Part shown: positions 1 through 49,809 of the stretch, one piece after another
Numbering within the stretch: position 1 is the first letter of the stretch
How the letters are laid out: each line of letters starts with the position of its first letter
Virus record (IMG/VR): IMGVR_UViG_2663762603_000001
Origin: a virus
Taxonomy: Duplodnaviria > Heunggongvirae > Uroviricota > Caudoviricetes
Strand: one strand, 5' to 3'
DNA: 49,809 nucleotides
Program-made: the position numbers and the translations under genes
Notes under the pieces: generated by a model
Databases searched by the model: none
What the model was told of the DNA's origin: nothing
What the model saw: the letters and a program-made list of their open reading frames with translations, nothing else

Positions 1-1131
1 TCAAATGACCAGTTTTTTCCATTCCTTACCGCGTGCGTCGTTGTAAATATCGGTCATTTTTTGATTCGAATGGCCTAGCAAAATTTTGGTATCAACCCCC
101 TGCTCTCTGAACAATCGCTCTGATAAAGATCTCTGCTCATGGAAAGAGGGAGGGGTGCCATTAGCACGCCAGTTGTAATCCACAGAATCCCGGGCTTTTT
201 TAAATGCAACGGTTAATGTTGCTGGCTTAACCATCCCGCCGCGCTTAGCTGTCCCTTTCGCGTGATGGTGGTGCAATAGCCACGGACTAAGAACGCAATC
301 GCGGCAGGATGACACCACATCATCCAGGGTGAGATTTAATTTATCGCAACGCAGAGCCAGAGGGATGGCAATCCGGGTTCCTGTTTTTTGCTGTTCGACA
401 TGAAGATAACCATCCCGGATATCCGAAAATTGCATTTTGCAAATATCTGAAAGGCGCTGGCCTGTCATCAGTGCCAGCAGCATACCGCGCTGTAAAAAGT
501 AACCATCCTTTTCCGCTGCGTTATAAATCATCATCCACTCATCAAAAGTCAGTCGCTGTCTTGATATCCGCACCTGCGGTTTTTTTGCCGATTCTGCAGG
601 GTTAAAGCCTGGCGGGACATCGCCCGTTTGCTGAGCTTCCCGGAAAACATCGATCAGTACTTTCCTGAAAATTTGTCCCATTCTGTTATGTCCTCTGGCC
701 TTGTACTCTTCCAGTACTGATACCACATCTTTTACGGTTATGGCATCTAACGGTCTGGTGCCAAAACGTTCATCAAATACCCTGAGAGGGGCCGCTTTCT
801 GTTTCAGCGTGTTGAGTTTGATCTCGCCGTTTTCATATCTTTCCTGTTGAATTTTTCTGTAATTATTCAGAAAAATGGTAACGGTTGATGAACCGCCGGT
901 ATCACTAATAATTTTCTCCTGCAGACTGAGCATTTGTTCCATTTGCTGCCGGGCAAGACGGCTGTTCGCTTCTGCTGCAATAGTTTCTGCCAGTTTCTGG
1001 TCAATACTGCCGAGACCGTGATTTTTGCCTGTTATGGGATGCCTGTAACGCCAGTAAACTTTGTTATTTCTTTTGTCAAAATACGGAGATAATCCCGGAA
1101 CATCGGTTTTATATTTTCGCGGGCGCGCCAT
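1..1131 (-). CDS. int: phage tyrosine integrase (lambda Int-like)
   Basis: 376-aa ORF with ATG at 1129-1131; C-terminal region carries tyrosine-recombinase catalytic residues (…LLGHSNQKMTDIY…); sits at prophage left end beside an excisionase. Confidence 0.9.
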   Translation of the reverse strand: MARPRKYKTDVPGLSPYFDKRNNKVYWRYRHPITGKNHGLGSIDQKLAETIAAEANSRLARQQMEQMLSLQEKIISDTGGSSTVTIFLNNYRKIQQERYENGEIKLNTLKQKAAPLRVFDERFGTRPLDAITVKDVVSVLEEYKARGHNRMGQIFRKVLIDVFREAQQTGDVPPGFNPAESAKKPQVRISRQRLTFDEWMMIYNAAEKDGYFLQRGMLLALMTGQRLSDICKMQFSDIRDGYLHVEQQKTGTRIAIPLALRCDKLNLTLDDVVSSCRDCVLSPWLLHHHHAKGTAKRGGMVKPATLTVAFKKARDSVDYNWRANGTPPSFHEQRSLSERLFREQGVDTKILLGHSNQKMTDIYNDARGKEWKKLVI

Positions 1132-1357
1132 CTTCCAGTATCCTCTTCAAAGCAGGGTGATCTGTGGCGATCACCTCCGGCTTGTTTACCATTCCGACAA
1201 AGCGAGCTTGCGGATCCACTCGCCAGCGTCTTCCAACTTTTTTGGGGAGAGGAAATATCATTCCGGCTTTAGCGTATTTACTTAACGTACTCGGAGTAGG
1301 GACCGGTTCACTGAATTCCTCTTTTGCCCACTCAGTGAGCAGAATAAGTCTTGCCAT
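1109..1357 (-). CDS. xis: excisionase-like small DNA-binding protein
   Basis: 82-aa basic ORF immediately upstream of and overlapping int start, typical xis-int arrangement. Confidence 0.6.
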   Translation of the reverse strand: MARLILLTEWAKEEFSEPVPTPSTLSKYAKAGMIFPLPKKVGRRWRVDPQARFVGMVNKPEVIATDHPALKRILEDGAPAKI

Positions 1358-1421
1358 GAGCGTCGTTCGCTAATCATGGTCGCCGCCACTATAGCTGGTG
1401 GGCAACGACCGGGGTTGAACA

Positions 1422-3893
1422 TTAAAAATCAGCCTGATTCGGGATCAGTTTTTGCCAGATAACTGAAATGTATTTTGCCTGGTAACGGGCGTCATCAAGT
1501 GCATTATGGCGCTCACCTTCGAATGGAATAGCCGTTCTGGCATCGAAGTCTATGGCTTTCCCCAGCTCAACGATTGTGCGTACATCGCGATCGTTGTAGT
1601 AACGCCACGGGCAGGGGATCCCCTGCCGTTCGTATGAACGGCGCAAAATCGTGTTGTCGAAGTTGGCTCCATTTCCCCAGACCTGAACAAAAAATTCACC
1701 GGAGTTTTCGTCGATAAATTCCCGCAATTGTAACAGTGCATCATCTAACGGGATTTCATCGGTCATAATGGCAGACTGCGCTTCACGTGATTGCTTCAGC
1801 CACCTTTTAATGACGTCACGATCAATGACTCCGCCAGCAGTTTCCAGATCGATAGTCTTACTAAATTCCGGTCCCATATCTCCGGTTTGCGGATCGAAAA
1901 ATATTGCACCTATTGAGATAATCGGGGCATCAGGATTTTTTCCCATGGTTTCAAGGTCGATCATTAGATGGTCACACGTCCTGCTGGTGGATGTGATAAC
2001 GTGATGACCGTTCATCGCAATTAAGGGATCTGCCGTCTCGCCAGTTTCACTATCGCTGGCGTGATCCTGAGCGCTACCAGCATTCTCCTTGTGTGGATGT
2101 TCAGCGCCTTCCATTTCCTTCGGATCATTTTCCTGAACTTCAACCTGATTCTCTTCATCGAATGTTTCCTGGTATGTTGCGTCACCCATCACCGCGCCAC
2201 AATCAGGGCAGTTGCCGCCACCGCTTTGACCGCAGGCGGTGCAGACTTTTTCCGGTTCCTGTTGCGCTACTGGCTCAGGTTGTTTCGTTTCTGGCTCGTT
2301 TTGTTGCGTATTTGGGCTGTTTTGTTCCGCTTTCTGGTCGTTCTGTTCCGATTCTTGCTGGTTCTGGTTTACAGAATCGCGGGTTTCAATCCCCTTTACC
2401 CATTTCGGATCATTCGGGTCGCTAATCCCTGCAACAAATTCTCCGCGAGAGGCAGCAAGCAACTTATCGGCGTCAGGCTGGCTGATATTGGCTGCCTGCA
2501 TAATTTTGTTTACTTCGTCAGCGGTAACTTTTACCGGCTCTGGTTGTGCGGTCGTGTCAGATGCACCAGTATTTTGTTGTGAACCTGAGTACGTGCCGTT
2601 TTTACGTGCGAAGTATTCCTCTTTTGTGATTTCCGTAGCTCCCAAGGCTAGTGCTTTTTCCAGACCAGAAAGTTTGTTTGCGCGACCGTATTTTTCGCCA
2701 TCCTTGTCGGTGAAGAGGAAGTAGAACGGCCCCTCACGCTCTACAGATGGTTCGACTTCCACTTTGCATTCGGTTTTTTCGTTGCCCGGAATTGCCGTTT
2801 CCACTGCATCAGTTTCTGGTACTGGCGACGAGAGAGTATCAGTTGCGCTCTGATTTCTTCCTTCATCTTCAAACACGCCCTTTGTAGTCAGGTATTCAGT
2901 AATGTATTTGTTCAGTGCCACAGGGTCTTTGTGAATGTCGATCGGACGTTCACGGACAAGGCCAAAAATAGTCTGGCGGTCGTAGCGAAGGGCATCAGGC
3001 TGTTTGCGCATTGATGCCGAGATACGCTTCCAGTCTTCGCGGTCGTTGTCGATAACTTCATTTTTTGCCCAGCGATGGATGCTGCCGTCAATGTTTCCGG
3101 CATCCACATCACCAGGCCAGAGAGCGTAGGCCAGTTCGTCATCCAGTGTTTTCCATGTCTGCTTGTATTCGCGATGAATGGCAGCAATGACCGGGCTGAT
3201 TTTTCCTGTTGAATTTTCAGTGTACTGTTGATTGGCTCTGGCGCGGGCGAGATCAACAACAGACGTGTATTTTCCGGTTTCCTTGCGTTCACCTTCGCGA
3301 CGTTTTTTCCAGATGCGCATCTCTGCCTGAATTTCGGGCCATTTAGCACCAGGAATACATTTATGCTTAACCCACCCAATGGCGTGCAACTTAAGCTCCG
3401 GATACATGGCGTTAACTTCTGGCATTTTCATCAACGCTTCAACGATATGTCCGTCGAATGTTGCCATGTCTTCCTGCAACAATTCCTGTGCGCTAATAAC
3501 CATATCAACGGTGATGTTTTCACATGTGTCGAACTTAACCATGACAGCGTTCTGTACTTCAGGGGCCAGCTTGTCAAAAGTGACGTTCATCGGATCTGAT
3601 TCAGTCTCAACCGGGACAAAGGAAGCAGACTCCTCATCCCAGCGGTTTTCCTGCATATATTCAGCATCCCAGGAATCGAGGGCAGGGCGGGGTATACCGG
3701 GTTTATCCTCGCAGACAAGAAATTTATAAGCGCAGTCCTGAGCAGCCGGATAATGTTCCAGGAATTGCCAGTGAAATTTTGCGCGGGCGCGACGTTCATC
3801 ACCGGCTTCAATGGCAGTGGCTACAGCGACGGCACCTTCTTCCTTTATTGCCTGTTCGTCCGGAATGGCGGCGCAAATAAAGACTTTACTCAT
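1422..3893 (-). CDS. large early-left exonuclease, C-terminal DnaQ-like DEDDh 3'-5' exonuclease domain (family often annotated 'exodeoxyribonuclease VIII')
   Basis: 823-aa ORF; C-terminus has Exo I-like MIDLETMG and Exo III-like HNALDDARY motifs; N-terminal half acidic/Gln-rich with QPEPV-type repeats and a Cys cluster CTACGQSGGGNCPDCG. Confidence 0.8.
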   Translation of the reverse strand: MSKVFICAAIPDEQAIKEEGAVAVATAIEAGDERRARAKFHWQFLEHYPAAQDCAYKFLVCEDKPGIPRPALDSWDAEYMQENRWDEESASFVPVETESDPMNVTFDKLAPEVQNAVMVKFDTCENITVDMVISAQELLQEDMATFDGHIVEALMKMPEVNAMYPELKLHAIGWVKHKCIPGAKWPEIQAEMRIWKKRREGERKETGKYTSVVDLARARANQQYTENSTGKISPVIAAIHREYKQTWKTLDDELAYALWPGDVDAGNIDGSIHRWAKNEVIDNDREDWKRISASMRKQPDALRYDRQTIFGLVRERPIDIHKDPVALNKYITEYLTTKGVFEDEGRNQSATDTLSSPVPETDAVETAIPGNEKTECKVEVEPSVEREGPFYFLFTDKDGEKYGRANKLSGLEKALALGATEITKEEYFARKNGTYSGSQQNTGASDTTAQPEPVKVTADEVNKIMQAANISQPDADKLLAASRGEFVAGISDPNDPKWVKGIETRDSVNQNQQESEQNDQKAEQNSPNTQQNEPETKQPEPVAQQEPEKVCTACGQSGGGNCPDCGAVMGDATYQETFDEENQVEVQENDPKEMEGAEHPHKENAGSAQDHASDSETGETADPLIAMNGHHVITSTSRTCDHLMIDLETMGKNPDAPIISIGAIFFDPQTGDMGPEFSKTIDLETAGGVIDRDVIKRWLKQSREAQSAIMTDEIPLDDALLQLREFIDENSGEFFVQVWGNGANFDNTILRRSYERQGIPCPWRYYNDRDVRTIVELGKAIDFDARTAIPFEGERHNALDDARYQAKYISVIWQKLIPNQADF

Positions 3894-3985
3894 TTTGTTT
3901 TACCTCATTACAGATTTAAGGGTGAACAAATCCCTGCCATTGCTGGCATATAAGAATGAAACCGGATATTTATTACGGAACTGTT

Positions 3986-4177
3986 TTAAAGACCTGCCGG
4001 GATTTCGTTATTATCCTGGTGAATAACTTTATCGACCGGGTAACAGTTACCGGGAATTTTCTGTTCGGTTGCTGCAGTCACACACTCCTGCATTGTCCTG
4101 TGAACACTGACTGCAATATCAACTGGCTCTCCGGAAACAAGAAAAACTGTCAGAACAAGTGCAAATGCTGTATTCAT
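3986..4177 (-). CDS. small secreted protein (predicted signal peptide), unknown function
   Basis: 63 aa from internal Met (MNTAFALVLTVFLVSG…); AAGGA about 8 nt upstream on minus strand; low-GC early-left region. Confidence 0.35.
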   Translation of the reverse strand: MNTAFALVLTVFLVSGEPVDIAVSVHRTMQECVTAATEQKIPGNCYPVDKVIHQDNNEIPAGL

Positions 4178-4362
4178 TGCCAGCATCCTTTTTGTATCGG
4201 ACGTAAACGGGCCAGCATTGAAAGAATGCATATTTTATTTAATAGCTCCCGTTCTTGTTTTCTCTTGTTAATGGCATCTTCAGTAAATACTGGGTTACTG
4301 ATAGTGACACCAATTTCAAAACAACCTTCAGACGTATTAACGTTTGGTAATAACGTTTTCAT
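4174..4362 (-). CDS. small hypothetical protein (kil/cIII-position)
   Basis: 62-aa ORF with GAGGA Shine-Dalgarno 8 nt upstream; stop overlaps start of downstream small gene. Confidence 0.35.
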   Translation of the reverse strand: MKTLLPNVNTSEGCFEIGVTISNPVFTEDAINKRKQERELLNKICILSMLARLRPIQKGCWQ

Positions 4363-4923
4363 TATCGCGTCCTCAACAATGAATTTTGTGATGCAGTGCC
4401 TGGTGCCTCCAGGTGACGTTAACTAGTTAACAATTAACGCCGGATACAGAGAATCCACCCATAACACTGTTTTTGGTTTTAACTGTTCCGCGTGCGCTCA
4501 GCCGCATTCACCACATCACAAAATTCACTTTAAAAAGGGCGGCAGAGCAGTCACGGAGTAAAACTGATACCGCCAAACGTCACCAGAAAATTGATAACAG
4601 AGGGCGTTGCAGCGGGGTTGTCACTTAAGCGTATGGTCAACCTGACAACCCGGTGTCCTCAACGGGGAAGGAATAACCCCGCCATACTTACCGCCGCGCC
4701 ATTTCGCGGATTGCCACAACCGGAAACGCACGGTCGACGAAAATTTAACGACAGGCTATCTATGAACCAGCTACCTCGCCGGGCGCTTTCGCGTTATGGT
4801 CTGACTTTTCAGGGAAATATCCTTTCAGTAAACTGTCAGTGCCGGATGCTCACCCGTGTCCGGCGCACGCACTCCACCTCACCCGTGGAGAACTCCTTAA
4901 TCACCAACCCTCAGGAGGGTGAA

Positions 4924-5199
4924 ATGTCGACTGAAAATGATGAAATCATTAACTCCCTGATACGCCAGATTAATAATTTTGATAAAGCATTGCAACATGC
5001 TGCGGCGCGTAGTGATATAACTCTTTTAGCAATTTCATTTCTTGCATCTGTTATGGATAAAAATGAAGTCGTACGACAGAGTCTTGTTGATTATATCGAC
5101 TCGCTTCAACCCGGCACTTTCAATCATGAGAGCTTCAATCATGAGAAAGAGCATGTTAAGTCTGTAATTAATTCTCTTATTTTGAATCAAAAGAATTAA
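4924..5199 (+). CDS. small hypothetical protein, plus-strand gene inside leftward early region
   Basis: 91 aa starting MSTENDEIINSL…; strong SD (caggagggtgaaATG); 3' end overlaps convergent gene 5177..5509. Confidence 0.4.
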   Translation: MSTENDEIINSLIRQINNFDKALQHAAARSDITLLAISFLASVMDKNEVVRQSLVDYIDSLQPGTFNHESFNHEKEHVKSVINSLILNQKN

Positions 5200-5509
5200 T
5201 GCTTTTTGTTGCAAAGTAATTTTCAAGGGGTTCTATTCGAATCCCTTTCTTTTTCATTAACAAGCCAAACCCCTTATCAATGATGTCCATTAGATCCAGG
5301 AAGTATTTTTCATGTAAATCCTGGTTATCAGAGAGCTGCTTCTCTTCGTACAGCCCGATAAAGGCTCGGCGTACGTTACCGGATATATTGTCGATGGTTT
5401 CTTTTTCTACGGTACTCAGGTCAAGAGTCGCCAGTTGAGAGCGAACCACATTCGATGCCATTTCCTGGAATGGTACTGGTAAATCTTTAAATTCCATCGT
5501 CAACCTCAT
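5177..5509 (-). CDS. hypothetical early-left protein
   Basis: 110-aa ORF; start overlaps stop of upstream gene (TGATG), suggesting translational coupling. Confidence 0.5.
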   Translation of the reverse strand: MRLTMEFKDLPVPFQEMASNVVRSQLATLDLSTVEKETIDNISGNVRRAFIGLYEEKQLSDNQDLHEKYFLDLMDIIDKGFGLLMKKKGIRIEPLENYFATKSINSFDSK

Positions 5510-5661
5510 CAGTCAGTGTTTCTGGTTAACCAGCGACGCGCGCCAGCTTCAGTTTTAAACGTTTTGCTTCTGGTATATGTCATCGCGGTAAACGTGCCGT
5601 CCTGGTTGGGAAACACGCCGCATACCAGAGATTCGTTGTTGCCAAGCTCGATAGTATCCAT
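5509..5661 (-). CDS. small hypothetical protein, first gene of leftward early operon
   Basis: 50 aa from internal ATG at 5659-5661 (MDTIELGNNESLV…) with GAGG SD; the longer track ORF would run through the O_L-like palindrome. Confidence 0.4.
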   Translation of the reverse strand: MDTIELGNNESLVCGVFPNQDGTFTAMTYTRSKTFKTEAGARRWLTRNTD

Positions 5662-5776
5662 GCTGACCTCATTTCCCCTTAACGCCGGGGTAGCGGAACT
5701 GTTTGCGGAGAACACCGTGCGGTGTGTTGATGGAGGTAATTTAGTTTTCTCATTATTTTTCGTCAAGGTTTTTTGA

Positions 5777-5788
5777 TGAGAAAACTCA
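5777..5788. promoter_or_regulatory. operator-like palindrome TGAGAAAACTCA (O_L-like)
   Basis: perfect 12-bp inverted repeat just downstream of repressor gene stop; same core as the palindrome at 6311-6326. Confidence 0.5.
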
Positions 5789-5853
5789 AGTGTTGGCGCA
5801 AGATAAAGCCAATACATTGAAATGTAAGGCTTTAAAATTTTGTGAAGGGATGA

Positions 5854-6261
5854 TTATTGATGCTTGTTGCGTTTGCGAGCCTCTAATAGCTCGGTGAACA
5901 GGCGATTAAAATTCTCAACGCGGGCGCGGAGTTCGCTGAGTTGTGCTTGTTGCTCTGATTTAGGAAGTGCGCGATACAAACGCAGCATCTCTAACTCATC
6001 TTCCGATAAGTCTAGGGTACTATCGAGTGAAACAGGGGGAGCTGGTGTTTTGTCCTCGTCGCCAAACAGTATCCAGGTTGGTGAACATTGCAATACCTCG
6101 GCGAGGCGATGCAAATTTTGCCCGCGCGGGGCTGTATGGTCACTTTCCCATAATGAAATTGATGAGCCAGATACGCCAGCAGCTTTGCTTAAACCGTTTT
6201 GACTTAAGCCTACCTGCTTACGTCTTTCTCTAATGCGTTGACCTAAAGTTTTCTCGTTCAT
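5854..6261 (-). CDS. prophage immunity repressor, HTH XRE-family, RacR/DicA-like (no S24 peptidase domain)
   Basis: 135 aa from ATG at 6259-6261; helix-turn-helix segment LSQNGLSKAAGVSGSSISLWE; divergent from Cro-like gene; no Ser-Lys autocleavage module seen. Confidence 0.8.
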   Translation of the reverse strand: MNEKTLGQRIRERRKQVGLSQNGLSKAAGVSGSSISLWESDHTAPRGQNLHRLAEVLQCSPTWILFGDEDKTPAPPVSLDSTLDLSEDELEMLRLYRALPKSEQQAQLSELRARVENFNRLFTELLEARKRNKHQ

Positions 6262-6283
6262 ATTTAGATATCTTAATAATCCT

Positions 6284-6326
6284 TGACTTGAGATTCCTTG
6301 AGTGATTAGCATTGAGAAAACTCAAT
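6284..6326 (+). promoter_or_regulatory. pR-like promoter (-35 TTGACT, -10 TAGCAT, 17-bp spacer) overlapping 16-bp operator palindrome ATTGAGAAAACTCAAT
   Basis: consensus -35 at 6284-6289; palindrome 6311-6326 overlaps -10/+1; additional TTGAG half-sites upstream. Confidence 0.5.
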
Positions 6327-6338
6327 ATTGGAGGTGCG

Positions 6339-6566
6339 ATGTTTAAATCAGACGTAATTAATTTTTACGGTACGAAAGCCAAAGTAGCGAAAGCTGCTGG
6401 CGTTGACCCATCTGCTGTTTCTCAATGGCAAGAGCTAGTTCCTGAAGGTCGCGCGATGCGTCTACAGGAGGCATCTGGCGGCGAGCTTCTGTATGATCCC
6501 AAGGTTTATGACGAATATCGTAAGACGAAGCGGGCGGGGCGGTTGAACAATGAAAATCACTCCTGA
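6339..6566 (+). CDS. Cro-like / YdaS-like small HTH regulator
   Basis: 75 aa from ATG 6339 preceded by GGAGG; divergent from repressor with 77-bp operator region between. Confidence 0.7.
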   Translation: MFKSDVINFYGTKAKVAKAAGVDPSAVSQWQELVPEGRAMRLQEASGGELLYDPKVYDEYRKTKRAGRLNNENHS

Positions 6567-7071
6567 ACAGGCTCGTGAGGCTCTGGATGCCTGGATATGT
6601 CGACCAGGAATGACACAGGAGCAGGCGACGATATTAATCACTGAAGCATTCTGGGCTTTGAAAGAGCGCCCGAACATCGATGTTCAGCGTGTCACAGATG
6701 AAGGTGGCGCGGTTGATCAGCGAGCGCTTGGCGTTAATCGAGTGAAGATATTCGAACGCTGGAAGGCTATCGACACCAGGGATAAGCGTGAAAAGTTCAC
6801 GGCGCTAGTGCCTGCAATTATGGAGGCTATCCGGATTAATGATTTCAGGTTGTATCGTGAAATTAGTGACGGAAAAAGCATCACGTACATGATCGCCGGG
6901 TTAAACAAAGAATATGGCGATGTGGTGGAGTCCGGACTGCTTTTTGCTGATCCTGCCGTAGTGGATCGTGAAACTGACGAACTTATAGAAAAAGCAATTG
7001 CTTTCAAACTTGCGTATCGACAGCAATACCAACAAAAAGCTGGATGGAATTATGAGCCTTCTTTTTGCTGA
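6550..7071 (+). CDS. cII-position early regulatory protein (YdaT-like, tentative)
   Basis: 173-aa ORF overlapping cro-like stop; position corresponds to ydaT of Rac-type prophages. Confidence 0.45.
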   Translation: MKITPEQAREALDAWICRPGMTQEQATILITEAFWALKERPNIDVQRVTDEGGAVDQRALGVNRVKIFERWKAIDTRDKREKFTALVPAIMEAIRINDFRLYREISDGKSITYMIAGLNKEYGDVVESGLLFADPAVVDRETDELIEKAIAFKLAYRQQYQQKAGWNYEPSFC

Positions 7072-8017
7072 ACGCCCACTGGTTATAAACACACAGCTTG
7101 CGATGAAGATTGGCTTAAATGAAGCCATTGTGTTGCAGCAGTTGCATTACTGGTTGAGAGATACCAATTCCGGCATGGAATGTGATGGTGTTCGCTGGAT
7201 TTACAACACAACGGAACAATGGCTGGAACAGTTCCCATTCTGGTCAGAGTCAACGTTAAAGCGCGCGTTTGCAAGTCTGAAAACGCTGGGGCTCTTGCGT
7301 TGTGAAAAGCTCAATAAATCAAAGCGCGATATGACCAATTTCTACACGATTAACTATGGGAGCGAGCTTTTAGATGATGGCAAATTGAGCGAATCCATCG
7401 GTTCAAAATGCGCCGCTCCATCAGGTCAAAATGACACGATGGAAGAGGTCAAAATGAAACGCTCCATTGGTTCAAAACGACCCAATGTCATCGGGTCAAA
7501 ATGGCCCGATGATCCTACAGAGAATACAACAGAGATTACTACAGAGAATAAAAACACTTTTCGTCCGGAAGCTTCGCAACCGGACCCGCAGACGGCTGAA
7601 CAGGATTTTTTAATCCGGCACCCTGGCGCAGTTGTGTTTAGTGCGAAAAAACGCCAGTGGGGTAGCCAGGAGGATCTGGCGTGTGCGCAGTGGATATGGG
7701 GGCGGATCGTGGGTCTCTACGAACAGGCCGCCAGTGATGATGGCGAGATCATGCGACCAAAAGAGCCTAACTGGACTGTCTGGGCCAATGATGTGCGCAC
7801 AATGCGGATGCTGGATGGCAGAAGCCACAGACAAATTTGTGAAATGTTTGGTCGGGTACAGCGGGATCCGTTCTGGGTAAAAAACATCATGAGCCCGTCA
7901 AAGCTCCGCGAAAAATGGGACGAACTGGTCATCCGCCTGGGGCGTTCACCTGTACAGCGTTGTGTTAATCATATTTCTGAACCGGATACAGAAATTCCGC
8001 CTGGTTTCAGAGGATAA
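7052..8017 (+). CDS. replication initiator (phage O-like replisome organizer) containing origin iterons
   Basis: 321 aa from ATG 7052; internal repeated SIGSK/VIGSK peptide units encoded by DNA iterons, as in lambda O/ori. Confidence 0.7.
   Translation: MSLLFAERPLVINTQLAMKIGLNEAIVLQQLHYWLRDTNSGMECDGVRWIYNTTEQWLEQFPFWSESTLKRAFASLKTLGLLRCEKLNKSKRDMTNFYTINYGSELLDDGKLSESIGSKCAAPSGQNDTMEEVKMKRSIGSKRPNVIGSKWPDDPTENTTEITTENKNTFRPEASQPDPQTAEQDFLIRHPGAVVFSAKKRQWGSQEDLACAQWIWGRIVGLYEQAASDDGEIMRPKEPNWTVWANDVRTMRMLDGRSHRQICEMFGRVQRDPFWVKNIMSPSKLREKWDELVIRLGRSPVQRCVNHISEPDTEIPPGFRG
7394..7503. repeat. five iterons (consensus ~CATCGGTTCAAAATG) at about 20-bp spacing, followed by A-rich tract; candidate replication origin
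   Basis: GGTTCAAAATG / GGTCAAAATGA / GGTCAAAATGAAA / GGTTCAAAACGA / GGGTCAAAATGG read directly; A/T-rich 7510-7565. Confidence 0.65.
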
Positions 8018-8057
8018 GTTTTGATTTCAGGTCATGAGGTAATTTTAAGGGGGACTT

Positions 8058-8480
8058 GTGGCAAAAGTTTTTACACAAGAAGAGCGGGAAAAAATTAAAG
8101 GGCAGGTGGTGGAACTCGTGCGCCAGAGCGGTCGTGAGATGTTACGGCAACTGGAAGTCAAGACAGGTGCGACAAGATATCTGATGAGCGTTCTCGCAAG
8201 AGAGCTGGTTGCCAGCGGCGATGTATACAACTCTGGTTACGGGTTATTCCCGTCTGAACAGGCGCGTAAGGACTGGCAAAATGCCCGTAAAAAGCTCTCA
8301 AGGGCAAAGCTGAAGGAACCATCTGCGGTTGATCCGGACCTTATCTGGTCATTACCTGACGGAGAAATACGTCGCTACGACAGGCGTCAGAACATAATCT
8401 GTCGCGAGTGCCGGAAGAGTGAAGTTATGCAGCGCATACTAGCATTCTATCAGGGAAATGCTCGATATTTATTGAAGTGA
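8058..8480 (+). CDS. hypothetical protein downstream of replication initiator
   Basis: 140-aa ORF with GTG start after GGGGGA; no recognizable helicase-loader motifs. Confidence 0.45.
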   Translation: MAKVFTQEEREKIKGQVVELVRQSGREMLRQLEVKTGATRYLMSVLARELVASGDVYNSGYGLFPSEQARKDWQNARKKLSRAKLKEPSAVDPDLIWSLPDGEIRRYDRRQNIICRECRKSEVMQRILAFYQGNARYLLK

Positions 8481-8662
8481 TGAGATTAAAGTTTATTAGT
8501 TCAGATATTGATTGGCTCTTTTGTGGAGTAGGGTAGAGTTAGTGTGTTTGTCTGCTTGGTGCCAGCAGCGGATATGTTTAACAACAGAAAGCATTCAGCA
8601 TGGTTAGTGGATTTGCAAAGTGGATTAGGATTTGAGAAACTTTGATGAAGTTGTAAAGCTTG

Positions 8663-8696
8663 TTTCTATAAAAATAGAAATTTAACTAATAGTTAA
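8663..8696. promoter_or_regulatory. two adjacent perfect palindromes TTTCTAT-AAAA-ATAGAAA and TTAACTA-A-TAGTTAA upstream of SMEK-like gene
   Basis: inverted repeats read directly, 37-70 bp upstream of ATG 8733 in AT-rich intergenic DNA. Confidence 0.45.
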
Positions 8697-8732
8697 ACAC
8701 ACCTCCAGCTTCATTGAAAAGGATTATTAGCT

Positions 8733-9632
8733 ATGATTGATCCACTTATTAGAAACTTACAGAGTGATATTGCACTACTCCAGCTTTATATCGCGCAACG
8801 CAAACAGGCAGGCTTTCATGACATGGAAAGAATAATTGAGTCATTGACCATCTTTATGTTTCGCGCGCTGAAAATGGGTGAACTGGTAAACATGAATCAG
8901 ATTAAAGTTAATTTTCCCGCCATTGATTTAGCTGATAATAAAAACATGATAGCAGTTCAAGTTACTACGAATGCAAGTCCAGCAAAAATTAAAAAAACTA
9001 TCGAATCTTTTGAGGAAACAAATGAAATAGGAGAGAGTCTGAAAGATAAATACTCTACTTTATATATTTTTGGTTTTTGTAAAGCCTCAAGATACCTAAC
9101 TCCAAGTTATTGTAAAATAATCGACCCCAGCTATTTCGTGAATGAACTTTGCGATAAAGCAGATGAAGATATGGTCCAGGATATGATTGACGCCATTCGA
9201 CGCCATCATGATTATACATCATTACATCCATGGAGTGATAAAGATTCACTCGAAATTATACTCAATATTATTAATCGCAATGCAATAAAACATCGGATGA
9301 GTTGCGAAGGCAGTCTGTCTGATATGCTCACTGGTTTAAAAGAAATTAATGAAGTAATTACAAAAGGAACAATTCAACGTAAGCAACGTTCAAAATCGAT
9401 ATCTGACTTCAAAGATCAAAGCATGGTGAAATTTATGAGAGGTGTAATGGATGATTTGTCTGTTATTCAAGCCATAGTGAACAAATCTAAAGTTAACCAA
9501 GGTGATATGGTTTATATAAGCCATGAAGATATGATTAATATTGATAAATTAAAAGCTAAAATAGCAAGTGATTCATCAGAGATTGCAAGGCTAAATAATA
9601 TTGATATAACACTAAATGTTGTTGATTTATAA
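8733..9632 (+). CDS. SMEK-domain-like protein (candidate defence/abortive-infection protein)
   Basis: 299-aa ORF with AAGGA SD; N-terminal segment …NFPAIDLADNKNMIAVQVTT… resembles recalled SMEK-domain proteins; low-GC island. Confidence 0.6.
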   Translation: MIDPLIRNLQSDIALLQLYIAQRKQAGFHDMERIIESLTIFMFRALKMGELVNMNQIKVNFPAIDLADNKNMIAVQVTTNASPAKIKKTIESFEETNEIGESLKDKYSTLYIFGFCKASRYLTPSYCKIIDPSYFVNELCDKADEDMVQDMIDAIRRHHDYTSLHPWSDKDSLEIILNIINRNAIKHRMSCEGSLSDMLTGLKEINEVITKGTIQRKQRSKSISDFKDQSMVKFMRGVMDDLSVIQAIVNKSKVNQGDMVYISHEDMINIDKLKAKIASDSSEIARLNNIDITLNVVDL

Positions 9633-9946
9633 TTGTCGATTTAGCAAAACAGAGAATGCTTTGAAAGTTTCACCGAGAAATATTTATTGTGAACCTCCTT
9701 ATTGTTTATCGACTTTTACTCTCCGCTCATTGCAGTACTGTCGGAGAAGGCTACTATGTACAAGAAGCAGCTAACATAAGCGAGCATCACTATTGATATT
9801 AGGAAGAGTATATAAAAACTTCATGCTGAACCTTACAAAAGTAGATAAACCGGCAATGGCCTAAGTGGCAGGGTCATGTTGATCCGGCACTGCCGAGCTA
9901 ATAATTAACAAGCAAATCACTCTTTCTAATAATTTGTTGAAATAAA

Positions 9947-10606
9947 CTAAATATGTATATGTTTACCAACAACCACATATGAACTACCTGCTTTGCTCCA
10001 TGATTTTATTATTTCTAAATTATTATCTGAGCATATTTTACTTACAGTATCCACATCTAATAAACCATAGTAGAAAGCATTACGAGAGTTTTGGTATATA
10101 TACCCATGCAAATGTTTAATACCGCTCTCGTACCTCTTGAAATAAGAACTTTTGTATTGATTGACAATCAGTGCTTCACCATCACTCTTTAATAATTCTC
10201 TAATCGCACTGAGGACTTTGTGAATTGTGGATTCACATGGAATTGCGGAAAGCACGTTTGCGCAAAGTATGAAATCATAATGATTTGTTATTTTATCTAT
10301 ATTTTCATAAGAAACAATATTAGCATTCTTATAGTTATTTATCACGTAATCTGGAATCGTGGTTTGTACACCTCTGATAATTTGCACTCTTTCTAGTTGT
10401 CTTCTGGAATCTAAAAATGTCACAGTTTCAAATTTATTTACTAATTGTTCTGAATATCTAAGTTTTCCACATCCAAAATCAAGGGCATTGCCATTTTTAT
10501 TAGTGCTTTCAATCTGTTTACAGAGATAGTTAGATGGCATAGTGTGCGGTTTCGCTGCATTTTCTGAACGTATGTTTATTCCATTTATTTTGTAATTCAA
10601 AATCAA
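9947..10606 (-). CDS. class I SAM-dependent methyltransferase (not a DPPY/NPPY DNA MTase)
   Basis: 219-aa ORF; motif I LDFGCGKLRY, post-I VTFLDS, DFILCANVL; 6-bp gap from upstream membrane-protein gene. Confidence 0.7.
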   Translation of the reverse strand: MILNYKINGINIRSENAAKPHTMPSNYLCKQIESTNKNGNALDFGCGKLRYSEQLVNKFETVTFLDSRRQLERVQIIRGVQTTIPDYVINNYKNANIVSYENIDKITNHYDFILCANVLSAIPCESTIHKVLSAIRELLKSDGEALIVNQYKSSYFKRYESGIKHLHGYIYQNSRNAFYYGLLDVDTVSKICSDNNLEIIKSWSKAGSSYVVVGKHIHI

Positions 10607-10612
10607 CCTCGT

Positions 10613-11320
10613 TTAAAAAATATTGTTATTGTTAAAGAATTCTTTTATTTTGCTATCAGGTATTTGTCTTACTTGGCTTTCTGTTCTTGGTTTAACTGAT
10701 GCTATGAAAATAAGGAAGTCAAATGCGACAAGAGAAATAATCCACAACCAAAGATTAATTAAAGAGCCAGTAACAGAGAATATATTTGTTAATTTGGCGA
10801 TACTTATTATTAAAATAGTAACAAATGCGATTACTGTATGTTCAAAGAAAACCCAAAAGTAATAAACTTTGTTCCAGAAAAGTTCAACGTAATGTTTGTC
10901 TTTTAACTCTTTAACTTCTGGGTAATACAGTTTACTCATTACCTTGTGAGATTCATCAGTAGTTAATTTTCTCGTAACGCCTGCAATTTTTGCTAATGGT
11001 TTAATAATTAAATGACTATCCCACATCTTCCTTATTCCAATAATTTTTGCTACATTATTATGTAGATCTAAAGCTCCACTAATTACTGACCAAAAAACTG
11101 AAGATGCAATTGGTAATATGCCAAAGGTTAATATCCATTTAATAAATTCCTCGTAGTCTTTAACGGGGGGGATATACTTGGCATTAATGCCAACCAATGG
11201 CATGTAGCCATAAATGACTAATGATAGGTAAAATATAAATGTAGTAATAAAAGTCGCCTTATGGAGCATAGGCAACATTTCATTATAACTCTTTGGTGGT
11301 TCTAACATTTTACTCTCCAA
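10613..11320 (-). CDS. integral membrane protein (about 4 TM helices), unknown function
   Basis: 235-aa ORF with four long hydrophobic segments; first gene of two-gene operon with the methyltransferase. Confidence 0.65.
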   Translation of the reverse strand: MESKMLEPPKSYNEMLPMLHKATFITTFIFYLSLVIYGYMPLVGINAKYIPPVKDYEEFIKWILTFGILPIASSVFWSVISGALDLHNNVAKIIGIRKMWDSHLIIKPLAKIAGVTRKLTTDESHKVMSKLYYPEVKELKDKHYVELFWNKVYYFWVFFEHTVIAFVTILIISIAKLTNIFSVTGSLINLWLWIISLVAFDFLIFIASVKPRTESQVRQIPDSKIKEFFNNNNIF

Positions 11321-11598
11321 ACATTCAAAAAAAAGCTAATCTTCTATAATAACGAAATTCAGCTGGCACAATTAAAGATTAATTGCCACCAATTTCTTGA
11401 TTTTATAATTTTATCTAAATGTTTTTGATTAATCTAGTCCTAAAAGAAACCTACTGCATAAATATTTATGCTGATGACCCACTCCCTGTTCGTTAACACA
11501 TAGCAACGTTAGTAATGCATCCTAAGTGATCAATATTTTTGCTAGCTTCATCTGCTCGCTCAAAGGGAACTATAATGTTGGCTTGCGTGTGACTTGGC

Positions 11599-11835
11599 AT
11601 GTTTAAAGAAGTGCTGGTGGTGACTGGTTGCTGTTTTCCATTTCCACAGAACAAAATCATAGAAACTATACCCAGTAGTTGTATTGAATCACTGACGAGA
11701 CAGCCTCATATTTATCAGGACTGGTGTACGTCCAATACAGGAGGTTGTGGTGCTGGTTCTCAAATGTGCGCTGGCTATTGCTGCTGTAATGGCAATTTAT
11801 TGTCTTGCTGTTGTTCTTATGGATCACCTTTCTGA
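11599..11835 (+). CDS. possible small Cys/Gly-rich peptide (uncertain gene)
   Basis: 78-aa ORF ending GGCGAGSQMCAGYCCCNGNLLSCCCSYG; weak SD; divergent from membrane/MTase operon. Confidence 0.2.
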   Translation: MFKEVLVVTGCCFPFPQNKIIETIPSSCIESLTRQPHIYQDWCTSNTGGCGAGSQMCAGYCCCNGNLLSCCCSYGSPF

Positions 11836-12050
11836 TTGATTTCATATTGGCGAGGTAACGGTAGTTAAGTAGAATTGCTGCGGGTGCTTGAGGCTATCTG
11901 CCTCGGGCATCAACACCAAAGGCAGATAGAGAAAAGCCCCAGTTAACATTACGCGTCCGGCAAGACGCTTAACATTAATCTGAGGCCATATCTATGCTCT
12001 ACACACGTAGGTTAGCCTCTTACGTGCCGAAAGGCAAGGAGAAGCAGGCT

Positions 12051-12206
12051 ATGAAGCAGCAAAAGGCGATGCTAATCGCCCTGATCGTCATCTGTTTAAC
12101 CGTCATAGTGACGGCACTGGTAACGAGGAAAGACCTCTGCGAGGTACGAATCCGAACCGGCCAGACGGAGGTCGCTGTCTTCACAGCTTACGAACCTGAG
12201 GAGTAA
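12051..12206 (+). CDS. hok: Hok/Gef-family membrane toxin (type I toxin)
   Basis: 51 aa MKQQKAMLIALIVICLTVIVTALVTRKDLCEVRIRTGQTEVAVFTAYEPEE, close to Hok consensus; in-frame upstream extension from 11994 resembles mok-type overlap; structured 3' region. Confidence 0.85.
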   Translation: MKQQKAMLIALIVICLTVIVTALVTRKDLCEVRIRTGQTEVAVFTAYEPEE

Positions 12207-12276
12207 GAGACCCGGCGAGGGAGAAATCCCTCGCCACCTCTGATGTGGCAGGCATCCTCAACGCACCCGCACTTAA

Positions 12277-12300
12277 CCCGCTTCGGCGGGTTTTTGTTTT
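12277..12300 (+). terminator. rho-independent terminator of hok transcript
   Basis: CCCGCTTCGGCGGG hairpin followed by TTTTTGTTTTT. Confidence 0.7.
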
Positions 12301-12422
12301 TATTTTCAACGCGTTTGAAGTTCTGGACGGTGCCGGAATAGAATCAAAAATACTTAAGTAGCGCGCAGGGATAAGAGGGATGGTCCCTTAAAGGGGAGAG
12401 CTAATTATCCGGAAGGATTCTG

Positions 12423-12674
12423 ATGATGAACATCGAAGAACTGCGTAAAATTTTTTGTGAAGATGGCCTCTATGCTGTGTGCGTTGAAAATGGAAATATT
12501 GTTAGTCATTACCGCATTGTGTGTTTGCAAAAAAATGGGGCTGCGTTAATTAATTTTGTGGATGCCCGAGTGACGGACGGATTTATCTTGCGCGACGGTG
12601 AGTTTGTCACTTCATTACAGGCATTGAAAGAGATCGGAATAAAAGCTGGCTTTTCTGCTTTTTCAGAAGAATAA
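12423..12674 (+). CDS. small conserved prophage protein (possibly Rem-like)
   Basis: 83-aa ORF with GGAAGGA SD; position between hok and DUF968 gene as in Qin-type prophages. Confidence 0.5.
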   Translation: MMNIEELRKIFCEDGLYAVCVENGNIVSHYRIVCLQKNGAALINFVDARVTDGFILRDGEFVTSLQALKEIGIKAGFSAFSEE

Positions 12675-12740
12675 ACTCATCTACAATCTTGCGCGGGGCT
12701 GAACTCCCGCTGAGTAACACCGTGCCACCGGAGAAAACCG

Positions 12741-13019
12741 ATGGCACGCAACGCAAAATATTACAATCATGATAATTCGACCGTTCTTGCCCACACGCAC
12801 GAGCGGTATTCTCATGCATTTAAGTCAGACTGGTACCAGCATCCCCCATGCACTGAAGAACAGGCCGATTGGCTCATTCAGTGTTACCGCAGGCGCGGAT
12901 GCGAGGTTAAAAAAGCCCTTAGCCTCGACTACCGTCACTGGATAATCTCCGTCAGGCTCCCTTACTCCGAACGGCCACCGCGTCCGTCCCGCACATTCCA
13001 GCAACGTATCTGGAGGTAA
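12741..13019 (+). CDS. hypothetical protein
   Basis: 92-aa ORF with GGAGAAAA upstream; immediately precedes DUF968-like gene. Confidence 0.45.
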   Translation: MARNAKYYNHDNSTVLAHTHERYSHAFKSDWYQHPPCTEEQADWLIQCYRRRGCEVKKALSLDYRHWIISVRLPYSERPPRPSRTFQQRIWR

Positions 13020-13020
13020 C

Positions 13021-14067
13021 GTGCGGGTATTACTTCGACCTGTTCTGGTACCGGAACTCGGGCTGGTGATCGTTAAGCCGGGCCGTGAATCCATGCCGGT
13101 ATTCCACAATACCCGGGTACTGGTGGAGCCGGAACCGAAAAGCATGCGTAATCTGTCGTCCGGGGTCGTTCCTGCCGTTCGCCAGCCGCTGGCGGAGGAT
13201 AAATCATTACTGCCATTTTTCAGCGACGAACGAGTGATTCGTGCTGCTGGTGGCGCTGGCGCATTGTCTGACTGGTTACTGCGCCATGTTAAATCCTGCC
13301 AGTGGCCACACGGCGATTATCACCACAGTGAAACCGTCATTCACCGTTATGGTACCGGCGCAATGGTGTTGTGCTGGCACTGCGACAACCAGCTGCGCGA
13401 CCAGACCTCCGAATCACTCGGGCAACTTGCTCACCAAAACCTGTCTGCATGGATGATTGACGTCATACTCCATGCAATGAATGGCTCGCAGGAACGGGAA
13501 TTATCGCTGGCTGAATTATCCTGGTGGGCGGTCCGCAATCAGGTGGCGGACGCGCTACCGGAAGCGGTATTACGTCGTTCGCTGGGGTTGCGTGCGGAAA
13601 AAATCCGCTCAATGTACCGTGAAAGCGACATCGTACCGGGAGAGCAGACCGCCACCAGCATACTGAAGCAGCGCACAAAAAATCTTGCGCCGCTGTCTCA
13701 CGCCCACCAGCAAAACCCGCCACAGGAAGAGACGGTGGTCAGCATTGCCGTTGATCCTGAGTCTCCGGAATCTTTCATGAAACGACCTAAACGTCGCCGC
13801 TGGGTTAACGAGAAATACACACGCTGGGTGAAGACACAGCCGTGTGCGTGTTGTGGTAAGCCAGCCGACGATCCCCATCACCTGATTGGTCATGGTCAGG
13901 GCGGAATGGGGACAAAATCTCACGATATTTTCACGCTACCGCTGTGTCGGGAGCATCACAACGAGCTTCATGCGGATCCTCTGGCGTTCGAAGAAAAGCA
14001 TGGTTCTCAGGTTGATTTAATTTTTCGTTTTCTTGATCACGCCTTTGCAACTGGCGTGCTTGGGTAA
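13021..14067 (+). CDS. DUF968-like protein with C-terminal HNH/zinc-finger motif (YdfU-like)
   Basis: 348 aa from GTG 13021 (GGAGG 8 nt upstream); C-terminus CACCGKPADDPHHLIGHG…LCREHHNELH. Confidence 0.65.
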   Translation: MRVLLRPVLVPELGLVIVKPGRESMPVFHNTRVLVEPEPKSMRNLSSGVVPAVRQPLAEDKSLLPFFSDERVIRAAGGAGALSDWLLRHVKSCQWPHGDYHHSETVIHRYGTGAMVLCWHCDNQLRDQTSESLGQLAHQNLSAWMIDVILHAMNGSQERELSLAELSWWAVRNQVADALPEAVLRRSLGLRAEKIRSMYRESDIVPGEQTATSILKQRTKNLAPLSHAHQQNPPQEETVVSIAVDPESPESFMKRPKRRRWVNEKYTRWVKTQPCACCGKPADDPHHLIGHGQGGMGTKSHDIFTLPLCREHHNELHADPLAFEEKHGSQVDLIFRFLDHAFATGVLG

Positions 14068-14079
14068 AAGAGGTGACTG

Positions 14080-14454
14080 ATGCTCATAGATTTGGTTTTA
14101 CCTTACCCGCCGACGGTGAACACTTACTGGCGACGCCGTGGCAGCACATATTTTATCTCGGAGGAGGGAAAGCGTTATCGCCGGGCTGTGGCGCTTATTG
14201 TTCGCCAGCAGCGGCTGAAATTAAGCCTGTCCGGAAGGCTGGCGATAAAGGTGATTGCAGAGCCACCGGATAAGCGTCGTCGCGACCTGGACAATATTCT
14301 GAAAGCACCACTGGATGCGCTGACGCATGCCGGACTTCTCATAGACGACGAGCAGTTTGATGAAATCAATATTGTGCGCGGTCAGCGCGTTCCTGGGGGG
14401 CGGCTGGGCGTGAAGATTTACCCCATAATGCTTGAAGGGCAGGTCAAAAAATGA
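14080..14454 (+). CDS. rusA: RusA Holliday-junction resolvase
   Basis: 124 aa; LPYPPTVNTYW and DLDNILKAPLDALTHAGLLIDD match RusA family. Confidence 0.9.
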   Translation: MLIDLVLPYPPTVNTYWRRRGSTYFISEEGKRYRRAVALIVRQQRLKLSLSGRLAIKVIAEPPDKRRRDLDNILKAPLDALTHAGLLIDDEQFDEINIVRGQRVPGGRLGVKIYPIMLEGQVKK

Positions 14455-15272
14455 AACTGGAAGATTTACCGAAATACTACTCCCCAAAATCCCCCGGCCT
14501 GACTGATGCATCGGCCTCAACGTCGAAAGATGCGCTGAGTATCACTGATGTGATGGCCGCGCAGGGCATGACACAGAATCGGGCTGAGATGGGGTTTTCT
14601 GCGTTCCTTGGGAAAATGGGCATTAGTATGAATGACAGAGAGCGGGCAACAGAATTGCTGACAGAATATGCACTCAGTCGGTGTGATCGCGTGGCGGCGT
14701 TAAGAAAACTCCCGGCAGAAATAAAACCGGCAGTGATGCGTATTATGGCTTCGTATGCGTTTGAAGATTATGCCCGTAGCGCGGCGAGCAAAAAACAGTG
14801 CTCCTGCTGTCACGGAAAAAAATTTATTGAAAGCGAGGTTTTTACAAACAAGATCCAGTATCCGGATGGTAAGCCGCCGGTATGGGCAAAGTGTACGAAA
14901 GGTGTGTATCCGTCTTACTGGGAAGAATGGAAAAAAGTCAGGGAGGTGGTAAAAGTTGCCTGTCCGGAGTGTGGCGGAAAGGGTGAGGTTTCCACCGCCT
15001 GTAAGGATTGCCGTGGGCGTGGTGTCGCCATTCATCGTGAAGAGTCGGTAAAACGTGGTATGCCTGTTATCAGAGACTGCCAGCGTTGTGGTGGTCGTGG
15101 CTGTGAAAGACTACCATCAACGGAGGCATTTAATGCCATATGCAAAGTGACGAGTGCTATCACGCTTGATACGTGGAAAAAATCAGTGAAACGCTTTTAC
15201 GATACGTTGGTGGTTCGGTTTGACATTGAAGAGGCATGGGCGGAGCGGCAGTTAAAGAGGGTAACGCGATAG
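14451..15272 (+). CDS. Q: late-gene antiterminator Q (phage 21/82-type with Cys4 clusters)
   Basis: 273 aa with CPECGGKG…CKDCRGRG…CQRCGGRG motifs; followed by PR'-like promoter and tR'. Confidence 0.85.
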   Translation: MKLEDLPKYYSPKSPGLTDASASTSKDALSITDVMAAQGMTQNRAEMGFSAFLGKMGISMNDRERATELLTEYALSRCDRVAALRKLPAEIKPAVMRIMASYAFEDYARSAASKKQCSCCHGKKFIESEVFTNKIQYPDGKPPVWAKCTKGVYPSYWEEWKKVREVVKVACPECGGKGEVSTACKDCRGRGVAIHREESVKRGMPVIRDCQRCGGRGCERLPSTEAFNAICKVTSAITLDTWKKSVKRFYDTLVVRFDIEEAWAERQLKRVTR

Positions 15273-15277
15273 TGTTG

Positions 15278-15306
15278 TTGATTTTTCCCGAATCTGTGGT
15301 AAATTT
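15278..15306 (+). promoter_or_regulatory. PR'-like late promoter (-35 TTGATT, 17 bp, -10 TAAATT); qut region expected here
   Basis: hexamers read directly; position immediately downstream of Q. Confidence 0.5.
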
Positions 15307-15354
15307 GCTCTAACGATGGGCGTTTTATGCCTGACGTTAGAAGATTTTTTACAC

Positions 15355-15378
15355 CCCGCCGCCTGGCGGGTTTTTTAT
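15355..15378 (+). terminator. tR'-like intrinsic terminator
   Basis: CCCGCCGCCTGGCGGG hairpin + TTTTTT about 50 nt after PR' -10. Confidence 0.7.
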
Positions 15379-15498
15379 GACTGAAATCGCGTCAGTATAG
15401 TAAACGCGCTGGTGGCGGTGAATACCTGTCTTTCAGCTTGCTGGCTTTTTCGACAAGAGTTATTGGTGTGTCACGTTAACCGGAAAAGGGAAAAAGAC

Positions 15499-15696
15499 AT
15501 GCTAAAACAGCAGGATATGACAGAAACCGCCAGAGTGGTGTTTAATGAATTAAGCGTTACCGAACCGGCGACAGTCGGGGAGATAGCGCAGAATACTTAC
15601 CTTTCACGCGAACGCTGCCAGTTAATACTGACCCAGCTGGTTATGGCGGATCTGGCAGACTATCAGTTCGGTTGTTACAGACGCCTTCCGCAGTGA
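15499..15696 (+). CDS. small hypothetical protein
   Basis: 65 aa from ATG 15499 (MLKQQDMTETARV…) after purine-rich SD. Confidence 0.4.
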   Translation: MLKQQDMTETARVVFNELSVTEPATVGEIAQNTYLSRERCQLILTQLVMADLADYQFGCYRRLPQ

Positions 15697-15846
15697 AGGC
15701 TTTTTTATTTGTGGTAAATGGGCGGCTGGTGGGTGTTAGGGGCACCCACCAGCCATCTGCTCATGCGTTGGGTTCACAAGCAAACCTCAGGCCCACTGCT
15801 TTGCGCAAAAGCAGAATGAGCCTATCAGAGACAGGCTTAATGATCC

Positions 15847-16896
15847 ATGCTTAATACTGTAAAAATATCCAGTTGTGAGTTAATCAACGCCGACTGCCTG
15901 GAATTTATCCGGTCGTTACCCGAAAATTCTGTTGACCTGATAGTCACGGACCCGCCGTACTTTAAAGTGAAGCCTGAGGGCTGGGATAACCAGTGGAAGG
16001 GCGACGATGATTACCTGAAGTGGCTGGACCAGTGTCTGGCGCAGTTCTGGCGGGTGCTGAAACCTGCCGGAAGTCTTTACCTGTTCTGTGGTCATCGCCT
16101 GGCATCTGATATCGAAATCATGATGCGTGAACGCTTCAGTGTGCTGAACCATATTATCTGGGCGAAGCCGTCCGGACGCTGGAACGGATGCAACAAGGAA
16201 AGCCTGCGGGCGTATTTCCCCGCCACAGAGCGCATTCTGTTCGCGGAACATTATCAGGGGCCGTATCGTCCGAAAGATGCCGGGTATGCGGCGAAGGGCA
16301 GTGCACTGAAACAGCATGTGATGGCCCCGCTGATTTCTTACTTTCGTGATGCGCGCGCGGCCCTGGGGATAACGGCAAAACAGATTGCAGATGCCACAGG
16401 AAAGAAAAACATGGTGTCGCACTGGTTCAGTGCCAGTCAGTGGCAGCTACCGAACGAAAGCGATTATCTGAAATTACAGTCGCTGTTTGCCCGGGTGGCA
16501 GAAGAGAAACATCAGCGCGGTGAACTGGAAAAGCCCCACCACCAGCTGGTGGATACGTATACGTCACTGAACCGGCAGTATGTGGAGCTGCAGAGTGAAT
16601 ATAAGCATCTGCGGCGGTATTTTGGTGTGACGGCGCAGGTGCCGTACACGGATGTGTGGACACATAAACCGGTGCAGTTCTATCCCGGGAAACATCCGTG
16701 CGAAAAACCGGCAGAAATGCTGCAGCAGATAATCAGCGCAAGCAGTCGTCCGGGTGACCTGGTTGCAGATTTTTTTATGGGCTCAGGTTCAACGGTAAAA
16801 GCGGCACTGGCGCTCGGGCGTCGTGCGATTGGCGTTGAGCTGGAGACCGGACGTTTTGAGCAGACAGTCAGGGAAGTTCAGGATTTAATCGTTTGA
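15847..16896 (+). CDS. orphan N6-adenine DNA methyltransferase (DPPY motif)
   Basis: 349 aa; VTDPPY near N-terminus, FxGxG SAM motif (DFFMGSGST) near C-terminus; no adjacent restriction endonuclease. Confidence 0.85.
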   Translation: MLNTVKISSCELINADCLEFIRSLPENSVDLIVTDPPYFKVKPEGWDNQWKGDDDYLKWLDQCLAQFWRVLKPAGSLYLFCGHRLASDIEIMMRERFSVLNHIIWAKPSGRWNGCNKESLRAYFPATERILFAEHYQGPYRPKDAGYAAKGSALKQHVMAPLISYFRDARAALGITAKQIADATGKKNMVSHWFSASQWQLPNESDYLKLQSLFARVAEEKHQRGELEKPHHQLVDTYTSLNRQYVELQSEYKHLRRYFGVTAQVPYTDVWTHKPVQFYPGKHPCEKPAEMLQQIISASSRPGDLVADFFMGSGSTVKAALALGRRAIGVELETGRFEQTVREVQDLIV

Positions 16897-16945
16897 AACG
16901 GATGAGATTGCAGAATTAATTACGCACCATTATTATTCTGCTCCC

Positions 16946-17021
16946 GGCCCTTTAGCTCAGTGGTGAGAGCGAGCGACTCATAATCGCCAGGTCGCTGGTT
17001 CAAATCCAGCAAGGGCCACCA
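16946..17021 (+). tRNA. ileZ: tRNA-Ile2 (anticodon CAU, ileX/ileZ-like)
   Basis: 76 nt with 7-bp acceptor stem GGCCCTT/AAGGGCC, anticodon loop CTCATAA, GGTTCAAATCC T-arm, CCA end; near-identical to recalled E. coli ileX. Confidence 0.85.
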
Positions 17022-17030
17022 TATCACATA

Positions 17031-17107
17031 CCACCATTAGCTCATCGGGATAGAGCGCCAGCCTTCGAAGCTGGTTGCGCGGGGTTCGAGTTCTCGATGG
17101 CGGTCCA
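17031..17107 (+). tRNA. tRNA-Arg (anticodon UCG as read)
   Basis: cloverleaf with D-stem GCTC/GAGC, anticodon stem CCAGC/GCTGG, loop CTTCGAA, T-loop TTCGAGT, CCA end; one acceptor mismatch and G-U pairs in T-stem. Confidence 0.65.
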
Positions 17108-17121
17108 TTTATCGGTATTCT

Positions 17122-17190
17122 GCGTTGTTAGCTCAGCCGGACAGAGCAATTGCCTTCTAAGCAGCTGTGGTTGCACTCCTGTTGTTTCTG
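17122..17190 (+). pseudogene. tRNA-Arg(UCU)-like remnant (5' half intact, 3' half degenerate)
   Basis: D-arm TAGCTCAGCCGGACAGAGC and anticodon loop CTTCTAA present; no complementary acceptor 3' strand or canonical T-arm. Confidence 0.35.
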
Positions 17191-17363
17191 GTGGTGATGG
17201 TGGACTTCAGCAGCCGGATAATGTCGGTGCTGTCTGATGGTGTTTTGGTGGCGGGTGTGTGGTTGTTGCTTTCCCGTTGCTGAAAAAGAAAGCATCAGGC
17301 GATTAGCAGGGTATCAGTTACCCGTTGAAATTTTTAAATACCTCACAATTCCACAGCTTGATG

Positions 17364-17560
17364 ATTGTCTGGCTGCCGGAGAATTTGTTAAAAATTACAT
17401 CGCATGGTGAATCCCCCTCAGCGGCGGGGCATCTGGCAAAGTGTATGATCCAGAGAACATGCAAATTCAGTAGACAGGCTGAATTTACCGGGAGGCCCCT
17501 GGCACCATGCGACAGACAGAAATTAGGCTATACTTCAGCCCCTCTCCGGAGGGGCTTTTC
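17364..17560 (+). repeat. copy 1 of ~200-bp diverged direct repeat ending in AGCCCCTC-TCCG-GAGGGGCT hairpin + T-tract
   Basis: shares ATTGTCTGGC…TTTGTTAAAAA…CGCATGGTGAATCCCCCT…GAATTCACCGGGAGGC…GGCACCATGC…AGCCCCTCTCCGGAGGGGCT with copy 2. Confidence 0.7.
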
Positions 17561-27331: not shown

Positions 27332-28920
27332 AACGAACGCCTGTCCTGATTGATGTGAACGGCGTTCCGCTTCGGGAGAGCCTCAGCTACACCGGTGGCG
27401 GTGCAGGATTTGGCGGGCAAATGGCAGAGTGGTTGCCACCCTCGCAGAGTGCCGATGCGGCCCTGCTGCCCGCGTTGCGTCTGGGGAATGCCCGTGCAGA
27501 TGATCTGGTGCGCAATAACGGAATAGCGGCCAATGCGGTGGCCCTGCATAAGGATCACATTGTCGGGCATATGTTTCTGATTAGCTACCGTCCGAACTGG
27601 CGCTGGCTGGGGATGCGGGAGACCGCGGCAAAAAGTTTTGTCGATGAGGTGGAGGCGGCCTGGTCAGAATACGCAGAAGGGATGTTTGGTGAGATCGACG
27701 TGGAAGGGAAACGCACGTTTACGGAATTTATCCGTGAAGGTGTGGGCGTTCATGCGTTTAACGGCGAAATCTTTGTGCAGCCGGTCTGGGATACGGAGAG
27801 TACGCAACTGTTTCGTACGCGTTTTAAAGCCGTGAGTCCGAAACGGGTGGACACGCCAGGACACGGTATCGGGAACCGTTTTCTGCGGGCCGGTGTGGAG
27901 GTTGATCGATATGGCCGTGCCGTTGCGTACCATATCTGTGAGGATGATTTTCCTCGCTCCGGGAGTGGACGATGGGAACGGATCCCGCGTGAACTACCCA
28001 CCGGGCGTCCGGCCATGCTGCATATTTTCGAGCCGGTGGAGGACGGGCAGACCCGTGGAGCCAATCAGTTTTACAGCGTTATGGAACGGCTGAAGATGCT
28101 GGATTCCCTGCAGGCAACACAGCTTCAGTCGGCCATAGTGAAGGCGATGTATGCAGCGACGATTGAAAGTGACCTTGATACCGAAAAGGCCTTTGAATAT
28201 ATCGCCGGTGCGCCGCAGGGGCAGAAGGATAATCCGCTTATTAATATTCTGGATAAGTTCTCCACCTGGTATGACACGAATAGCGTGACGCTGGGCGGTG
28301 TCAAAATTCCGCACCTTTTCCCCGGTGATGATCTGAAACTTCAGACCGCGCAGGATTCAGACAATGGATTTTCGGCGCTTGAACAGGCGCTGCTGCGGTA
28401 TATCGCCGCCGGTCTTGGCGTTTCCTACGAACAGTTGTCCCGTGATTACTCGAAGGTCAGTTACTCAAGTGCCCGCGCATCCGCCAATGAGTCGTGGCGC
28501 TATTTTATGGGGCGGCGAAAATTTATTGCGTCCCGGCTGGCCACGCAGATGTTTTCCTGCTGGCTGGAAGAGGCACTTCTTCGGGGGATTATTCGTCCGC
28601 CACGGGCACGGTTTGATTTTTATCAGGCGCGATCAGCCTGGTCACGGGCTGAGTGGATTGGAGCCGGAAGAATGGCCATTGACGGGCTCAAGGAGGTTCA
28701 GGAATCAGTGATGCGCATTGAGGCCGGACTGAGCACGTATGAGAAAGAGCTGGCGCTGATGGGCGAGGATTATCAGGACATTTTCCGCCAGCAGGTCAGG
28801 GAATCTGCAGAGCGGGAAAAAGCCGGACTCTCACGTCCGGTGTGGATAGCGCAGGCGTATCAGCAGCAGATAGCGGAGAGTCGCAGGCCGGAAGAGGAGA
28901 CAACACCACGTGAGACGTAA
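27328..28920 (+). CDS. B: portal protein B
   Basis: 530 aa, lambda gpB-like. Confidence 0.9.
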   Translation: MKRTPVLIDVNGVPLRESLSYTGGGAGFGGQMAEWLPPSQSADAALLPALRLGNARADDLVRNNGIAANAVALHKDHIVGHMFLISYRPNWRWLGMRETAAKSFVDEVEAAWSEYAEGMFGEIDVEGKRTFTEFIREGVGVHAFNGEIFVQPVWDTESTQLFRTRFKAVSPKRVDTPGHGIGNRFLRAGVEVDRYGRAVAYHICEDDFPRSGSGRWERIPRELPTGRPAMLHIFEPVEDGQTRGANQFYSVMERLKMLDSLQATQLQSAIVKAMYAATIESDLDTEKAFEYIAGAPQGQKDNPLINILDKFSTWYDTNSVTLGGVKIPHLFPGDDLKLQTAQDSDNGFSALEQALLRYIAAGLGVSYEQLSRDYSKVSYSSARASANESWRYFMGRRKFIASRLATQMFSCWLEEALLRGIIRPPRARFDFYQARSAWSRAEWIGAGRMAIDGLKEVQESVMRIEAGLSTYEKELALMGEDYQDIFRQQVRESAEREKAGLSRPVWIAQAYQQQIAESRRPEEETTPRET

Positions 28921-30415
28921 TCTTTCACACATTATTGCAGCAGCATTCAATGAACCGCTGCTTCTGGAGCCCGCCTATGCGCGGGTTTTCTTTTGCGCGC
29001 TGGGGCGCGAGATGGGGGCAGCAAGTCTTTCGGTACCGCAACAGCAGGTACAGCTTGATGCTCCCGGGATGCTGGCTGAAACGGACGAGTACATGGCCGG
29101 AGGTAAACGACCGGCCCGTGTTTACCGGGTGGTGAACGGTATTGCGGTACTGCCGGTGACCGGCACGCTGGTGCACCGGCTGGGGGGGATGCGGCCATTT
29201 TCCGGAATGACTGGCTATGACGGCATTGTCGCCTGTCTTCAGCAGGCAATGGCAGATAGCCAGGTGCGGGGCATACTGCTGGACATTGACAGTCCGGGCG
29301 GGCAGGCCGCCGGCGCGTTTGACTGCGCTGACATGATTTACCGCCTCCGGCAGCAGAAGCCGGTTTGGGCACTGTGTAATGACACGGCCTGTTCTGCGGC
29401 CATGCTGCTGGCGTCGGCCTGCTCCCGACGGCTGGTTACCCAGACATCCCGTATCGGTTCCATTGGCGTGATGATGAGCCATGTCAGCTATGCCGGTCAT
29501 CTGGCGCAGGCCGGTGTGGATATCACGCTGATTTACTCAGGGGCGCACAAGGTGGATGGCAATCAGTTTGAAGCGTTGCCGGCAGAGGTTCGCCAGGACA
29601 TGCAGCAGCGGATTGATGCGGCGCGCCGGATGTTTGCCGAAAAAGTGGCGATGTTTACCGGTCTGTCTGTTGATGCAGTCACGGGAACAGAGGCCGCTGT
29701 TTTTGAAGGTCAGTCCGGCATTGAGGCCGGGCTGGCGGATGAATTAATCAATGCGTCGGATGCCATCAGTGTGATGGCCACGGCGCTGAACAGTAATGTC
29801 AGAGGAGGCACTATGCCGCAATTAACTGCAACGGAAGCCGCCGTGCAGGAGAACCAGCGAGTGATGGGGATCCTGACATGCCAGGAAGCGAAAGGACGTG
29901 AACAGCTTGCCACGATGCTGGCAGGGCAACAGGGCATGAGCGTTGAACAGGCCCGGGCGATTCTGGCCGCGGCGGCACCGCAGCAGCCGGTGGCATCCGC
30001 GCAGAGTGAAGCCGATCGCATTATGGCGTGTGAAGAAGCGAACGGTCGTGAACAACTGGCGGCAACGCTGGCGGCGATGCCGGAGATGACGGTGGAAAAA
30101 GCCCGCCCGATCCTGGCGGCTGCACCACTGGCGGATGCCGGGCCCTCACTTCGTGATCAGATCATGGCCCTGGATGAGGCAAAAGGGGCAGAAGCGCAGG
30201 CTGAAAAACTGGCGGCCTGCCCGGGAATGACCGTGGAGAACGCCCGGGCTGTGCTGGCTGCGGGATCAGGTAAGGCCGAACCGGTCTCTGCATCCACAAC
30301 CGCCCTGTTTGAACATTTCATGGCGAATCATTCACCGGCAGCGGTGCGGGGTGGCGTGTCACAGACGTCAGCAGACGGTGATGCGGACGTGAAAATGCTC
30401 ATGGCCATGCCATGA
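28910..30415 (+). CDS. C: head maturation protease / scaffold (S49 ClpP-like, lambda C/Nu3-type) with three C-terminal ~40-aa tandem repeats
   Basis: 501 aa; S49 peptidase-like core; repeats (I/L)xxxEAKGREQLAxxLAxxxGMxVExARxILAA x3. Confidence 0.85.
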   Translation: MRRNLSHIIAAAFNEPLLLEPAYARVFFCALGREMGAASLSVPQQQVQLDAPGMLAETDEYMAGGKRPARVYRVVNGIAVLPVTGTLVHRLGGMRPFSGMTGYDGIVACLQQAMADSQVRGILLDIDSPGGQAAGAFDCADMIYRLRQQKPVWALCNDTACSAAMLLASACSRRLVTQTSRIGSIGVMMSHVSYAGHLAQAGVDITLIYSGAHKVDGNQFEALPAEVRQDMQQRIDAARRMFAEKVAMFTGLSVDAVTGTEAAVFEGQSGIEAGLADELINASDAISVMATALNSNVRGGTMPQLTATEAAVQENQRVMGILTCQEAKGREQLATMLAGQQGMSVEQARAILAAAAPQQPVASAQSEADRIMACEEANGREQLAATLAAMPEMTVEKARPILAAAPLADAGPSLRDQIMALDEAKGAEAQAEKLAACPGMTVENARAVLAAGSGKAEPVSASTTALFEHFMANHSPAAVRGGVSQTSADGDADVKMLMAMP

Positions 30416-30451
30416 AGTCAGTGCTGACCATCAATATGAGGTTTTAACAAA

Positions 30452-30799
30452 ATGGTGACGAAAACCATCACTGAACAGCGTGCGGAAGTACGTATTTTTG
30501 CCGGTAATGATCCGGCTCATACCGCCACAGGCAGCAGCGGGATTTCTTCTGCAACACCGGCTCTGACGCCCCTGATGCTGGATGAAGCCACCGGGAAACT
30601 GGTGGTCTGGGATGGACAGAAAGCCGGTAGTGCGGTTGGCATACTGGTACTGCCGCTTGAAGGCACAGAGACGGTGCTGACCTATTACAAGTCGGGGACC
30701 TTTGCGACGGAGGCAATCCGCTGGCCTGACAGTGTGGATGAACACAAAAAGGCAAATGCCTTTGCCGGCACAGCCCTGAGTCACACGGCTCTGCCGTAA
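30452..30799 (+). CDS. D: head decoration protein D
   Basis: 115 aa; DPAHTAT…TPLMLD…YKSGTF…AFAGTA matches lambda gpD. Confidence 0.85.
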   Translation: MVTKTITEQRAEVRIFAGNDPAHTATGSSGISSATPALTPLMLDEATGKLVVWDGQKAGSAVGILVLPLEGTETVLTYYKSGTFATEAIRWPDSVDEHKKANAFAGTALSHTALP

Positions 30800-30856
30800 C
30801 ACGTTATCAGGCCACCATGGCGGCCTGACTGATTTCTGAATGAAAGGAACTGATTT

Positions 30857-31885
30857 ATGGGATTGTTTACGACCCGCCAGTTACTCGGTTATACCGAACA
30901 AAAAGTGAAATTTCGTGCGCTGTTTCTGGAGCTGTTTTTCCGCCGTACGGTGAATTTCCACACCGAAGAGGTGATGCTGGACAAAATTACCGGAAAAACG
31001 CCGGTGGCGGCCTATGTCTCCCCGATCGTTGAAGGAAAAGTGCTTCGCCATCGCGGTGGTGAAACCCGCGTGTTACGTCCGGGCTACGTCAAGCCCAAAC
31101 ACGAATTTAATTACCAGCAGGCGGTTGAGCGCCTTCCTGGTGAAGATCCGGCTCAGCTGAACGACCCGGCCTACCGTCGTCTGCGTATCATTACCGATAA
31201 CCTCAAACAGGAAGAGCACGCCATTGTCCAGGTGGAAGAAATGCAGGCGGTGAATGCCGTGCTGTATGGCAAATACACCATGGAAGGGGATCAGTTTGAT
31301 ACTGTCGAGGTGGATTTCGGGCGCTCTGAAGGAAATAACATTGAGCAGGCTGACGGTAAAAAATGGTCTGAGCAGGACCGTGATACGTTTGATCCGACGC
31401 ATGATATTGACCTCTACTGCGATCAGGCCAGCGGCCTTGTGAATATCGCCATTATGGACGGTACGGTCTGGCGTCTGCTGAATGGCTTTAAGCTGTTCCG
31501 CGAAAAACTGGATACCCGTCGCGGCTCAAATTCACAACTCGAAACGGCAGTGAAAGATCTGGGCGCAGTGGTGTCCTTCAAGGGGTATTACGGCGATCTG
31601 GCCATTGTGGTGGCGAAAACGTCTTATGTGGCAGAGGACGGTACCGAAAAACGTTATCTGCCGGAGGGCATGCTGGTGCTGGGGAATACGGCGGCAGAGG
31701 GGATTCGTTGCTATGGTGCCATTAAGGATGCACAGGCGTTGTCTGAAGGAGTGGTGGCTTCTTCCCGTTACCCGAAACACTGGCTGACCGTGGGCGATCC
31801 GTCCTGTGAATTCACCATGACGCAGTCCGCTCCGCTGATGGTGCTGCCGGATCCGGATGAGTTTGTGGTGGTACAGGTGAAATAA
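30857..31885 (+). CDS. E: major capsid protein E
   Basis: 342 aa colinear with lambda gpE (…YVSPIV.G.V.R.RGG…PGYVKPKHE…). Confidence 0.9.
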   Translation: MGLFTTRQLLGYTEQKVKFRALFLELFFRRTVNFHTEEVMLDKITGKTPVAAYVSPIVEGKVLRHRGGETRVLRPGYVKPKHEFNYQQAVERLPGEDPAQLNDPAYRRLRIITDNLKQEEHAIVQVEEMQAVNAVLYGKYTMEGDQFDTVEVDFGRSEGNNIEQADGKKWSEQDRDTFDPTHDIDLYCDQASGLVNIAIMDGTVWRLLNGFKLFREKLDTRRGSNSQLETAVKDLGAVVSFKGYYGDLAIVVAKTSYVAEDGTEKRYLPEGMLVLGNTAAEGIRCYGAIKDAQALSEGVVASSRYPKHWLTVGDPSCEFTMTQSAPLMVLPDPDEFVVVQVK

Positions 31886-31936
31886 TCCGTGAGCGGGGGC
31901 GAAATGCCCCCGTGTCTTTTTTCACAGGAGGCTGAG

Positions 31937-32320
31937 ATGGCAACAAAAGAAGAAAATCTGAATCGTCTTCGTCAACTGGCTGGCCTGCTGGGGCGCGAGG
32001 CGGATATGTCGGGGAGTGCTGCGGATATTGCTCAACGTGTGTCTGAGTGGGAAGAGGAGCTTGCTGTTTCCCCGGAGGGCATTATGCACTCTGATGAGAG
32101 CGGGGCTGATCAAAATCACACAGACGATGGTGAGCAGTTGAACAACACGGATGCTCCGGATGATGTTAAAGCCGTCCGGGTACGGAAGTGCCTGCAAGTA
32201 ATGGGGTATTGCCCGGAGACAGGTCGTCCCGTTGAGCTGGCGTTACGGGGTATGCGTGTTCTGGTGCCATCATCACTGGCAACGGCCATGATACAGCACG
32301 GAACGGCTGAATATGCGTGA
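31937..32320 (+). CDS. FI: DNA packaging protein FI
   Basis: about 127 aa from internal Met (MATKEENLNRL…); start inferred from ORF-track frame, could be off by 1 nt against my reading of the raw sequence. Confidence 0.65.
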   Translation: MATKEENLNRLRQLAGLLGREADMSGSAADIAQRVSEWEEELAVSPEGIMHSDESGADQNHTDDGEQLNNTDAPDDVKAVRVRKCLQVMGYCPETGRPVELALRGMRVLVPSSLATAMIQHGTAEYA

Positions 32321-32666
32321 TTTTCAGAATGCCTTTGATGCTGCCCTCGCCGGGGTAGACAGTACGATCGTTGAAGTGATGGGGCTCTGTGCGCAGTTCA
32401 CCTCGGGGGCACAGTGTGGCAGCGAAGTTCAGGGGGTTTTTGATGATCCGGAGTCGCTGGGGTTTGCCGGTGGCGGGGTCCGTATTGAAGGAAGCAGCCC
32501 GTCATTATTTGTGCGGACGGATACGGTTCGTGCCGTGCGGCGTGGTGACACGCTGACCATTAATGGTGAGATATTCTGGGTGGATCGTGTTTCTCCGGAT
32601 GACGGGGGCAGCTGTTATCTCTGGCTCAACCGTGGTCAACCACCCGCAGTTAACCGGCGACGATAA
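32313..32666 (+). CDS. FII: head-tail joining protein FII
   Basis: 117 aa; …GVRIEGSSPSLFVRTD…VSPDDGGSCYLWLNRGQPPAVNRRR matches lambda FII. Confidence 0.85.
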   Translation: MRDFQNAFDAALAGVDSTIVEVMGLCAQFTSGAQCGSEVQGVFDDPESLGFAGGGVRIEGSSPSLFVRTDTVRAVRRGDTLTINGEIFWVDRVSPDDGGSCYLWLNRGQPPAVNRRR

Positions 32667-32681
32667 ACGCAGGGTGAAATT

Positions 32682-33215
32682 ATGGCGATAAAAGGGCTTG
32701 ATCAGGCGATTGACAATCTGAGCCGGGTTCGTAAAAACGCCATTCCGGCGGCTTCAGCAATGGCCATTAACCGCGTGGCCACAACGGCGATTAATCAGTC
32801 TTCATCACAGGTTGCCCGGGAGACAAAGGTTCGCCGGAAACTGGTTAAGGAACGGTCCAGACTGAAACGGGCGACGGTCAGAAATCCGAATGCCAGAATT
32901 ATCGTTAACCGCGGTGATCTCCCTGTGATTAAGCTGGGGATCAGGATGCTGGGGCGTCGCCCGAACAGCATACTTAAAGCCGGTCAGCATCGGTATCAGC
33001 GGGCATTTATTCAGCGATTAAAAAATGGTCGCTGGCATGTCATGCAGCGTGTGGCCGGGAAAAACCGTTACCCCATTGATGTGGTGAAAATCCCGATGGC
33101 GGCCCCACTGAAACAGGCATTTGATGAGAATGTTGACCGTATCCGGCGTGAACGCCTGCCTAAAGAACTGGCATACGCGCTGAAACAACAACTGAGGATT
33201 GCAATAAAACGATGA
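32682..33215 (+). CDS. Z: tail completion protein Z
   Basis: 177 aa, position and size as lambda Z. Confidence 0.8.
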   Translation: MAIKGLDQAIDNLSRVRKNAIPAASAMAINRVATTAINQSSSQVARETKVRRKLVKERSRLKRATVRNPNARIIVNRGDLPVIKLGIRMLGRRPNSILKAGQHRYQRAFIQRLKNGRWHVMQRVAGKNRYPIDVVKIPMAAPLKQAFDENVDRIRRERLPKELAYALKQQLRIAIKR

Positions 33216-33607
33216 AACACACTGACATTCGTGCCGCAGTGCTGGATGCACTCGAGCAGCATGAACACGGGGCGACGCTGTTTGATGGTCGCCCCGTTGT
33301 TTTTGACGAAGAGGATTTTCCTGCGATCGCGGTTTATCTGACGGATGCAGAGTATACCGGTGAAGAGCTGGATGCAGATACCTGGCGGGCCACGCTGCAT
33401 ATTGAGGTGTTTTTACCGGCACAGGTACCGGATTCAGAGCTTGATCAGTGGATGGAAAGCCGGATTTACCCGGCGATGACCGCGATCCCGGCACTGGCAG
33501 GACTGATTACCACGATGGTTACGCAGGGCTATGAGTATCGTCGTGATGACGATATGGCGTTATGGAGTTCTGCAGATCTGACTTATTCCATTACATACGA
33601 GATGTGA
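33212..33607 (+). CDS. U: tail terminator protein U
   Basis: 131 aa, lambda U-like. Confidence 0.85.
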
Positions 33608-33614
33608 GGACGAT

Positions 33615-34367
33615 ATGGCAACACCAAATCCCCTTGAGCCGGTAAAAGGTGCCGGTACCACTCTGTGGGTTTACAACGGCAAGGGTGATGCTTATGCAAA
33701 CCCGTTGTCAGACGATGACTGGCAGCGACTGGCTAAGGTGAAGGATCTGACGCCGGGCGAGATGACGGCAGAATCCTACGATGATAACTACCTGGATGAT
33801 GAAGACGCGGACTGGACCGCGACCGGGCAGGGGCAGAAATCTGCAGGTGATACCAGTTTTACGCTGGCCTGGAAACCGGGAGAGGAAGGCCAGAAAGGGC
33901 TTATAGGCTGGTTTGAAAGCGGCGATGTCCGGGCCTATAAAATCCGTTTTCCGAATGGCACGGTGGATGTGTTTCGTGGCTGGGTCAGCAGTATCGGTAA
34001 GGCCGTGACGGCGAAAGAAGTGATCACCCGCACGGTGAAAGTCACTAACGTGGGTAAACCTTCTGTAGCGGAAGAACGCAGCAAAATTACGCCGGTCAGT
34101 GCGATTAAGGTGACGCCGACATCCGGTACGGTGGCAAAAGGGAAAACAACCACCCTGACGGTTTCTTTTGAGCCGGAAAGTGCAACCGACAAGACGTTCA
34201 GAGCGGTTTCCGCCGATCCGTCGAAAGCCACCATTAGTGTGAAAGATATGACAATTACGGTAAACGGCGTGGCGACAGGTAAGGTGCAGATCCCTGTGGT
34301 GAGCGGAAATGGTCAGTTCGCCGCAGTGGCTGAAGTCACCGTTACTGAAGCGGGCGCTGCAGGGTAA
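33615..34367 (+). CDS. V: major tail protein V (with C-terminal Ig-like domain)
   Basis: 250 aa, lambda V-like; C-terminal Big_2-like segment. Confidence 0.9.
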
Positions 34368-34380
34368 ACGGAGGTAATAC

Positions 34381-34812
34381 ATGTTTCTGAAAACAGAACA
34401 ATTTGAATATAACGGTGTGTCTGTCACGCTTTCCGAATTGTCTGCGCTGCAGCGTATCGAGCATCTTGCCCTCCTGAAACGGCGTGCAGAACAGGCAGAA
34501 TCCTGCGGCAACCTGCAGGTAAGCGTGGAAGATCTCGTCAGAACCGGCGCGTTTCTGGTGGCGATGTCCCTGTGGCATAACCATCCACAGAAAACGCAGT
34601 CACCGTCAATGAATGAGGCCGTGATGAAGATAGAGCAGGAAGTGCTCACCACCTGGCCTGCCGATGCCATTGCCCGGGCGGAAGACGTGGTGTTGTGCCT
34701 GTCCGGGATGATCGAAGCTGTTCGTCCGGATACTGATATTACTGAAGTGGCGAAAAATAACACGCTGACTGATGATGATTTTTCTGCGGGAAAGTCTTCG
34801 ACGGCGAGCTGA
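34381..34812 (+). CDS. G: tail assembly chaperone G
   Basis: 143 aa, lambda G-like; ends just after slippery site. Confidence 0.9.
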   Translation: MFLKTEQFEYNGVSVTLSELSALQRIEHLALLKRRAEQAESCGNLQVSVEDLVRTGAFLVAMSLWHNHPQKTQSPSMNEAVMKIEQEVLTTWPADAIARAEDVVLCLSGMIEAVRPDTDITEVAKNNTLTDDDFSAGKSSTAS

Positions 34813-35252
34813 ACTTTGCCCTCAGACTGGCGCGTGAGATGGGGAGACCCGACTGGCGCGCCATGCTTGCCGGGATGACATCCACCGAATATGCCGACTG
34901 GCACCGTTTTTACCGCACGCATTATTTTCAGGATACCCAGCTGGATATGCATTTTTCCGGGCTGACGTACGCTGTACTCAGCCTGTTTTTTTGCGATCCG
35001 GATATGCATCCCTCTGATTTCAGTCTGCTTGTCCCCCGGCATGAGGAAGAGCAGGTGGAGAGGCCGGATGAGGACAAAATGCTGATGCAGAAAGCGGCAG
35101 GACTTGCCGGAGGCGTCCGGTTCGGTGGGGACGGAGGGCGCGATATTTTATCGTCTGCGGATGTGGCGGATGTCATGGTGGATGATGCCGCATTAATGAT
35201 GGCTTCAGCGGGGATTCCGGGAGGTGTGAGATATGTCCCAGCCGGTTGGTGA
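34381..35252 (+). CDS. G-T: tail assembly chaperone G-T fusion via programmed -1 frameshift at G_GGA_AAG (34788-34794)
   Basis: slippery heptamer GGGAAAG in zero frame G GGA AAG as in lambda; -1 frame continues through ORF 34839..35252. Confidence 0.8.
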
Positions 35253-37806
35253 TCTTGTTATTGACCTGAGTCTGGATGCTGTCCGTTTCGATGAGCAGAT
35301 GAGCCGGGTAAGGCGTCATTTTTCAGGTCTGGATACCGACGCCAGAAAAACCGCCAGTGCTGTTGAACAGGGCCTGAGCCGCCAGGCGCTGGCTGCACAA
35401 AAAGCCGGGATTTCCGTCGGGCAGTATAAAGCGGCCATGCGAACCCTGCCCGCACAGTTTACGGATATCGCCACGCAGCTTGCAGGTGGTCAGAATCCCT
35501 GGCTGATCCTGCTGCAACAGGGCGGTCAGGTGAAGGACTCCTTCGGCGGGATGATCCCCATGTTCAGGGGGCTTGCCGGTGCGATCACCCTGCCGATGGT
35601 CGGGGTCACCTCGCTGGCGGTGGCGACAGGTGCGCTGGTGTACGCCTGGTACCAGGGAGATTCCACGCTTTCAGCGTTTAATAAAACCCTGGTTCTTTCC
35701 GGTAATCAGTCCGGACTGACTGCCGATCGTATGCTGACTCTCTCAAGAGCCGGGCAGGCAGCAGGGCTGACGTTTAACCAGGCGAGAGAGTCACTGGCAG
35801 CCCTGGTGAATGCCGGTGTGCGTGGTGGTGAACAGTTTGATGCCATCAACCAGAGTGTCGCGCGTTTTGCGTCTGCATCCGGTGTGGAGGTGGATAAAGT
35901 CGCTGAAGCCTTCGGGAAGCTGACCACTGACCCGACGTCGGGACTGATGGCGATGGCGCGCCAGTTCCGTAACGTGACGGCAGAGCAGATTGCGTATGTT
36001 GCACAGCTGCAGCGTTCCGGAGACGAGGCCGGGGCATTGCAGGCGGCGAACGATATCGCCACGAAAGGCTTTGATGAGCAGACCCGTCGCCTGAAAGAAA
36101 ACATGGGAACACTGGAGACCTGGGCGGATAAAACAGGGAAGGCATTCAAATCGATGTGGGATGCCATTCTGGATATCGGTCGTCCTGAATCCTCAGCGGA
36201 TATGCTCGCCAGTGCGCAGAAGGCATTTGATGAGGCGGATAAAAAATGGCAGTGGTACCAGAGTCGGAGCCAGCGCCGGGGAAAGACCTCCTCTTTTCGT
36301 GCGAACCTTCAGGGGGCATGGGATGACCGGGAAAATGCCCGTCTGGGTCTGGCAGCGGCCACGCTGCAGTCGGATATGGAAAAAGCCGGTGAACTGGCGG
36401 CAAGGGACCGGGCTGAGCGTGAGGCGTCACAGCTGAAGTATACCGGAGAGGCGCAGAAGGCGTATGAGCGCCTGCAGACGCCGCTGGATAAATATACCGC
36501 CCGTCAGAAAGAGCTGAATAAGGCCCTGAAAGACGGAAAAATCCTGCAGGCGGATTACAACACGCTGATGGCGTCGGCAAAAAAGGATTATGAATCGACG
36601 CTGAAAAAGCCGTCAGGTGTGAAGGTGTCTGCCGGTGAGCGCCAGGAAGACCGGGCGCATGCAGCCATGCTGGCGCTTGAAACCGAGCTCAGGACGCTGG
36701 AAAAACACAGCGGTGTGAATGAGAAAATCAGCCAGCAGCGCCGGGATTTATGGGAAGCGGAAAATCAGTATGTGGTCCTGAAAGAGGCCGCCACGAAACG
36801 GCAGTTATCTGAGCAGGAAAAATCCCTGCTGGCTCATGAGAAAGAGACGCTGGAGTACAAACGCCAGCTGGCTGAGCTGGGAGACAAGATTGAACACCAG
36901 AAGCGGCTGAATGAGCTGGCACAGCAGGCGGCGCGGTTTGAACAGCAGCAGAGCGCGAAGCAGGCGGCAATCAGCGCAAAAGCCCGCGGCCTCACTGACC
37001 GTCAGGCGCAGCGGGAGTCGGAAGAGCAGCGCCTTCGTGAGGTGTACGGTGATAATCCGGCTGCGCTGGCGAAGGCCACATCTGCACTGAAGAACACCTG
37101 GTCTGCGGAGGAGCAGCTTCGTGGAAGCTGGATGGCCGGGATGAAGTCCGGCTGGGGCGAGTGGGCGGAAAGTGCGACGGACAGTTTTTCGCAGGTTAAA
37201 AACGCGGCCACGCAGACCTTTGACGGTATTGCACAGAATATGGCGGCGATGCTGACCGGCAGCGAACAGAACTGGCGTGGTTTCACCCGTTCTGTGCTGT
37301 CCATGCTGACAGAGATTTTTCTGAAGCAGGCGATGGTGGGGATAGTCGGGAGTATCGGCAGCGCCATTGGCGGTGCTTTCGGTGGTGGTGCGTCTGCCTC
37401 CACGGGGACGGCCATTCAGGCTGCGGCGGCGAACTTCCATTTCGCGACCGGGGGATTTACGGGGACGGGGGGGAAATATGAACCTGCGGGGATTGTTCAT
37501 CGCGGGGAGTTTGTCTTCACGAAGGAGGCGACCAGCCGGATTGGCGTGGGAAATCTTTACCGGCTGATGCGCGGCTATGCCACCGGCGGTTATGTCGGTG
37601 GCACCGGAAGTCCGGCGCAAATGCGGCGTTCAGAGGGTATCAGATTTGAGCAGAACAACAACGTGGTGATTCAGAACGACGGTACGAATGGTCTGCCAGG
37701 TCCACAGATGCTGAAGGCAGTGTATGACATGGCCCGCAAGGGTGCCCGTGATGAAATTCAGGCACAGATGCGCGATGGTGGTCTGTTCTCCGGAGGTGGA
37801 CGATGA
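35233..37806 (+). CDS. H: tail tape measure protein H
   Basis: 857 aa, coiled-coil-rich, follows G-T. Confidence 0.9.
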   Translation: MSQPVGDLVIDLSLDAVRFDEQMSRVRRHFSGLDTDARKTASAVEQGLSRQALAAQKAGISVGQYKAAMRTLPAQFTDIATQLAGGQNPWLILLQQGGQVKDSFGGMIPMFRGLAGAITLPMVGVTSLAVATGALVYAWYQGDSTLSAFNKTLVLSGNQSGLTADRMLTLSRAGQAAGLTFNQARESLAALVNAGVRGGEQFDAINQSVARFASASGVEVDKVAEAFGKLTTDPTSGLMAMARQFRNVTAEQIAYVAQLQRSGDEAGALQAANDIATKGFDEQTRRLKENMGTLETWADKTGKAFKSMWDAILDIGRPESSADMLASAQKAFDEADKKWQWYQSRSQRRGKTSSFRANLQGAWDDRENARLGLAAATLQSDMEKAGELAARDRAEREASQLKYTGEAQKAYERLQTPLDKYTARQKELNKALKDGKILQADYNTLMASAKKDYESTLKKPSGVKVSAGERQEDRAHAAMLALETELRTLEKHSGVNEKISQQRRDLWEAENQYVVLKEAATKRQLSEQEKSLLAHEKETLEYKRQLAELGDKIEHQKRLNELAQQAARFEQQQSAKQAAISAKARGLTDRQAQRESEEQRLREVYGDNPAALAKATSALKNTWSAEEQLRGSWMAGMKSGWGEWAESATDSFSQVKNAATQTFDGIAQNMAAMLTGSEQNWRGFTRSVLSMLTEIFLKQAMVGIVGSIGSAIGGAFGGGASASTGTAIQAAAANFHFATGGFTGTGGKYEPAGIVHRGEFVFTKEATSRIGVGNLYRLMRGYATGGYVGGTGSPAQMRRSEGIRFEQNNNVVIQNDGTNGLPGPQMLKAVYDMARKGARDEIQAQMRDGGLFSGGGR

Positions 37807-38132
37807 AGACCTTCCACTGGAAAGTGAAACCCGGTATGGATGTGGCTTCAGCCCCTTCCGTCAGGAAAGTGCGCTTTGGTGATGGCTATTCCCAGCGAGC
37901 GCCTGCCGGGCTGAATGCCGACCTGAAAACGTACAGCGTGACGCTTTCTGTTCCCCGTTGGGAGGCCACGGCGCTTGAGTCGTTTCTGGCTGAGCACGGG
38001 GGCTGGAAATCCTTTCTGTGGACGCCGCCTTATGAGTGGCGGCAGATAAAGGTGACCTGCGCAAAATGGTCGTCGCGGGTCAGTATGCTGCGTGTTGAGT
38101 TCAGCGCAGAGTTTGAACAGGTGGTGAACTGA
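37803..38132 (+). CDS. M: minor tail protein M
   Basis: 109 aa, lambda M-like. Confidence 0.85.
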   Translation: MKTFHWKVKPGMDVASAPSVRKVRFGDGYSQRAPAGLNADLKTYSVTLSVPRWEATALESFLAEHGGWKSFLWTPPYEWRQIKVTCAKWSSRVSMLRVEFSAEFEQVVN

Positions 38133-38830
38133 TGCAGGATATCCGGCAGGAAACACTGAATGAATGCACCCGTGCGGAGCAGTCGGCCAGCGTGGTGCTC
38201 TGGGAAATCGATCTGACAGAGGTCGGTGGAGAACGTTATTTTTTCTGTAATGAGCAGAACGAAAAAGGTGAGCCGGTCACCTGGCAGGGGCGACAGTATC
38301 AGCCGTATCCCATTCAGGGGAGTGGTTTTGAACTGAATGGCAAAGGCACCAGTACGCGCCCCACGCTGACGGTTTCTAACCTGTACGGTATGGTCACCGG
38401 GATGGCGGAAGATATGCAGAGTCTGGTCGGCGGAACGGTGGTCCGGCGTAAGGTTTACGCCCGTTTTCTGGATGCGGTGAACTTCGTCAACGGAAACAGT
38501 GACGCCGATCCGGAGCAGGAGGTGATCAGCCGCTGGCGCATCGAGCAGTGCAGCGAACTGAGCGCGGTGAGTGCCTCCTTTGTACTGTCCACGCCGACGG
38601 AAACGGATGGCGCTGTTTTTCCGGGACGTATCATGCTGGCCAACACCTGCACCTGGACCTATCGCGGTGACGAGTGCGGTTATAACGGTCCGGCAGTCGC
38701 GGATGAATATGACCAGCCGACGTCCGATATCACGAAGGATAAATGCAGCAAATGCCTGAGCGGCTGTAAGTTCCGCAATAACGTCGGCAACTTTGGCGGC
38801 TTCCTTTCCATTAACAAACTTTCGCAGTAA
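38132..38830 (+). CDS. L: minor tail protein L
   Basis: 232 aa, lambda L-like with C-terminal Cys cluster. Confidence 0.9.
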   Translation: MQDIRQETLNECTRAEQSASVVLWEIDLTEVGGERYFFCNEQNEKGEPVTWQGRQYQPYPIQGSGFELNGKGTSTRPTLTVSNLYGMVTGMAEDMQSLVGGTVVRRKVYARFLDAVNFVNGNSDADPEQEVISRWRIEQCSELSAVSASFVLSTPTETDGAVFPGRIMLANTCTWTYRGDECGYNGPAVADEYDQPTSDITKDKCSKCLSGCKFRNNVGNFGGFLSINKLSQ

Positions 38831-38834
38831 TCCC

Positions 38835-39578
38835 ATGACAGAGACAGAATCAGCGATTCTGGCGCACGCCCGGCGATGTGCGCCAGCGGAGTCGTGCGGC
38901 TTCGTGGTAAGAACGCCGGAGGGGGAAAGATATTTCCCCTGCGTGAATATCTCCGGTGAGCCGGAGGAGTATTTCCGGATGGCGCCGGAAGACTGGCTGC
39001 AGGCAGAAATGCAGGGTGAGATTGTGGCACTGGTCCACAGCCACCCCGGTGGTCTGCCCAGGCTGAGTGAGGCCGACCGGCGGCTGCAGGTGCAGAGTGA
39101 TTTGCCGTGGTGGCTGGTCTGCCGGGGGACGATTCACAAGTTCCGCTGTGTGCCGCATCTCACCGGGCGGCGCTTTGAGCACGGGGTGACGGACTGTTAC
39201 ACACTGTTCCGGGATGCTTATCATCTGGCGGGGATTGAGATGCCGGACTTTCATCGCGAGGATGACTGGTGGCGTAACGGCCAGAATCTCTATCTGGATA
39301 ATCTGGAGGCCACAGGGCTGTATCAGGTGCCGTTGTCAGCGGCGCAGCCGGGCGATGTGCTGCTGTGCTGTTTTGGTTCATCGGTGCCGAATCATGCCGC
39401 CATTTACTGTGGTGACGGCGAGCTGCTGCACCATATTCCTGAACAACTGAGCAAACGAGAGAGGTACACCGACAAATGGCAGCGACGCACACACTCCCTC
39501 TGGCGTCACCAGGCATGGCACGCATCTGCCTTTACGGGGATTTACAACGATTTGGTCGCCGCATCGACCTTCGTGTGA
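38835..39578 (+). CDS. K: tail assembly protein K (JAB/MPN + NlpC/P60-like)
   Basis: 247 aa from ATG 38835 (MTETESAILAHARRCAPAESCGF…). Confidence 0.85.
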   Translation: MTETESAILAHARRCAPAESCGFVVRTPEGERYFPCVNISGEPEEYFRMAPEDWLQAEMQGEIVALVHSHPGGLPRLSEADRRLQVQSDLPWWLVCRGTIHKFRCVPHLTGRRFEHGVTDCYTLFRDAYHLAGIEMPDFHREDDWWRNGQNLYLDNLEATGLYQVPLSAAQPGDVLLCCFGSSVPNHAAIYCGDGELLHHIPEQLSKRERYTDKWQRRTHSLWRHQAWHASAFTGIYNDLVAASTFV

Positions 39579-40117
39579 AAACGGGGGCCGAAGCCATCCG
39601 GGCGCTGGCCACACAGCTCCCGGCGTTTCGCCAGAAACTGAATGAGGGCTGGTATCAGGTGCGCATTGCCGGGCGTGATGCAGGCGAAAACGAATTATCT
39701 GCCCGTCTTAATGAGCCGCTGGCAAATGGTGCCGTGATCCACATCGTACCGCGTCTGGCGGGTGCCAAAAGTGGTGGTGTTTTTCAGGCAGTGCTGGGTG
39801 CGGCGCTGATTGCTACGGCAATCTGGATGCCAGGAATCAGTATCGCTTTCAGTAACATTCTCTTTTCTATGGGGGCAGCGATGACGCTTGGTGGTGTCGC
39901 ACAGATGCTGGCCCCTAAACCCAAAACTCCACGTACACAGACAACGGATAACGGCAAACAGAACACCTATTTCTCCTCACTGGATAACATGGTTGCCCAG
40001 GGCAATGTCCTGCCTGTTCTGTACGGTGAAATGCGCGTGGGGTCACGTGTGGCATCTCAGGAGATCAGCACGGCAGATGAAGGGGATGGTGGTCAGGTTG
40101 TGGTAATTGGGCGGTAA
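39476..40117 (+). CDS. I: tail assembly protein I
   Basis: 213 aa; ubiquitin-like N-terminus and Gly/Ala-rich hydrophobic C-terminus as lambda I. Confidence 0.8.
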   Translation: MAATHTLPLASPGMARICLYGDLQRFGRRIDLRVKTGAEAIRALATQLPAFRQKLNEGWYQVRIAGRDAGENELSARLNEPLANGAVIHIVPRLAGAKSGGVFQAVLGAALIATAIWMPGISIAFSNILFSMGAAMTLGGVAQMLAPKPKTPRTQTTDNGKQNTYFSSLDNMVAQGNVLPVLYGEMRVGSRVASQEISTADEGDGGQVVVIGR

Positions 40118-40189
40118 TATTATTTACTCATGTTCTAACTGATTTAATATTTATATCGAACACTGATAATTATTCTATTGGTTAGCTAT

Positions 40190-40528
40190 ATGAACAAAAC
40201 GATTTTATTCTGCACGATTATTGCCTTAACAGGATGTAAATCTTTGGATTACGTAAAATCCGGAAAACCTGTAATGGAAGGTAATTCATTAAAAAATATT
40301 GATGAATTGTCAGGCTGCATATCCAGACAATGGGCTGGTAATGGAACACCTATAACATCCCTTCCTATTGAGAATGGGGTAAGCCTTTTAGTTCCACAGG
40401 CTATGGGGGGATATGATGTTGTGCTTGATATCAAAAAAGCAGGAAATGGCAGTAGTTTTACTCTTTATGAACGTGTACCAGCATTAACGCCAAAAATTTT
40501 TGCTGATAGTGTTAATGCATGTAAATAA
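40190..40528 (+). CDS. lipoprotein moron inserted between I and J (candidate superinfection-exclusion lipoprotein)
   Basis: 112 aa from ATG 40190; lipoprotein signal MNKTILFCTIIALTG|C; low-GC; own terminator. Confidence 0.6.
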   Translation: MNKTILFCTIIALTGCKSLDYVKSGKPVMEGNSLKNIDELSGCISRQWAGNGTPITSLPIENGVSLLVPQAMGGYDVVLDIKKAGNGSSFTLYERVPALTPKIFADSVNACK

Positions 40529-40551
40529 TAGTTAATCCTGCCGTAACTCAT

Positions 40552-40580
40552 GAGCCGCCTTTTGGGCGGCTTTGTTGTTT
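40552..40580 (+). terminator. intrinsic terminator after lipoprotein gene
   Basis: GAGCCGCC-TTTT-GGGCGGCT hairpin + TTTGTTGTTT. Confidence 0.65.
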
Positions 40581-40594
40581 ATGGAGTGTGAGGA

Positions 40595-43500
40595 ATGGGT
40601 AAAGGAAGCAGTAAGGGGCATACCCCGCGCGAAGCGAAGGACAACCTGAAGTCCACGCAGCTGCTGAGTGTGATCGATGCCATCAGCGAAGGGCCGGTTG
40701 AAGGTCCGGTGGATGGATTAAAAAGCGTGCTGCTGAACAGTACGCCGGTGCTGGACAGTGAGGGGAATACCAATATATCCGGCGTCACGGTGGTGTTCCG
40801 GGCCGGTGAGCAGGAGCAGACACCGCCGGAGGGATTTGAATCCTCCGGCTCCGAGACGGTGCTGGGTACGGAAGTGAAGTACGACACGCCGATTACCCGG
40901 ACCATCACGTCGGCAAACATCGACCGTCTGCGCTTTACCTTCGGTGTGCAGGCACTGGTGGAAACCACCTCAAAGGGGGACCGGAATCCGTCGGAAGTCC
41001 GCCTGCTGGTTCAGATACAGCGTAATGGTGGCTGGGTGACGGAAAAAGACATCACCATTAAAGGCAAAACCACCTCACAGTATCTAGCATCGGTGGTGGT
41101 GGGTAACCTGCCGCCGCGCCCGTTCAATATCCGGATGCGCAGGATGACGCCGGACAGCACCACAGACCAGCTGCAGAACAAAACGCTCTGGTCGTCATAC
41201 ACCGAAATCATCGATGTGAAACAGTGCTACCCGAACACGGCACTGGTCGGCGTACAGGTGGATTCGGAGCAGTTCGGCAGCCAGCAGGTGAGCCGTAATT
41301 ATCATCTGCGCGGGCGTATTCTGCAGGTGCCGTCGAACTATAACCCGCAGACTCGGCAATACAGCGGTATCTGGGACGGAACGTTTAAGCCAGCATACAG
41401 CAATAACATGGCCTGGTGTCTGTGGGATATGCTGACCCATCCACGCTACGGCATGGGGAAACGTCTTGGTGCGGCGGATGTGGACAAATGGGCGCTGTAT
41501 GTCATCGGCCAGTACTGCGACCAGTCAGTGCCGGATGGCTTTGGTGGCACGGAGCCGCGCATCACCTGTAACGCTTACCTGACCACACAGCGTAAGGCGT
41601 GGGATGTGCTCAGTGATTTCTGTTCGGCGATGCGCTGTATGCCGGTATGGAACGGGCAGACGCTGACGTTCGTGCAGGACCGACCGTCGGATAAGGTGTG
41701 GACCTATAACCGCAGTAATGTGGTGATGCCGGATGATGGCGCGCCGTTCCGCTACAGCTTCAGCGCCCTGAAGGACCGCCATAATGCCGTTGAGGTGAAC
41801 TGGATTGACCCGGATAACGGCTGGGAGACGGCGACAGAGCTTGTTGAAGATACGCAGGCCATTGCCCGTTACGGTCGTAACGTCACGAAGATGGATGCCT
41901 TTGGCTGTACCAGCCGGGGGCAGGCACACCGCGCCGGGCTGTGGCTGATTAAAACGGAGCTGCTGGAAACGCAGACCGTGGACTTCAGCGTGGGTGCAGA
42001 AGGGCTTCGCCATGTACCGGGCGATGTCATTGAAATCTGTGATGATGACTATGCCGGTATCAGCATCGGCGGGCGCGTGCTGGCGGTGAACAGCCAGACG
42101 CGGACACTGACGCTCGACCGTGAAATCACGCTGCCATCCTCCGGCACCACGCTGATAAGCCTGGTTGACGGACAGGGGAATCCGGTCAGCGTGGAGGTCC
42201 AGTCCGTCACCGACGGCGTGAAGGTGAAAGTGAGCCGTGTTCCTGACGGCGTTGCCGAATACAGCGTGTGGGGGCTGAAGCTGCCGACGCTGCGCCAGCG
42301 CCTGTTCCGCTGCGTGAGTATCCGTGAGAACGATGGCGGCACGTATGCCATCACCGCCGTGCAGCATGTACCGGAAAAAGAAGCCATCGTGGATAACGGG
42401 GCGCACTTTGACGGCGACCAGAGCGGCACGGTGAATGGTGTCACGCCGCCAGCGGTGCAGCACCTGACTGCCGAAGTCACCGCAGACAGCGGGGAGTATC
42501 AGGTACTGGCCCGCTGGGACACGCCGAAGGTGGTGAAGGGCGTGAGCTTCCTGCTTCGCCTGACCGTGACAGCGGACGACGGCAGTGAGCGGCTGGTCAG
42601 CACGGCCCGGACGACGGAAACCACTTACCGCTTCACACAACTGGCTCTGGGGAACTACAGGCTGACAGTCCGGGCAGTAAATGCGTGGGGGCAGCAGGGC
42701 GATCCGGCGTCGGTATCGTTCCGGATTGCCGCACCGGCAGCGCCGTCGCGGATTGAGCTGACGCCGGGCTATTTTCAGATAACCGCCACGCCGCATCTTG
42801 CCGTTTATGACCCGACGGTACAGTTTGAGTTCTGGTTTTCGGAAAAGCGGATTACCGATATCAGGAAGGTTGAAACCACAGCGCGCTATCTTGGCACGGG
42901 GCTGTACTGGATAGCCGCCAGTATCAATATCAAACCGGGCCATGATTATTATTTTTACGTTCGCAGTGTGAACACCGTTGGCAAATCGGCATTCGTGGAG
43001 GCTGTTGGTCAGCCGAGTGATGATGCATCCGGTTATCTGGATTTTTTCAAAGGCGAGATAGGGAAAACCCATCTGGCTCAGGAGCTGTGGACGCAGATTG
43101 ATAACGGTCAGCTTGCGCCTGACCTGGCTGAAATCAGGACGTCCATTAAGGATGTCAGCAATGAAATCACGCAGACCGTCAATAAGAAACTGGAAGACCA
43201 GAGTGCGGCAATTCAGCAGATACAGAAGGTTCAGGTTGATACAAATAATAATCTGAACAGCATGTGGGCTGTGAAGCTGCAACAGATGAAGGACGGACGC
43301 CTTTATATTGCGGGTATCGGTGCCGGTATTGAGAATACGCCAGCAGGAATGCAGAGTCAGGTGCTGCTGGCGGCAGACAGGATTGCGATGATTAATCCTG
43401 CGAATGGCAACACAAAGCCGATGTTTGTTGGTCAGGGCGATCAGATATTCATGAACGACGTGTTCCTGAAACGCCTGACGGCTCCCACCATTACCAGCGG

Positions 43501-44074
43501 CGGTAATCCTCCGGCATTTTCCCTGACACCGGACGGGCGGCTGACGGCGAAAAATGCCGATATTAGCGGTAACGTGAATGCGAACTCCGGGACGCTCAAC
43601 AACGTCACGATTAACGAGAACTGTCGGGTTCTGGGAAAACTGTCCGCCAACCAGATTGAAGGCGATCTCGTTAAAACAGTGGGCAAAGCTTTCCCCCGGG
43701 ACTCCCGTGCACCGGAGCGGTGGCCATCAGGGACCATTACCGTCAGGGTTTATGACGATCAGCCGTTTGACCGGCAAATTGTTATTCCGGCGGTGGCATT
43801 CAGTGGCGCTAAGCATGAGAGAGAGCATACTGATATTTACTCCTCATGCCGTCTGATAGTGCGGAAAAACGGTGCTGAAATTTATAACCGTACCGCGCTG
43901 GATAATACGCTGATTTACAGTGGCGTTATTGATATGCCTGCCGGTCACGGTCACATGACACTGGAGTTTTCGGTGTCAGCATGGCTGGTAAATAACTGGT
44001 ATCCCACAGCAAGTATCAGCGATTTGCTGGTTGTGGTGATGAAGAAAGCCACTACAGGCATCACGATTAGCTGA
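40595..44074 (+). CDS. J: host specificity / tip attachment protein J
   Basis: 1159 aa, lambda J-like; GAGGA SD. Confidence 0.9.
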
Positions 44075-44141
44075 ATTTTATAACCCAGATACGGGCACCA
44101 GAAATGGTGCCTTTTTTATTGCAGAAAAGCGAGAGGTAATT

Positions 44142-44741
44142 ATGCGTAAATTATGTGCTGTTATTCTGTCCGCAGTAGTCTGGCTGGTTGCCGCTGGTAT
44201 GCCAGCGAGCGCAGCAGAGCATCAGTCCACACTAAGCGCCGGGTATCTTCAGACCCATACTGATATGCCAGGCAGCGATGATCTGAACGGGATTAACGTG
44301 AAATACCGTTATGAGTTTACGGACACGCTGGGGCTGGTGACGTCATTCAGTTATGCCAATGCCAAAGATGAGCAAAAAACGCATTACAGCGATACCCGCT
44401 GGCATGAAGATTCCGTGCGTAACCGCTGGTTCAGCGTGATGGCGGGGCCGTCTGTGCGCGTGAATGAATGGTTCAGCGCGTATGCGATGGCGGGTGTGAC
44501 TTACAGTCGTGTGTCGACTTTTTCCGGGGATTATCTCCGTGTAACTGACAGCAAGGGGAAAACGCACGATGTGCTGACCGGAAGTGATGACGGTCGCCAC
44601 AGCAACACGTCTCTGGCGTGGGGGGCTGGCGTGCAGTTTAACCCGACCGAATCCGTGGCCATTGATATTGCTTATGAAGGCTCCGGCAGTGGTGACTGGC
44701 GTACCAACAGTTTCATCGTTGGTGTCGGCTATAAATTCTGA
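44142..44741 (+). CDS. lom: Lom/Ail/PagC-family outer membrane beta-barrel protein
   Basis: 199 aa with signal peptide and C-terminal …VGVGYKF; position between J and stf as lambda lom. Confidence 0.85.
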   Translation: MRKLCAVILSAVVWLVAAGMPASAAEHQSTLSAGYLQTHTDMPGSDDLNGINVKYRYEFTDTLGLVTSFSYANAKDEQKTHYSDTRWHEDSVRNRWFSVMAGPSVRVNEWFSAYAMAGVTYSRVSTFSGDYLRVTDSKGKTHDVLTGSDDGRHSNTSLAWGAGVQFNPTESVAIDIAYEGSGSGDWRTNSFIVGVGYKF

Positions 44742-44767
44742 TTAGCCAGGTAACACAGTGTTATGAC

Positions 44768-44794
44768 AGCCCGCCGGTTCAGGCGGGCTTTTTT
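44768..44794 (+). terminator. intrinsic terminator after lom
   Basis: AGCCCGCC-GGTTCAG-GCGGGCT hairpin + TTTTTT. Confidence 0.7.
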
Positions 44795-44805
44795 GTGGGG
44801 GGAAT

Positions 44806-47800
44806 ATGGCAGTACTGATTTCAGGTGTACTGAAAGATGGTGCAGGTAAGCCGATACAAAACTGCACCATTCAGCTAAAGGCCAGGCGCAACAGCACCAC
44901 GGTGGTGGTGAACACAGTGGCCTCAGAAAATCCGGATGAAGCCGGGCGTTATACAATGGACGTCGAGTATGGTCAGTACAGCGTCAGTCTGTTGGTGGAG
45001 GGATTCCCGCCGTCACACGCCGGGATTATCACCGTATATGAGGACTCAAAGCCGGGCACACTGAATGATTTCCTCGGTGCAATGACGGAGGATGATGTCC
45101 GGCCAGAGGCACTGCGCCGTTTTGAACTGATGGTGGAAGAGGTGGCGCGTAACGCGTCCGCAGTGGCACAGAACACGGCAGCCGCGAAGAAGTCAGCCAG
45201 CGATGCCCGCACATCAGCCCGTGAGGCGGCAACCCATGCGACTGATGCTGCAGGCTCAGCACGCGCAGCCAGCACGTCAGCCGGACAGGCCGCGTCGTCG
45301 GCTCAGTCAGCGTCTTCCAGCGCAGGAGCGGCATCAACAAAGGCCAGTGAAGCATCGAAAAGTGCTGCTGCTGCAGAGTCCTCAAAAAGCGCGGCAGCTA
45401 CCAGTGCCAGTGCCGCGAAAACGTCAGAAACGAATGCGGCAGCGTCACAACAATCAGCAGCCACTTCTGCATCCACCGCGACCACGAAAGCGTCAGAAGC
45501 AGCCACTTCAGCACGGGATGCGTCGGCTTCAAAAGAGGCGGCAAAATCATCAGAAACGAACGCAGCCTCGAGCGCCAGCAGCGCAGCTTCCTCGGCAACG
45601 GCGGCAGCAAATTCTGCGAAGGCGGCAAAAACGTCCGAGACGAACGCCAGGTCTTCTGAAACGGCAGCGGGACAGAGCGCCTCAGCTGCGGCAGACTCAA
45701 AAACAGCGGCTGCATTATCTGCCAGTGCCGCGTCAACAAGTGCCGGGCAGGCCTCAGCCAGTGCCACCGCCGCCGGAAAATCGGCAGAAAGTGCTGCATC
45801 GTCTGCTTCAACAGCCACAACGAAGGCTGGCGAAGCCGCTGTACAGGCCAGCGCAGCAGCGAGGTCTGCTTCCGCAGCGAAGACATCCGAGACGAACGCG
45901 AAAGCGTCGGAAACCAGCGCAGAATCCTCAAAAACGGCTGCCGCATCGTCCGCCAGTTCGGCGGCGTCATCGGCATCATCTGCGTCTGCTTCAAAAGATG
46001 AGGCGACCAGACAGGCGTCAGCAGCAAAGGGCAGCGCCACGACGGCATCCACGAAGGCGACAGAGGCAGCTGGCAGTGCGACGGCGGCAGCTCAGAGCAA
46101 AAGTACGGCGGAATCCGCGGCAACGCGCGCTGAGACAGCGGCAAAACGGGCAGAGGATATTGCATCCGCCGTGGCGCTTGAGGATGCGAGCACGACGAAA
46201 AAGGGGATAGTACAGCTCAGCAGTGCGACTAACAGCACTTCCGAGTCACTGGCGGCAACGCCAAAAGCCGTTAAGGCCGCGTATGAGCTGGCTAACGGGA
46301 AATACACCGCACAGGATGCAACGACAGCACAGAAAGGGATAGTTCAGCTTAGCAACGCGACCAACAGCACATCTGAAACGCTTGCCGCGACACCAAAGGC
46401 AGTAAAAGCAGCCAATGACAATGCTGAGAAACGTCTGCAGAAAGATCAGAACGGTGCGGATATCCCTGGCAAAGATACCTTTACGAAAAATATTGGTGCC
46501 TGCCGTGCCTTCGGTGGGTCAGTAAGCACAACAACAGGAAACTGGACGACTGCACAGTTTATCGAGTGGCTGGATTCTCAGGGAGCATTTAACCATCCAT
46601 ACTGGATGTGCAAGGGTTCCTGGTCTTATGGCAATAATAAAATCATTACTGATACTGACTGCGGTAATATTCATCTCGCCGGAGCTGTCATTGAAGTAAT
46701 GGGGATAAAGTCAGCGATGACGATCCGCATTACCACACCGACCACCTCCACTGGTGGTGGAACAACTAACGCCCAGTTTACCTATATTAATCACGGAACA
46801 GATTATTCACCTGGCTGGCGAAGGGACTATAACTCCAGAAATAAGCCAACGGCATCAGAGATCGGGGCGTTACCGTCAGGTGGAACAGCAGTATCATCAG
46901 TTAATCTGGCTTCAAAAGGTCGGGTAACCGCGCTGACAGACAATACGCAGGGGGCAGCAGGTCTTGAGTTATACGAGGTGTATAACAACGGATATCCAAC
47001 AGCGTATGGAAATATCATTCACCTGAAAGGGATGACAGCCGTTGGCGAAGGTGAGTTACTCATCGGCTGGAGTGGTACAAGCGGTGCTCATGCTCCGGCA
47101 TTTATTCGTTCACGACGGGATACGACCGACGCAAACTGGTCGCCGTGGGCGCAGCTTTACACCTCGGCTCATCCTCCTGCAGAGTTTTATCCAGTCGGCG
47201 CACCAATCCCGTGGCCATCAGATACCGTTCCGTCTGGCTATGCCCTGATGCAGGGGCAGACTTTTGACAAATCTGCATACCCGAAACTTGCAGCCGCTTA
47301 TCCGTCAGGCGTGATCCCTGATATGCGTGGCTGGACGATTAAGGGCAAACCCGCCAGTGGTCGTGCCGTATTGTCTCAGGAACAGGACGGCATTAAATCG
47401 CACACCCACAGCGCCAGCGCATCCAGTACGGATTTGGGGACGAAAAACACATCGTCGTTTGATTACGGAACCAAATCCACGAATAACACCGGGGCGCATA
47501 CGCACAGTCTGAGTGGCTCTACGGGGTCTGCCGGTGATCATACTCATGGTAATGGTATTCGTTGGCCAGGAGGCGGCGGTTCTGCGTTAGCATTTTATGA
47601 TGGCGGTGGGTTCACTTATGTCCAGGATTCACAGTATCAAGTAAGCCCGGGGACTTCTTCCCGTAGATCGTATTATCAACGTATTCAGACACAGTCAGCA
47701 GGTGCTCATACCCACTCGCTGTCTGGTACTGCAGCAAGTTCTGGCGCACATGCACATACTGTAGGTATTGGTGCGCATACGCACTCCGTTGCGATTGGTT

Positions 47801-47892
47801 CACATGGACACACCATCACCGTTAACGCTGCTGGTAACGCGGAAAACACCGTCAAAAACATCGCATTTAACTATATTGTGAGGCTTGCATAA
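44806..47892 (+). CDS. stf: side tail fiber protein Stf (Ala/Ser-rich repetitive shaft, KGIVQLS repeats, His-rich HxH C-terminal tip)
   Basis: 1028 aa; long imperfect repeats of A/S/T-rich units (…AAKTSETNA…), two KKGIVQLS…ATPKAVKAA repeats, C-terminal GAHTHS motifs. Confidence 0.85.
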
Positions 47893-48476
47893 TGGCATTC
47901 AGAATGAGTGAACAAGCACGGACCATAAAAATTTATAATCTGCTGGCCGGAACTAATGAATTTATTGGTGAAGGTGACGCATATATTCCGCCTCATACAG
48001 GTCTGCCAGCAAACAGTACCGATATTGCACCACCAGATATTCCTGCTGGCTTTGTGGCTGTTTTCAACAGTGATGAGGCATCGTGGCATCTCGTTGAAGA
48101 CCATCGGGGTAAAACGGTTTATGACGTAGCGTCAGGGGACGAGTTATTTATTTCTGAACTCGGTCCGTTACCGGAAAATGTTACCTGGTTATCGCCGGAA
48201 GGGGAGTTTCAGAAGTGGAACGGCACAGCCTGGGTGAAGGATACGGAAGCAGAAAAAATGTTCCGGATCCGGGAGGCGGAAGAAACAAAAAACAACCTGA
48301 TGCAGGTAGCCAGTGAGCATATTGCGCCGCTTCAGGATGCTGCAGATCTGGAAATTGCAACGGAGGAAGAAACCTCATTGCTGGAAGCCTGGAAAAAGTA
48401 TCGGGTGTTGCTGAACCGTGTTGATACATCAACTGCACCTGATATTGAGTGGCCTACGAACCCTGTCAGGGAGTAA
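47892..48476 (+). CDS. tfa: tail fiber assembly protein Tfa
   Basis: 194 aa; conserved C-terminus …[52 protein letters not shown]. Confidence 0.85.
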
Positions 48477-48490
48477 TCATTGGGATTATG

Positions 48491-48523
48491 CCGCAGCACG
48501 TCTTAAGCAAGAACGTGCTGCGG
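48491..48523. terminator. hairpin between convergent tfa and methyltransferase genes (bidirectional terminator candidate)
   Basis: CCGCAGCACGT-cttaagcaag-AACGTGCTGCGG inverted repeat; a related hairpin recurs at about 49541-49574. Confidence 0.5.
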
Positions 48524-48530
48524 TTGGATG

Positions 48531-49199
48531 CTATTTTTTCCCTGAAGCGGAAAACATTACTACAGTACCTTGAACCTTGGTTTTAACATTCTCGAAATGC
48601 TCTGAGAGTATATGTGTTAAGCCTTCTTCGGAATCTTTTGTGTTTGAAAAGATGCCTTTCTGATTGTAAATGCGCATCAGTTTTTGACCGAAGCTATTGT
48701 GCACAACTCCATCGCCAAGAATTGTGGCTCCGTATAGAGTTCCATCGTCAGTTAAGGCCTGCGCCGCATTGCGTATTACACAGCTTTTTGTAGATATATT
48801 TCCAGGCAGGCAGTGAAGAAGGTAAAACATGGAAATGGAATCAAATTGACCATGTAACGCCGCGGGATAAGGTTCAAAAACATCATGGCTAATTTTATGT
48901 TTAATTTTTGATTCCCCAGCCCTTGTAGATGCCGCGTTCAGGCTAGCTTCGTTCAAATCCATTAAAGATATCAGACTACTCTCAGGTACGTGAGTAAGGT
49001 AAAACCCAGTTCCAACACCAATATCCAGATGGTTGTTACCTACATGTTCCAGATAGTGTGGAAGAAGGTGTTCCTTTGTAGGACATCCCCATGCAAGCCG
49101 ATTTGATACTCCCAAAACCCACCAGTCATAAAGCTTTAGGGTAAGTGGTGTGTAAATTTTAGCCCCATCATCTGTGTTTTTTTTCATTGATTTCACCAT
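48531..49199 (-). CDS. class I SAM-dependent methyltransferase (moron in tail-fiber region)
   Basis: 222-aa ORF; motif I LDIGVGTGFY; flanked by duplicated tfa 3' segments. Confidence 0.7.
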   Translation of the reverse strand: MVKSMKKNTDDGAKIYTPLTLKLYDWWVLGVSNRLAWGCPTKEHLLPHYLEHVGNNHLDIGVGTGFYLTHVPESSLISLMDLNEASLNAASTRAGESKIKHKISHDVFEPYPAALHGQFDSISMFYLLHCLPGNISTKSCVIRNAAQALTDDGTLYGATILGDGVVHNSFGQKLMRIYNQKGIFSNTKDSEEGLTHILSEHFENVKTKVQGTVVMFSASGKK

Positions 49200-49255
49200 G
49201 TTATAGTTTTATTTGTGAATTAAATCAATTATGGCGATGAATTACAAGGGGTTAA

Positions 49256-49576
49256 ATGCTGCCGCAGCATAGCGATATTGAAATAGCCTGGTATGCTTCG
49301 ATACAGCAGGAGACGAATGGCTGGAAGACCGTCACCACACAGTTCTACATCCAGGAATTCAGTGAGTATATTGCGCCACTGCAGGATGCTGTAGATCTGG
49401 AAATCGCAACGGAGGAAGAAAGATCGTTGCTGGAGGCATGGAATAAATATCGGGTATTGTTGAATCGTGTTGATACATCAACTGCACCGATATTGAGTGG
49501 CCTGCAAATCCTGTCAGGGAGTAATCATTGGGATTATGCCGCAGACACGTCGTATGCAGGAACGTGCTGCGGTTAG
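49256..49576 (+). pseudogene. second, short tfa-like gene with 1-nt deletion disrupting the conserved C-terminus
   Basis: …[41 protein letters not shown] then frame diverges (GCACCGATATT vs GCACCTGATATT in intact tfa). Confidence 0.5.
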
Positions 49577-49638
49577 TTTGTGAGCTTTCGATAGTGGTTG
49601 TTATTTTTGCCCTTATTTGTTCCGGAGGCCATGGTTCA

Positions 49639-49809: not shown

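What the first reader, a model, noticed from the sequence alone, without database searches (positions are those of the whole stretch)
5777..6326. Repressor gene bracketed by two copies of a TGAGAAAACTCA palindrome; repressor lacks an autocleavage domain
A 16-bp perfect palindrome ATTGAGAAAACTCAAT overlaps the -10 of a consensus-like rightward promoter (TTGACT, 17 bp, TAGCAT) between the divergent repressor and cro-like genes. The same 12-bp core recurs at 5777-5788 just beyond the repressor stop, where a leftward promoter would sit. This mirrors lambda O_R/O_L logic. The repressor is short and shows no LexA-like S24 domain, so induction probably requires an antirepressor or another route.
Basis: partly seen in the sequence, partly recalled or inferred. 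Interest (0 to 1): 0.45.

Follow-up and report, generated by a model that had tools for sequence, protein, structure and literature searches.

The report
DicA/DicC prophage immunity switch operators
This is the ordinary lysogeny switch of a Qin/mEp460-type lambdoid prophage of E. coli: a DicA-family repressor, its repeated operator sites, and a Rem antirepressor gene 6 kb away, a system already described in the literature.

Summary
The repeated motif is real. The shuffle expectation is 0.16. Two details are wrong: the 16-mer is a 6-bp-arm inverted repeat around a non-symmetric AAAA, not a perfect palindrome, and the promoter spacer is 18 bp, not 17.

The repressor (5854-6261, minus strand, 135 aa) is a full-length DicA. 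The divergent gene is DicC (P22 Cro family). ydfA, DicF RNA and dicB lie downstream. The N-terminal domain matches the P22 c2 DNA-binding domain and the C-terminal part is all-helical, with no S24 peptidase signal.

Ten DicA loci from several genera show the same layout. One palindrome overlaps the -10 of the cro-side promoter, and two related sites flank the -35 of the leftward promoter. The palindrome sequence changes with the recognition helix.

The predicted antirepressor exists: rem (12423-12674) is 95% identical to K-12 Rem, which was shown in 2023 to relieve DicA repression. It has no LexA box. The same immunity region is 99% identical in the functional phage mEp460_ev081 and occurs in 797 of 5426 complete E. 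coli genomes.

The parts
5854..6261 (-). dicA-type repressor gene (135 aa). N-terminal P22 c2-like HTH domain, short linker, helical C-terminal domain.
   Evidence: NCBIfam NF007257 DicA 239 bits, 1-135/135. Pfam HTH_3. PDB 1ADR/2R1J P22 c2 NTD, E about 1e-15. AF2 pLDDT 86, all helices. Foldseek 3JXB TMt 0.95. PGAP CDS at the same coordinates in a near-identical genome.
6339..6566 (+). dicC-type cro-like gene (75 aa)
   Evidence: NCBIfam NF007282 DicC 165 bits, 1-75/75. Pfam P22_Cro 59 bits. The N-terminal ~32 aa diverge from K-12 DicC and the last 44 aa are nearly identical.
6310..6327 (.). Main right operator (equivalent of K-12 Oc): CATTGAG-AAAA-CTCAATA. It overlaps the last bases of the -10 and the start region of the dicC promoter.
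   Evidence: 13/14 to the symmetric consensus, the best site in the window. Invariant in E. coli variants and two Buttiauxella species. Same position as K-12 Oc, which has genetic evidence for DicA binding.
6283..6312 (+). Rightward promoter for dicC (P_R equivalent): TTGACT-18-TAGCAT
   Evidence: Same layout as the K-12 dicC promoter, whose start site was mapped by 5'RACE.
6286..6303 (.). Weak candidate middle operator (Om equivalent): ACTTGAG-ATTC-CTTGAGT. Only the left half-site is good. It overlaps the -35.
   Evidence: Better palindromes occupy this position in the Klebsiella, Salmonella and Shimwellia loci. Low confidence here.
6261..6278 (.). Candidate third right operator (Oa equivalent) abutting the dicA start codon: TATTTAG-ATAT-CTTAATA
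   Evidence: 10/14 to the consensus. Invariant in all same-class loci and kept in other recognition-helix classes. In K-12, Oa and Om did not bind DicA in an in vivo assay, so its function is uncertain.
5774..5791 (.). Left operator 2: TGATGAG-AAAA-CTCAAGT (core 5777-5788), just upstream of the -35 of the leftward promoter
   Evidence: 11/12 core columns invariant across loci. K-12 and other genera have their own palindrome variant at the same position.
5738..5755 (.). Left operator 1: TAATGAG-AAAA-CTAAATT on the - strand (core 5741-5752). It overlaps the spacer and -10 of the leftward promoter.
   Evidence: Core invariant across E. coli and Buttiauxella loci.
5738..5766 (-). Leftward promoter (dicBp / P_L equivalent): TTGACG-17-TAAATT, driving ydfA, DicF and dicB
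   Evidence: Aligns with K-12 TTGACC-17-TAATCT, and the sequence downstream of it is nearly identical to K-12. K-12 dicBp lies upstream of ydfA and is repressed by DicA.
5509..5661 (-). ydfA-like gene (DUF1391), first gene of the leftward operon
   Evidence: Pfam PF07151 97.8 bits. PGAP annotation.
4537..4588 (-). DicF small RNA
   Evidence: Rfam RF00039 76.7 bits, full length.
4174..4362 (-). dicB cell-division inhibitor gene
   Evidence: ORF. PGAP 'cell division inhibition protein DicB' at the same coordinates.
6550..7071 (+). YdaT-family gene in the cII position
   Evidence: Pfam YdaT_toxin 26 bits. PGAP annotation. The same gene order is seen in all other DicA loci looked up.
12423..12674 (+). 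rem, the candidate antirepressor of DicA (83 aa)
   Evidence: 79/83 identical to K-12 Rem. PGAP 'protein Rem'. K-12 Rem derepresses dicBp 165-fold (PMC10448788).
12315..12344 (+). Promoter-like site upstream of rem (TTGAAG-18-TAGAAT), after the hokD terminator at 12275-12292. No LexA box.
   Evidence: The 230 bp upstream of rem are 229/230 identical to K-12. No CTGT-N8-ACAG or CTG-N10-CAG between 12206 and 12422.

Best explanation
The region is the immunity (lysis/lysogeny) switch of an apparently intact Qin/mEp460-type lambdoid prophage of E. coli.

A 135-aa DicA-family repressor is inferred to bind as a dimer, through a P22 c2-like helix-turn-helix domain, to 18-bp operators. Each operator has two 7-bp half-sites (consensus about YATTGAG) around a 4-bp A/T centre.

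One strong operator (6310-6327) overlaps the -10 and start of the rightward dicC promoter. Binding there blocks the cro-like/YdaT/replication operon. By analogy with K-12 Oc, it probably also stimulates dicA's own weak promoter.

Two further operators (5738-5755 and 5774-5791) bracket the -35 and cover the -10 of the leftward promoter. Binding there silences ydfA-DicF-dicB-recE.

DicC plays the Cro role, so the switch is bistable.

The repressor's C-terminal part is a short helical domain and not an S24 peptidase, so RecA cannot trigger self-cleavage. Derepression instead comes from the small protein Rem, encoded 6 kb away in the nin-like region, which antagonises DicA. Stochastic switching also occurs.

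This allele is heteroimmune to K-12 Qin. The HTH of DicA, the N-terminus of DicC and all operators are swapped together, while the DicA C-terminal domain, the DicC C-terminus, the leftward transcript leader and rem are conserved.

Shown here: the sequences, domains, positions, conservation and co-variation. Shown elsewhere for the K-12 homologue: DicA action at Oc, repression of dicC and dicB, and Rem antirepression. Inferred: binding of this allele to these particular sites, the dimer state, and Rem acting on this allele.
For: Family assignment: DicA and DicC NCBIfam models match full length, far above their cut-offs. DicF RNA, ydfA/DUF1391, and dicB and rem in PGAP complete the gene set.

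Motif: 3 copies at up to 1 mismatch against 0.16 expected, all within 590 bp.

Promoters: the only two promoter-like sites in 5500-6500 are the two that the motifs overlap.

Layout: it matches K-12 position for position, with a different palindrome. The sequence becomes nearly identical to K-12 right after the leftward promoter.

Conservation: across loci of the same recognition-helix class, including two Buttiauxella species with 74-76% protein identity, 35/36 operator-core columns are invariant against 81/233 other intergenic columns (Fisher p = 1e-13).

Co-variation: in 10 loci covering at least 6 recognition-helix variants (E. coli, Buttiauxella, Citrobacter, Klebsiella, Salmonella, Pantoea, Shimwellia), the palindrome sequence changes with the helix while the positions stay fixed.

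Structure: the NTD matches P22 c2 NTD-operator complexes (48% identity, rmsd 0.8-1.0 A, TMt 0.95). P22 operators have the same 18-bp geometry with a 4-bp centre (my own knowledge).

No S24. All 120 listed homologues (most about 135 aa) carry only HTH families.

Literature: Oc overlaps the dicC -10, single-base changes abolish DicA action, and DicA activates dicA (PMC3441716). DicA lacks the Ala-Gly site and Rem derepresses dicBp (PMC10448788). The related Gifsy repressors are released from DNA by antirepressors (PMC3121763).
Against: There is no binding or expression data for this allele. All functional evidence is from the K-12 allele, which shares only 44% identity in the DNA-binding domain.

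The two left sites are each imperfect in one half: CTCAAGT (5785-5791, in OL2) and CTAAATT (- strand, 5738-5744, in OL1).

The extra right-hand candidates (Oa, Om) are weak. Their K-12 counterparts did not bind DicA in vivo, so the right operator may be functionally single rather than tripartite as in lambda.

Whether Rem, 95% identical to the K-12 protein, acts on this heteroimmune DicA is untested. It rests on the conserved C-terminal domain (65% identity) and on co-occurrence in phage mEp460_ev081.

The signal that turns on rem is unknown, and no LexA box is present.
Confidence: 0.87

Rival explanations
1. The repeated sites are recognised mainly by DicC (the Cro-like protein) or by the YdaT/CII-like protein, and DicA uses other sequences.
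For: The DicC N-terminus also differs between the K-12 and window alleles, so it co-varies with the palindromes just as the DicA HTH does. In lambda and P22 the Cro protein shares the repressor's operators (my own knowledge). Co-variation alone therefore cannot separate the two proteins.
Against: In K-12, loss of dicA abolishes repression through Oc, and supplying DicA restores it (PMC3441716). The sites have the 7+4+7 geometry of operators bound by the P22 c2 NTD, to which this DicA NTD is 48% identical. Shared use by DicA and DicC is the likeliest outcome, not exclusive use by DicC.
Confidence: 0.07
2. The prophage is induced by a route that does not involve Rem. Candidates are stochastic flipping of the DicA/DicC bistable switch, temperature or nucleoid-protein effects on DicA binding, or another unidentified antirepressor. 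In this reading rem is irrelevant to this allele.
For: In K-12, spontaneous dicBp induction in about 1-2% of cells is independent of rem and recA, and urea or heat also induce it (PMC10448788). DicA binds Oc less well at 37 C and is antagonised by CnuK9E/H-NS (PMC3441716). There is no LexA box at rem. The DNA-binding domain differs from K-12.
Against: rem is kept at 95% protein identity, with a 229/230 identical upstream region. It is present together with this dicA allele in the functional phage mEp460_ev081 (PMC10448788). The Gifsy antirepressors act on heteroimmune repressors (PMC3121763).
Confidence: 0.2
3. The repressor is inactivated by RecA-stimulated self-cleavage, like lambda CI, P22 c2 and LexA.
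For: The N-terminal domain is homologous to that of P22 c2, which is autocleavable.
Against: The protein is 135 aa. Residues 79-133 are predicted as three helices. There is no Peptidase_S24 hit even at E<=10, and no LexA/CI C-terminal-domain fold match. All listed homologues have the same short architecture. [quoted passage not shown]
Confidence: 0.01
4. The repeated 12-mer is a chance repeat or a recombination scar with no regulatory role.
For: Identical 12-mer pairs are common somewhere in 50 kb, and at up to 2 mismatches the motif count is at chance.
Against: Three near-exact copies lie within 590 bp against 0.16 expected. They overlap the only two promoter-like sites in the region. They are invariant in Buttiauxella while the flanks diverge. 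In other immunity classes a different palindrome replaces them at the same positions.
Confidence: 0.01

Closest known systems
DicA/DicC immunity region of the cryptic prophage Qin of E. coli K-12 (dicA, dicC, operator Oc, the dicB operon promoter, antirepressor Rem)
   Same: The gene order is the same: dicB, DicF, ydfA, dicA, then dicC, ydaT-like gene and so on, with hokD-rem further along. The repressor has the same length and architecture (135 aa, 57% identity). One palindrome overlaps the dicC -10, and two sites lie at a TTGAC-type leftward promoter. Rem is 95% identical, with an identical upstream region.
   Different: The specificity differs. The operator here is YATTGAG-N4-CTCAATR, against TGTTAGT-N4-ACTAACA in K-12. 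The recognition helix is VSGSSISLWE against ISHVSVSQWE, and the DicC N-terminus differs too. The prophage here looks complete, from integrase to tail fibres, whereas Qin is a remnant.
Escherichia phage mEp460_ev081 (LR597641) and phage HannyBb (PP925841)
   Same: The immunity region 5700-6400 is 99.0% and 98.9% identical. The neighbouring genes are the same, including exonuclease, dicB, rem and Q. mEp460_ev081 is cited in PMC10448788 as a functional phage carrying dicA, dicC, dicB, dicF and rem.
   Different: Essentially none in the switch. I found no paper that describes its operators.
Phage P22 c2 repressor and its operators
   Same: The N-terminal domain is homologous (48% identity, rmsd about 1 A to the DNA-bound structures 3JXB/2R1J). 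The operators are 18 bp, with 7-bp half-sites of the form xxTTxAG around a 4-bp centre. The partner protein belongs to the P22_Cro family.
   Different: P22 c2 is 216 aa, with an S24-type C-terminal domain and RecA-stimulated cleavage. This protein has a 55-residue helical C-terminal part instead.
Gifsy-1/-2/-3 prophage repressors (GfoR, GtgR, GfhR) and their antirepressors (Lemire et al. 2011)
   Same: The repressors are short (about 136 aa) and non-cleavable. They are inactivated by a small antirepressor encoded outside the immunity region, and DicA is listed as a member of the same group. The antirepressors can act on heteroimmune repressors (PMC3121763).
   Different: The Gifsy antirepressor genes are directly LexA-controlled. 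No LexA box precedes rem here or in K-12, and the inducing signal for Rem is unknown.
Lambda CI/Cro with tripartite O_R and O_L
   Same: Divergent repressor and cro genes, operators overlapping both early promoters, and bistability.
   Different: Only one strong site lies on the right and two on the left (36 bp centre to centre), rather than three adjacent sites on each side. There is no S24 domain. Whether the switch shows cooperativity or long-range looping is unknown.

Membership tests
DicA-family prophage repressor (NCBIfam NF007257) | Full-length match to the family model above the curated cut-off | tested here: met
   239.1 bits against a cut-off of 101, residues 1-135 on model positions 1-135. 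57% identity to K-12 DicA.
DicA-family prophage repressor (NCBIfam NF007257) | About 135 aa: an N-terminal Cro/C1-type HTH plus a short helical C-terminal domain, with no S24 peptidase domain and no Ala-Gly cleavage linker | tested here: met
   Only HTH families at Pfam E<=10. The AF2 model is all-helical. There are no S24 fold hits. The literature describes DicA in the same terms.
DicA-family prophage repressor (NCBIfam NF007257) | Divergently transcribed dicC (P22_Cro family) on one side and a ydfA-DicF-dicB operon on the other | tested here: met
   DicC 165 bits, DUF1391, DicF 76.7 bits, dicB in PGAP.
DicA-family prophage repressor (NCBIfam NF007257) | An inverted-repeat operator overlapping the -10 of the dicC promoter, with related sites at the dicB-operon promoter | tested here: met
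   Positions are shown. The layout parallels K-12 and 8 other loci. This is sequence-level evidence only.
DicA-family prophage repressor (NCBIfam NF007257) | The repressor physically binds these operators and represses both promoters | not testable with these tools
   This needs EMSA, footprinting or reporter fusions. It has been demonstrated only for the K-12 allele.
Rem-type antirepressor control (Ragunathan & Vanderpool 2023) | A rem gene is present in the same prophage, outside the immunity region | tested here: met
   The ORF at 12423-12674 is 79/83 identical to K-12 Rem. PGAP names it 'protein Rem'.
Rem-type antirepressor control (Ragunathan & Vanderpool 2023) | Rem relieves repression by this DicA allele | not testable with these tools
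   This is inferred from the conserved DicA C-terminal domain (51/78 identical) and from co-occurrence in phage mEp460_ev081.
Gifsy-type SOS-coupled antirepressor modules (Lemire et al. 2011) | The antirepressor gene is under direct LexA control (a LexA box at its promoter) | tested here: not met
   There is no CTGT-N8-ACAG or CTG-N10-CAG between hokD and rem (12206-12422). The upstream region is identical to K-12, where the inducing signal is reported as unknown.
LexA/lambda CI/P22 c2-type autocleavable repressors (Peptidase S24) | A C-terminal S24 peptidase domain with a Ser/Lys dyad, and an Ala-Gly cleavage site in the linker | tested here: not met
   There is no S24 hit at E<=10. The C-terminal 55 residues are predicted helical. 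The structural matches cover only the HTH domain.
P22 c2 / 434-type HTH DNA-binding domain | A five-helix Cro/C1 fold superposable on the P22 c2 NTD, with an operator of two half-sites around a 4-bp non-contacted centre | tested here: met
   Sequence E = 8e-16 to 1ADR. Foldseek 3JXB/2R1J, rmsd 0.8-1.0 A, TMt 0.94-0.96. The operators fit 7+4+7. The contacts themselves were not tested.

The most novel reading that the evidence does not exclude
Rem may recognise the conserved helical C-terminal domain of DicA rather than the variable DNA-binding domain. If so, one Rem could induce all heteroimmune Qin/mEp460-type prophages in a cell at once. E. coli genomes carry up to 8 places matching this region. 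The trigger would be a non-SOS signal, since rem has no LexA box. An intact prophage like this one would then be a workable system for finding that unknown signal.
Probability: 0.35. Interest if true: 0.35.

Novelty: already known. Interest (0 to 1): 0.12.

Why it matters
It matters little beyond annotation. The result shows that the window carries a complete-looking relative of the cryptic Qin prophage, with the mEp460 immunity type. It defines the operator sequence of that immunity type (YATTGAG-N4-CTCAATR), which I could not find in the searchable literature. That sequence could be used to predict superinfection-immunity groups among the roughly 15% of complete E. coli genomes that carry this allele. 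The open question it touches is what signal switches on Rem, since there is no SOS box. That question is already recognised in the 2023 paper.

Tried and rejected
- S24 / autocleavage: I looked with a permissive Pfam scan, an AlphaFold model and a fold search. All were negative.
- SOS-controlled antirepressor: the only strict LexA-box match in the window is at 37297, in tail genes. The relaxed pattern gives nothing near rem. PGAP annotation of a near-identical genome shows no Ant, KilA-N or Bro-N type antirepressor, only rem.
- More operator copies elsewhere in the prophage: there are none at up to 1 mismatch, and the 2-mismatch hits are at chance level.
- Prior description of this operator: a literature search for the operator sequence returned only unrelated human, fish and viral primer matches.
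- Second full palindrome inside the right intergenic region: I found only the weak candidates Oa and Om.
- C-terminal domain relatives: the fold search gave only loose two-domain analogies such as SinR/SinI, with rmsd above 8 A, so I claim no specific relationship.
- Position-wise comparison with NZ_CP019005: it gave 7494 mismatches, most of them beyond position 37952 and probably from an indel there. The first 20 kb differ at only 9 positions, so I used its annotation only for that part and for general context.

Full report
**Observation**

The 12-mer TGAGAAAACTCA is present exactly at 5777-5788 and 6313-6324. The 16-mer ATTGAGAAAACTCAAT is at 6311-6326. Its reverse complement is ATTGAGTTTTCTCAAT, so it is a 6-bp-arm inverted repeat around a non-symmetric AAAA and not a perfect palindrome. 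TTGACT (6283-6288) and TAGCAT (6307-6312) are separated by 18 bp, not 17.

Allowing one mismatch reveals a third, inverted copy at 5741-5752. That gives three copies against 0.16 expected, with none of 100 shuffles reaching three. At two mismatches the window-wide count is at chance, so the signal lies in three near-exact copies clustered within 590 bp.

**What the genes are**

- The repressor (5854-6261, minus strand, 135 aa) matches the NCBIfam DicA model end to end (239 bits, cut-off 101).
- The divergent 75-aa gene (6339-6566) matches DicC (165 bits) and Pfam P22_Cro.
- Downstream of the repressor lie a DUF1391/ydfA gene, DicF RNA (Rfam 76.7 bits, 4537-4588) and dicB.
- To the right lie a YdaT-family gene, replication genes, hok/sok and an 83-aa ORF (12423-12674). 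That ORF is 79/83 identical to K-12 Rem, and PGAP names it 'protein Rem' in a genome that differs from the window at only 9 positions over the first 20 kb.
- Judged from the annotation of that near-identical genome, the window as a whole is a complete-looking lambdoid prophage running from integrase to tail fibres, pinQ and ydfK. It is an intact relative of the cryptic Qin prophage.

**Anatomy of the switch**

The only two promoter-like sites in 5500-6500 are TTGACT-18-TAGCAT (rightward, for dicC) and TTGACG-17-TAAATT (leftward, 5766-5738, for ydfA-DicF-dicB).

- The right-hand site, read as 7+4+7 (CATTGAG-AAAA-CTCAATA, 6310-6327), overlaps the end of the -10 and the start region.
- The newly found left site (5738-5755) covers the spacer and -10 of the leftward promoter.

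K-12 Qin has the same layout with a different palindrome (TGTTAGT-CATA-ACTAACA at Oc, and two related sites around TTGACC-17-TAATCT). Immediately after the leftward promoter the two sequences become nearly identical.

Two weaker candidates lie in the right intergenic region: 6261-6278, abutting the dicA ATG, and 6286-6303. Their centres are 25 and 24 bp apart, which recalls the Oa/Om/Oc scheme proposed for K-12. In K-12, however, Oa and Om did not bind DicA in vivo, so I give them low weight.

**Comparative test**

I collected DicA loci from a species-level genome collection, from E. coli variants and from look-ups of homologues. They come from E. coli, Buttiauxella (two species), Citrobacter (two), Klebsiella, Salmonella, Pantoea and Shimwellia.

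- Within the same recognition-helix class (VS[G/D]SSISLWE), the three operator cores are invariant in 35 of 36 columns, against 81 of 233 other intergenic columns (Fisher p = 1e-13). This class includes the Buttiauxella proteins, which are only 74-76% identical.
- Across classes, the palindrome changes with the helix. ISHVSVSQWE goes with TGTTAGT..ACTAACA, LTDVSISQWE with AATTAGC..GCTAATA, and VSHSTVSLWE with TGGTGAG..CTCACAA. The positions relative to dicC, the dicA stop codon and the leftward -35 stay fixed.

This is the pattern expected of repressor operators. It excludes a chance repeat.

**The repressor protein**

- The N-terminal 70 residues are homologous to the P22 c2 DNA-binding domain (E = 8e-16 to 1ADR).
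- An AlphaFold model built on 37 homologues (pLDDT 86) superposes on c2-operator complexes at 0.8-1.0 A (TMt 0.95).
- P22 operators have the same 18-bp geometry with a 4-bp central spacer (my own knowledge).
- Residues 79-133 are predicted as three helices.
- There is no Peptidase_S24 hit even at E<=10, and no LexA/CI C-terminal fold match.
- All 120 listed homologues, most about 135 aa long, carry only HTH families.

Against K-12 DicA, the DNA-binding part is 44% identical (39% over helix 2 to helix 3), while residues 56-135 are 65% identical. DicC likewise differs only in its N-terminal ~32 residues. The immunity specificity has therefore been exchanged as a cassette inside otherwise conserved genes.

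**Comparison with what is known**

This system is published.

- DicA/DicC has been described as a lambdoid immunity locus. Yun et al. 2012 showed genetically that DicA acts through Oc, which overlaps the dicC -10. It represses dicC and activates dicA, and single-base changes abolish the effect (PMC3441716).
- Ragunathan & Vanderpool 2023 state that DicA is shorter than P22 c2 and lacks the Ala-Gly cleavage site. They showed that Rem raises dicBp expression 165-fold, and they documented rem- and recA-independent stochastic switching. They also noted that the functional phage mEp460_ev081 carries dicA, dicC, dicB, dicF and rem (PMC10448788).
- That phage's immunity region is 99.0% identical to this window.
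- Lemire et al. 2011 established the antirepressor mechanism for the related Gifsy repressors, including action on heteroimmune repressors, and listed DicA as a relative (PMC3121763).
- This repressor N-terminus plus right operator occurs in 797 of 5426 complete E. coli genomes.

The antirepressor is not visibly SOS-controlled. There is no LexA box between hokD and rem. The 230 bp upstream of rem are 229/230 identical to K-12 and contain only a terminator and a sigma-70-like promoter. For K-12 the inducing signal is reported as unknown.

**Verdict**

The feature is a heteroimmune (mEp460-type) allele of the known DicA/DicC/Rem switch. The only apparently undocumented item is the operator sequence of this immunity type, for which a literature search found nothing. 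Interest is low.

Noticed in passing
window 5811-5830: A conserved block CAAYACATTGAAA (here with the inverted repeat TACATTGAAATGTA, 5815-5828) lies 25-40 nt downstream of the dicA stop codon and about 39 bp from the centre of left operator 2. It is kept in the E. coli variants and both Buttiauxella loci while neighbouring bases diverge. It contains one operator-like half-site (CATTGA). It could be a lone half-site, a weak dicA terminator hairpin, or a site for another protein.
   Followed up: partly
window 5854-6566, compared with L001 7621-8342: The mosaic breakpoints fall inside genes. The DicA residues 1-55, the DicC N-terminal ~32 residues and all operators differ from K-12. The DicA C-terminal domain, the last 44 residues of DicC and the leftward leader are nearly the same. 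The variable left operators are separated from the variable HTH by the conserved C-terminal coding region, so the two variable patches must travel together.
   Followed up: partly
window 15857-15872: The LexA-box-like sequence CTGTAAAAATATCCAG lies at the very start of the DNA-methyltransferase gene (15847-16896), just downstream of the Q-like antiterminator. I did not test it for conservation or function.
   Followed up: no
window 8733-11308: A moron-like insert lies between the replication genes and hok/sok. It holds a SMEK-domain protein (8733-9632, + strand) and two minus-strand genes: a class I SAM methyltransferase (9947-10540) and a hypothetical membrane-like protein (10613-11308). mEp460_ev081 has a different gene at this position. 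It may be a defence cargo.
   Followed up: no
window 22653-24282: An 'sce7726 family' gene and a convergent 'beta family protein' gene sit between the lysis cassette and the terminase. This is another likely accessory or defence insert.
   Followed up: no
window 17372-17565, 17841-18029 and 18055-18390: There are two tandem copies of the sRNA family STnc100 (138 and 132 bits), next to an IraM-like anti-adapter gene. They follow two tRNA genes (Ile, Arg; 16946-17107).
   Followed up: no
window 48235-48433: There is an Rfam IS009 RNA match (224 bits, + strand), antisense to the 3' part of the minus-strand pinQ recombinase gene (48186-48776).
   Followed up: no
whole window: CTG-N10-CAG occurs 31 times against 12.0 +/- 3.4 in dinucleotide shuffles. 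The likely cause is the very common CTG (Leu) and CAG (Gln) codons, which dinucleotide shuffling does not preserve, rather than LexA sites.
   Followed up: no
L002, L003, L007: Contigs carrying E. coli-type dicA loci are filed in the species-level genome collection as MAGs of Bacillota, Veillonella parvula and Collinsella. L002 and L003 match this window's repressor at 99% identity, and L007 carries a K-12-type allele. This is almost certainly binning contamination by Enterobacteriaceae prophage DNA.
   Followed up: no
window 6255-6263: dicA has no recognisable Shine-Dalgarno sequence. The conserved TTAAGATATCTAAAT element runs right up to its ATG, and a -10-like TAAGAT ends 8 nt before the A of the start codon. 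The dicA transcript may therefore be leaderless, like lambda cI from P_RM. This is inference only; the K-12 paper also found no obvious dicA promoter.
   Followed up: no

What the first reader, a model, noticed from the sequence alone, without database searches (positions are those of the whole stretch)
8481..9660. SMEK-like protein in a low-GC island, preceded by two adjacent perfect palindromes
Between the replication module and the hok/rusA/Q region, where lambda has its nin region, GC content drops sharply. A 299-aa ORF there has an N-terminal segment (…NFPAIDLADNKNMIAVQVTT…) that I recall as characteristic of SMEK-domain proteins, which I recall as defence-island-associated (unverified). 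Its upstream region carries two perfect palindromes, TTTCTAT-AAAA-ATAGAAA and TTAACTA-A-TAGTTAA, suggesting dedicated repressor control. A related palindrome GTTAACTAGTTAAC occurs at 4427-4440 in the early-left region.
Basis: partly seen in the sequence, partly recalled or inferred. Interest (0 to 1): 0.7.

Follow-up and report, generated by a model that had tools for sequence, protein, structure and literature searches.

The report
Stand-alone SMEK nuclease in prophage
An E. coli lambdoid prophage carries, in a variable cargo slot, a self-contained gene for a stand-alone SMEK (Mrr-like nuclease) protein that is probably an untested single-gene anti-phage defence; the two upstream palindromes are private to this allele and give no evidence of a dedicated repressor.

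Summary
ORF 8733-9632 (299 aa) is a bona fide SMEK_N protein (Pfam 80 bits against a cutoff of 27; NCBIfam E 5e-31). Its N-domain matches the solved Mrr/SMEK nuclease domain of the Kordia short-Argonaute effector (E 8e-13), with D30/E36/D65/Q76/K85 invariant. The C-terminal half is a helical domain found only in this rare ~300-aa family. The gene moves as a ~1.2-kb cassette with its own leader among prophages, conjugative elements, a plasmid and integrase islands. It has no obligate partner, often sits beside known defence genes, and is under purifying selection. Here it lies in a 2.9-kb low-GC block together with a separable 4TM + methyltransferase cassette, in a slot that holds other cargo in related prophages. 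Both palindromes are real and statistically unusual. They are absent from all six distinct homologous leaders, including the closest, and have no second site or cognate regulator in the window. The SMEK and defence-context reading is therefore supported and the repressor reading is not. PGAP already names the gene; no functional study of stand-alone SMEK proteins was found. Best guess is a single-gene defence nuclease (confidence ~0.55). Interest is moderate.

The parts
8550..11474 (.). Low-GC three-gene accessory block (SMEK cassette plus 4TM/methyltransferase cassette) in the DUF977-to-hokD slot of the prophage
   Evidence: GC 0.30-0.37. Collinear at 88% and 83% nucleotide identity with a Citrobacter IncHI2 plasmid and another E. 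coli element, with the same boundaries. 100% identical in 151 of 5,426 complete E. coli genomes.
8545..9735 (+). SMEK cassette: leader, ORF and conserved trailer. This is the unit found on its own in other contexts.
   Evidence: blastn boundaries against L002, L003, L053, L038 and L039: 5' edge at 8544-8560, with a 3' conserved block at 9683-9733. L002 homology extends to 9808.
8550..8732 (+). Leader of about 183 nt that travels with the gene. Conserved blocks include TTGATG..TTGT.AAGC and AAAAGGAT.ATT (Shine-Dalgarno) before the ATG. The promoter is not resolved.
   Evidence: Alignments A2. The consensus promoter scan found nothing in this stretch. Identity to homologues is about that of third-codon positions.
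8663..8680 (.). Inverted repeat 1: TTTCTAT-AAAA-ATAGAAA
   Evidence: Absent in L069, L068, L002, L057 and L038/L039. A different AT palindrome occupies this position in L003/L053.
8681..8697 (.). Inverted repeat 2: TTTAACTA-A-TAGTTAAA (8-nt arms)
   Evidence: Homologues read TTAAACTAACAGTCAAA, which is not palindromic. It is the only such site in the window.
8733..9632 (+). SMEK-family protein gene, 299 aa
   Evidence: dN/dS 0.11-0.29 against six homologues.
8733..9113 (+). N-terminal SMEK_N / Mrr-like PD-(D/E)xK nuclease domain (aa 1 to about 127). Invariant D30, E36, N55, D65, Q76 and K85; T78 nearly invariant.
   Evidence: Pfam PF21941 80.3 bits; NCBIfam NF033859 106 bits; PADLOC PDLC02399 E 1e-20 over profile positions 9-143 of 463; PDB 26bh_D E 8.1e-13. 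Invariants. The AF2 secondary structure fits an alpha-beta-beta-beta-alpha-beta core.
9114..9629 (+). C-terminal family-specific alpha-helical domain (aa 128-299). Conserved D169, R182-x-A184, E192-G193, G212, K221 and K274.
9683..9733 (+). Conserved trailer block downstream of the stop codon (TTATTGTTTATCGACTTTTACTCTCCGCTCA...)
   Evidence: Shared with L038, L039 and L057 although their downstream contexts differ.
9947..10606 (-). Class I SAM-dependent methyltransferase (219-aa ORF; PGAP aa). No (D/N/S)PP(Y/F/W) motif by inspection of the translation.
   Evidence: Pfam Methyltransf_12/23 and TehB; PGAP name; dN/dS 0.13-0.35.
10613..11320 (-). 231-235-aa protein with four hydrophobic segments and no known domain, in an operon with the methyltransferase
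   Evidence: The pair occurs alone in a lambdoid prophage and in P2-like prophages. Pair-only homology covers window 9864-11472.
8550..8573 (.). 7-bp hairpin / inverted repeat (GTCTGCT..N10..AGCGGAT) at the 5' edge of the cassette
   Evidence: 82.5% of cells paired, against 35-59% in slid registers, with 2 compensatory pairs, but not above shuffles.

Best explanation
The ORF encodes a stand-alone SMEK-family protein. It has an N-terminal Mrr-like PD-(D/E)xK nuclease domain, the same domain that serves as the DNase effector fused to APAZ in some short-Argonaute systems. This is joined to a helical C-terminal domain unique to the family. The gene is a self-contained mobile cargo cassette with its own leader and no obligate partner, parked in the variable 'nin-like' slot of a lambdoid prophage. 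It sits next to a second, separable cassette (a 4TM protein plus a SAM methyltransferase). Most likely it is a single-gene, prophage-borne defence against other phages or mobile DNA. In that model the C-terminal domain keeps the nuclease inactive, or senses an infection cue, possibly through oligomerisation, and the nuclease then cuts DNA. Shown here: domain identity, active-site conservation, fixed two-domain architecture, mobility, defence-rich neighbourhoods and purifying selection. Inferred: nuclease activity, the defence phenotype, the trigger and the role of the C-domain. The upstream palindromes are not part of the conserved design.
For: The SMEK_N assignment is well above curated cutoffs. 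There is sequence homology to the solved Kordia Mrr/SMEK domain. SMEK-APAZ/KjAgo is reported to have collateral DNase activity (PMC12205087, PMC10810196; bioRxiv 10.1101/2023.06.08.544223 calls it Mrr-like, with AspBHI as nearest nuclease). D30/E36/N55/D65/Q76/K85 are invariant down to about 17-24% identity and in the Kordia domain. The C-domain is found only behind SMEK_N. No neighbour is conserved in 27 loci. The cassette plus leader recurs in a prophage, a conjugative element, an IncHI2 plasmid, integrase islands and a plain chromosomal site. Neighbours include SMODS+S_4TM, AbiGi, SLATT_5, AAA_13/21, Mrr_cat x3, DpdF, AriA, a defence RT, PDC-S05/S19 and ArdC. The slot holds alternative cargo in related prophages: DUF5677, sce7726+beta, Dcm+ATPase and single hypotheticals. 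dN/dS is 0.11-0.29. GC is low.
Against: There is no experimental evidence for stand-alone SMEK proteins in the searchable literature. PADLOC 2023 contains no such system; the only hit is the N-domain of an Argonaute-associated model. The motif is D...Q-x-T with a downstream K, not a canonical (E/Q)xK, so catalytic competence is not proven. Fold searches gave no significant nuclease match. Defence enrichment among neighbours is qualitative, with no matched background. No isolated phage in INPHARED carries the gene. Expression from the prophage is untested and no promoter was resolved.
Confidence: 0.55

Rival explanations
1. It is a constitutive type IV (modification-dependent) restriction endonuclease in the manner of Mrr or AspBHI. 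The helical C-domain reads modified DNA and the SMEK/Mrr-like domain cuts it. There would be no abortive infection or signal sensing.
For: The literature describes SMEK as Mrr-like, with AspBHI as nearest characterised nuclease (bioRxiv 10.1101/2023.06.08.544223). One family member gives a marginal Mrr_cat hit (E 0.095). Mrr_cat enzymes are the most recurrent neighbours. A stand-alone gene without a cognate DNA methyltransferase fits type IV logic.
Against: Pfam Mrr_cat does not match the window protein at E <= 1. The C-domain has no resemblance to known modified-base readers (SRA, winged helix, and so on) and looks like a plain helical bundle. Domain order is reversed relative to Mrr and AspBHI (my own knowledge).
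Confidence: 0.2
2. SMEK, the methyltransferase and the 4TM protein form one three-gene system. For example, the nuclease could be held in check or complemented by methylation, with a membrane effector or sensor. The conserved unit would then be the 2.9-kb block, not the single gene.
For: The trio is collinear with identical boundaries in three unrelated contexts: this prophage, a Citrobacter IncHI2 plasmid at 88% nucleotide identity, and E. coli ECO21 at 83%. All three genes are under purifying selection. The methyltransferase gives a weak PADLOC mad2 hit (E 1e-4).
Against: SMEK homologues at or below 83% identity and all distant ones lack the pair. The pair occurs without SMEK in a lambdoid prophage and in P2-like prophages. 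The two units are convergently transcribed. The methyltransferase belongs to the TehB/Methyltransf_12/23 small-molecule-like class and lacks the DPPY-type motif IV by inspection.
Confidence: 0.15
3. This is the first reader's view: the two abutting palindromes are operators for a dedicated repressor that controls the SMEK gene.
For: An abutting pair of perfect inverted repeats is rare in shuffles of this spacer (0.06%). They lie 36-70 nt upstream of the ATG, over a conserved TATAAA-like stretch. About seven substitutions relative to the consensus of relatives all increase symmetry.
Against: They are absent from six distinct homologous leaders, including the closest relatives. The leader evolves at roughly the rate of third-codon positions. 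The window holds no other copy of either site. They do not resemble the immunity operator ATTGAGAAAACTCAAT. No regulator gene sits in the cassette or block. The 4418-4431 palindrome has a different half-site spacing.
Confidence: 0.1
4. It is not a defence gene. It is either a phage-beneficial DNA-processing nuclease of the nin-region type (recombination or replication accessory) or a selfish addiction element.
For: It lies among nin-like genes, with rusA and DUF968 downstream. PD-(D/E)xK nucleases also act in recombination (my own knowledge).
Against: It is found in only 151 of the many prophages that share the flanks, and is replaced by unrelated cargo elsewhere. Most homologues are outside phages, in islands, conjugative elements, a plasmid or chromosomes. 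It is absent from isolated phages. There is no partner gene for an addiction module.
Confidence: 0.08

Closest known systems
SMEK/Mrr-APAZ effector of short prokaryotic Argonaute systems (clade S2B, 'SPARMA'; Kordia jejudonensis KjAgo partner, PDB 26bh Mrr domain)
   Same: The N-terminal nuclease domain is homologous (E 8e-13 over residues 20-139). It shares the NFPAIDLAD...Q-x-T-S...K motif and invariant D30/E36/D65/Q76/K85. PADLOC's Argonaute-associated REase model matches the same region.
   Different: There is no APAZ domain: the match ends at profile position 143 of 463, and the C-terminal half is an unrelated helical domain. There is no adjacent MID-PIWI gene here or in 27 homologous loci. 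Any guide-dependent sensing is therefore absent and the trigger must be different.
Mrr / AspBHI-type modification-dependent (type IV/IIM) restriction endonucleases
   Same: It has a PD-(D/E)xK fold with glutamine in place of the second acidic residue (D...Q), and is described as the nearest nuclease relative of SMEK. It is a stand-alone gene without a cognate DNA methyltransferase.
   Different: Pfam Mrr_cat does not match. The third motif residue is T with K displaced to the next helix. The nuclease is N-terminal. No recognisable DNA- or modified-base-binding domain is present.
DREN (DUF4365)-APAZ of SPARDA and other sensor-plus-nuclease abortive-infection effectors
   Same: The logic is the same: a PD-(D/E)xK nuclease kept silent until a sensor module activates it, often by oligomerisation or filamentation (bioRxiv 10.1101/2025.04.08.647717; PMC12205087).
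   Different: It is a different nuclease family. Here the sensor and effector would be one 299-aa polypeptide, and activation by assembly is purely inferred.
Lambdoid nin-region morons and prophage defence hotspots
   Same: It is a low-GC insert between conserved phage genes (DUF977 and hokD). The slot holds different cargo, partly defence-like, in related prophages, and the insert has its own leader.
   Different: Here two independent cassettes are stacked convergently and also travel en bloc onto a plasmid. The promoter and terminator typical of morons were not resolved.

Membership tests
SMEK_N domain family (Pfam PF21941 / NCBIfam NF033859) | Profile score above the curated cutoff | tested here: met
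   Pfam 80.3 bits against 27; NCBIfam 106.4 bits against 30.
SMEK_N domain family (Pfam PF21941 / NCBIfam NF033859) | Conserved motif residues of the domain (helix E; ..AID..; ..Q-x-T/S..; K) | tested here: met
   D30, E36, N55, D65, Q76 and K85 are invariant across 16 family members and the Kordia domain; T78 is nearly invariant.
Stand-alone SMEK protein architecture (~300 aa: SMEK_N plus family-specific helical C-domain) | C-domain homologous along its full length and placed directly after SMEK_N | tested here: met
   The C-domain profile finds 97 clusters. The full-length hits (about 274-356 aa) have the domain starting near residue 120-180 (219 in one 356-aa protein), and the rest are fragments plus one spurious 977-aa hit. 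Nine of nine distant ones have SMEK_N at 120-140 bits.
Short pAgo nuclease system (SMEK/Mrr-APAZ + short pAgo, SPARMA/SPARDA) | APAZ domain fused C-terminally to the nuclease domain | tested here: not met
   The PADLOC Aga_REase model matches only positions 9-143 of 463. The C-half has no Pfam or PADLOC match.
Short pAgo nuclease system (SMEK/Mrr-APAZ + short pAgo, SPARMA/SPARDA) | Adjacent short Argonaute (MID-PIWI) gene | tested here: not met
   The neighbours are DUF977, a methyltransferase and a 4TM protein. No partner is conserved in 27 loci.
Mrr-type type IV restriction endonuclease (Pfam Mrr_cat PF04471) | Match to the Mrr_cat profile and a D-(E/Q)xK catalytic motif | tested here: not met
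   There is no Mrr_cat hit at E <= 1 for the window protein, and only one family member hits, at E 0.095. The motif is D65...Q76-V-T78 with K85 downstream.
Mrr-type type IV restriction endonuclease (Pfam Mrr_cat PF04471) | Modification-dependent DNA cleavage | not testable with these tools
   This needs biochemistry or phage assays with modified genomes.
PD-(D/E)xK nuclease fold | Alpha-beta-beta-beta-alpha-beta core carrying the acidic and lysine residues | tested here: inconclusive
   The AF2 secondary structure fits: H31-45, E66-68, E73-81, H83-94, E109-118. Fold searches gave only non-significant nuclease hits: EcoT38I and BglII at E > 1, viral PD-(D/E)XK at E 0.02. Homology to the solved 'Mrr domain' is by sequence.
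Anti-phage defence system (catalogued) | Match to a PADLOC system model, or an experimental phenotype | tested here: not met
   The only hits are two Argonaute-associated Aga_REase models (E 1e-20 over the N-domain; a second at E 0.0016), and no system-level model matched. No paper was found. The phenotype is not testable here.
Prophage moron / variable cargo slot | Insert between conserved phage genes, atypical composition, alternative cargo at the same slot in relatives | tested here: met
   The DUF977 flank is in 4,064 genomes against 151 for the island.
   The palindromes are absent in six distinct homologous leaders. There is a single site in the window. No regulator was found.
HEPN domain (considered for the C-terminal half because of R182-x4-H187 in an all-alpha bundle) | HEPN profile match and conserved Rx4-6H | tested here: not met

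The most novel reading that the evidence does not exclude
Stand-alone SMEK proteins are a previously uncharacterised single-gene immune system. Their private helical C-domain would be a new kind of infection sensor or assembly switch that unleashes an Mrr-like nuclease. They would represent the free-living form of the effector that short Argonautes recruited by fusion to APAZ. The frequently co-travelling 4TM + methyltransferase pair would be a second new two-gene system.
Probability: 0.4. Interest if true: 0.6.

Novelty: new variant of a known kind. Interest (0 to 1): 0.4.

Why it matters
If the stand-alone SMEK protein protects against phages or plasmids, it adds a compact one-gene system (299 aa, about 1.2 kb with its leader) to the catalogue. 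It is present in about 3% of complete E. coli genomes and scattered across Proteobacteria and Bacteroidota. It would also show how the nuclease module of some short-Argonaute systems works without Argonaute, which bears on how such effectors are activated. It is directly testable in E. coli. It also documents a specific lambdoid cargo slot (DUF977 to hokD) that could be mined for further candidates. If it is not a defence gene, it is an ordinary, already-annotated prophage accessory gene.

Tried and rejected
2. HEPN was considered for the C-domain because of R182-x4-H187. It was rejected: no profile hit, and the H is not conserved.
3. Conserved-partner search: all-against-all clustering of 766 neighbour ORFs found none.
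4. I first concluded that the methyltransferase and 4TM protein never travel with SMEK. I revised this after finding the trio in a plasmid and in E. coli ECO21.
5. Operator hypothesis: I searched for half-sites, second sites and similarity to the immunity operator and found none.
6. The consensus promoter/terminator scan found no promoter-like site in the leader; its only terminator-like site upstream of the SMEK gene (8382-8370, minus strand) lies inside the DUF977 gene, and site counts did not exceed shuffles.
7. Rfam found no RNA family in the leader or island, only sok downstream.
8. There is no conserved small ORF in the leader: by inspection of the alignment, a 10-codon ATG ORF is not kept in L003.
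9. Literature searches for WP_000566847, 'SMEK domain-containing' and SMEK plus anti-phage terms found no functional study. The 'SPARMA' word-start search returned mostly author-name noise.
10. The 5' hairpin showed no covariation above shuffles.

Full report
OBSERVATION. ORF 8733..9632 (+) encodes 299 aa that include NFPAIDLADNKNMIAVQVTT. GC drops from about 0.44-0.53 to 0.30-0.37 between roughly 8,400 and 11,600. The window is a Rac/Qin-like lambdoid prophage next to ompW. An identical copy in E. coli Ecol_AZ155 is annotated with integrase, exonuclease, dicB, a CI-like HTH protein, Cro, YdaT, a replication protein and DUF977. These are followed by 'SMEK domain-containing protein', 'class I SAM-dependent methyltransferase' and a hypothetical protein, then hokD, rem, DUF968, RusA and the antiterminator. 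Rfam places sok at 11882-12056.

Both inverted repeats are real: TTTCTAT-AAAA-ATAGAAA at 8663-8680, and TTTAACTA-A-TAGTTAAA at 8681-8697, with 8-nt arms. The palindrome GTTAACTAGTTAAC lies at 4418-4431, not 4427-4440. In 5,000 dinucleotide-preserving shuffles of the 252-nt spacer, two or more such repeats occurred in 0.86% and an abutting pair in 0.06%. They are therefore unusual, though the test is post hoc.

THE PROTEIN, N-TERMINAL HALF. The recalled SMEK identity is correct. Pfam SMEK_N scores 80.3 bits against a cutoff of 27 (residues 10-120). NCBIfam NF033859 scores 106 bits against a cutoff of 30. PADLOC's Argonaute-associated 'Aga_REase-PNTD1-PNTD2' model matches at E 1e-20, but only over its first 143 of 463 positions. 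A family profile hits one solved structure, the 'Mrr domain from Kordia jejudonensis Mrr-APAZ pAgo' (26bh), at E 8e-13 over residues 20-139. The two share NFPAIDLAD...Q-x-T-S...K.

The literature describes SMEK as the Mrr-like nuclease effector fused to APAZ in clade S2B short-Argonaute systems. Its nearest nuclease relative is AspBHI, and the KjAgo/SMEK-APAZ complex has weak collateral DNase activity (10.1101/2023.06.08.544223, PMC10810196, PMC12205087). D30, E36, N55, D65, Q76 and K85 are invariant in family members down to about 17-24% identity and in the Kordia domain. The AlphaFold model (pLDDT 85, pTM 0.55) has the expected helix-strand order for a PD-(D/E)xK core. Fold searches, however, gave no significant nuclease match.

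HOW THE GENE TRAVELS. In 27 loci no neighbouring ORF is conserved. Among enterobacterial relatives (77-90% protein identity), roughly 180 nt upstream and a block about 50-100 nt downstream of the stop are homologous although the flanking contexts differ. This defines a cassette of about window 8545-9735. The contexts are:
- this prophage;
- a conjugative element with AbiGi, ArdC and an N6/N4 methyltransferase;
- an island with SMODS+S_4TM, ArdC, IS66 and an integrase;
- integrase/resolvase islands by proBA with AAA_13 and HNH_2, and a chromosomal site near SymE and TacAT;
- a Pseudomonas integrase island with SLATT_5;
- an IncHI2 plasmid.

A bulk scan of 126 ORFs within 3.3 kb in 24 species-representative loci found the following: Mrr_cat (three members), AAA_21, a pPIWI-associated nuclease, DpdF (two), AriA (two), a CBASS cyclase plus 4TM effector, a defence-type reverse transcriptase, PDC-S05, PDC-S19 and IetS. 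This is a qualitative enrichment without a matched background. dN/dS for the gene is 0.11-0.29. In E. coli the cassette is in 151 of 5,426 complete genomes, all chromosomal. No isolated phage carries it.

THE SLOT AND THE ISLAND. The flanking DUF977 gene occurs at 6,215 places in 4,064 genomes. Downstream of it, related prophages carry other cargo:
- a 444-aa hypothetical in phage Tritos;
- IS5 plus a hypothetical;
- a DUF5677 protein;
- sce7726 plus a 'beta family' protein;
- Dcm plus an O-methyltransferase plus an ATPase;
- a BCCT transporter.

The low-GC island is composite. The 231-aa protein with four hydrophobic segments and the methyltransferase form their own conserved pair. That pair is found without SMEK right after O/P in an Enterobacter lambdoid prophage and right after ogr in P2-like prophages. 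Pair-only homology spans window 9864-11472. Yet the whole trio (8550-11474) is also collinear, with the same edges, in a Citrobacter IncHI2 plasmid (88% nucleotide identity) and in a different E. coli element (83%). The two units are therefore separable but sometimes move en bloc. I rate a single three-gene system as a minority possibility.

THE PALINDROMES. Six distinct homologous leaders were aligned. The closest relatives read GTTAATATAAAAACAAGAAATTAAACTAACAGTCAAA where the window has the two palindromes. The window allele also lacks 16 nt just downstream. Only L003/L053 has a different AT palindrome at the first position. Leader identity is about equal to third-codon-position identity in four of five comparisons (0.88 vs 0.87; 0.76 vs 0.76; 0.62 vs 0.65; 0.79 vs 0.81) and somewhat lower in the fifth (0.78 vs 0.82). 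This suggests little overall constraint. The half-site hexamer is not enriched. TTAACTNNNAGTTAA with up to one mismatch is unique in the window. The immunity operator is unrelated, and no regulator gene lies in the block. The palindromes are thus private to this allele. A lineage-specific function cannot be excluded, since roughly seven substitutions all increase symmetry, but nothing supports a dedicated repressor as part of the system.

VERDICT. The most likely reading is a stand-alone Mrr-like nuclease with a private regulatory or sensor domain that acts as a single-gene defence carried by mobile elements (confidence about 0.55). The identity and cassette nature are near certain. The defence role, nuclease activity and trigger are inferred. 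The gene is already named by PGAP and belongs to a curated domain family, but I found no functional study of the stand-alone architecture. It is not a member of the short-Argonaute systems that made the domain known, because it lacks APAZ and has no pAgo neighbour. I class it as a new variant of a known kind, with moderate interest (0.4).

Noticed in passing
window 9864-11474 (minus strand: 10613-11320 and 9947-10606): A conserved two-gene cassette: a 231-aa protein with four hydrophobic segments and no known domain, followed by a class I SAM methyltransferase (TehB/Methyltransf_12/23-like). It recurs without SMEK after O/P in an Enterobacter lambdoid prophage and after ogr in P2-like prophages of Providencia and Enterobacter. 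dN/dS is 0.09-0.35. It is a candidate two-gene prophage accessory or defence system of unknown function.
   Followed up: partly
window 22653-23273 (+) and 23215-24282 (-): A pair annotated 'sce7726 family protein' plus 'beta family protein' sits after the lysis genes. The same pair occupies the DUF977-to-hok slot in an O111 prophage (L051 6784-8419). This suggests another mobile cargo module that hops between prophage slots.
   Followed up: no
window 8550-8573: A 7-bp inverted repeat with a 10-nt loop (GTCTGCT..TGCCAG..AGCGGAT) marks the 5' edge of the SMEK cassette and is kept in nine loci. It shows two compensatory pairs (GTCTGCT/AGCAGAC against GTCCGCT/AGCGGAC). Of the cells, 82.5% are paired, against 35-59% in slid registers, but this does not exceed shuffles. 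It could be a recombination boundary, a terminator remnant or an RNA hairpin.
   Followed up: partly
window 9683-9733: A conserved trailer block downstream of the SMEK stop codon is shared by homologues whose downstream contexts differ. It defines the 3' edge of the cassette; its function is unknown.
   Followed up: partly
It shares only a hexamer with IR2, at a different spacing.
   Followed up: partly
window 8058-8480 and downstream slot; L046-L052: The DUF977-to-hokD junction of Rac/Qin-like prophages is a high-turnover cargo slot. The flank occurs at 6,215 places in 4,064 E. coli genomes with many alternative inserts, several of which are unannotated single large ORFs (for example a 444-aa protein in phage Tritos and a DUF5677 protein). 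It could be mined for new systems.
   Followed up: partly
window 11882-12206: A complete hok/sok module borders the island: Rfam sok at 114 bits (11882-12056), with the hokD ORF ending at 12206. A weak isrK-like hit (25.7 bits, below the gathering score) follows at 12215-12296.
   Followed up: no
L002 (NZ_JBFBIU010000052.1, 'Streptomyces sp.') and L007 ('Candidatus Scatousia' MAG): Short contigs carry enterobacterial-type SMEK sequence, at 87% protein identity in L002 and 100% in L007, and L007 also carries the two island partners. They are filed under non-enterobacterial genomes, which most likely reflects assembly or binning contamination rather than real hosts.
   Followed up: no

What the first reader, a model, noticed from the sequence alone, without database searches (positions are those of the whole stretch)
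9947..11320. Membrane protein + SAM methyltransferase operon on the opposite strand of the same island
A 4-TM membrane protein (235 aa) is followed after a 6-bp gap by a class I SAM methyltransferase (motif I LDFGCGKLRY) that lacks DPPY/NPPY DNA-methyltransferase motifs. The pair is convergent with the SMEK-like gene and divergent from a Cys-rich small ORF. The substrate is unknown; a membrane-coupled methyltransferase in a prophage moron island could be a defence, immunity or modification module.
Basis: partly seen in the sequence, partly recalled or inferred. Interest (0 to 1): 0.6.

Follow-up and report, generated by a model that had tools for sequence, protein, structure and literature searches.

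The report
Kunado-like membrane protein with methyltransferase partner
These two prophage genes are a variant of the E. coli K-12 ymfE-ymfD pair; a 2026 preprint reports that YmfE ("Kunado") blocks T5-like phages, and I find that its methyltransferase neighbour, which that preprint's text never mentions, sits next to it in almost every bacterium that has either gene.

Summary
Two same-strand ORFs lie in a 31% GC island of a lambdoid prophage: a 4-TM protein at 10613-11308 and a class I SAM methyltransferase at 9947-10600.

They are full-length homologues of E. coli K-12 e14 YmfE (60% identity) and YmfD (68%). A September 2026 preprint reports that K-12 YmfE, renamed Kunado, defends against T5-like phages after adsorption. 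Its main text has no occurrence of ymfD or "methyltransferase".

What I add is the linkage:
- 31 of 31 genomic loci found through the methyltransferase carry a YmfE homologue next to it.
- 28 of 28 viral contigs found through YmfE carry the methyltransferase next to it.
- 21 of 22 informative metagenomic loci of a distant YmfE clade do too. The exception keeps a methyltransferase remnant beside an IS.

The pair spans at least seven phyla and occurs in both gene orders. Both genes are under purifying selection. Known defence systems often sit beside it (Hachiman, Lamassu, Olokun, type III R-M, Lit).

The methyltransferase is not a DNA methyltransferase and fits no housekeeping family. Its substrate is unknown.

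Verdict: a new member of a just-described defence family, with an unexplained conserved enzymatic partner.

The parts
10613..11308 (-). ymfE-like (Kunado-like) inner-membrane protein, 231 aa. Four TM helices, with an ~80-residue helical domain between TM2 and TM3 that I predict to be cytoplasmic.
   Evidence: ORF. RBS and ATG start. 60% identity over 232 aa to K-12 YmfE, E 1e-108. TM segments. AF2 model with pLDDT 87.5. No Pfam, NCBIfam or PADLOC family, and only a non-significant PHROG match, E 0.05.
9947..10600 (-). ymfD-like class I SAM-dependent methyltransferase, 217 aa from TTG 10600. RefSeq aa from ATG 10540.
10601..10612 (-). 12-nt intergenic spacer holding the GAGG ribosome-binding site of the methyltransferase. 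This suggests co-transcription and translational coupling.
   Evidence: Sequence read. Across distant loci the two genes overlap by up to about 23 nt or are at most about 15 nt apart.
11322..11474 (-). AT-rich region upstream of ymfE, the only flank conserved (72-80% identity) in divergent enterobacterial alleles. Presumed promoter and leader of the operon.
   Evidence: blastn of the upstream region against related loci and alignment A6. No promoter was mapped. The consensus scan found none above chance.
8733..9632 (+). Convergent SMEK_N-domain gene. A frequent neighbour, not a core part of the pair.
   Evidence: Pfam SMEK_N E 1.6e-22 and NCBIfam E 4.9e-31. Present beside the pair in 22 of 28 viral contigs and in strain ECO21. 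Absent from K-12 e14, the Yersinia loci and all distant loci checked.
8700..11900 (.). Low-GC island (33.7% GC against 50.3% for the window) inserted between the prophage replication genes and hokD.
   Evidence: Composition. Annotation of the identical locus in strain Ecol_AZ155.

Best explanation
The two ORFs form one operon. They are a divergent allele of the ymfE-ymfD locus of E. coli K-12 prophage e14, carried here as an AT-rich cargo island in a Rac/Qin-like lambdoid prophage next to ompW.

Most likely mechanism:
- The 4-TM protein is a Kunado-type exclusion factor. It sits in the inner membrane and stops T5-like siphophages after adsorption, probably at genome entry. This is reported for the K-12 homologue and inferred here.
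- The methyltransferase is an active, SAM-binding cytoplasmic partner that works with the membrane protein, probably docked on its conserved cytoplasmic face.
- It methylates something other than DNA. Candidates are the membrane protein itself, another protein, or a membrane-proximal small molecule or lipid. The effect would be to tune, reset or widen the block.

Status of each step:
- Shown here: homology, topology prediction, intact SAM motifs, near-obligate pairing and purifying selection.
- Taken from a preprint on the homologue: the defence phenotype.
- Inferred and weakly supported: physical coupling and the methyl acceptor.
For: Identity:
- Full-length homology to K-12 YmfE and YmfD.

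Defence:
- The preprint reports that deleting ymfE restores T5-like phage infectivity in a delta-hns strain. Cloned ymfE protects a strain lacking all nine cryptic prophages and does not block adsorption.

Pairing:
- 31 of 31 loci found through the methyltransferase have an adjacent same-strand YmfE homologue. They come from Gammaproteobacteria, Alphaproteobacteria, Planctomycetota, Acidobacteriota, Gemmatimonadota, Dormibacterota and Acidimicrobiia.
- 28 of 28 IMG/VR contigs found through YmfE have the methyltransferase downstream.
- 21 of 22 informative metagenome loci of a distant YmfE clade have it. The exception has an IS plus a methyltransferase C-terminal remnant.
- 434 of 5426 E. coli genomes match each gene, with identical identity bands.
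- Gene order is inverted in 9 of 52 unique pairs. Genes overlap or are at most about 15 nt apart.
- Pairwise identities of the two proteins correlate at r = 0.94.
- dN/dS is 0.04-0.27 for both genes.

Defence-island context:
- Hachiman, Lamassu, Olokun, type III R-M and Lit lie directly beside the pair. It also sits in a Vibrio integron-like cassette region and at the end of a P2/186-like prophage.

Enzyme competence:
- SAM-binding residues are invariant.

Possible docking or active site:
- The residues of the membrane protein that stay invariant or nearly so family-wide (H83, R93, Y129, H139, W152, E156) lie at or near the cytoplasmic ends of TM2 and TM3 and in the loop domain.
Against: - The preprint describes ymfE alone as sufficient, in a host lacking e14 and therefore ymfD. 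Its Keio screen of e14 deletions reported only lit and ymfE as hits. So the methyltransferase looks dispensable for the one phenotype tested. I could not see the cloned fragment's boundaries because no supplements are held.
- The preprint is not peer-reviewed and concerns a 60%-identical homologue.
- No tool here could test a protein-protein contact. No true fusion of the two genes was found. An apparent Bradyrhizobium fusion is a frameshifted ymfE.
- Structure and profile searches do not identify a substrate.
- The membrane protein has no informative structural relative.
- No sequenced phage genome carries the gene.
Confidence: 0.6

Rival explanations
1. Single-gene exclusion factor plus a passenger. 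The membrane protein alone is the whole system, and the methyltransferase merely hitch-hikes in the same cassette.
For: The preprint reports cloned ymfE as sufficient and does not list ymfD as a hit. A ymfD knock-out has no growth phenotype, and a ymfD point mutation was neutral.
Against: Hitch-hiking does not explain adjacency in 80 of 81 informative loci across at least seven phyla. It also does not explain both gene orders, overlapping reading frames, or purifying selection on the methyltransferase at dN/dS 0.04-0.27. No other neighbouring gene family recurs in more than 3 of 140 neighbour proteins.
Confidence: 0.15
2. Abortive-infection or toxin-regulator pair. The membrane protein is a potentially toxic membrane-disrupting effector, and the methyltransferase senses infection or restrains the effector.
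For: The K-12 locus is silenced by H-NS, and the preprint frames such silencing as control of costly immunity genes. ymfE is split by IS3-family insertions in two viral contigs and matches only in part, in two places, in one complete genome. In the Bradyrhizobium loci the membrane gene is frameshifted while the methyltransferase is intact.
Against: ymfE on pBR322 was tolerated without ymfD in the prophage-free strain. Decay also hits the methyltransferase (L092, and possibly L028). No evidence on cell death was available.
Confidence: 0.15
3. A small-molecule resistance or detoxification module analogous to TehA-TehB. A membrane protein and a cytoplasmic methyltransferase would act on a toxic compound, with phage exclusion as a side effect.
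For: The methyltransferase passes the Pfam TehB cut-off weakly (24.4 bits against 20.4). Its best structural neighbours are small-molecule methyltransferases.
Against: NCBIfam TehB equivalogs score 28-29 bits against cut-offs of 218-303. The partner has 4 TM helices and no detectable family match, so nothing links it to TehA. The recurrent neighbours are phage-defence systems and mobile elements, not stress genes.
Confidence: 0.05
4. An orphan or R-M-like DNA (or RNA) methyltransferase that marks prophage or host nucleic acid.
For: The family is basic, with median pI 9.1. Some fold neighbours are tRNA methyltransferases such as METTL6, Trm9 and CmoA. There is a weak PADLOC hit to the methyltransferase domain of mad2, E 1e-4.
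Against: It has no (D/N/S)PP(Y/F/W) motif and no target-recognition domain in 217 residues. It hits no DNA-methylase Pfam family, and no nuclease partner is conserved. In K-12, ymfD was not solely responsible for mRNA m6A (PMC12096079).
Confidence: 0.05

Closest known systems
Kunado (YmfE) of E. coli K-12 cryptic prophage e14, with its neighbour YmfD
   Same: Full-length homology of both proteins (60% and 68% identity). Same order, same strand and near-zero spacing. Both are AT-rich prophage cargo next to another defence-type gene: Lit in e14, a SMEK protein here.
   Different: It is a distinct allele, about 69% identical at the DNA level. It sits mid-prophage in a lambdoid phage rather than at the integrase end of e14. 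No phenotype has been measured for this allele. The preprint treats Kunado as a single gene, whereas here the pair is the conserved unit.
Prophage superinfection-exclusion membrane proteins that block DNA entry, such as T4 Imm, HK97 gp15 and P22 SieA (recalled from general knowledge, not tested here)
   Same: Small prophage-encoded inner-membrane proteins acting after adsorption. The preprint proposes this mode for YmfE.
   Different: There is no sequence or fold similarity to any viral protein in BFVD (best E 1.4). To my knowledge those proteins have no conserved enzymatic partner. This family also occurs outside prophages, in chromosomal defence islands across several phyla.
TehA-TehB tellurite-resistance pair
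   Same: An integral membrane protein encoded next to a small class I SAM methyltransferase. The Pfam TehB match is weak but above cut-off.
   Different: It fails the NCBIfam TehB equivalog cut-offs by about ten-fold. The membrane partner is unrelated, and the genomic context is defence islands and mobile elements.
Methyl-accepting chemoreceptor and CheR (functional analogy only)
   Same: A membrane protein with a helical cytoplasmic domain plus a soluble SAM methyltransferase. This is the model for the idea that the enzyme modifies its partner.
   Different: No homology was detected. No methylation-site motif was identified. This is purely a hypothesis.

Membership tests
Kunado / YmfE family | Full-length sequence homology to E. 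coli K-12 YmfE | tested here: met
   60% identity over 232 residues, E 1e-108. All 17 close family members share 35 invariant positions.
Kunado / YmfE family | Predicted multi-pass membrane protein | tested here: met
   Four hydrophobic segments by hydropathy. All-helical AF2 model with pLDDT 87.5. The K+R counts favour a cytoplasmic location for the central domain and the C-terminus. That topology is an inference.
Kunado / YmfE family | Protection against T5-like phages without blocking adsorption | not testable with these tools
   Reported only for the K-12 protein, in bioRxiv 10.64898/2026.09.05.749240.
Kunado / YmfE family | AT-rich, H-NS-silenced prophage locus | tested here: inconclusive
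   AT-richness is met: 30.6-31.7% GC against 50.3%. H-NS binding cannot be tested here.
YmfD-type class I SAM methyltransferase | Rossmann-fold methyltransferase with intact SAM-binding motifs and homology to K-12 YmfD | tested here: met
YmfD-type class I SAM methyltransferase | Encoded adjacent to a YmfE homologue | tested here: met
   31/31, 28/28 and 21/22 loci. 434 E. coli genomes match each gene.
DNA methyltransferases (R-M or orphan) | Motif IV (D/N/S)PP(Y/F/W) and a target-recognition domain | tested here: not met
   No PP dipeptide in the sequence. 217 aa with no extra domain. No N6_N4_Mtase, DNA_methylase or MethyltransfD12 hit.
Housekeeping methyltransferases (UbiG/UbiE, BioC, TrmB, rRNA methyltransferases) | Score above the curated equivalog cut-off | tested here: not met
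   BioC scores 17.8 against 185 and TrmB 12.3 against 132. There is no UbiG, UbiE or Rlm/Rsm hit. Source labels such as 'benzoquinol methylase' are generic names.
TehB tellurite-resistance methyltransferase | TehB equivalog score and a TehA partner | tested here: not met
   28-29 bits against cut-offs of 218 and 303. The partner gene has no TehA-like family hit.
Known PADLOC defence systems (database of 2023) | A significant match of either protein to a system model | tested here: not met
   The membrane protein has no hit. The methyltransferase has only a weak domain-level hit to mad2, E 1e-4.

The most novel reading that the evidence does not exclude
Kunado is really a two-component system found across many phyla. 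In it a non-DNA SAM methyltransferase works at the inner membrane with a 4-TM partner. For example, it could methylate the membrane protein, an incoming phage ejection protein, or a lipid, to gate phage genome entry. If so, methylation of something other than nucleic acid would be part of an antiviral mechanism, and the single-gene description would be incomplete.
Probability: 0.35. Interest if true: 0.75.

Novelty: new member of a known kind. Interest (0 to 1): 0.55.

Why it matters
The membrane gene belongs to a defence family named only weeks before the database dates used here. This window shows a second common E. coli allele of it, carried in about 150 complete genomes inside a different prophage.

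More usefully, the comparative data show that the family's conserved unit is a pair of genes. The methyltransferase is as conserved as the membrane protein, or more so, from enterobacterial prophages to Planctomycetota and Acidobacteriota.

That turns a vague 'hypothetical protein plus methyltransferase' annotation into a sharp experimental question. What does a non-DNA methyltransferase do for a membrane-based phage exclusion system?

It also corrects a RefSeq start codon that removes the enzyme's most conserved N-terminal motif.

Tried and rejected
- Gene fusion as proof of interaction. Two Bradyrhizobium loci seemed to encode a single 471-aa YmfE-YmfD protein. Reading the other frames showed a frameshifted ymfE whose TM3, TM4 and tail continue in another frame and stop at the methyltransferase start. 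Rejected. No fusion was found among the 308 collected proteins either.
- A third conserved gene. Pfam and PADLOC scans of 140 flanking proteins found no family in more than 3.
- SMEK as part of the system. It travels with the pair in many enterobacterial prophages but is absent from e14, the Yersinia loci and all distant loci. I treat it as a neighbour.
- The Cys-rich ORF as part of the system. It occurs only in copies of the identical allele. Not supported.
- Promoter and terminator scans were at chance level.
I repeated it with four sequences.
- Supplements of the preprint (clone boundaries) and the 2004 e14 analysis paper are not held.
- SOS induction of ymfD/ymfE in K-12 was not seen in a published time course.

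Full report
**1. What is in the sequence**

Window 9947-11320 holds two minus-strand ORFs. They lie inside a low-GC island at roughly 8700-11900, which is 33.7% GC against 50.3% for the window. The identical locus in strain Ecol_AZ155 shows the setting:
- It is a lambdoid Rac/Qin-like prophage integrated next to ompW.
- The island sits between the replication-region genes (YdaT-family, DUF977) and hokD/rem.
- RefSeq annotates three genes in the island: a SMEK domain protein, a class I SAM-dependent methyltransferase and a hypothetical protein.

The upstream ORF is a membrane protein:
- It has four hydrophobic segments.
- Its AlphaFold2 model is confident and all-helical, with pLDDT 87.5 and pTM 0.81.
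- It matches no family in Pfam, NCBIfam or PADLOC, and has only a non-significant PHROG match at E 0.05.

The downstream ORF is a class I methyltransferase:
- It passes the Pfam cut-offs for Methyltransf_12 and Methyltransf_23.
- Its AlphaFold2 model has pLDDT 89.6.

Reading the sequence and aligning homologues refines both starts:
- The membrane gene starts at ATG 11308, giving 231 aa.
- The methyltransferase starts at TTG 10600, giving 217 aa, with a GAGG 6 nt upstream.
- RefSeq's later ATG at 10540 deletes an N-terminal block (Y3, N14, A16, K17, P18) that is invariant in 33 homologues.
- The two genes are therefore 12 nt apart.

**2. What the pair is**

One source names a methyltransferase homologue ymfD. 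Fetching the K-12 MG1655 e14 region and comparing proteins gave:
- 60% identity over the full length to YmfE, E 1e-108.
- 68% identity to YmfD, E 2e-113.
- The same order, strand and near-zero spacing.

Among 5426 complete E. coli genomes, 434 match the membrane gene and 434 match the methyltransferase gene. The identity bands are identical for the two genes:

| Allele | Genomes |
|---|---|
| This allele (99% or more) | 146 |
| An allele at 80-90% (examples 86% and 88%) | 5 |
| The K-12 e14 allele, about 69% at the DNA level | 283 |

I did not cross-check the two genome lists one by one, but the matching counts and bands point to the same genomes.

**3. What is known about it**

A full-text search for ymfD and ymfE found one functional report: bioRxiv 10.64898/2026.09.05.749240, dated September 2026. 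According to its text:
- Deleting hns in BW25113 uncovers defence that maps to e14.
- A screen of Keio deletions of e14 genes gave two hits: lit for T4, and the previously uncharacterised ymfE for T5-like phages.
- Cloned ymfE protected the strain that lacks all nine cryptic prophages.
- Protection held against phages that use different receptors, and adsorption was not blocked.
- The authors propose a superinfection-exclusion protein that blocks DNA injection, and they rename it Kunado.

The words ymfD and methyltransferase do not occur in that text. Its supplements are not held.

Other papers add only negative information on ymfD:
- A knock-out has no growth defect, and ymfD was not solely responsible for mRNA m6A (PMC12096079).
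- A point mutation was neutral (PMC6828540).
- Neither gene is SOS-induced (PMC11002266).

**4. The new comparative result: the pair is the unit**

*Starting from the methyltransferase.*
- Three distant homologues at 42-47% identity, from Vibrio cholerae, Pseudomonas and Microbulbifer, each have a Pfam-less protein of 209-232 aa immediately upstream.
- BLAST shows these upstream proteins are YmfE homologues at 23-41% identity.
- A scan of one genome per species found 32 loci, 31 of them covering the whole methyltransferase.
- In all 31 a YmfE homologue lies adjacent on the same strand.
- The genes overlap by up to about 23 nt or are at most about 15 nt apart, with one exception of about 470 nt.
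- By record title, the taxa include Gammaproteobacteria, Bradyrhizobium, Planctomycetota, Acidobacteriota, Gemmatimonadales, Dormiibacterota and Acidimicrobiia.

*Starting from the membrane protein.*
- 28 of 28 IMG/VR contigs have the methyltransferase directly downstream.
- A metagenome scan seeded with a distant YmfE clade gave 24 loci.
- 21 of the 22 loci with room for a neighbour have the methyltransferase, in either order.
- The exception, L092, has an IS transposase followed by a remnant of the methyltransferase C-terminus abutting the membrane gene.

*Across 52 non-identical pairs.*
- Nine are in the inverted order.
- Pairwise identities of the two proteins correlate at r = 0.94.
- The membrane protein diverges faster: mean identity 33% against 44%.

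Among enterobacterial alleles both genes show dN/dS of 0.04-0.27. No third gene family recurs among 140 flanking proteins.

An exhaustive profile search finds only 224 cluster representatives of the membrane family in 1.84 billion. The family is rare but widely spread.

**5. Context**

The pair sits directly beside known defence systems and mobile elements:

| Locus | Neighbour |
|---|---|
| Pseudomonas sp. PICF141, and one further locus | Hachiman (HamA/HamB) |
| P. simiae | Lamassu LmuB |
| Microbulbifer | Olokun OloA/OloB |
| An Acidimicrobiia MAG | Type III Mod/Res |
| E. coli K-12 e14 | Lit |
| V. cholerae | Toxin-antitoxin cassettes |
| Yersinia | Integrase end of a P2/186-like prophage |
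| Various | Integrases, resolvases, transposases |

In enterobacterial prophages a convergent SMEK gene often travels with the pair (22 of 28 viral contigs; strain ECO21). In Salmonella a GT4-conflict glycosyltransferase is also present. The SMEK gene is absent from e14, the Yersinia loci and all distant loci, so it is a neighbour and not a component.

No sequenced phage genome among 50,697 carries the membrane gene. Only three plasmids do.

**6. What the proteins look like**

*Membrane protein.* The layout from the AlphaFold2 model and hydropathy is:
- TM1 at about 17-39.
- A short, low-confidence loop, which I predict to be periplasmic.
- TM2 at about 59-79.
- Three cytoplasmic helices at 82-133.
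- A long helix at 138-174 that runs into TM3.
- TM4 at about 185-206, followed by an amphipathic C-terminal helix.

The residues that stay invariant or nearly so across the whole family are an N-terminal Tyr, H83, R93, Y129, H139, W152 and E156. They sit at the cytoplasmic ends of TM2 and TM3 and in the cytoplasmic domain. That is where a soluble partner or a membrane-proximal ligand would bind. I infer this from positions along the sequence and not from a computed interface.

*Methyltransferase.*
- The SAM-motif residues are invariant.
- It has an N-terminal beta-hairpin, followed by a flexible loop carrying the invariant NAAKP motif.
- The family is basic, with median pI 9.1.
- It has no DNA-methylase motif IV and no extra domain.
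- It reaches no NCBIfam equivalog.
- It has no close solved relative.
- Its structural neighbours are mostly small-molecule methyltransferases, with a few tRNA enzymes, at 10-21% identity.

The substrate cannot be named from these data.

**7. Most likely mechanism and its rivals**

I commit to the following. The operon is a Kunado-type exclusion module. The membrane protein is the effector that stops T5-like phages after adsorption. The methyltransferase is a functional partner acting on a non-DNA substrate at the cytoplasmic face of the membrane protein.

My confidence differs by step:

| Claim | Approximate confidence |
|---|---|
| The homology and the pairing | above 0.95 |
| A defence role for this allele | 0.7 |
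| A required or modulatory role for the enzyme | 0.5 |
| Any specific methyl acceptor | 0.25 or less |

The main counter-evidence is that the preprint describes ymfE alone as sufficient and does not report ymfD as a hit.

The rivals are set out in the rival-explanations section with the result that would refute each:
- A passenger methyltransferase.
- An abortive-infection pair, with the membrane protein as effector and the methyltransferase as regulator.
- A TehAB-like detoxification pair.
- A nucleic-acid methyltransferase.

**8. Novelty and score**

The locus is a new allele of a family that has just been described, so I rate it a new member of a known kind.

The part not yet in the literature I could search is that the methyltransferase is near-obligately linked across many phyla. 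This suggests the published single-gene picture may be incomplete, and it sets up a direct experiment.

I score interest at 0.55. The finding is solid and useful, with one surprising open element, but it is not categorically new.

Noticed in passing
window 9947-10606: RefSeq protein WP_001139852.1 starts at ATG 10540 (197 aa). That start omits about 20 N-terminal residues that are highly conserved across the family, including the invariant NAAKP motif. TTG 10600 with a GAGG site is the better start.
   Followed up: yes
window 8733-9632: The convergent SMEK_N-domain gene also hits a PADLOC model, Aga_REase-PNTD1-PNTD2, through its N-terminus (E 1e-20). It travels with the pair in many enterobacterial prophages. 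In Salmonella it is followed by a GT4-conflict glycosyltransferase and an integrase (L042-L044). It may be a separate defence gene.
   Followed up: partly
window 11599-11835: A 78-aa Cys-rich ORF lies divergent from the operon, with a C-terminal run of CC and CCC. RefSeq does not annotate it, and I found it only in copies of this same allele. I could not judge whether it is coding.
   Followed up: partly
L071 3534-5555; L075 3478-5384; NZ_CP127265.1 (H50): The membrane gene is split by an insertion of about 1.4 kb in two IMG/VR prophage contigs. The L071 insert matches IS3-family elements; the L075 insert was not searched. In one complete genome the gene matches only in part, in two places. 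The methyltransferase stays intact in the two contigs.
   Followed up: partly
L036 3861-5276; L037 3534-4949: In two Bradyrhizobium assemblies the membrane gene carries the same frameshift. This creates a false 471-aa fusion ORF with the methyltransferase. It is a pseudogene or an assembly error.
   Followed up: yes
L092 222-2450: In a metagenome contig an IS transposase has replaced most of the methyltransferase. A 40-residue C-terminal remnant is left directly upstream of an intact membrane gene.
   Followed up: yes
L009, L010, L011: Short contigs of 2.4-3 kb carry the pair, with the methyltransferase 86-100% identical to the window's. They sit in assemblies labelled Candidatus Scatousia, Haemophilus sp. 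and Streptomyces sp. They look like enterobacterial contamination of those assemblies.
   Followed up: no
L032 4588-6654: In an uncultured Solibacteraceae MAG the two genes are about 470 nt apart instead of abutting. I did not examine what lies between them.
   Followed up: no
P0298: One YmfE-family cluster representative is 395 aa, with about 190 extra C-terminal residues that do not match the methyltransferase profile. It may be a different fusion partner.
   Followed up: no
window about 15850-17110 (L001 16348-17608): Further along the same prophage are a DNA methyltransferase gene followed by tRNA-Ile and tRNA-Arg genes, then an IraM anti-adapter gene and a SASA-family carbohydrate esterase. 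This is cargo unrelated to the finding.
   Followed up: no
phage and plasmid collections: No sequenced phage genome among 50,697 encodes a YmfE homologue, although the gene is common in prophage regions of bacterial genomes. Only three plasmids carry one.
   Followed up: partly

What the first reader, a model, noticed from the sequence alone, without database searches (positions are those of the whole stretch)
40120..40590. Lipoprotein moron with its own terminator inserted between tail genes I and J
In lambda, I and J are adjacent. Here a low-GC 470-bp insert encodes a 112-aa lipoprotein (lipobox LTG|C) followed by a strong hairpin terminator immediately before J. Phage-encoded lipoproteins at tail-gene boundaries (Cor-type, T5 Llp-type) are known to block the phage's own receptor; this may be an analogous superinfection-exclusion factor.
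Basis: partly seen in the sequence, partly recalled or inferred. Interest (0 to 1): 0.5.

Follow-up and report, generated by a model that had tools for sequence, protein, structure and literature searches.

The report
Lipoprotein moron between tail genes
A small add-on gene for an outer-membrane lipoprotein of an unstudied family sits between two tail genes of a lambda-like E. coli prophage; it may help shut out other phages, but add-on genes of this kind are well known and its function is untested.

Summary
The sequence features are real. A 112-aa ORF (40190-40528, +) with a signal peptide and lipobox LTG|C lies in about 430 bp of 29-41% GC DNA between tail genes I and J. A hairpin sits just before J. 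The gene is accessory: the I-J junction occurs at 8785 places in complete E. coli genomes, and only about 334 carry the insert. Homologues (28-62% identity) occupy four slots of lambda-like tail operons: T|H, K|I, I|J and after J. They always read in the same direction as the tail genes. The family is PHROG 914 (function unknown) and has no Pfam, NCBIfam or PADLOC match. It keeps the lipobox Cys and two further Cys, never has Asp at +2, and shows dN/dS of about 0.1-0.2. AlphaFold gives a compact alpha/beta domain (pLDDT 89) that resembles Flpp3/DUF3568 only remotely.

Two points need correcting. The "own terminator" is homologous to a hairpin already present in the empty I-J spacer of lambda, N15 and other prophages. 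No convincing promoter was found.

The protein is not a Cor/Llp, Bor or Lpp021/Lpp010 family member. A superinfection-exclusion role is plausible by analogy but untested. HK97 already has an annotated moron in this same I|J slot. Verdict: an ordinary kind of element carrying an uncharacterised cargo family.

The parts
39476..40117 (+). Tail assembly gene I. It is the upstream neighbour; its stop codon TAA at 40115-40117 is the left edge of the insert.
   Evidence: Pfam PF06805 Lambda_tail_I, E 4e-24. The alignment with empty sites stays collinear up to the stop codon.
40118..40189 (+). AT-rich 72-nt leader of the cassette. It has only weak sigma-70-like hexamers (TTTACT-16/17-TAATAT/AATATT; TTTAAT-16-GATAAT) and a weak ribosome-binding site.
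   Evidence: No + strand promoter reached 9 of 12 matches; the best matches are 8 of 12. An IS66-family element is inserted between I and the lipoprotein gene in one genome, L028, so that interval tolerates disruption.
40190..40528 (+). Lipoprotein gene, 112 aa precursor. Signal peptide is aa 1-15 (40190-40234), lipobox LTGC, lipidated Cys16 at 40235-40237, Lys at +2. The mature protein is 97 aa with conserved Cys43 and Cys111.
   Evidence: PHROG 914, E 7e-33. AlphaFold pLDDT 88.9 with a beta-alpha-beta4-alpha domain. dN/dS 0.08-0.22.
40118..40547 (+). Insert-specific DNA that is absent from empty I-J junctions (net gain of 417 bp).
   Evidence: Alignment A1 with EPEC and O157 prophages lacking the insert. 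Places that cover 65% of the query span about 883-890 bp, against 1301 bp in the window.
40552..40582 (+). G+C-rich hairpin (GAGCCGCCT-TTT-GGGCGGCTT) plus an interrupted T tract. It looks like a terminator and is homologous to the resident hairpin in the lambda I-J spacer.
   Evidence: -22.6 kcal/mol for the 71-nt stretch, z = -2.6. Homologous hairpins occur in lambda, in empty sites and in N15. Equivalent hairpins follow the homologous cassettes in other slots.
40595..44074 (+). Central tail fibre / host-specificity gene J (1159 aa), the downstream neighbour.
   Evidence: ORF list. Its C-terminal 199 aa are 95-99% identical to J of VT1-Sakai, the PPompW prophages and phage 2G7b. The last 140 aa are 59% identical to J of the OmpC-dependent phage phi330.

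Best explanation
Shown here: the element is a horizontally mobile accessory cassette (a moron in Hendrix's sense). It lies in the late tail operon of a lambda-like prophage and consists of an AT-rich leader and one gene, upstream of a hairpin that precedes J.

Inferred from sequence rules: the gene product is exported through Sec, lipidated on Cys16 and sorted by Lol to the inner leaflet of the outer membrane, because residue +2 is Lys and not Asp. It would present a compact alpha/beta domain of about 95 aa, probably disulfide-stapled (Cys43-Cys111), to the periplasm on a tether of about 10 residues.

Inferred by analogy and context only: the protein most likely acts as an envelope-level phage-exclusion factor in the manner of T5 Llp and Cor. 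It would bind an outer-membrane protein from the periplasmic side, so that lambda-like siphophages can no longer adsorb productively or inject. Because the gene lies inside the Q-antiterminated late operon, it is certainly transcribed late in lytic growth. There it would also protect progeny from being wasted on debris of the lysed cell, the 'lytic conversion' role of Llp. Expression from the repressed prophage is possible but not shown.

The confidence of 0.4 applies to the exclusion function. The cassette and lipoprotein parts alone would rate about 0.9.
For: Accessory and mobile. The insert is present at about 334 of 8785 I-J junctions in complete E. coli genomes, and the empty site was aligned. 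The gene is 36% GC against 58% in the flanks. Homologues occupy T|H, K|I, I|J and after-J slots. Among 80 IMG/VR loci the counts were 53 I|J, 17 K|I and 6 T|H, all co-oriented with the tail genes.

Dispensable for virions. Phages with the same J C-terminus lack it.

Precedents for tail-module envelope morons that exclude phages. HK97 gp15 sits in the T|H slot (PMC3594210). Llp is periplasmic, disulfide-bonded and binds the FhuA plug (PMC9586334). Lpp021 and Lpp010 are lipoproteins encoded in a structural gene cluster, and Lpp010 excludes lambda (PMC11893012). Exclusion factors are encoded next to J-like hubs in small coliphages (PMC11990801).

Late expression. In the K|I slot only 23-32 nt separate K from the gene, which leaves no room for a separate promoter, and the ribosome-binding site there is strong.
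Against: No experiment bears on function. There is no sequence or fold relationship to any proven exclusion lipoprotein, and no PADLOC match. Known periplasmic lipoprotein blockers act on TonB-dependent transporters through their plug domain, whereas this J tip is closest to a porin (OmpC)-binding J. The lipoprotein does not co-vary with the receptor-binding end of J: L018 and L019 have identical lipoproteins but only 72% identity over the last 250 aa of J. The family spans phages with unrelated J termini, including 3100-3700-aa J proteins. Fraca carries both this gene and cor. Only about 5% of prophages with this very common J C-terminus carry the gene. No promoter is evident, so expression in lysogens is unproven.
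Confidence: 0.4

Rival explanations
1. Lysogenic-conversion or host-fitness lipoprotein. The protein would alter the envelope for the benefit of the lysogen, for example serum or complement resistance as with lambda Bor / Iss or plasmid TraT, or adhesion or stress tolerance. It would have no direct effect on phages.
For: Lambda-type prophages carry such cargo next to tail genes; Lom lies directly after J in this window at 44142-44741. The gene is AT-rich foreign DNA typical of conversion genes. It is present in only 6% of complete E. coli genomes. The best fold match, Flpp3, is a bacterial lipoprotein. From my own knowledge, Flpp3 is virulence-associated in Francisella. The lipoprotein shows no dependence on J tip type.
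Against: There is no match to Pfam Lambda_Bor or any other Pfam family. No promoter is evident, and in the K|I slot the gene is packed into the late operon, which fits a lytic-phase role better than a lysogen-expressed one. All 80 IMG/VR loci and all genome contexts examined are inside tail operons, never at the usual conversion-gene sites near att or the lysis genes.
Confidence: 0.25
2. Post-adsorption entry block. The periplasmic domain would intercept the incoming lambda-like tail tip or tape-measure protein, or a periplasmic host factor those proteins need, and stop DNA injection without touching the receptor. This is functionally like HK97 gp15 or the Gram-positive lipoprotein Ltp.
For: What all carriers share is a lambda-like M-L-K-I-J tip and tape-measure module, not a particular receptor-binding end of J. 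One clade occupies the T|H slot that holds HK97 gene 15. Identical lipoproteins accompany diverged J tips. Fraca already has Cor for receptor masking.
Against: There is no homology to gp15, which is an inner-membrane YebO-like protein, and nothing suggests a relationship to Ltp. Tape-measure proteins vary in length among carriers of the identical lipoprotein: 711-1024 aa. The mechanism is purely conjectural.
Confidence: 0.15
3. Late-phase helper for the phage's own lytic cycle in the periplasm, for example modulating the outer membrane or peptidoglycan at lysis. It would not be an exclusion factor.
For: The gene is embedded in, and co-oriented with, late genes in every locus examined. In the K|I slot it has a strong ribosome-binding site and no room for a promoter.
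Against: It is dispensable: close relatives and isolated phages lack it. It is not in the lysis cassette. It is a folded 97-aa domain; from my own knowledge this is unlike the short proline-rich Rz1 o-spanins. The prophage has its own lysis genes elsewhere.
Confidence: 0.1
4. Virion structural or tail-assembly component, or a spurious ORF.
For: Only its position among tail genes.
Against: A lipoprotein signal peptide sends the product out of the cytoplasm, where tails assemble. The gene is absent from about 95% of near-identical I-J junctions and from viable phages with the same J. It is not spurious, because the family is conserved and under purifying selection with a confident fold.
Confidence: 0.03

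Closest known systems
HK97 gene 22 / gene 23 morons, and the moron concept of Juhala et al. 2000
   Same: The slot is exactly the same: extra gene(s) between I and J of a lambdoid tail operon, annotated 'moron product' and closed by a hairpin + TTTTTATGGA directly before J.
   Different: The cargo is unrelated. HK97 gp22 has no signal peptide and belongs to another PHROG. HK97 also has a reverse-oriented gene 23 in the slot.
HK97 gp15 moron (superinfection exclusion)
   Same: It is an envelope protein encoded by a moron inside the tail operon, in the T|H slot. Enterobacter prophage homologues of the lipoprotein occupy that same slot. It blocks entry of related phages.
   Different: gp15 is a small inner-membrane YebO-like protein, not a lipoprotein, and shows no similarity. 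Its exclusion function is experimentally shown, whereas nothing is shown here.
Cor (phi80, T1, N15, HK022) and T5 Llp, PHROG 1119
   Same: These are phage-encoded outer-membrane lipoproteins encoded beside host-recognition genes. Llp is periplasmic and has an intramolecular disulfide. The family here also has a conserved Cys pair and is predicted to sort to the outer membrane.
   Different: Their precursors are about 77 aa, against 112 aa here. PHROG 1119 does not match this protein. HMM similarity covers the signal peptide only. The Llp structures 8a60 and 7qjf are not among the fold matches. Cor lies after J or the receptor-binding gene, not before J. Fraca has both genes. Their target is the FhuA plug, and no such target is indicated here.
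mEpimmI lipoproteins Lpp021 (Pfam PF24052) and Lpp010
   Same: They are lipoproteins encoded in the structural gene cluster of temperate coliphages and are shown to exclude the cognate phages. Lpp010 also excludes lambda.
   Different: They are 72-82 aa, lie downstream of J on the opposite strand, and are unrelated in sequence.
Lambda Bor / Iss
   Same: A prophage-encoded outer-membrane lipoprotein of about 100 aa carried as accessory cargo.
   Different: There is no Pfam Lambda_Bor match. From my own knowledge, Bor lies by the lysis genes, is expressed in lysogens, and confers serum resistance rather than phage exclusion.
Flpp3 / DUF3568 lipoprotein fold (Francisella); BamC N-terminal domain
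   Different: Identity is 6-12%, there is no Pfam DUF3568 match, and Foldseek finds nothing at E <= 1e-3. The resemblance is at fold level only, and the function of Flpp3 is itself unclear.

Membership tests
Moron (Juhala/Hendrix definition, as restated in PMC3594210) | Extra DNA between genes that are adjacent in related phages | tested here: met
   About 334 of 8785 I-J junctions carry it. The empty-site alignment shows a net gain of 417 bp.
Moron (Juhala/Hendrix definition, as restated in PMC3594210) | Base composition differs from the surrounding genes | tested here: met
   The gene is 36% GC against 58% in the flanks; the local minimum is 29%.
Moron (Juhala/Hendrix definition, as restated in PMC3594210) | Own promoter | tested here: inconclusive
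   No + strand site reached 9 of 12 matches, and only 8-of-12 matches occur in 22%-GC DNA. Homologues in the K|I slot have spacers of only 23-32 nt.
Moron (Juhala/Hendrix definition, as restated in PMC3594210) | Own terminator | tested here: inconclusive
   A hairpin is present at 40552-40572, and every homologous cassette examined is followed by a downstream hairpin, with a T run in all but the after-J locus. However, a homologous hairpin exists in the empty lambda, EPEC and N15 I-J spacers.
Moron (Juhala/Hendrix definition, as restated in PMC3594210) | Expressed from the repressed prophage | not testable with these tools
   This needs RNA-seq or 5' RACE on a lysogen.
Bacterial lipoprotein (Lgt/LspA pathway) | Signal peptide with a positive n-region and a hydrophobic h-region, ending in the lipobox [LVI][ASTVI][GAS]C | tested here: met
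   MNK-TILFCTIIA-LTG|C. The Cys is invariant in 58 homologues, and a lipobox is present in 135 of 141 remote representatives.
Bacterial lipoprotein (Lgt/LspA pathway) | Outer-membrane sorting: no Asp at +2 (Lol avoidance rule) | tested here: met
   Residue +2 is Lys here. Among the 135 relatives with a lipobox, +2 is mostly A, S or T and never D. Localisation itself is inferred.
Bacterial lipoprotein (Lgt/LspA pathway) | Actual acylation and globomycin-sensitive processing | not testable with these tools
   Experimental.
Cor / Llp superinfection-exclusion lipoproteins (PHROG 1119) | Sequence membership in the family profile | tested here: not met
   PHROG 1119 detects Fraca Cor (E 7e-34) and T5 Llp (E 1e-19). 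The window protein matches only PHROG 914 at E <= 1. The A4 profile aligns to Cor and Llp only over the signal peptide.
Cor / Llp superinfection-exclusion lipoproteins (PHROG 1119) | Llp-like fold | tested here: not met
Cor / Llp superinfection-exclusion lipoproteins (PHROG 1119) | Blocks infection by phages that use the cognate receptor (FhuA) | not testable with these tools
   This needs plating-efficiency and adsorption assays.
Pfam PF24052 Phage_lipoprotein (Lpp021 type) and the Lpp010 type | Sequence membership | tested here: not met
   Lpp021 hits PF24052 at E 6e-31, whereas the window protein has no Pfam hit at E <= 1. Lpp010 belongs to PHROG 12984. Similarity to both is confined to the signal peptide.
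Lambda Bor / Iss (Pfam Lambda_Bor) | Sequence membership | tested here: not met
   No Pfam family matched at E <= 1.
PHROG 914 (function unknown) | Full-length profile match | tested here: met
   E 7.3e-33, residues 1-112 against profile positions 1-118 of 118.
DUF3568 / Flpp3-like lipoproteins | Sequence or clear structural membership | tested here: inconclusive
Known anti-phage defence systems (PADLOC-DB 2.0) | Match to any model | tested here: not met
   No families matched at E <= 1.

The most novel reading that the evidence does not exclude
PHROG 914 lipoproteins could be a broad, previously unrecognised class of exclusion factor. They would not mask one receptor. Instead they would act from the periplasmic face of the outer membrane on a step common to all lambda-like tail tips, such as tip or tape-measure transit. 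This would explain why the same protein travels with unrelated J tips and coexists with Cor.

A corollary concerns the hairpin + TTTATGGAG module that precedes the next tail gene at every slot, and that persists in lambda's 'empty' I-J spacer. It could be a portable junction through which such cassettes are swapped between slots and phages.
Probability: 0.12. Interest if true: 0.6.

Novelty: new member of a known kind. Interest (0 to 1): 0.33.

Why it matters
If the protein excludes phages, it would add a structurally new lipoprotein family to the short list of envelope-level exclusion factors. The exact protein is carried by about 6% of complete E. coli genomes, and relatives occur in Klebsiella, Enterobacter, Kluyvera and Citrobacter prophages. 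It accompanies the commonest J tip type in E. coli, so it could influence prophage traffic and phage-therapy host range in clinical Enterobacteriaceae. If it is a host-fitness factor instead, it is one more conversion gene. In either case the element type, a moron in the tail operon, is textbook. The same I|J slot is already annotated as a moron site in HK97.

Tried and rejected
Searches that found nothing useful:
- Megablast of the insert against 50,697 phage records gave no match. tblastn found only the 30%-identical Fraca and LMessi genes.
- Pfam and NCBIfam gave only a sub-threshold VirB7 signal-peptide hit; PADLOC gave nothing.
- The PDB sequence search matched only the signal peptide of PqiC.
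- Rfam gave only a 19-bit GcvB match against a gathering threshold of 42, so it is chance.
- A literature search for WP_001332187 returned no papers. Two broader literature searches found no paper on this protein.

Searches that could not be run as planned:
- The Foldseek afdb50 library was unavailable.
With A3 it found one Kluyvera locus, again in the K|I slot.

Ideas rejected:
- Receptor prediction from J. The C-terminus is only 59% identical to that of the OmpC-dependent phage phi330, so the receptor remains unknown.
- A structural or assembly role.
- An o-spanin role.
- A Cor, Llp, Bor or Lpp family member.
- The minus-strand ORFs 40218-40349 and 40249-40434. One of them is called in one public annotation, but it has no Pfam hit and overlaps the conserved + strand gene.
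- HepS (PMC13043305) is a cytoplasmic HEPN system and is irrelevant here.

Not attempted: a fused-chain AlphaFold test of binding partners. Host outer-membrane proteins are not admissible inputs, and a single-chain fusion would not be reliable.

Full report
**1. What is in the sequence**

Gene I (39476-40117; Pfam Lambda_tail_I) ends with TAA at 40115-40117. Gene J (1159 aa) starts at 40595. The 477-nt gap between them holds three things:
- a 72-nt AT-rich leader;
- an ORF at 40190-40528 encoding MNKTILFCTIIALTG|CKS..., 112 aa;
- a hairpin at 40552-40572 (9-bp stem, 6 G-C pairs), followed by TGTTGTTTAT and then the J ribosome-binding site.

GC content drops to 29-41% in this gap, against 55-62% around it. 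The N-terminus is a textbook lipoprotein signal: a positive n-region, a 10-residue h-region with mean hydropathy 2.7, the lipobox LTGC, and Lys at +2.

**2. Is it an insertion?**

Yes. A 1301-nt probe spanning the junction finds 8785 places in 4350 of 5426 complete E. coli genomes. Only 334 genomes have a place covering at least 80% of the probe. Most of the others sampled match in two pieces that cover 65% of the probe and span about 885 bp, so they lack about 417 bp. The insert alone is found in 338 genomes at 95-100% identity, annotated 'hypothetical protein'.

Alignment with two empty sites puts the left edge directly after the I stop codon and the right edge at about 40547. The empty sites have the 60-nt spacer of lambda itself, and that spacer already contains a homologous hairpin, AAACCGCCtgcGGGCGGTTTtgtcaTTTATGGAG. 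N15 annotates a putative rho-independent terminator at the same place. So the hairpin is real and conserved, but it is not something the insert alone brought in.

**3. The gene family**

Pfam, NCBIfam and PADLOC give nothing. PHROGs places the protein full-length in PHROG 914, function unknown (E 7e-33).

Searching 5.8 billion proteins finds relatives at 44-62% identity in Klebsiella, Kluyvera, Enterobacter and Jejubacter. A profile search adds a second clade at 24-35% identity in Escherichia, Enterobacter, Citrobacter, Atlantibacter, Pantoea and Trabulsiella. An exhaustive HMM search of 1.84 billion cluster representatives finds 418 clusters at E <= 1e-3, almost all of them proteins of 105-125 aa.

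Several features are conserved:
- In a 58-sequence alignment, Cys16, Cys43 and Cys111 are invariant, together with K35 and G63.
- Among 141 remote representatives, 135 have a lipobox. In the sequences printed, two further Cys keep the same spacing. None has Asp at +2.
- Pairwise dN/dS is 0.08-0.22, although dS is saturated.

AlphaFold2 run on the alignment gives pLDDT 88.9 and pTM 0.79. After the signal helix, the model is a beta-alpha-beta4-alpha domain. Its best structural neighbours are:
- DUF302;
- KA1 domains;

All share 12% identity or less, so this is fold-level resemblance only. In BFVD the only solid match is an uncharacterised Pseudomonas phage protein (E 5e-5).

**4. Genomic context of relatives**

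Every context examined lies inside a lambda-like tail operon, on the same strand as the tail genes. The slot differs between lineages:

| Slot | Carriers |
|---|---|
| T\|H | Enterobacter HK97-like prophages |
| K\|I | Klebsiella and Kluyvera prophages, second-clade E. coli prophages, temperate phages Fraca and LMessi |
| I\|J | the E. coli clade of this window |
| after J | Klebsiella oxytoca, behind a 3744-aa J |

Among 80 IMG/VR loci the tally is 53 I|J, 17 K|I and 6 T|H, with 4 loci cut by contig ends.

Every cassette is followed by a hairpin. In five of the six examined it is a G+C-rich stem followed by a T run and TTTATGG(A/G)G or an equivalent ribosome-binding site, placed directly before the next tail gene. 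The after-J K. oxytoca locus has a hairpin without a clear T run.

In the K|I slot only 23-32 nt separate K from the lipoprotein start, and the ribosome-binding site is strong, so those genes are simply part of the late operon. In the window the leader offers only 8-of-12 promoter matches, which is unremarkable in 22%-GC DNA.

The same slots hold other cargo elsewhere:
- HK97 has annotated 'moron' genes 22 and 23 between I and J, closed by an equivalent hairpin.
- HK97 gene 15, the archetypal moron and a proven exclusion protein, lies in T|H.
- Phage Fostie has an unrelated lipoprotein (PHROG 890) in K|I.
- mEp021 has an HNH endonuclease between I and J.

**5. Structural component?**

No. The C-terminal 199 aa of J are 95-99% identical in 29 deposited phage or prophage records and 90-95% identical in 25 more. 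These include VT1-Sakai, 2G7b and PhiR55_1. None of them has the gene. This J tip is the commonest in E. coli, at 7451 places in 3377 genomes, so only about 5% of such prophages carry the lipoprotein. A product exported by a lipoprotein signal could not join cytoplasmic tail assembly in any case.

**6. Is it a Cor/Llp-type blocker?**

Membership in those families fails on every test:
- PHROG 1119 ('Cor superinfection exclusion protein') recognises both Fraca Cor and T5 Llp but not this protein.
- The family profile aligns to Cor, Llp, Lpp021 and Lpp010 only across the signal peptide.
- The Llp structures 8a60 and 7qjf are in the PDB copy but are not among the fold matches.

Working like those proteins remains possible. 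Llp is a periplasmic, disulfide-bonded outer-membrane lipoprotein that locks FhuA from below. Lipoproteins in the structural cluster of mEpimmI phages exclude OmpA- and LamB-dependent phages, lambda included. Exclusion factors are typically encoded next to J-like hubs.

Several observations count against a strict 'own receptor' model:
- L018 and L019 have identical lipoproteins, but their J proteins are 72% identical over the last 250 aa.
- Second-clade carriers have J ends of a different architecture altogether, 19-21% identical to the window's.
- Klebsiella carriers have J proteins of 3100-3700 aa.
- Fraca has cor as well.

In the 11 E. coli I|J loci examined, the J tip is always the same type (92.5-100% identity). 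Adjacency and common descent explain that without any functional link.

The receptor is unknown. The nearest J with an assigned receptor, from the OmpC-dependent phage phi330, is 59% identical over the last 140 aa.

**7. Conclusion**

Shown:
- the element is a mobile accessory cassette in the tail operon;
- it encodes a conserved lipoprotein under selection, from an uncharacterised family;
- virions do not need it.

Inferred from established rules:
- lipidation, and Lol sorting to the periplasmic face of the outer membrane;
- a Cys43-Cys111 disulfide;
- late transcription by read-through from the Q-modified late promoter.

Inferred by analogy only: envelope-level phage exclusion, which I rate at about 0.4 for receptor-side action plus about 0.15 for a post-adsorption block. 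The main rival is a host-fitness (conversion) role, at about 0.25.

The element type and even the slot are already known from HK97. What is new is the cargo family and its wide distribution. Interest is moderate to low until a phenotype is shown.

Noticed in passing
window 40552-40594; L035 (lambda) 760-805; L119 (N15) 1394-1417; L120 (HK97) 1708-1741; L018 5340-5394; L001 6337-6391: A G+C-rich hairpin followed by TTT(T)ATGGAG precedes the next tail gene at every moron slot. It persists in the 'empty' I-J spacers of lambda and N15. The HK97 pre-J hairpin (AGCCACCtttgGGTGGCT) is nearly identical to the pre-I hairpin of Fraca and L018. It may be a portable recombination junction or a moron scar.
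   Followed up: partly
L120 (HK97) 1076-1576: HK97 carries the annotated morons gp22 (forward) and gp23 (reverse) in the same I|J slot as the finding. Both are unrelated to the lipoprotein.
   Followed up: yes
L118 (phage Fostie) 808-1218: An unrelated 136-aa lipoprotein (PHROG 890, no Pfam match) occupies the K|I slot. At least two different lipoprotein families therefore use tail-tip operon slots.
   Followed up: partly
L028 2377-4893: In one E. coli genome, IS66-family transposase genes lie between gene I and the lipoprotein gene, consistent with an IS66 insertion in the spacer.
   Followed up: no
window 43100-43380 (J aa ~835-930) compared with L003: The central part of J is mosaic between two prophages that share an identical lipoprotein cassette and the same J C-terminus. 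One has a 28-aa shorter, diverged segment.
   Followed up: no
L001 5725-5994 (Fraca); L002 5647-5994 (LMessi): In these two phages a further small ORF of 89-115 aa, with no obvious signal peptide, sits between K and the lipoprotein gene. Several second-clade IMG/VR loci leave about 390 nt of unassigned sequence at the same place. This may be a second cargo gene in the slot.
   Followed up: no
L015 (mEp021) 45958-46524; L023 (phi330) 13905-15500: Other cargo is found in tail-operon slots: an HNH endonuclease between I and J in mEp021, and Arc-like repressor and Ant genes between L and K in phi330.
   Followed up: no
window 44806-47892: The side tail fibre ORF (1028 aa) has a very long Ala/Ser/Thr-rich, repeat-like stretch at roughly aa 110-470.
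   Followed up: no
window 16946-17107: Two tRNA genes, tRNA-Met (CAT) and tRNA-Arg (TCG), lie upstream of the late genes.
   Followed up: no
P0094 (4538 aa) and P0181 (873 aa): Two long proteins match the family profile in many short stretches (28 and 9). These are probably low-complexity or repeat artefacts rather than true relatives.
   Followed up: no

Follow-up and report, generated by a model that had tools for sequence, protein, structure and literature searches.

The right end of the 49,809-nt stretch of viral DNA that we analyzed (the window) raises the question of how a methyltransferase gene came to lie between two copies of the 3' end of a tail fibre assembly gene, tfa. A first-pass annotation, made from the letters alone, had described the gene as cargo captured by recombination between tfa modules. 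Our analysis shows that the locus is the right end of a lambda-like Escherichia coli prophage inserted at ompW and that the cassette of about 1.05 kb following stf and tfa corresponds, in intact form, to the K-12 DLP12 module tfaD-ybcY-tfaX. The module is already known, as the K-12 genes are named and the pieces are annotated feature by feature in RefSeq. With a probability of roughly 0.75, we read the locus as this known cassette, built a single time, spread and lost by homologous recombination, and carrying a moron for a methyltransferase that does not act on DNA.

The prophage end and its repeated tfa 3' end

The last structural gene ahead of the chaperone gene tfa is stf (Table 1). The tfa gene matches Pfam Caudo_TAP almost throughout (1.3e-44, model positions 1-130 of 131) and corresponds to RefSeq WP_000885580.1. 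From left to right, the cassette consists of the tfa 3' end with a hairpin, the methyltransferase gene on the opposite strand, an AT-rich spacer of about 150 nt with promoter-like hexamers, and a second tfa 3' end with its hairpin. In a 100%-identical locus in RefSeq, the DUF4376 remnant extends past the point where the window ends and is followed by an ompW 3' fragment at the prophage end.

Table 1. Features at the right end of the window, with positions counted from its first letter
Feature	Start	End	Strand	Basis or content
stf, side tail fibre gene, 1028 aa	44806	47892	+	ORF list; Pfam phage_tail_N, Phage_fiber_2, Collar
tfa, complete tail fibre assembly gene, 194 aa, lambda Tfa type	47892	48476	+	
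Direct repeat copy 1	48300	48525	+	last 177 nt of tfa (conserved C-terminal domain), stop codon, downstream hairpin
Hairpin 1, 12-bp GC-rich stem	48490	48523		fold energy
Class I SAM-dependent methyltransferase, intact ybcY homologue, 222 aa as drawn	48531	49199	-	Pfam; PHROG 2132; AlphaFold2
Promoter-like region for the methyltransferase	49200	49255	-	consensus scan; sequence reading
tfaX-like chimeric ORF, 106 aa owing to frameshift	49256	49576	+	PHROG 2341; Pfam Caudo_TAP; alignment
Spacer segment labelled 'DinI family protein' N-terminal fragment	49274	49354	-	PGAP annotation in NZ_CP019005
Direct repeat copy 2	49349	49574	+	tfa 3' remnant and hairpin
1-nt deletion (missing T), shifts the remnant's frame	49488	49489	+	alignment, allele counts
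Hairpin 2	49538	49572		34-mer CCGCAGACACGTCGTATGCAGGAACGTGCTGCGG
DUF4376-labelled remnant with internal stop	49621	49809	+	PGAP label; translation

Comparison of the region with itself, by repeat search and MAFFT, showed that the two segments are not unrelated but align as direct repeats of about 226 nt and about 88% identity. Two direct copies of the Tfa C-terminus and hairpin had been proposed before; they are confirmed, with the size corrected from about 190 nt and the start of copy 2 moved from 49370 to near 49349. Over the repeat core (48312-48527 against 49361-49575), 192 of 217 columns are identical in a global alignment (88.5%). The start-to-start spacing along the repeat is 1049, 1048, and 1049 nt, and the 40-nt flanks beyond it show no relationship (left 42%, right 27% identity). 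Across the repeat, 28 diagnostic differences separate the copies. Copy 2 is itself a hybrid: its first 12 diagnostic sites (49351-49426) agree with the K-12 tfaX flank of the cassette, it departs from tfaX from about 49435 onwards, and from site 49504 to its end it agrees with the tfa 3' end of L014, a prophage that lacks the cassette. In Tfa proteins, the N-terminal domain, which binds the fibre, varies, whereas the C-terminal domain is conserved (PMC9608196), which explains why the tfa 3' end is shared.

The same GC-rich hairpin closes both repeat copies, a pattern whose expected number in shuffled versions of the window is 0.00, and it was found in 156 lambdoid phage records. Hairpin 1 lies 14 nt past the tfa stop codon and 8 nt past that of the methyltransferase, and it folds with -30.7 kcal/mol (z = -4.8) on the + strand and -25.4 kcal/mol (z = -4.4) on the - strand. 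We regard it as a putative two-way terminator and module boundary; because the hairpins have no adjacent U-run, we can only infer terminator function. Copy 2 has an additional 1-nt insertion within its hairpin, at 49545. A similar arrangement occurs in the b region of phage lambda, where ea47 lies on the opposite strand directly after tfa, between two direct copies of the same hairpin, and the copy on the far side of ea47 is identical to the 34-mer of hairpin 2. The lambda repeats, however, comprise 35-nt hairpins only, without duplicated tfa coding DNA, and the cargo gene differs.

The tfa 3' end also coincides with a predicted E. coli small RNA, IS009 (Rfam RF02111, gathering score 117 bits). 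On the copy 1 side, positions 48235-48433 match the full 199-nt model with 223.8 bits, copy 2 falls just below the gathering score with 112.3 bits, and the K-12 tfaD 3' end reaches 227.8 bits. Since the match lies within the tfa coding sequence and no sign of a separate RNA gene was seen, the family most likely reflects this repeated prophage DNA. Besides IS009, a loose-threshold Rfam scan returned two weak chance-level matches only, and a search for tRNA genes found none.

The tfaX-like remnant and its 1-nt deletion

We aligned the second tfa-like ORF with K-12 TfaX and with the intact allele of ATCC 11775. Residues 1-79 match PHROG 2341. The ORF is not a full-length Tfa, as it covers only positions 75-122 of the 131 in Pfam Caudo_TAP, equivalent to the last ~48 in-frame codons, and its first ~30 residues are read from spacer DNA and have no Tfa similarity. 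The 1-nt deletion reported earlier was found again, with GCACC-GATATT in copy 2 aligned to GCACCTGATATT, but the ORF that carries it is a chimeric remnant homologous to tfaX. The frameshift thus strikes an already truncated gene, which keeps just the end of the Tfa coding sequence. Searched as an exact 56-mer across the deleted base, the frameshifted allele was recovered from 32 records. Of the ~925 further records matched over full length, most (roughly 900) have the intact 57-nt sequence, and the reading frame is kept in ATCC 11775 and most other genomes. The frameshift is therefore a real, rare derived allele.

Long-read assemblies err most often by single-base indels, and a sequencing error had been named beforehand as a possible refutation. 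An error of sequencing or assembly can be practically dismissed: apart from the 32 records with the deletion allele, the whole 1918 nt (47892-49809) recur without change in at least 15 complete genomes that different laboratories assembled independently, the RefSeq annotation of NZ_CP019005 already marks the gene as 'frameshifted', and the site, between CACC and GATA, lies outside any homopolymer run. We also consider it improbable that the ORF encodes a functional small protein, the Tfa C-terminal domain alone, in which case the frameshift would be a true loss or switch of function. A family of such ORFs exists (PHROG 2341, 88 aa), the in-frame allele is the majority among records with this copy-2 sequence, and the conserved C-terminal helical region is retained. 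Against this stand three independent inactivations (a TGG-to-TGA stop in K-12, the frameshift in the window, and a deletion in Nissle), the origin of the N-terminal 30 residues in spacer DNA, and promoter evidence that does not go beyond a 9-of-12 consensus match. We favor the reading in which the deletion would be rare, would have arisen late, after the remnant was already dead, and would have no functional consequence.

The methyltransferase and its promoter-like region

The opposite-strand ORF, described before as a 222-aa class I methyltransferase with the motif LDIGVGTG, proved to be intact, and it passes the Pfam cut-offs for Methyltransf_12 (37.5 bits, cut-off 30), Methyltransf_23 (28.7, cut-off 27), Methyltransf_25 (27.7, cut-off 27), and also Methyltransf_11. 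The true start is probably M5 at 49187, giving a protein of 218 aa: GGTGA stands 6 nt upstream of this codon, positions 1-218 of 218 in the PHROG 2132 profile align to residues 5-222, and M5 is invariant in a family alignment of 25 sequences. Every invariant residue of that alignment is kept in the window protein. The AlphaFold2 model is confident (pLDDT 90.6) and shows a Rossmann-like alpha/beta fold with a seven-strand sheet, in agreement with the class I assignment.

Among the structural matches, JHAMT (7ec0), bacterial PmtA (8ys9), RebM (3bus), and MM_2633 (3dtn) are likewise single-domain proteins of near 210 aa with a seven-strand Rossmann-like fold and the GxGxG of motif I, whereas their identity to the window protein is just 11-21%, making these matches generic. 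The protein is more like methyltransferases acting on small molecules or lipids than like DNA methyltransferases. In NCBIfam, it has only far sub-threshold matches (CpaM, RquA, and PmtA; best 18.3 bits against a cut-off of 180), and because no model comes near its cut-off and structural identity is low, a substrate cannot be transferred. PHROG 2132 carries no known function, the source names of distant relatives are generic only, and a PADLOC scan gave no match. Salmonella and Enterobacter have chromosomal homologues with 56-64% identity, each a stand-alone gene, and their gene neighborhoods have no operon in common. A literature search combining methyltransferase, tail fiber assembly, and moron in lambdoid phages found nothing, and the papers naming ybcY or tfaX offered promoter lists and gene-context remarks only. 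The E. coli copies of the gene differ at 1-4 codons only, mostly non-synonymously (3 versus 0-1); these differences are too few for a dN/dS estimate or for evidence of purifying selection.

Morons of lambdoid phages are extra, low-GC, separately transcribed genes that lie between conserved modules and are missing in close relatives. The concept is reportedly due to Juhala et al. (2000) and Hendrix et al. (2000). In the window, GC content across 48500-49300 is 0.37-0.44, compared with 0.49-0.56 in stf; the methyltransferase gene sits on the strand opposite to the neighboring stf and tfa; a stable hairpin directly follows its stop codon; and otherwise collinear relatives lack it. Its upstream region contains two promoter-like hexamer pairs, TTAACC-16-CATAAT (49255-49228) and the K-12 ybcY-type TTGATT-17-TATAAC (49228-49200), in a consensus scan whose number of sites was not above the shuffled-sequence expectation. 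The ybcY/tfaX spacer of K-12 is listed as an in vitro RpoD holoenzyme SELEX site with H-NS (PMC3946193). We propose that the methyltransferase gene would be a moron, transcribed in the lysogen from its own sigma-70 promoter and shielded by the hairpin from late-operon transcription, and that its product would methylate a small molecule or lipid and not DNA.

Two further candidates in this region gained no support. A LexA box upstream of the gene, considered with a DinI promoter in mind, did not fit by eye the CTG...CAG spacing. The DinI label in the spacer was not borne out, as BLASTP against full-length Citrobacter DinI gave no alignment, PHROGs gave nothing, and the label is missing in ATCC 11775.

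Origin and movement of the cassette

In K-12 DLP12, tfaD-ybcY-tfaX (b0561-b0563) has the same gene order and strands as the window: tfa (+), methyltransferase (-), and a short tfa-like ORF (+). Window positions 48038-49501 are 96.8% identical to this module in NC_000913 (1465 aligned columns, 3 gaps), and the hairpin after tfaD is the same. However, K-12 ybcY has decayed to a pseudogene (2 gaps in 669 nt), whereas the window methyltransferase is intact, and K-12 TfaX is stopped at 61 aa, whereas the window tfaX is frameshifted later. The right flanks also differ, with another tfa allele and then appY-ompT in K-12, and the hairpin, the DUF4376 remnant, and ompW in the window.

The cassette has two non-homologous junctions, between the hairpin and the methyltransferase 3' end at about 48527/48531 and between the upstream spacer and the second tfa end (tfa') at about 49349. 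Both are identical in every copy examined, including K-12 DLP12, phages PhiR26_1 and 2G7b, and O157:H7, which suggests that the cassette formed once, through two illegitimate joints. The methyltransferase with its upstream region (48531-49348) is present at ≥95% identity in 3844 of 5426 complete E. coli genomes (~70%), and single genomes contain as many as 4 copies. In PhiR26_1, collinearity with the window extends over 47892-49480. In 2G7b, the fibre genes are unrelated and collinearity covers 48356-49480 only, so that a tfa stub of ~120 nt remains on the left. The right-hand breakpoints within tfa' vary between lineages.

Comparison with related prophages that lack the insert revealed an empty site at the same ompW prophage end in 20 records: the copy-2 hairpin immediately follows tfa there, and the remnant downstream of it is the one seen in the window. 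EFF60 has copy-1 bases at 23 diagnostic sites in a row and copy-2 bases at the 5 that come next, with a single switch inside a 34-nt identical block. In PigCaeca_2, the copy-2-type 3' end forms the in-frame end of a full-length tfa. Because their flanks differ from those of the window prophage by 4-13%, we regard the empty-site prophages as relatives rather than as recent offshoots of it, and tfa alleles could have been combined independently into the mosaic seen in EFF60. The initial suggestion of capture by tfa-module recombination holds in part: the variable breakpoints, the empty sites, and the one switch indicate that recombination in tfa DNA moves this cargo, but the capture event was not that of this prophage.

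The cassette flanks encode the conserved Tfa C-terminal domain, so that nearly any lambdoid phage with tfa would provide homology on both sides and allow spread between prophages by homologous recombination. A transfer would need a left crossover in tfa or stf and a right crossover in tfa', and recombination between the cassette's own two repeats could lead to its loss. The shared junctions point to a single, ancient capture, and spread and loss look like homologous recombination in tfa 3' DNA; the direction of these events is not proven. A related setting is known from the exchangeable effector loci (EEL) of EHEC and EPEC, which occupy the extreme end of lambda-like prophages integrated at ompW (PPompW; PMC8112680). 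The prophage type, the chromosomal site ompW (next to yciE-trpA), and the position of the variable cargo, past the tail fibre genes at the right end of the prophage, are the same. EELs, however, carry genes for type III secretion effectors, whereas the window locus carries a gene for a cytoplasmic methyltransferase along with remnants of the tail fibre chaperone gene.

A recent event confined to this prophage, namely tandem duplication of the tfa 3' end followed by insertion of a foreign gene between the copies, would leave a direct repeat around foreign low-GC DNA, as is seen here. We consider it very unlikely, given that the copies differ at 28 sites (about 12%), that the same junctions and copy-specific differences recur in K-12 DLP12, 2G7b, PhiR26_1, and O157:H7, and that copy 2 combines two tfa alleles; the wide distribution of the cassette is the opposite of one recent clade without copies elsewhere. 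Nor is it credible, except at very long odds, that the tfa ends are the relic of a Gin/Cin/Pin-type invertible tail-fibre segment, in which a serine invertase flips alternative tfa/stf ends. Duplicated tfa genes are common in prophages, and the Rac-like relative PhiR42_1 has a PinQ/PinR-type recombinase directly after the same tfa. The repeat copies of the window are direct, however, and 48476-49809 contains no invertase or recombinase ORF, no alternative stf 3' end, and, by repeat search, no inverted repeat of useful length. As to the cargo, phage-borne orphan DNA methyltransferases are common and the protein has a Rossmann-type SAM-binding fold, which would suit an enzyme protecting phage or host DNA from restriction or setting an epigenetic mark. 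This role is extremely unlikely, as a DNA methyltransferase should have catalytic motif IV ((D/N/S)PP(Y/F/W) or PC) plus a target recognition domain, whereas the window protein has no PP dipeptide in its 222 aa and consists of a single domain. Taken together, we prefer the reading of an old cassette, built once and moved by homologous recombination.

The structure itself is genuine but commonplace: it adds little and fits the textbook picture of the mosaic lambdoid phage. In most E. coli, including pathogens and Nissle 1917, prophages carry an intact and highly conserved methyltransferase that has never been characterised, and K-12, the usual model, carries a dead copy (ybcY). Tentatively, and with more doubt than confidence, we extend our reading to a general one, in which tfa C-terminal DNA plus hairpin would serve as a docking site at which leftward-transcribed cargo is swapped where the lambdoid late operon ends, as the hairpin pair around ea47 in lambda and the 156 lambdoid phage records with the hairpin would suggest, and ~70% of E. 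coli would carry the ybcY-type methyltransferase for a selectable lysogen trait, such as methylation of a small molecule or membrane lipid. The tfa 3' end with its hairpin offers a concrete, testable example of conserved-domain DNA acting as a portable homology arm for phage cargo.

Repeat structure at the prophage right end

The final 9 kb of the window, comprising J, lom, stf, and tfa, represents a lambda-like prophage right arm. Its last 1918 nt are matched at 100% identity by at least 15 complete E. coli chromosomes, in which the prophage ends ~400 nt past the window, at an ompW 3′ fragment adjoining yciE-yciF-yciG-trpA. Lambda-like prophages at ompW with variable cargo at their extreme end are known as PPompW (PMC8112680). 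Within stf, a long Ala/Ser/Thr-rich stretch (45180-46070) contains degenerate repeats with spacings that are multiples of 21 nt, and the gene varies in size among otherwise near-identical prophages (1028 aa here versus 991 and 1035 aa, from 2976 and 3108 nt, in two close relatives).

Repeat search and alignment revealed two direct copies of the tfa 3′ end, each running from the final 177 nt of the tfa reading frame through the stop codon to a GC-rich hairpin. The repeat cores agree in 192 of 217 aligned columns (88.5% identity); the 40 nt on either side of the repeat are unrelated. The copies differ at 28 diagnostic positions, including a 1-nt insertion at 49545 and a 1-nt deletion in copy 2 between 49488 and 49489. 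The first-pass annotation had placed a methyltransferase gene between direct tfa 3′-end copies, one of them frameshifted; the repeat, an intact minus-strand ORF, and the deletion were all recovered, but the repeat is about 226 nt long rather than ~190 nt, and copy 2 starts at 49349 instead of 49370.

Features of the prophage right arm, in window coordinates
Feature	Coordinates	Description	Basis
J	40595-44074	prophage right arm	ORF list, Pfam
lom	44142-44741	prophage right arm	ORF list, Pfam
stf	44806-47892	prophage right arm	ORF list, Pfam
tfa	47892-48476	prophage right arm	ORF list, Pfam
Copy 1	48300-48525	direct repeat	repeat search, alignment
Hairpin 1	48490-48523	GC-rich, end of copy 1	
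Methyltransferase ORF	48531-49199 (-)	222 codons, between the copies	
tfaX-like ORF	49256-49576 (+)	chimeric, holds copy 2	
Copy 2	49349-49574	direct repeat	repeat search, alignment
Hairpin 2	49538-49572	GC-rich, end of copy 2	

The hairpin pattern had 0 occurrences in shuffled sequence, and copy 1 folds with −30.7 kcal/mol (z = −4.8); both hairpins lack an adjacent U-run. At the start of the tfaX-like ORF lies a 15-nt palindrome, ATGCTGCCGCAGCAT (49256-49270), with GCCGCAGCA common to the hairpin left arm. This palindrome may be what remains of an additional hairpin copy at the inner border of the cassette (tfa 3′ end, methyltransferase gene, AT-rich spacer, and tfa′ remnant), or it may have arisen by chance. 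Matches to Rfam RF02111 (IS009, a predicted small RNA family) fall in the tfa 3′ coding DNA of copy 1 (48235-48433, 223.8 bits), copy 2 (49279-49482, 112.3 bits), and K-12 tfaD (227.8 bits); the family probably reflects repeated coding DNA of prophages and not an RNA gene.

The enclosed methyltransferase

The ORF between the copies is uninterrupted, contains the motif LDIGVGTG, and has Pfam methyltransferase matches above the curated cut-offs, bearing out its initial reading as a 222-aa class I enzyme encoded on the opposite strand. The protein itself is probably 218 aa long, because the homologue alignment and PHROG 2132 begin at residue 5 (ATG 49187) and not at the drawn start (ATG 49199), and a Shine-Dalgarno-like GGTGA lies 6 nt upstream of ATG 49187. 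A K-12-type −10 hexamer, TATAAC (49205-49200), abuts the first ATG. All invariant residues of a 25-member family alignment (55-89% identity) are kept in the window protein.

A PDB sequence search gave only marginal matches, to JHAMT and UbiG; no NCBIfam model came near its cut-off for this protein, and PADLOC returned no match to it. A DNA methyltransferase is unlikely, as the protein contains no PP dipeptide, and therefore lacks the catalytic motif of amino-DNA methyltransferases, and is too small for a DNA-recognition domain. The gene has a GC content of 0.37-0.44 compared with 0.49-0.56 in stf and is accompanied by the promoter-like hexamers TTAACC-16-CATAAT and TTGATT-17-TATAAC. The spacer between ybcY and tfaX in K-12 appears in a list of RpoD holoenzyme binding sites, together with H-NS (PMC3946193). 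We infer that the gene is a putative lysogen-expressed moron, whose product would methylate a small molecule or lipid.

The family is broadly distributed, with 199 clusters at 50% identity (E < 1e-30). Salmonella and Enterobacter homologues (56-64% identity) are stand-alone chromosomal genes in unrelated neighborhoods. Citrobacter homologues (67-89%) adjoin full-length DinI-family genes, as in Citrobacter freundii (89%; L018, 5001-5996) and Citrobacter braakii (67%; L022, 5001-9147); the latter is also near sodC and a SopA-like effector, in what looks like a Gifsy-like prophage cargo region. Thus, the family recurs as prophage cargo outside E. coli.

Proposed decay, capture, and spread of the cassette

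Window positions 48038-49501 are the intact counterpart of the named K-12 module tfaD-ybcY-tfaX in DLP12, with 96.8% identity and no change in gene order or strand. The K-12 ybcY is a pseudogene, whereas the window homologue is intact, and TfaX is a 61-aa stub cut by a TGG-to-TGA change. On a 100%-identical locus, RefSeq annotates all of the pieces, among them a tail fiber assembly protein, a class I SAM-dependent methyltransferase, a tail fiber assembly pseudogene (frameshifted, N-terminus missing), and a DUF4376 pseudogene.

Similarity of the tfaX-like ORF (PHROG 2341) to the Tfa model is confined to 48 residues (Pfam positions 75-122 of 131), and residues 1 to ~30 are read from unrelated spacer DNA. 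The same locus in ATCC 11775, 99.8% identical, has an extra T, and the remnant there ends like a normal Tfa. A sequencing error is excluded as the source of the deletion: the 56-mer carrying it has an exact match in 32 records, whereas most of the ~925 further records that match this stretch over its full length have the 57-nt version, with one gap. The deletion is therefore genuine, as first proposed, and is inherited and rare. TfaX as a functional C-domain-only protein is disfavored by repeated, independent inactivation through different routes in K-12, the window, and Nissle, a pattern that fits a decaying remnant.

The initial proposal that the cargo was captured by recombination between tfa modules proved partly right. 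The two inner junctions (hairpin/methyltransferase 3′ end and spacer/tfa′) are identical in K-12, PhiR26_1, 2G7b, and O157:H7, which points to a single illegitimate capture event. A recent local duplication is excluded, because the copies are 12% divergent and the junctions are common to several lineages, and so is an invertible fiber-switching segment, given that the repeats are direct and an invertase is absent.

Recombination at tfa seems to mark the later history of the captured cassette. Tfa proteins have a variable N-terminal fiber-binding domain and a conserved C-terminal domain (PMC9608196), and this conservation explains how tfa 3′ DNA can serve as a homology arm between phages that otherwise differ. 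PhiR26_1 and the window are collinear across 47892-49480; in 2G7b, which has unrelated tail-fiber genes, collinearity is limited to 48356-49480, leaving a ~120-nt piece of tfa to the left and a tfa′ stub to the right. Over the first 12 diagnostic sites (49351-49426), K-12 tfaX agrees with copy 2, and it differs from 49435 on; thus, the window copy 2 is itself recombinant, its left part being the cassette-borne tfaX flank and its last part (from 49504) the tfa 3′ end of a prophage with an empty site (L014).

Prophages lacking the insert, the comparison envisaged in the first-pass annotation, do exist. A search with an artificial deletion product (48200-48527 joined to 49576-49809) found 20 records, all at the same ompW site, that match it over its full length as a single segment; in these, the copy-2 hairpin and the DUF4376 remnant come immediately after tfa. 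The single tfa end of EFF60 has 23 consecutive copy-1 states and then 5 consecutive copy-2 states, with one switch within a 34-nt block identical between the copies, exactly what a crossover between the two repeats would leave. A full-length tfa in PigCaeca_2 ends, in frame, with the copy-2-type sequence. The flanks of the empty-site prophages differ from the window by 4-13%, so we can only infer the direction of each event.

Other rearrangements were seen at this module. At the tRNA-Arg DLP12 site of Nissle 1917 (NZ_CP148105; L015, 2372-5354), all that remains is an integrase fragment, part of tfa, the intact methyltransferase gene, and ompT; similarity to the window ends at 49285, and the right-hand tfa′ copy is therefore absent. 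A prophage of E. coli O157:H7 9234 (NZ_CP017446; L016, 790-3003) carries a manganese catalase gene and yciE, yciF, and yciG paralogues between tfa and the same methyltransferase gene. Normally, yciE, yciF, and yciG form the chromosomal flank of the ompW attachment site; the paralogues look like cargo taken by imprecise excision. Between hairpin 2 and the ompW fragment is a third tail-fiber-chaperone-related remnant (49621-49809 and past the window end; L001, 5730-5999), which PGAP labels DUF4376 and which contains an internal stop. The prophage end therefore carries nested scars of several fiber-module exchanges.

The hairpin as a possible boundary, and prevalence of the cassette

Lambda has a similar arrangement with different cargo: ea47 lies directly 3′ of tfa, on the opposite strand, between two direct copies of the same hairpin (KT232076; L017, 6600-6634 and 8189-8223). 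The 34-mer of hairpin 2 recurs exactly in the second of these, and J02459 24161-24219 matches window 49538-49596. In 156 lambdoid phage records, among them HK97, HK106, mEp460, and many Stx phages, hairpin 2 and the ~25 nt that follow it recur at 82-91% conservation, for the most part within unannotated spacers where the late region ends; a Rac-like phage has the same hairpin at the end of its record. This distribution suggests a conserved late-operon end or module boundary.

At ≥95% identity, the segment formed by the methyltransferase gene and its upstream spacer (48531-49348) was found in 3844 of 5426 complete E. coli genomes, with up to 4 copies per genome, and the enzyme also occurs in ~15 sequenced E. 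coli phages (≥97.7% protein identity). The cassette is thus a very common, already annotated prophage module, consistent with the known mosaic and moron picture, and ~70% of E. coli genomes carry its methyltransferase.
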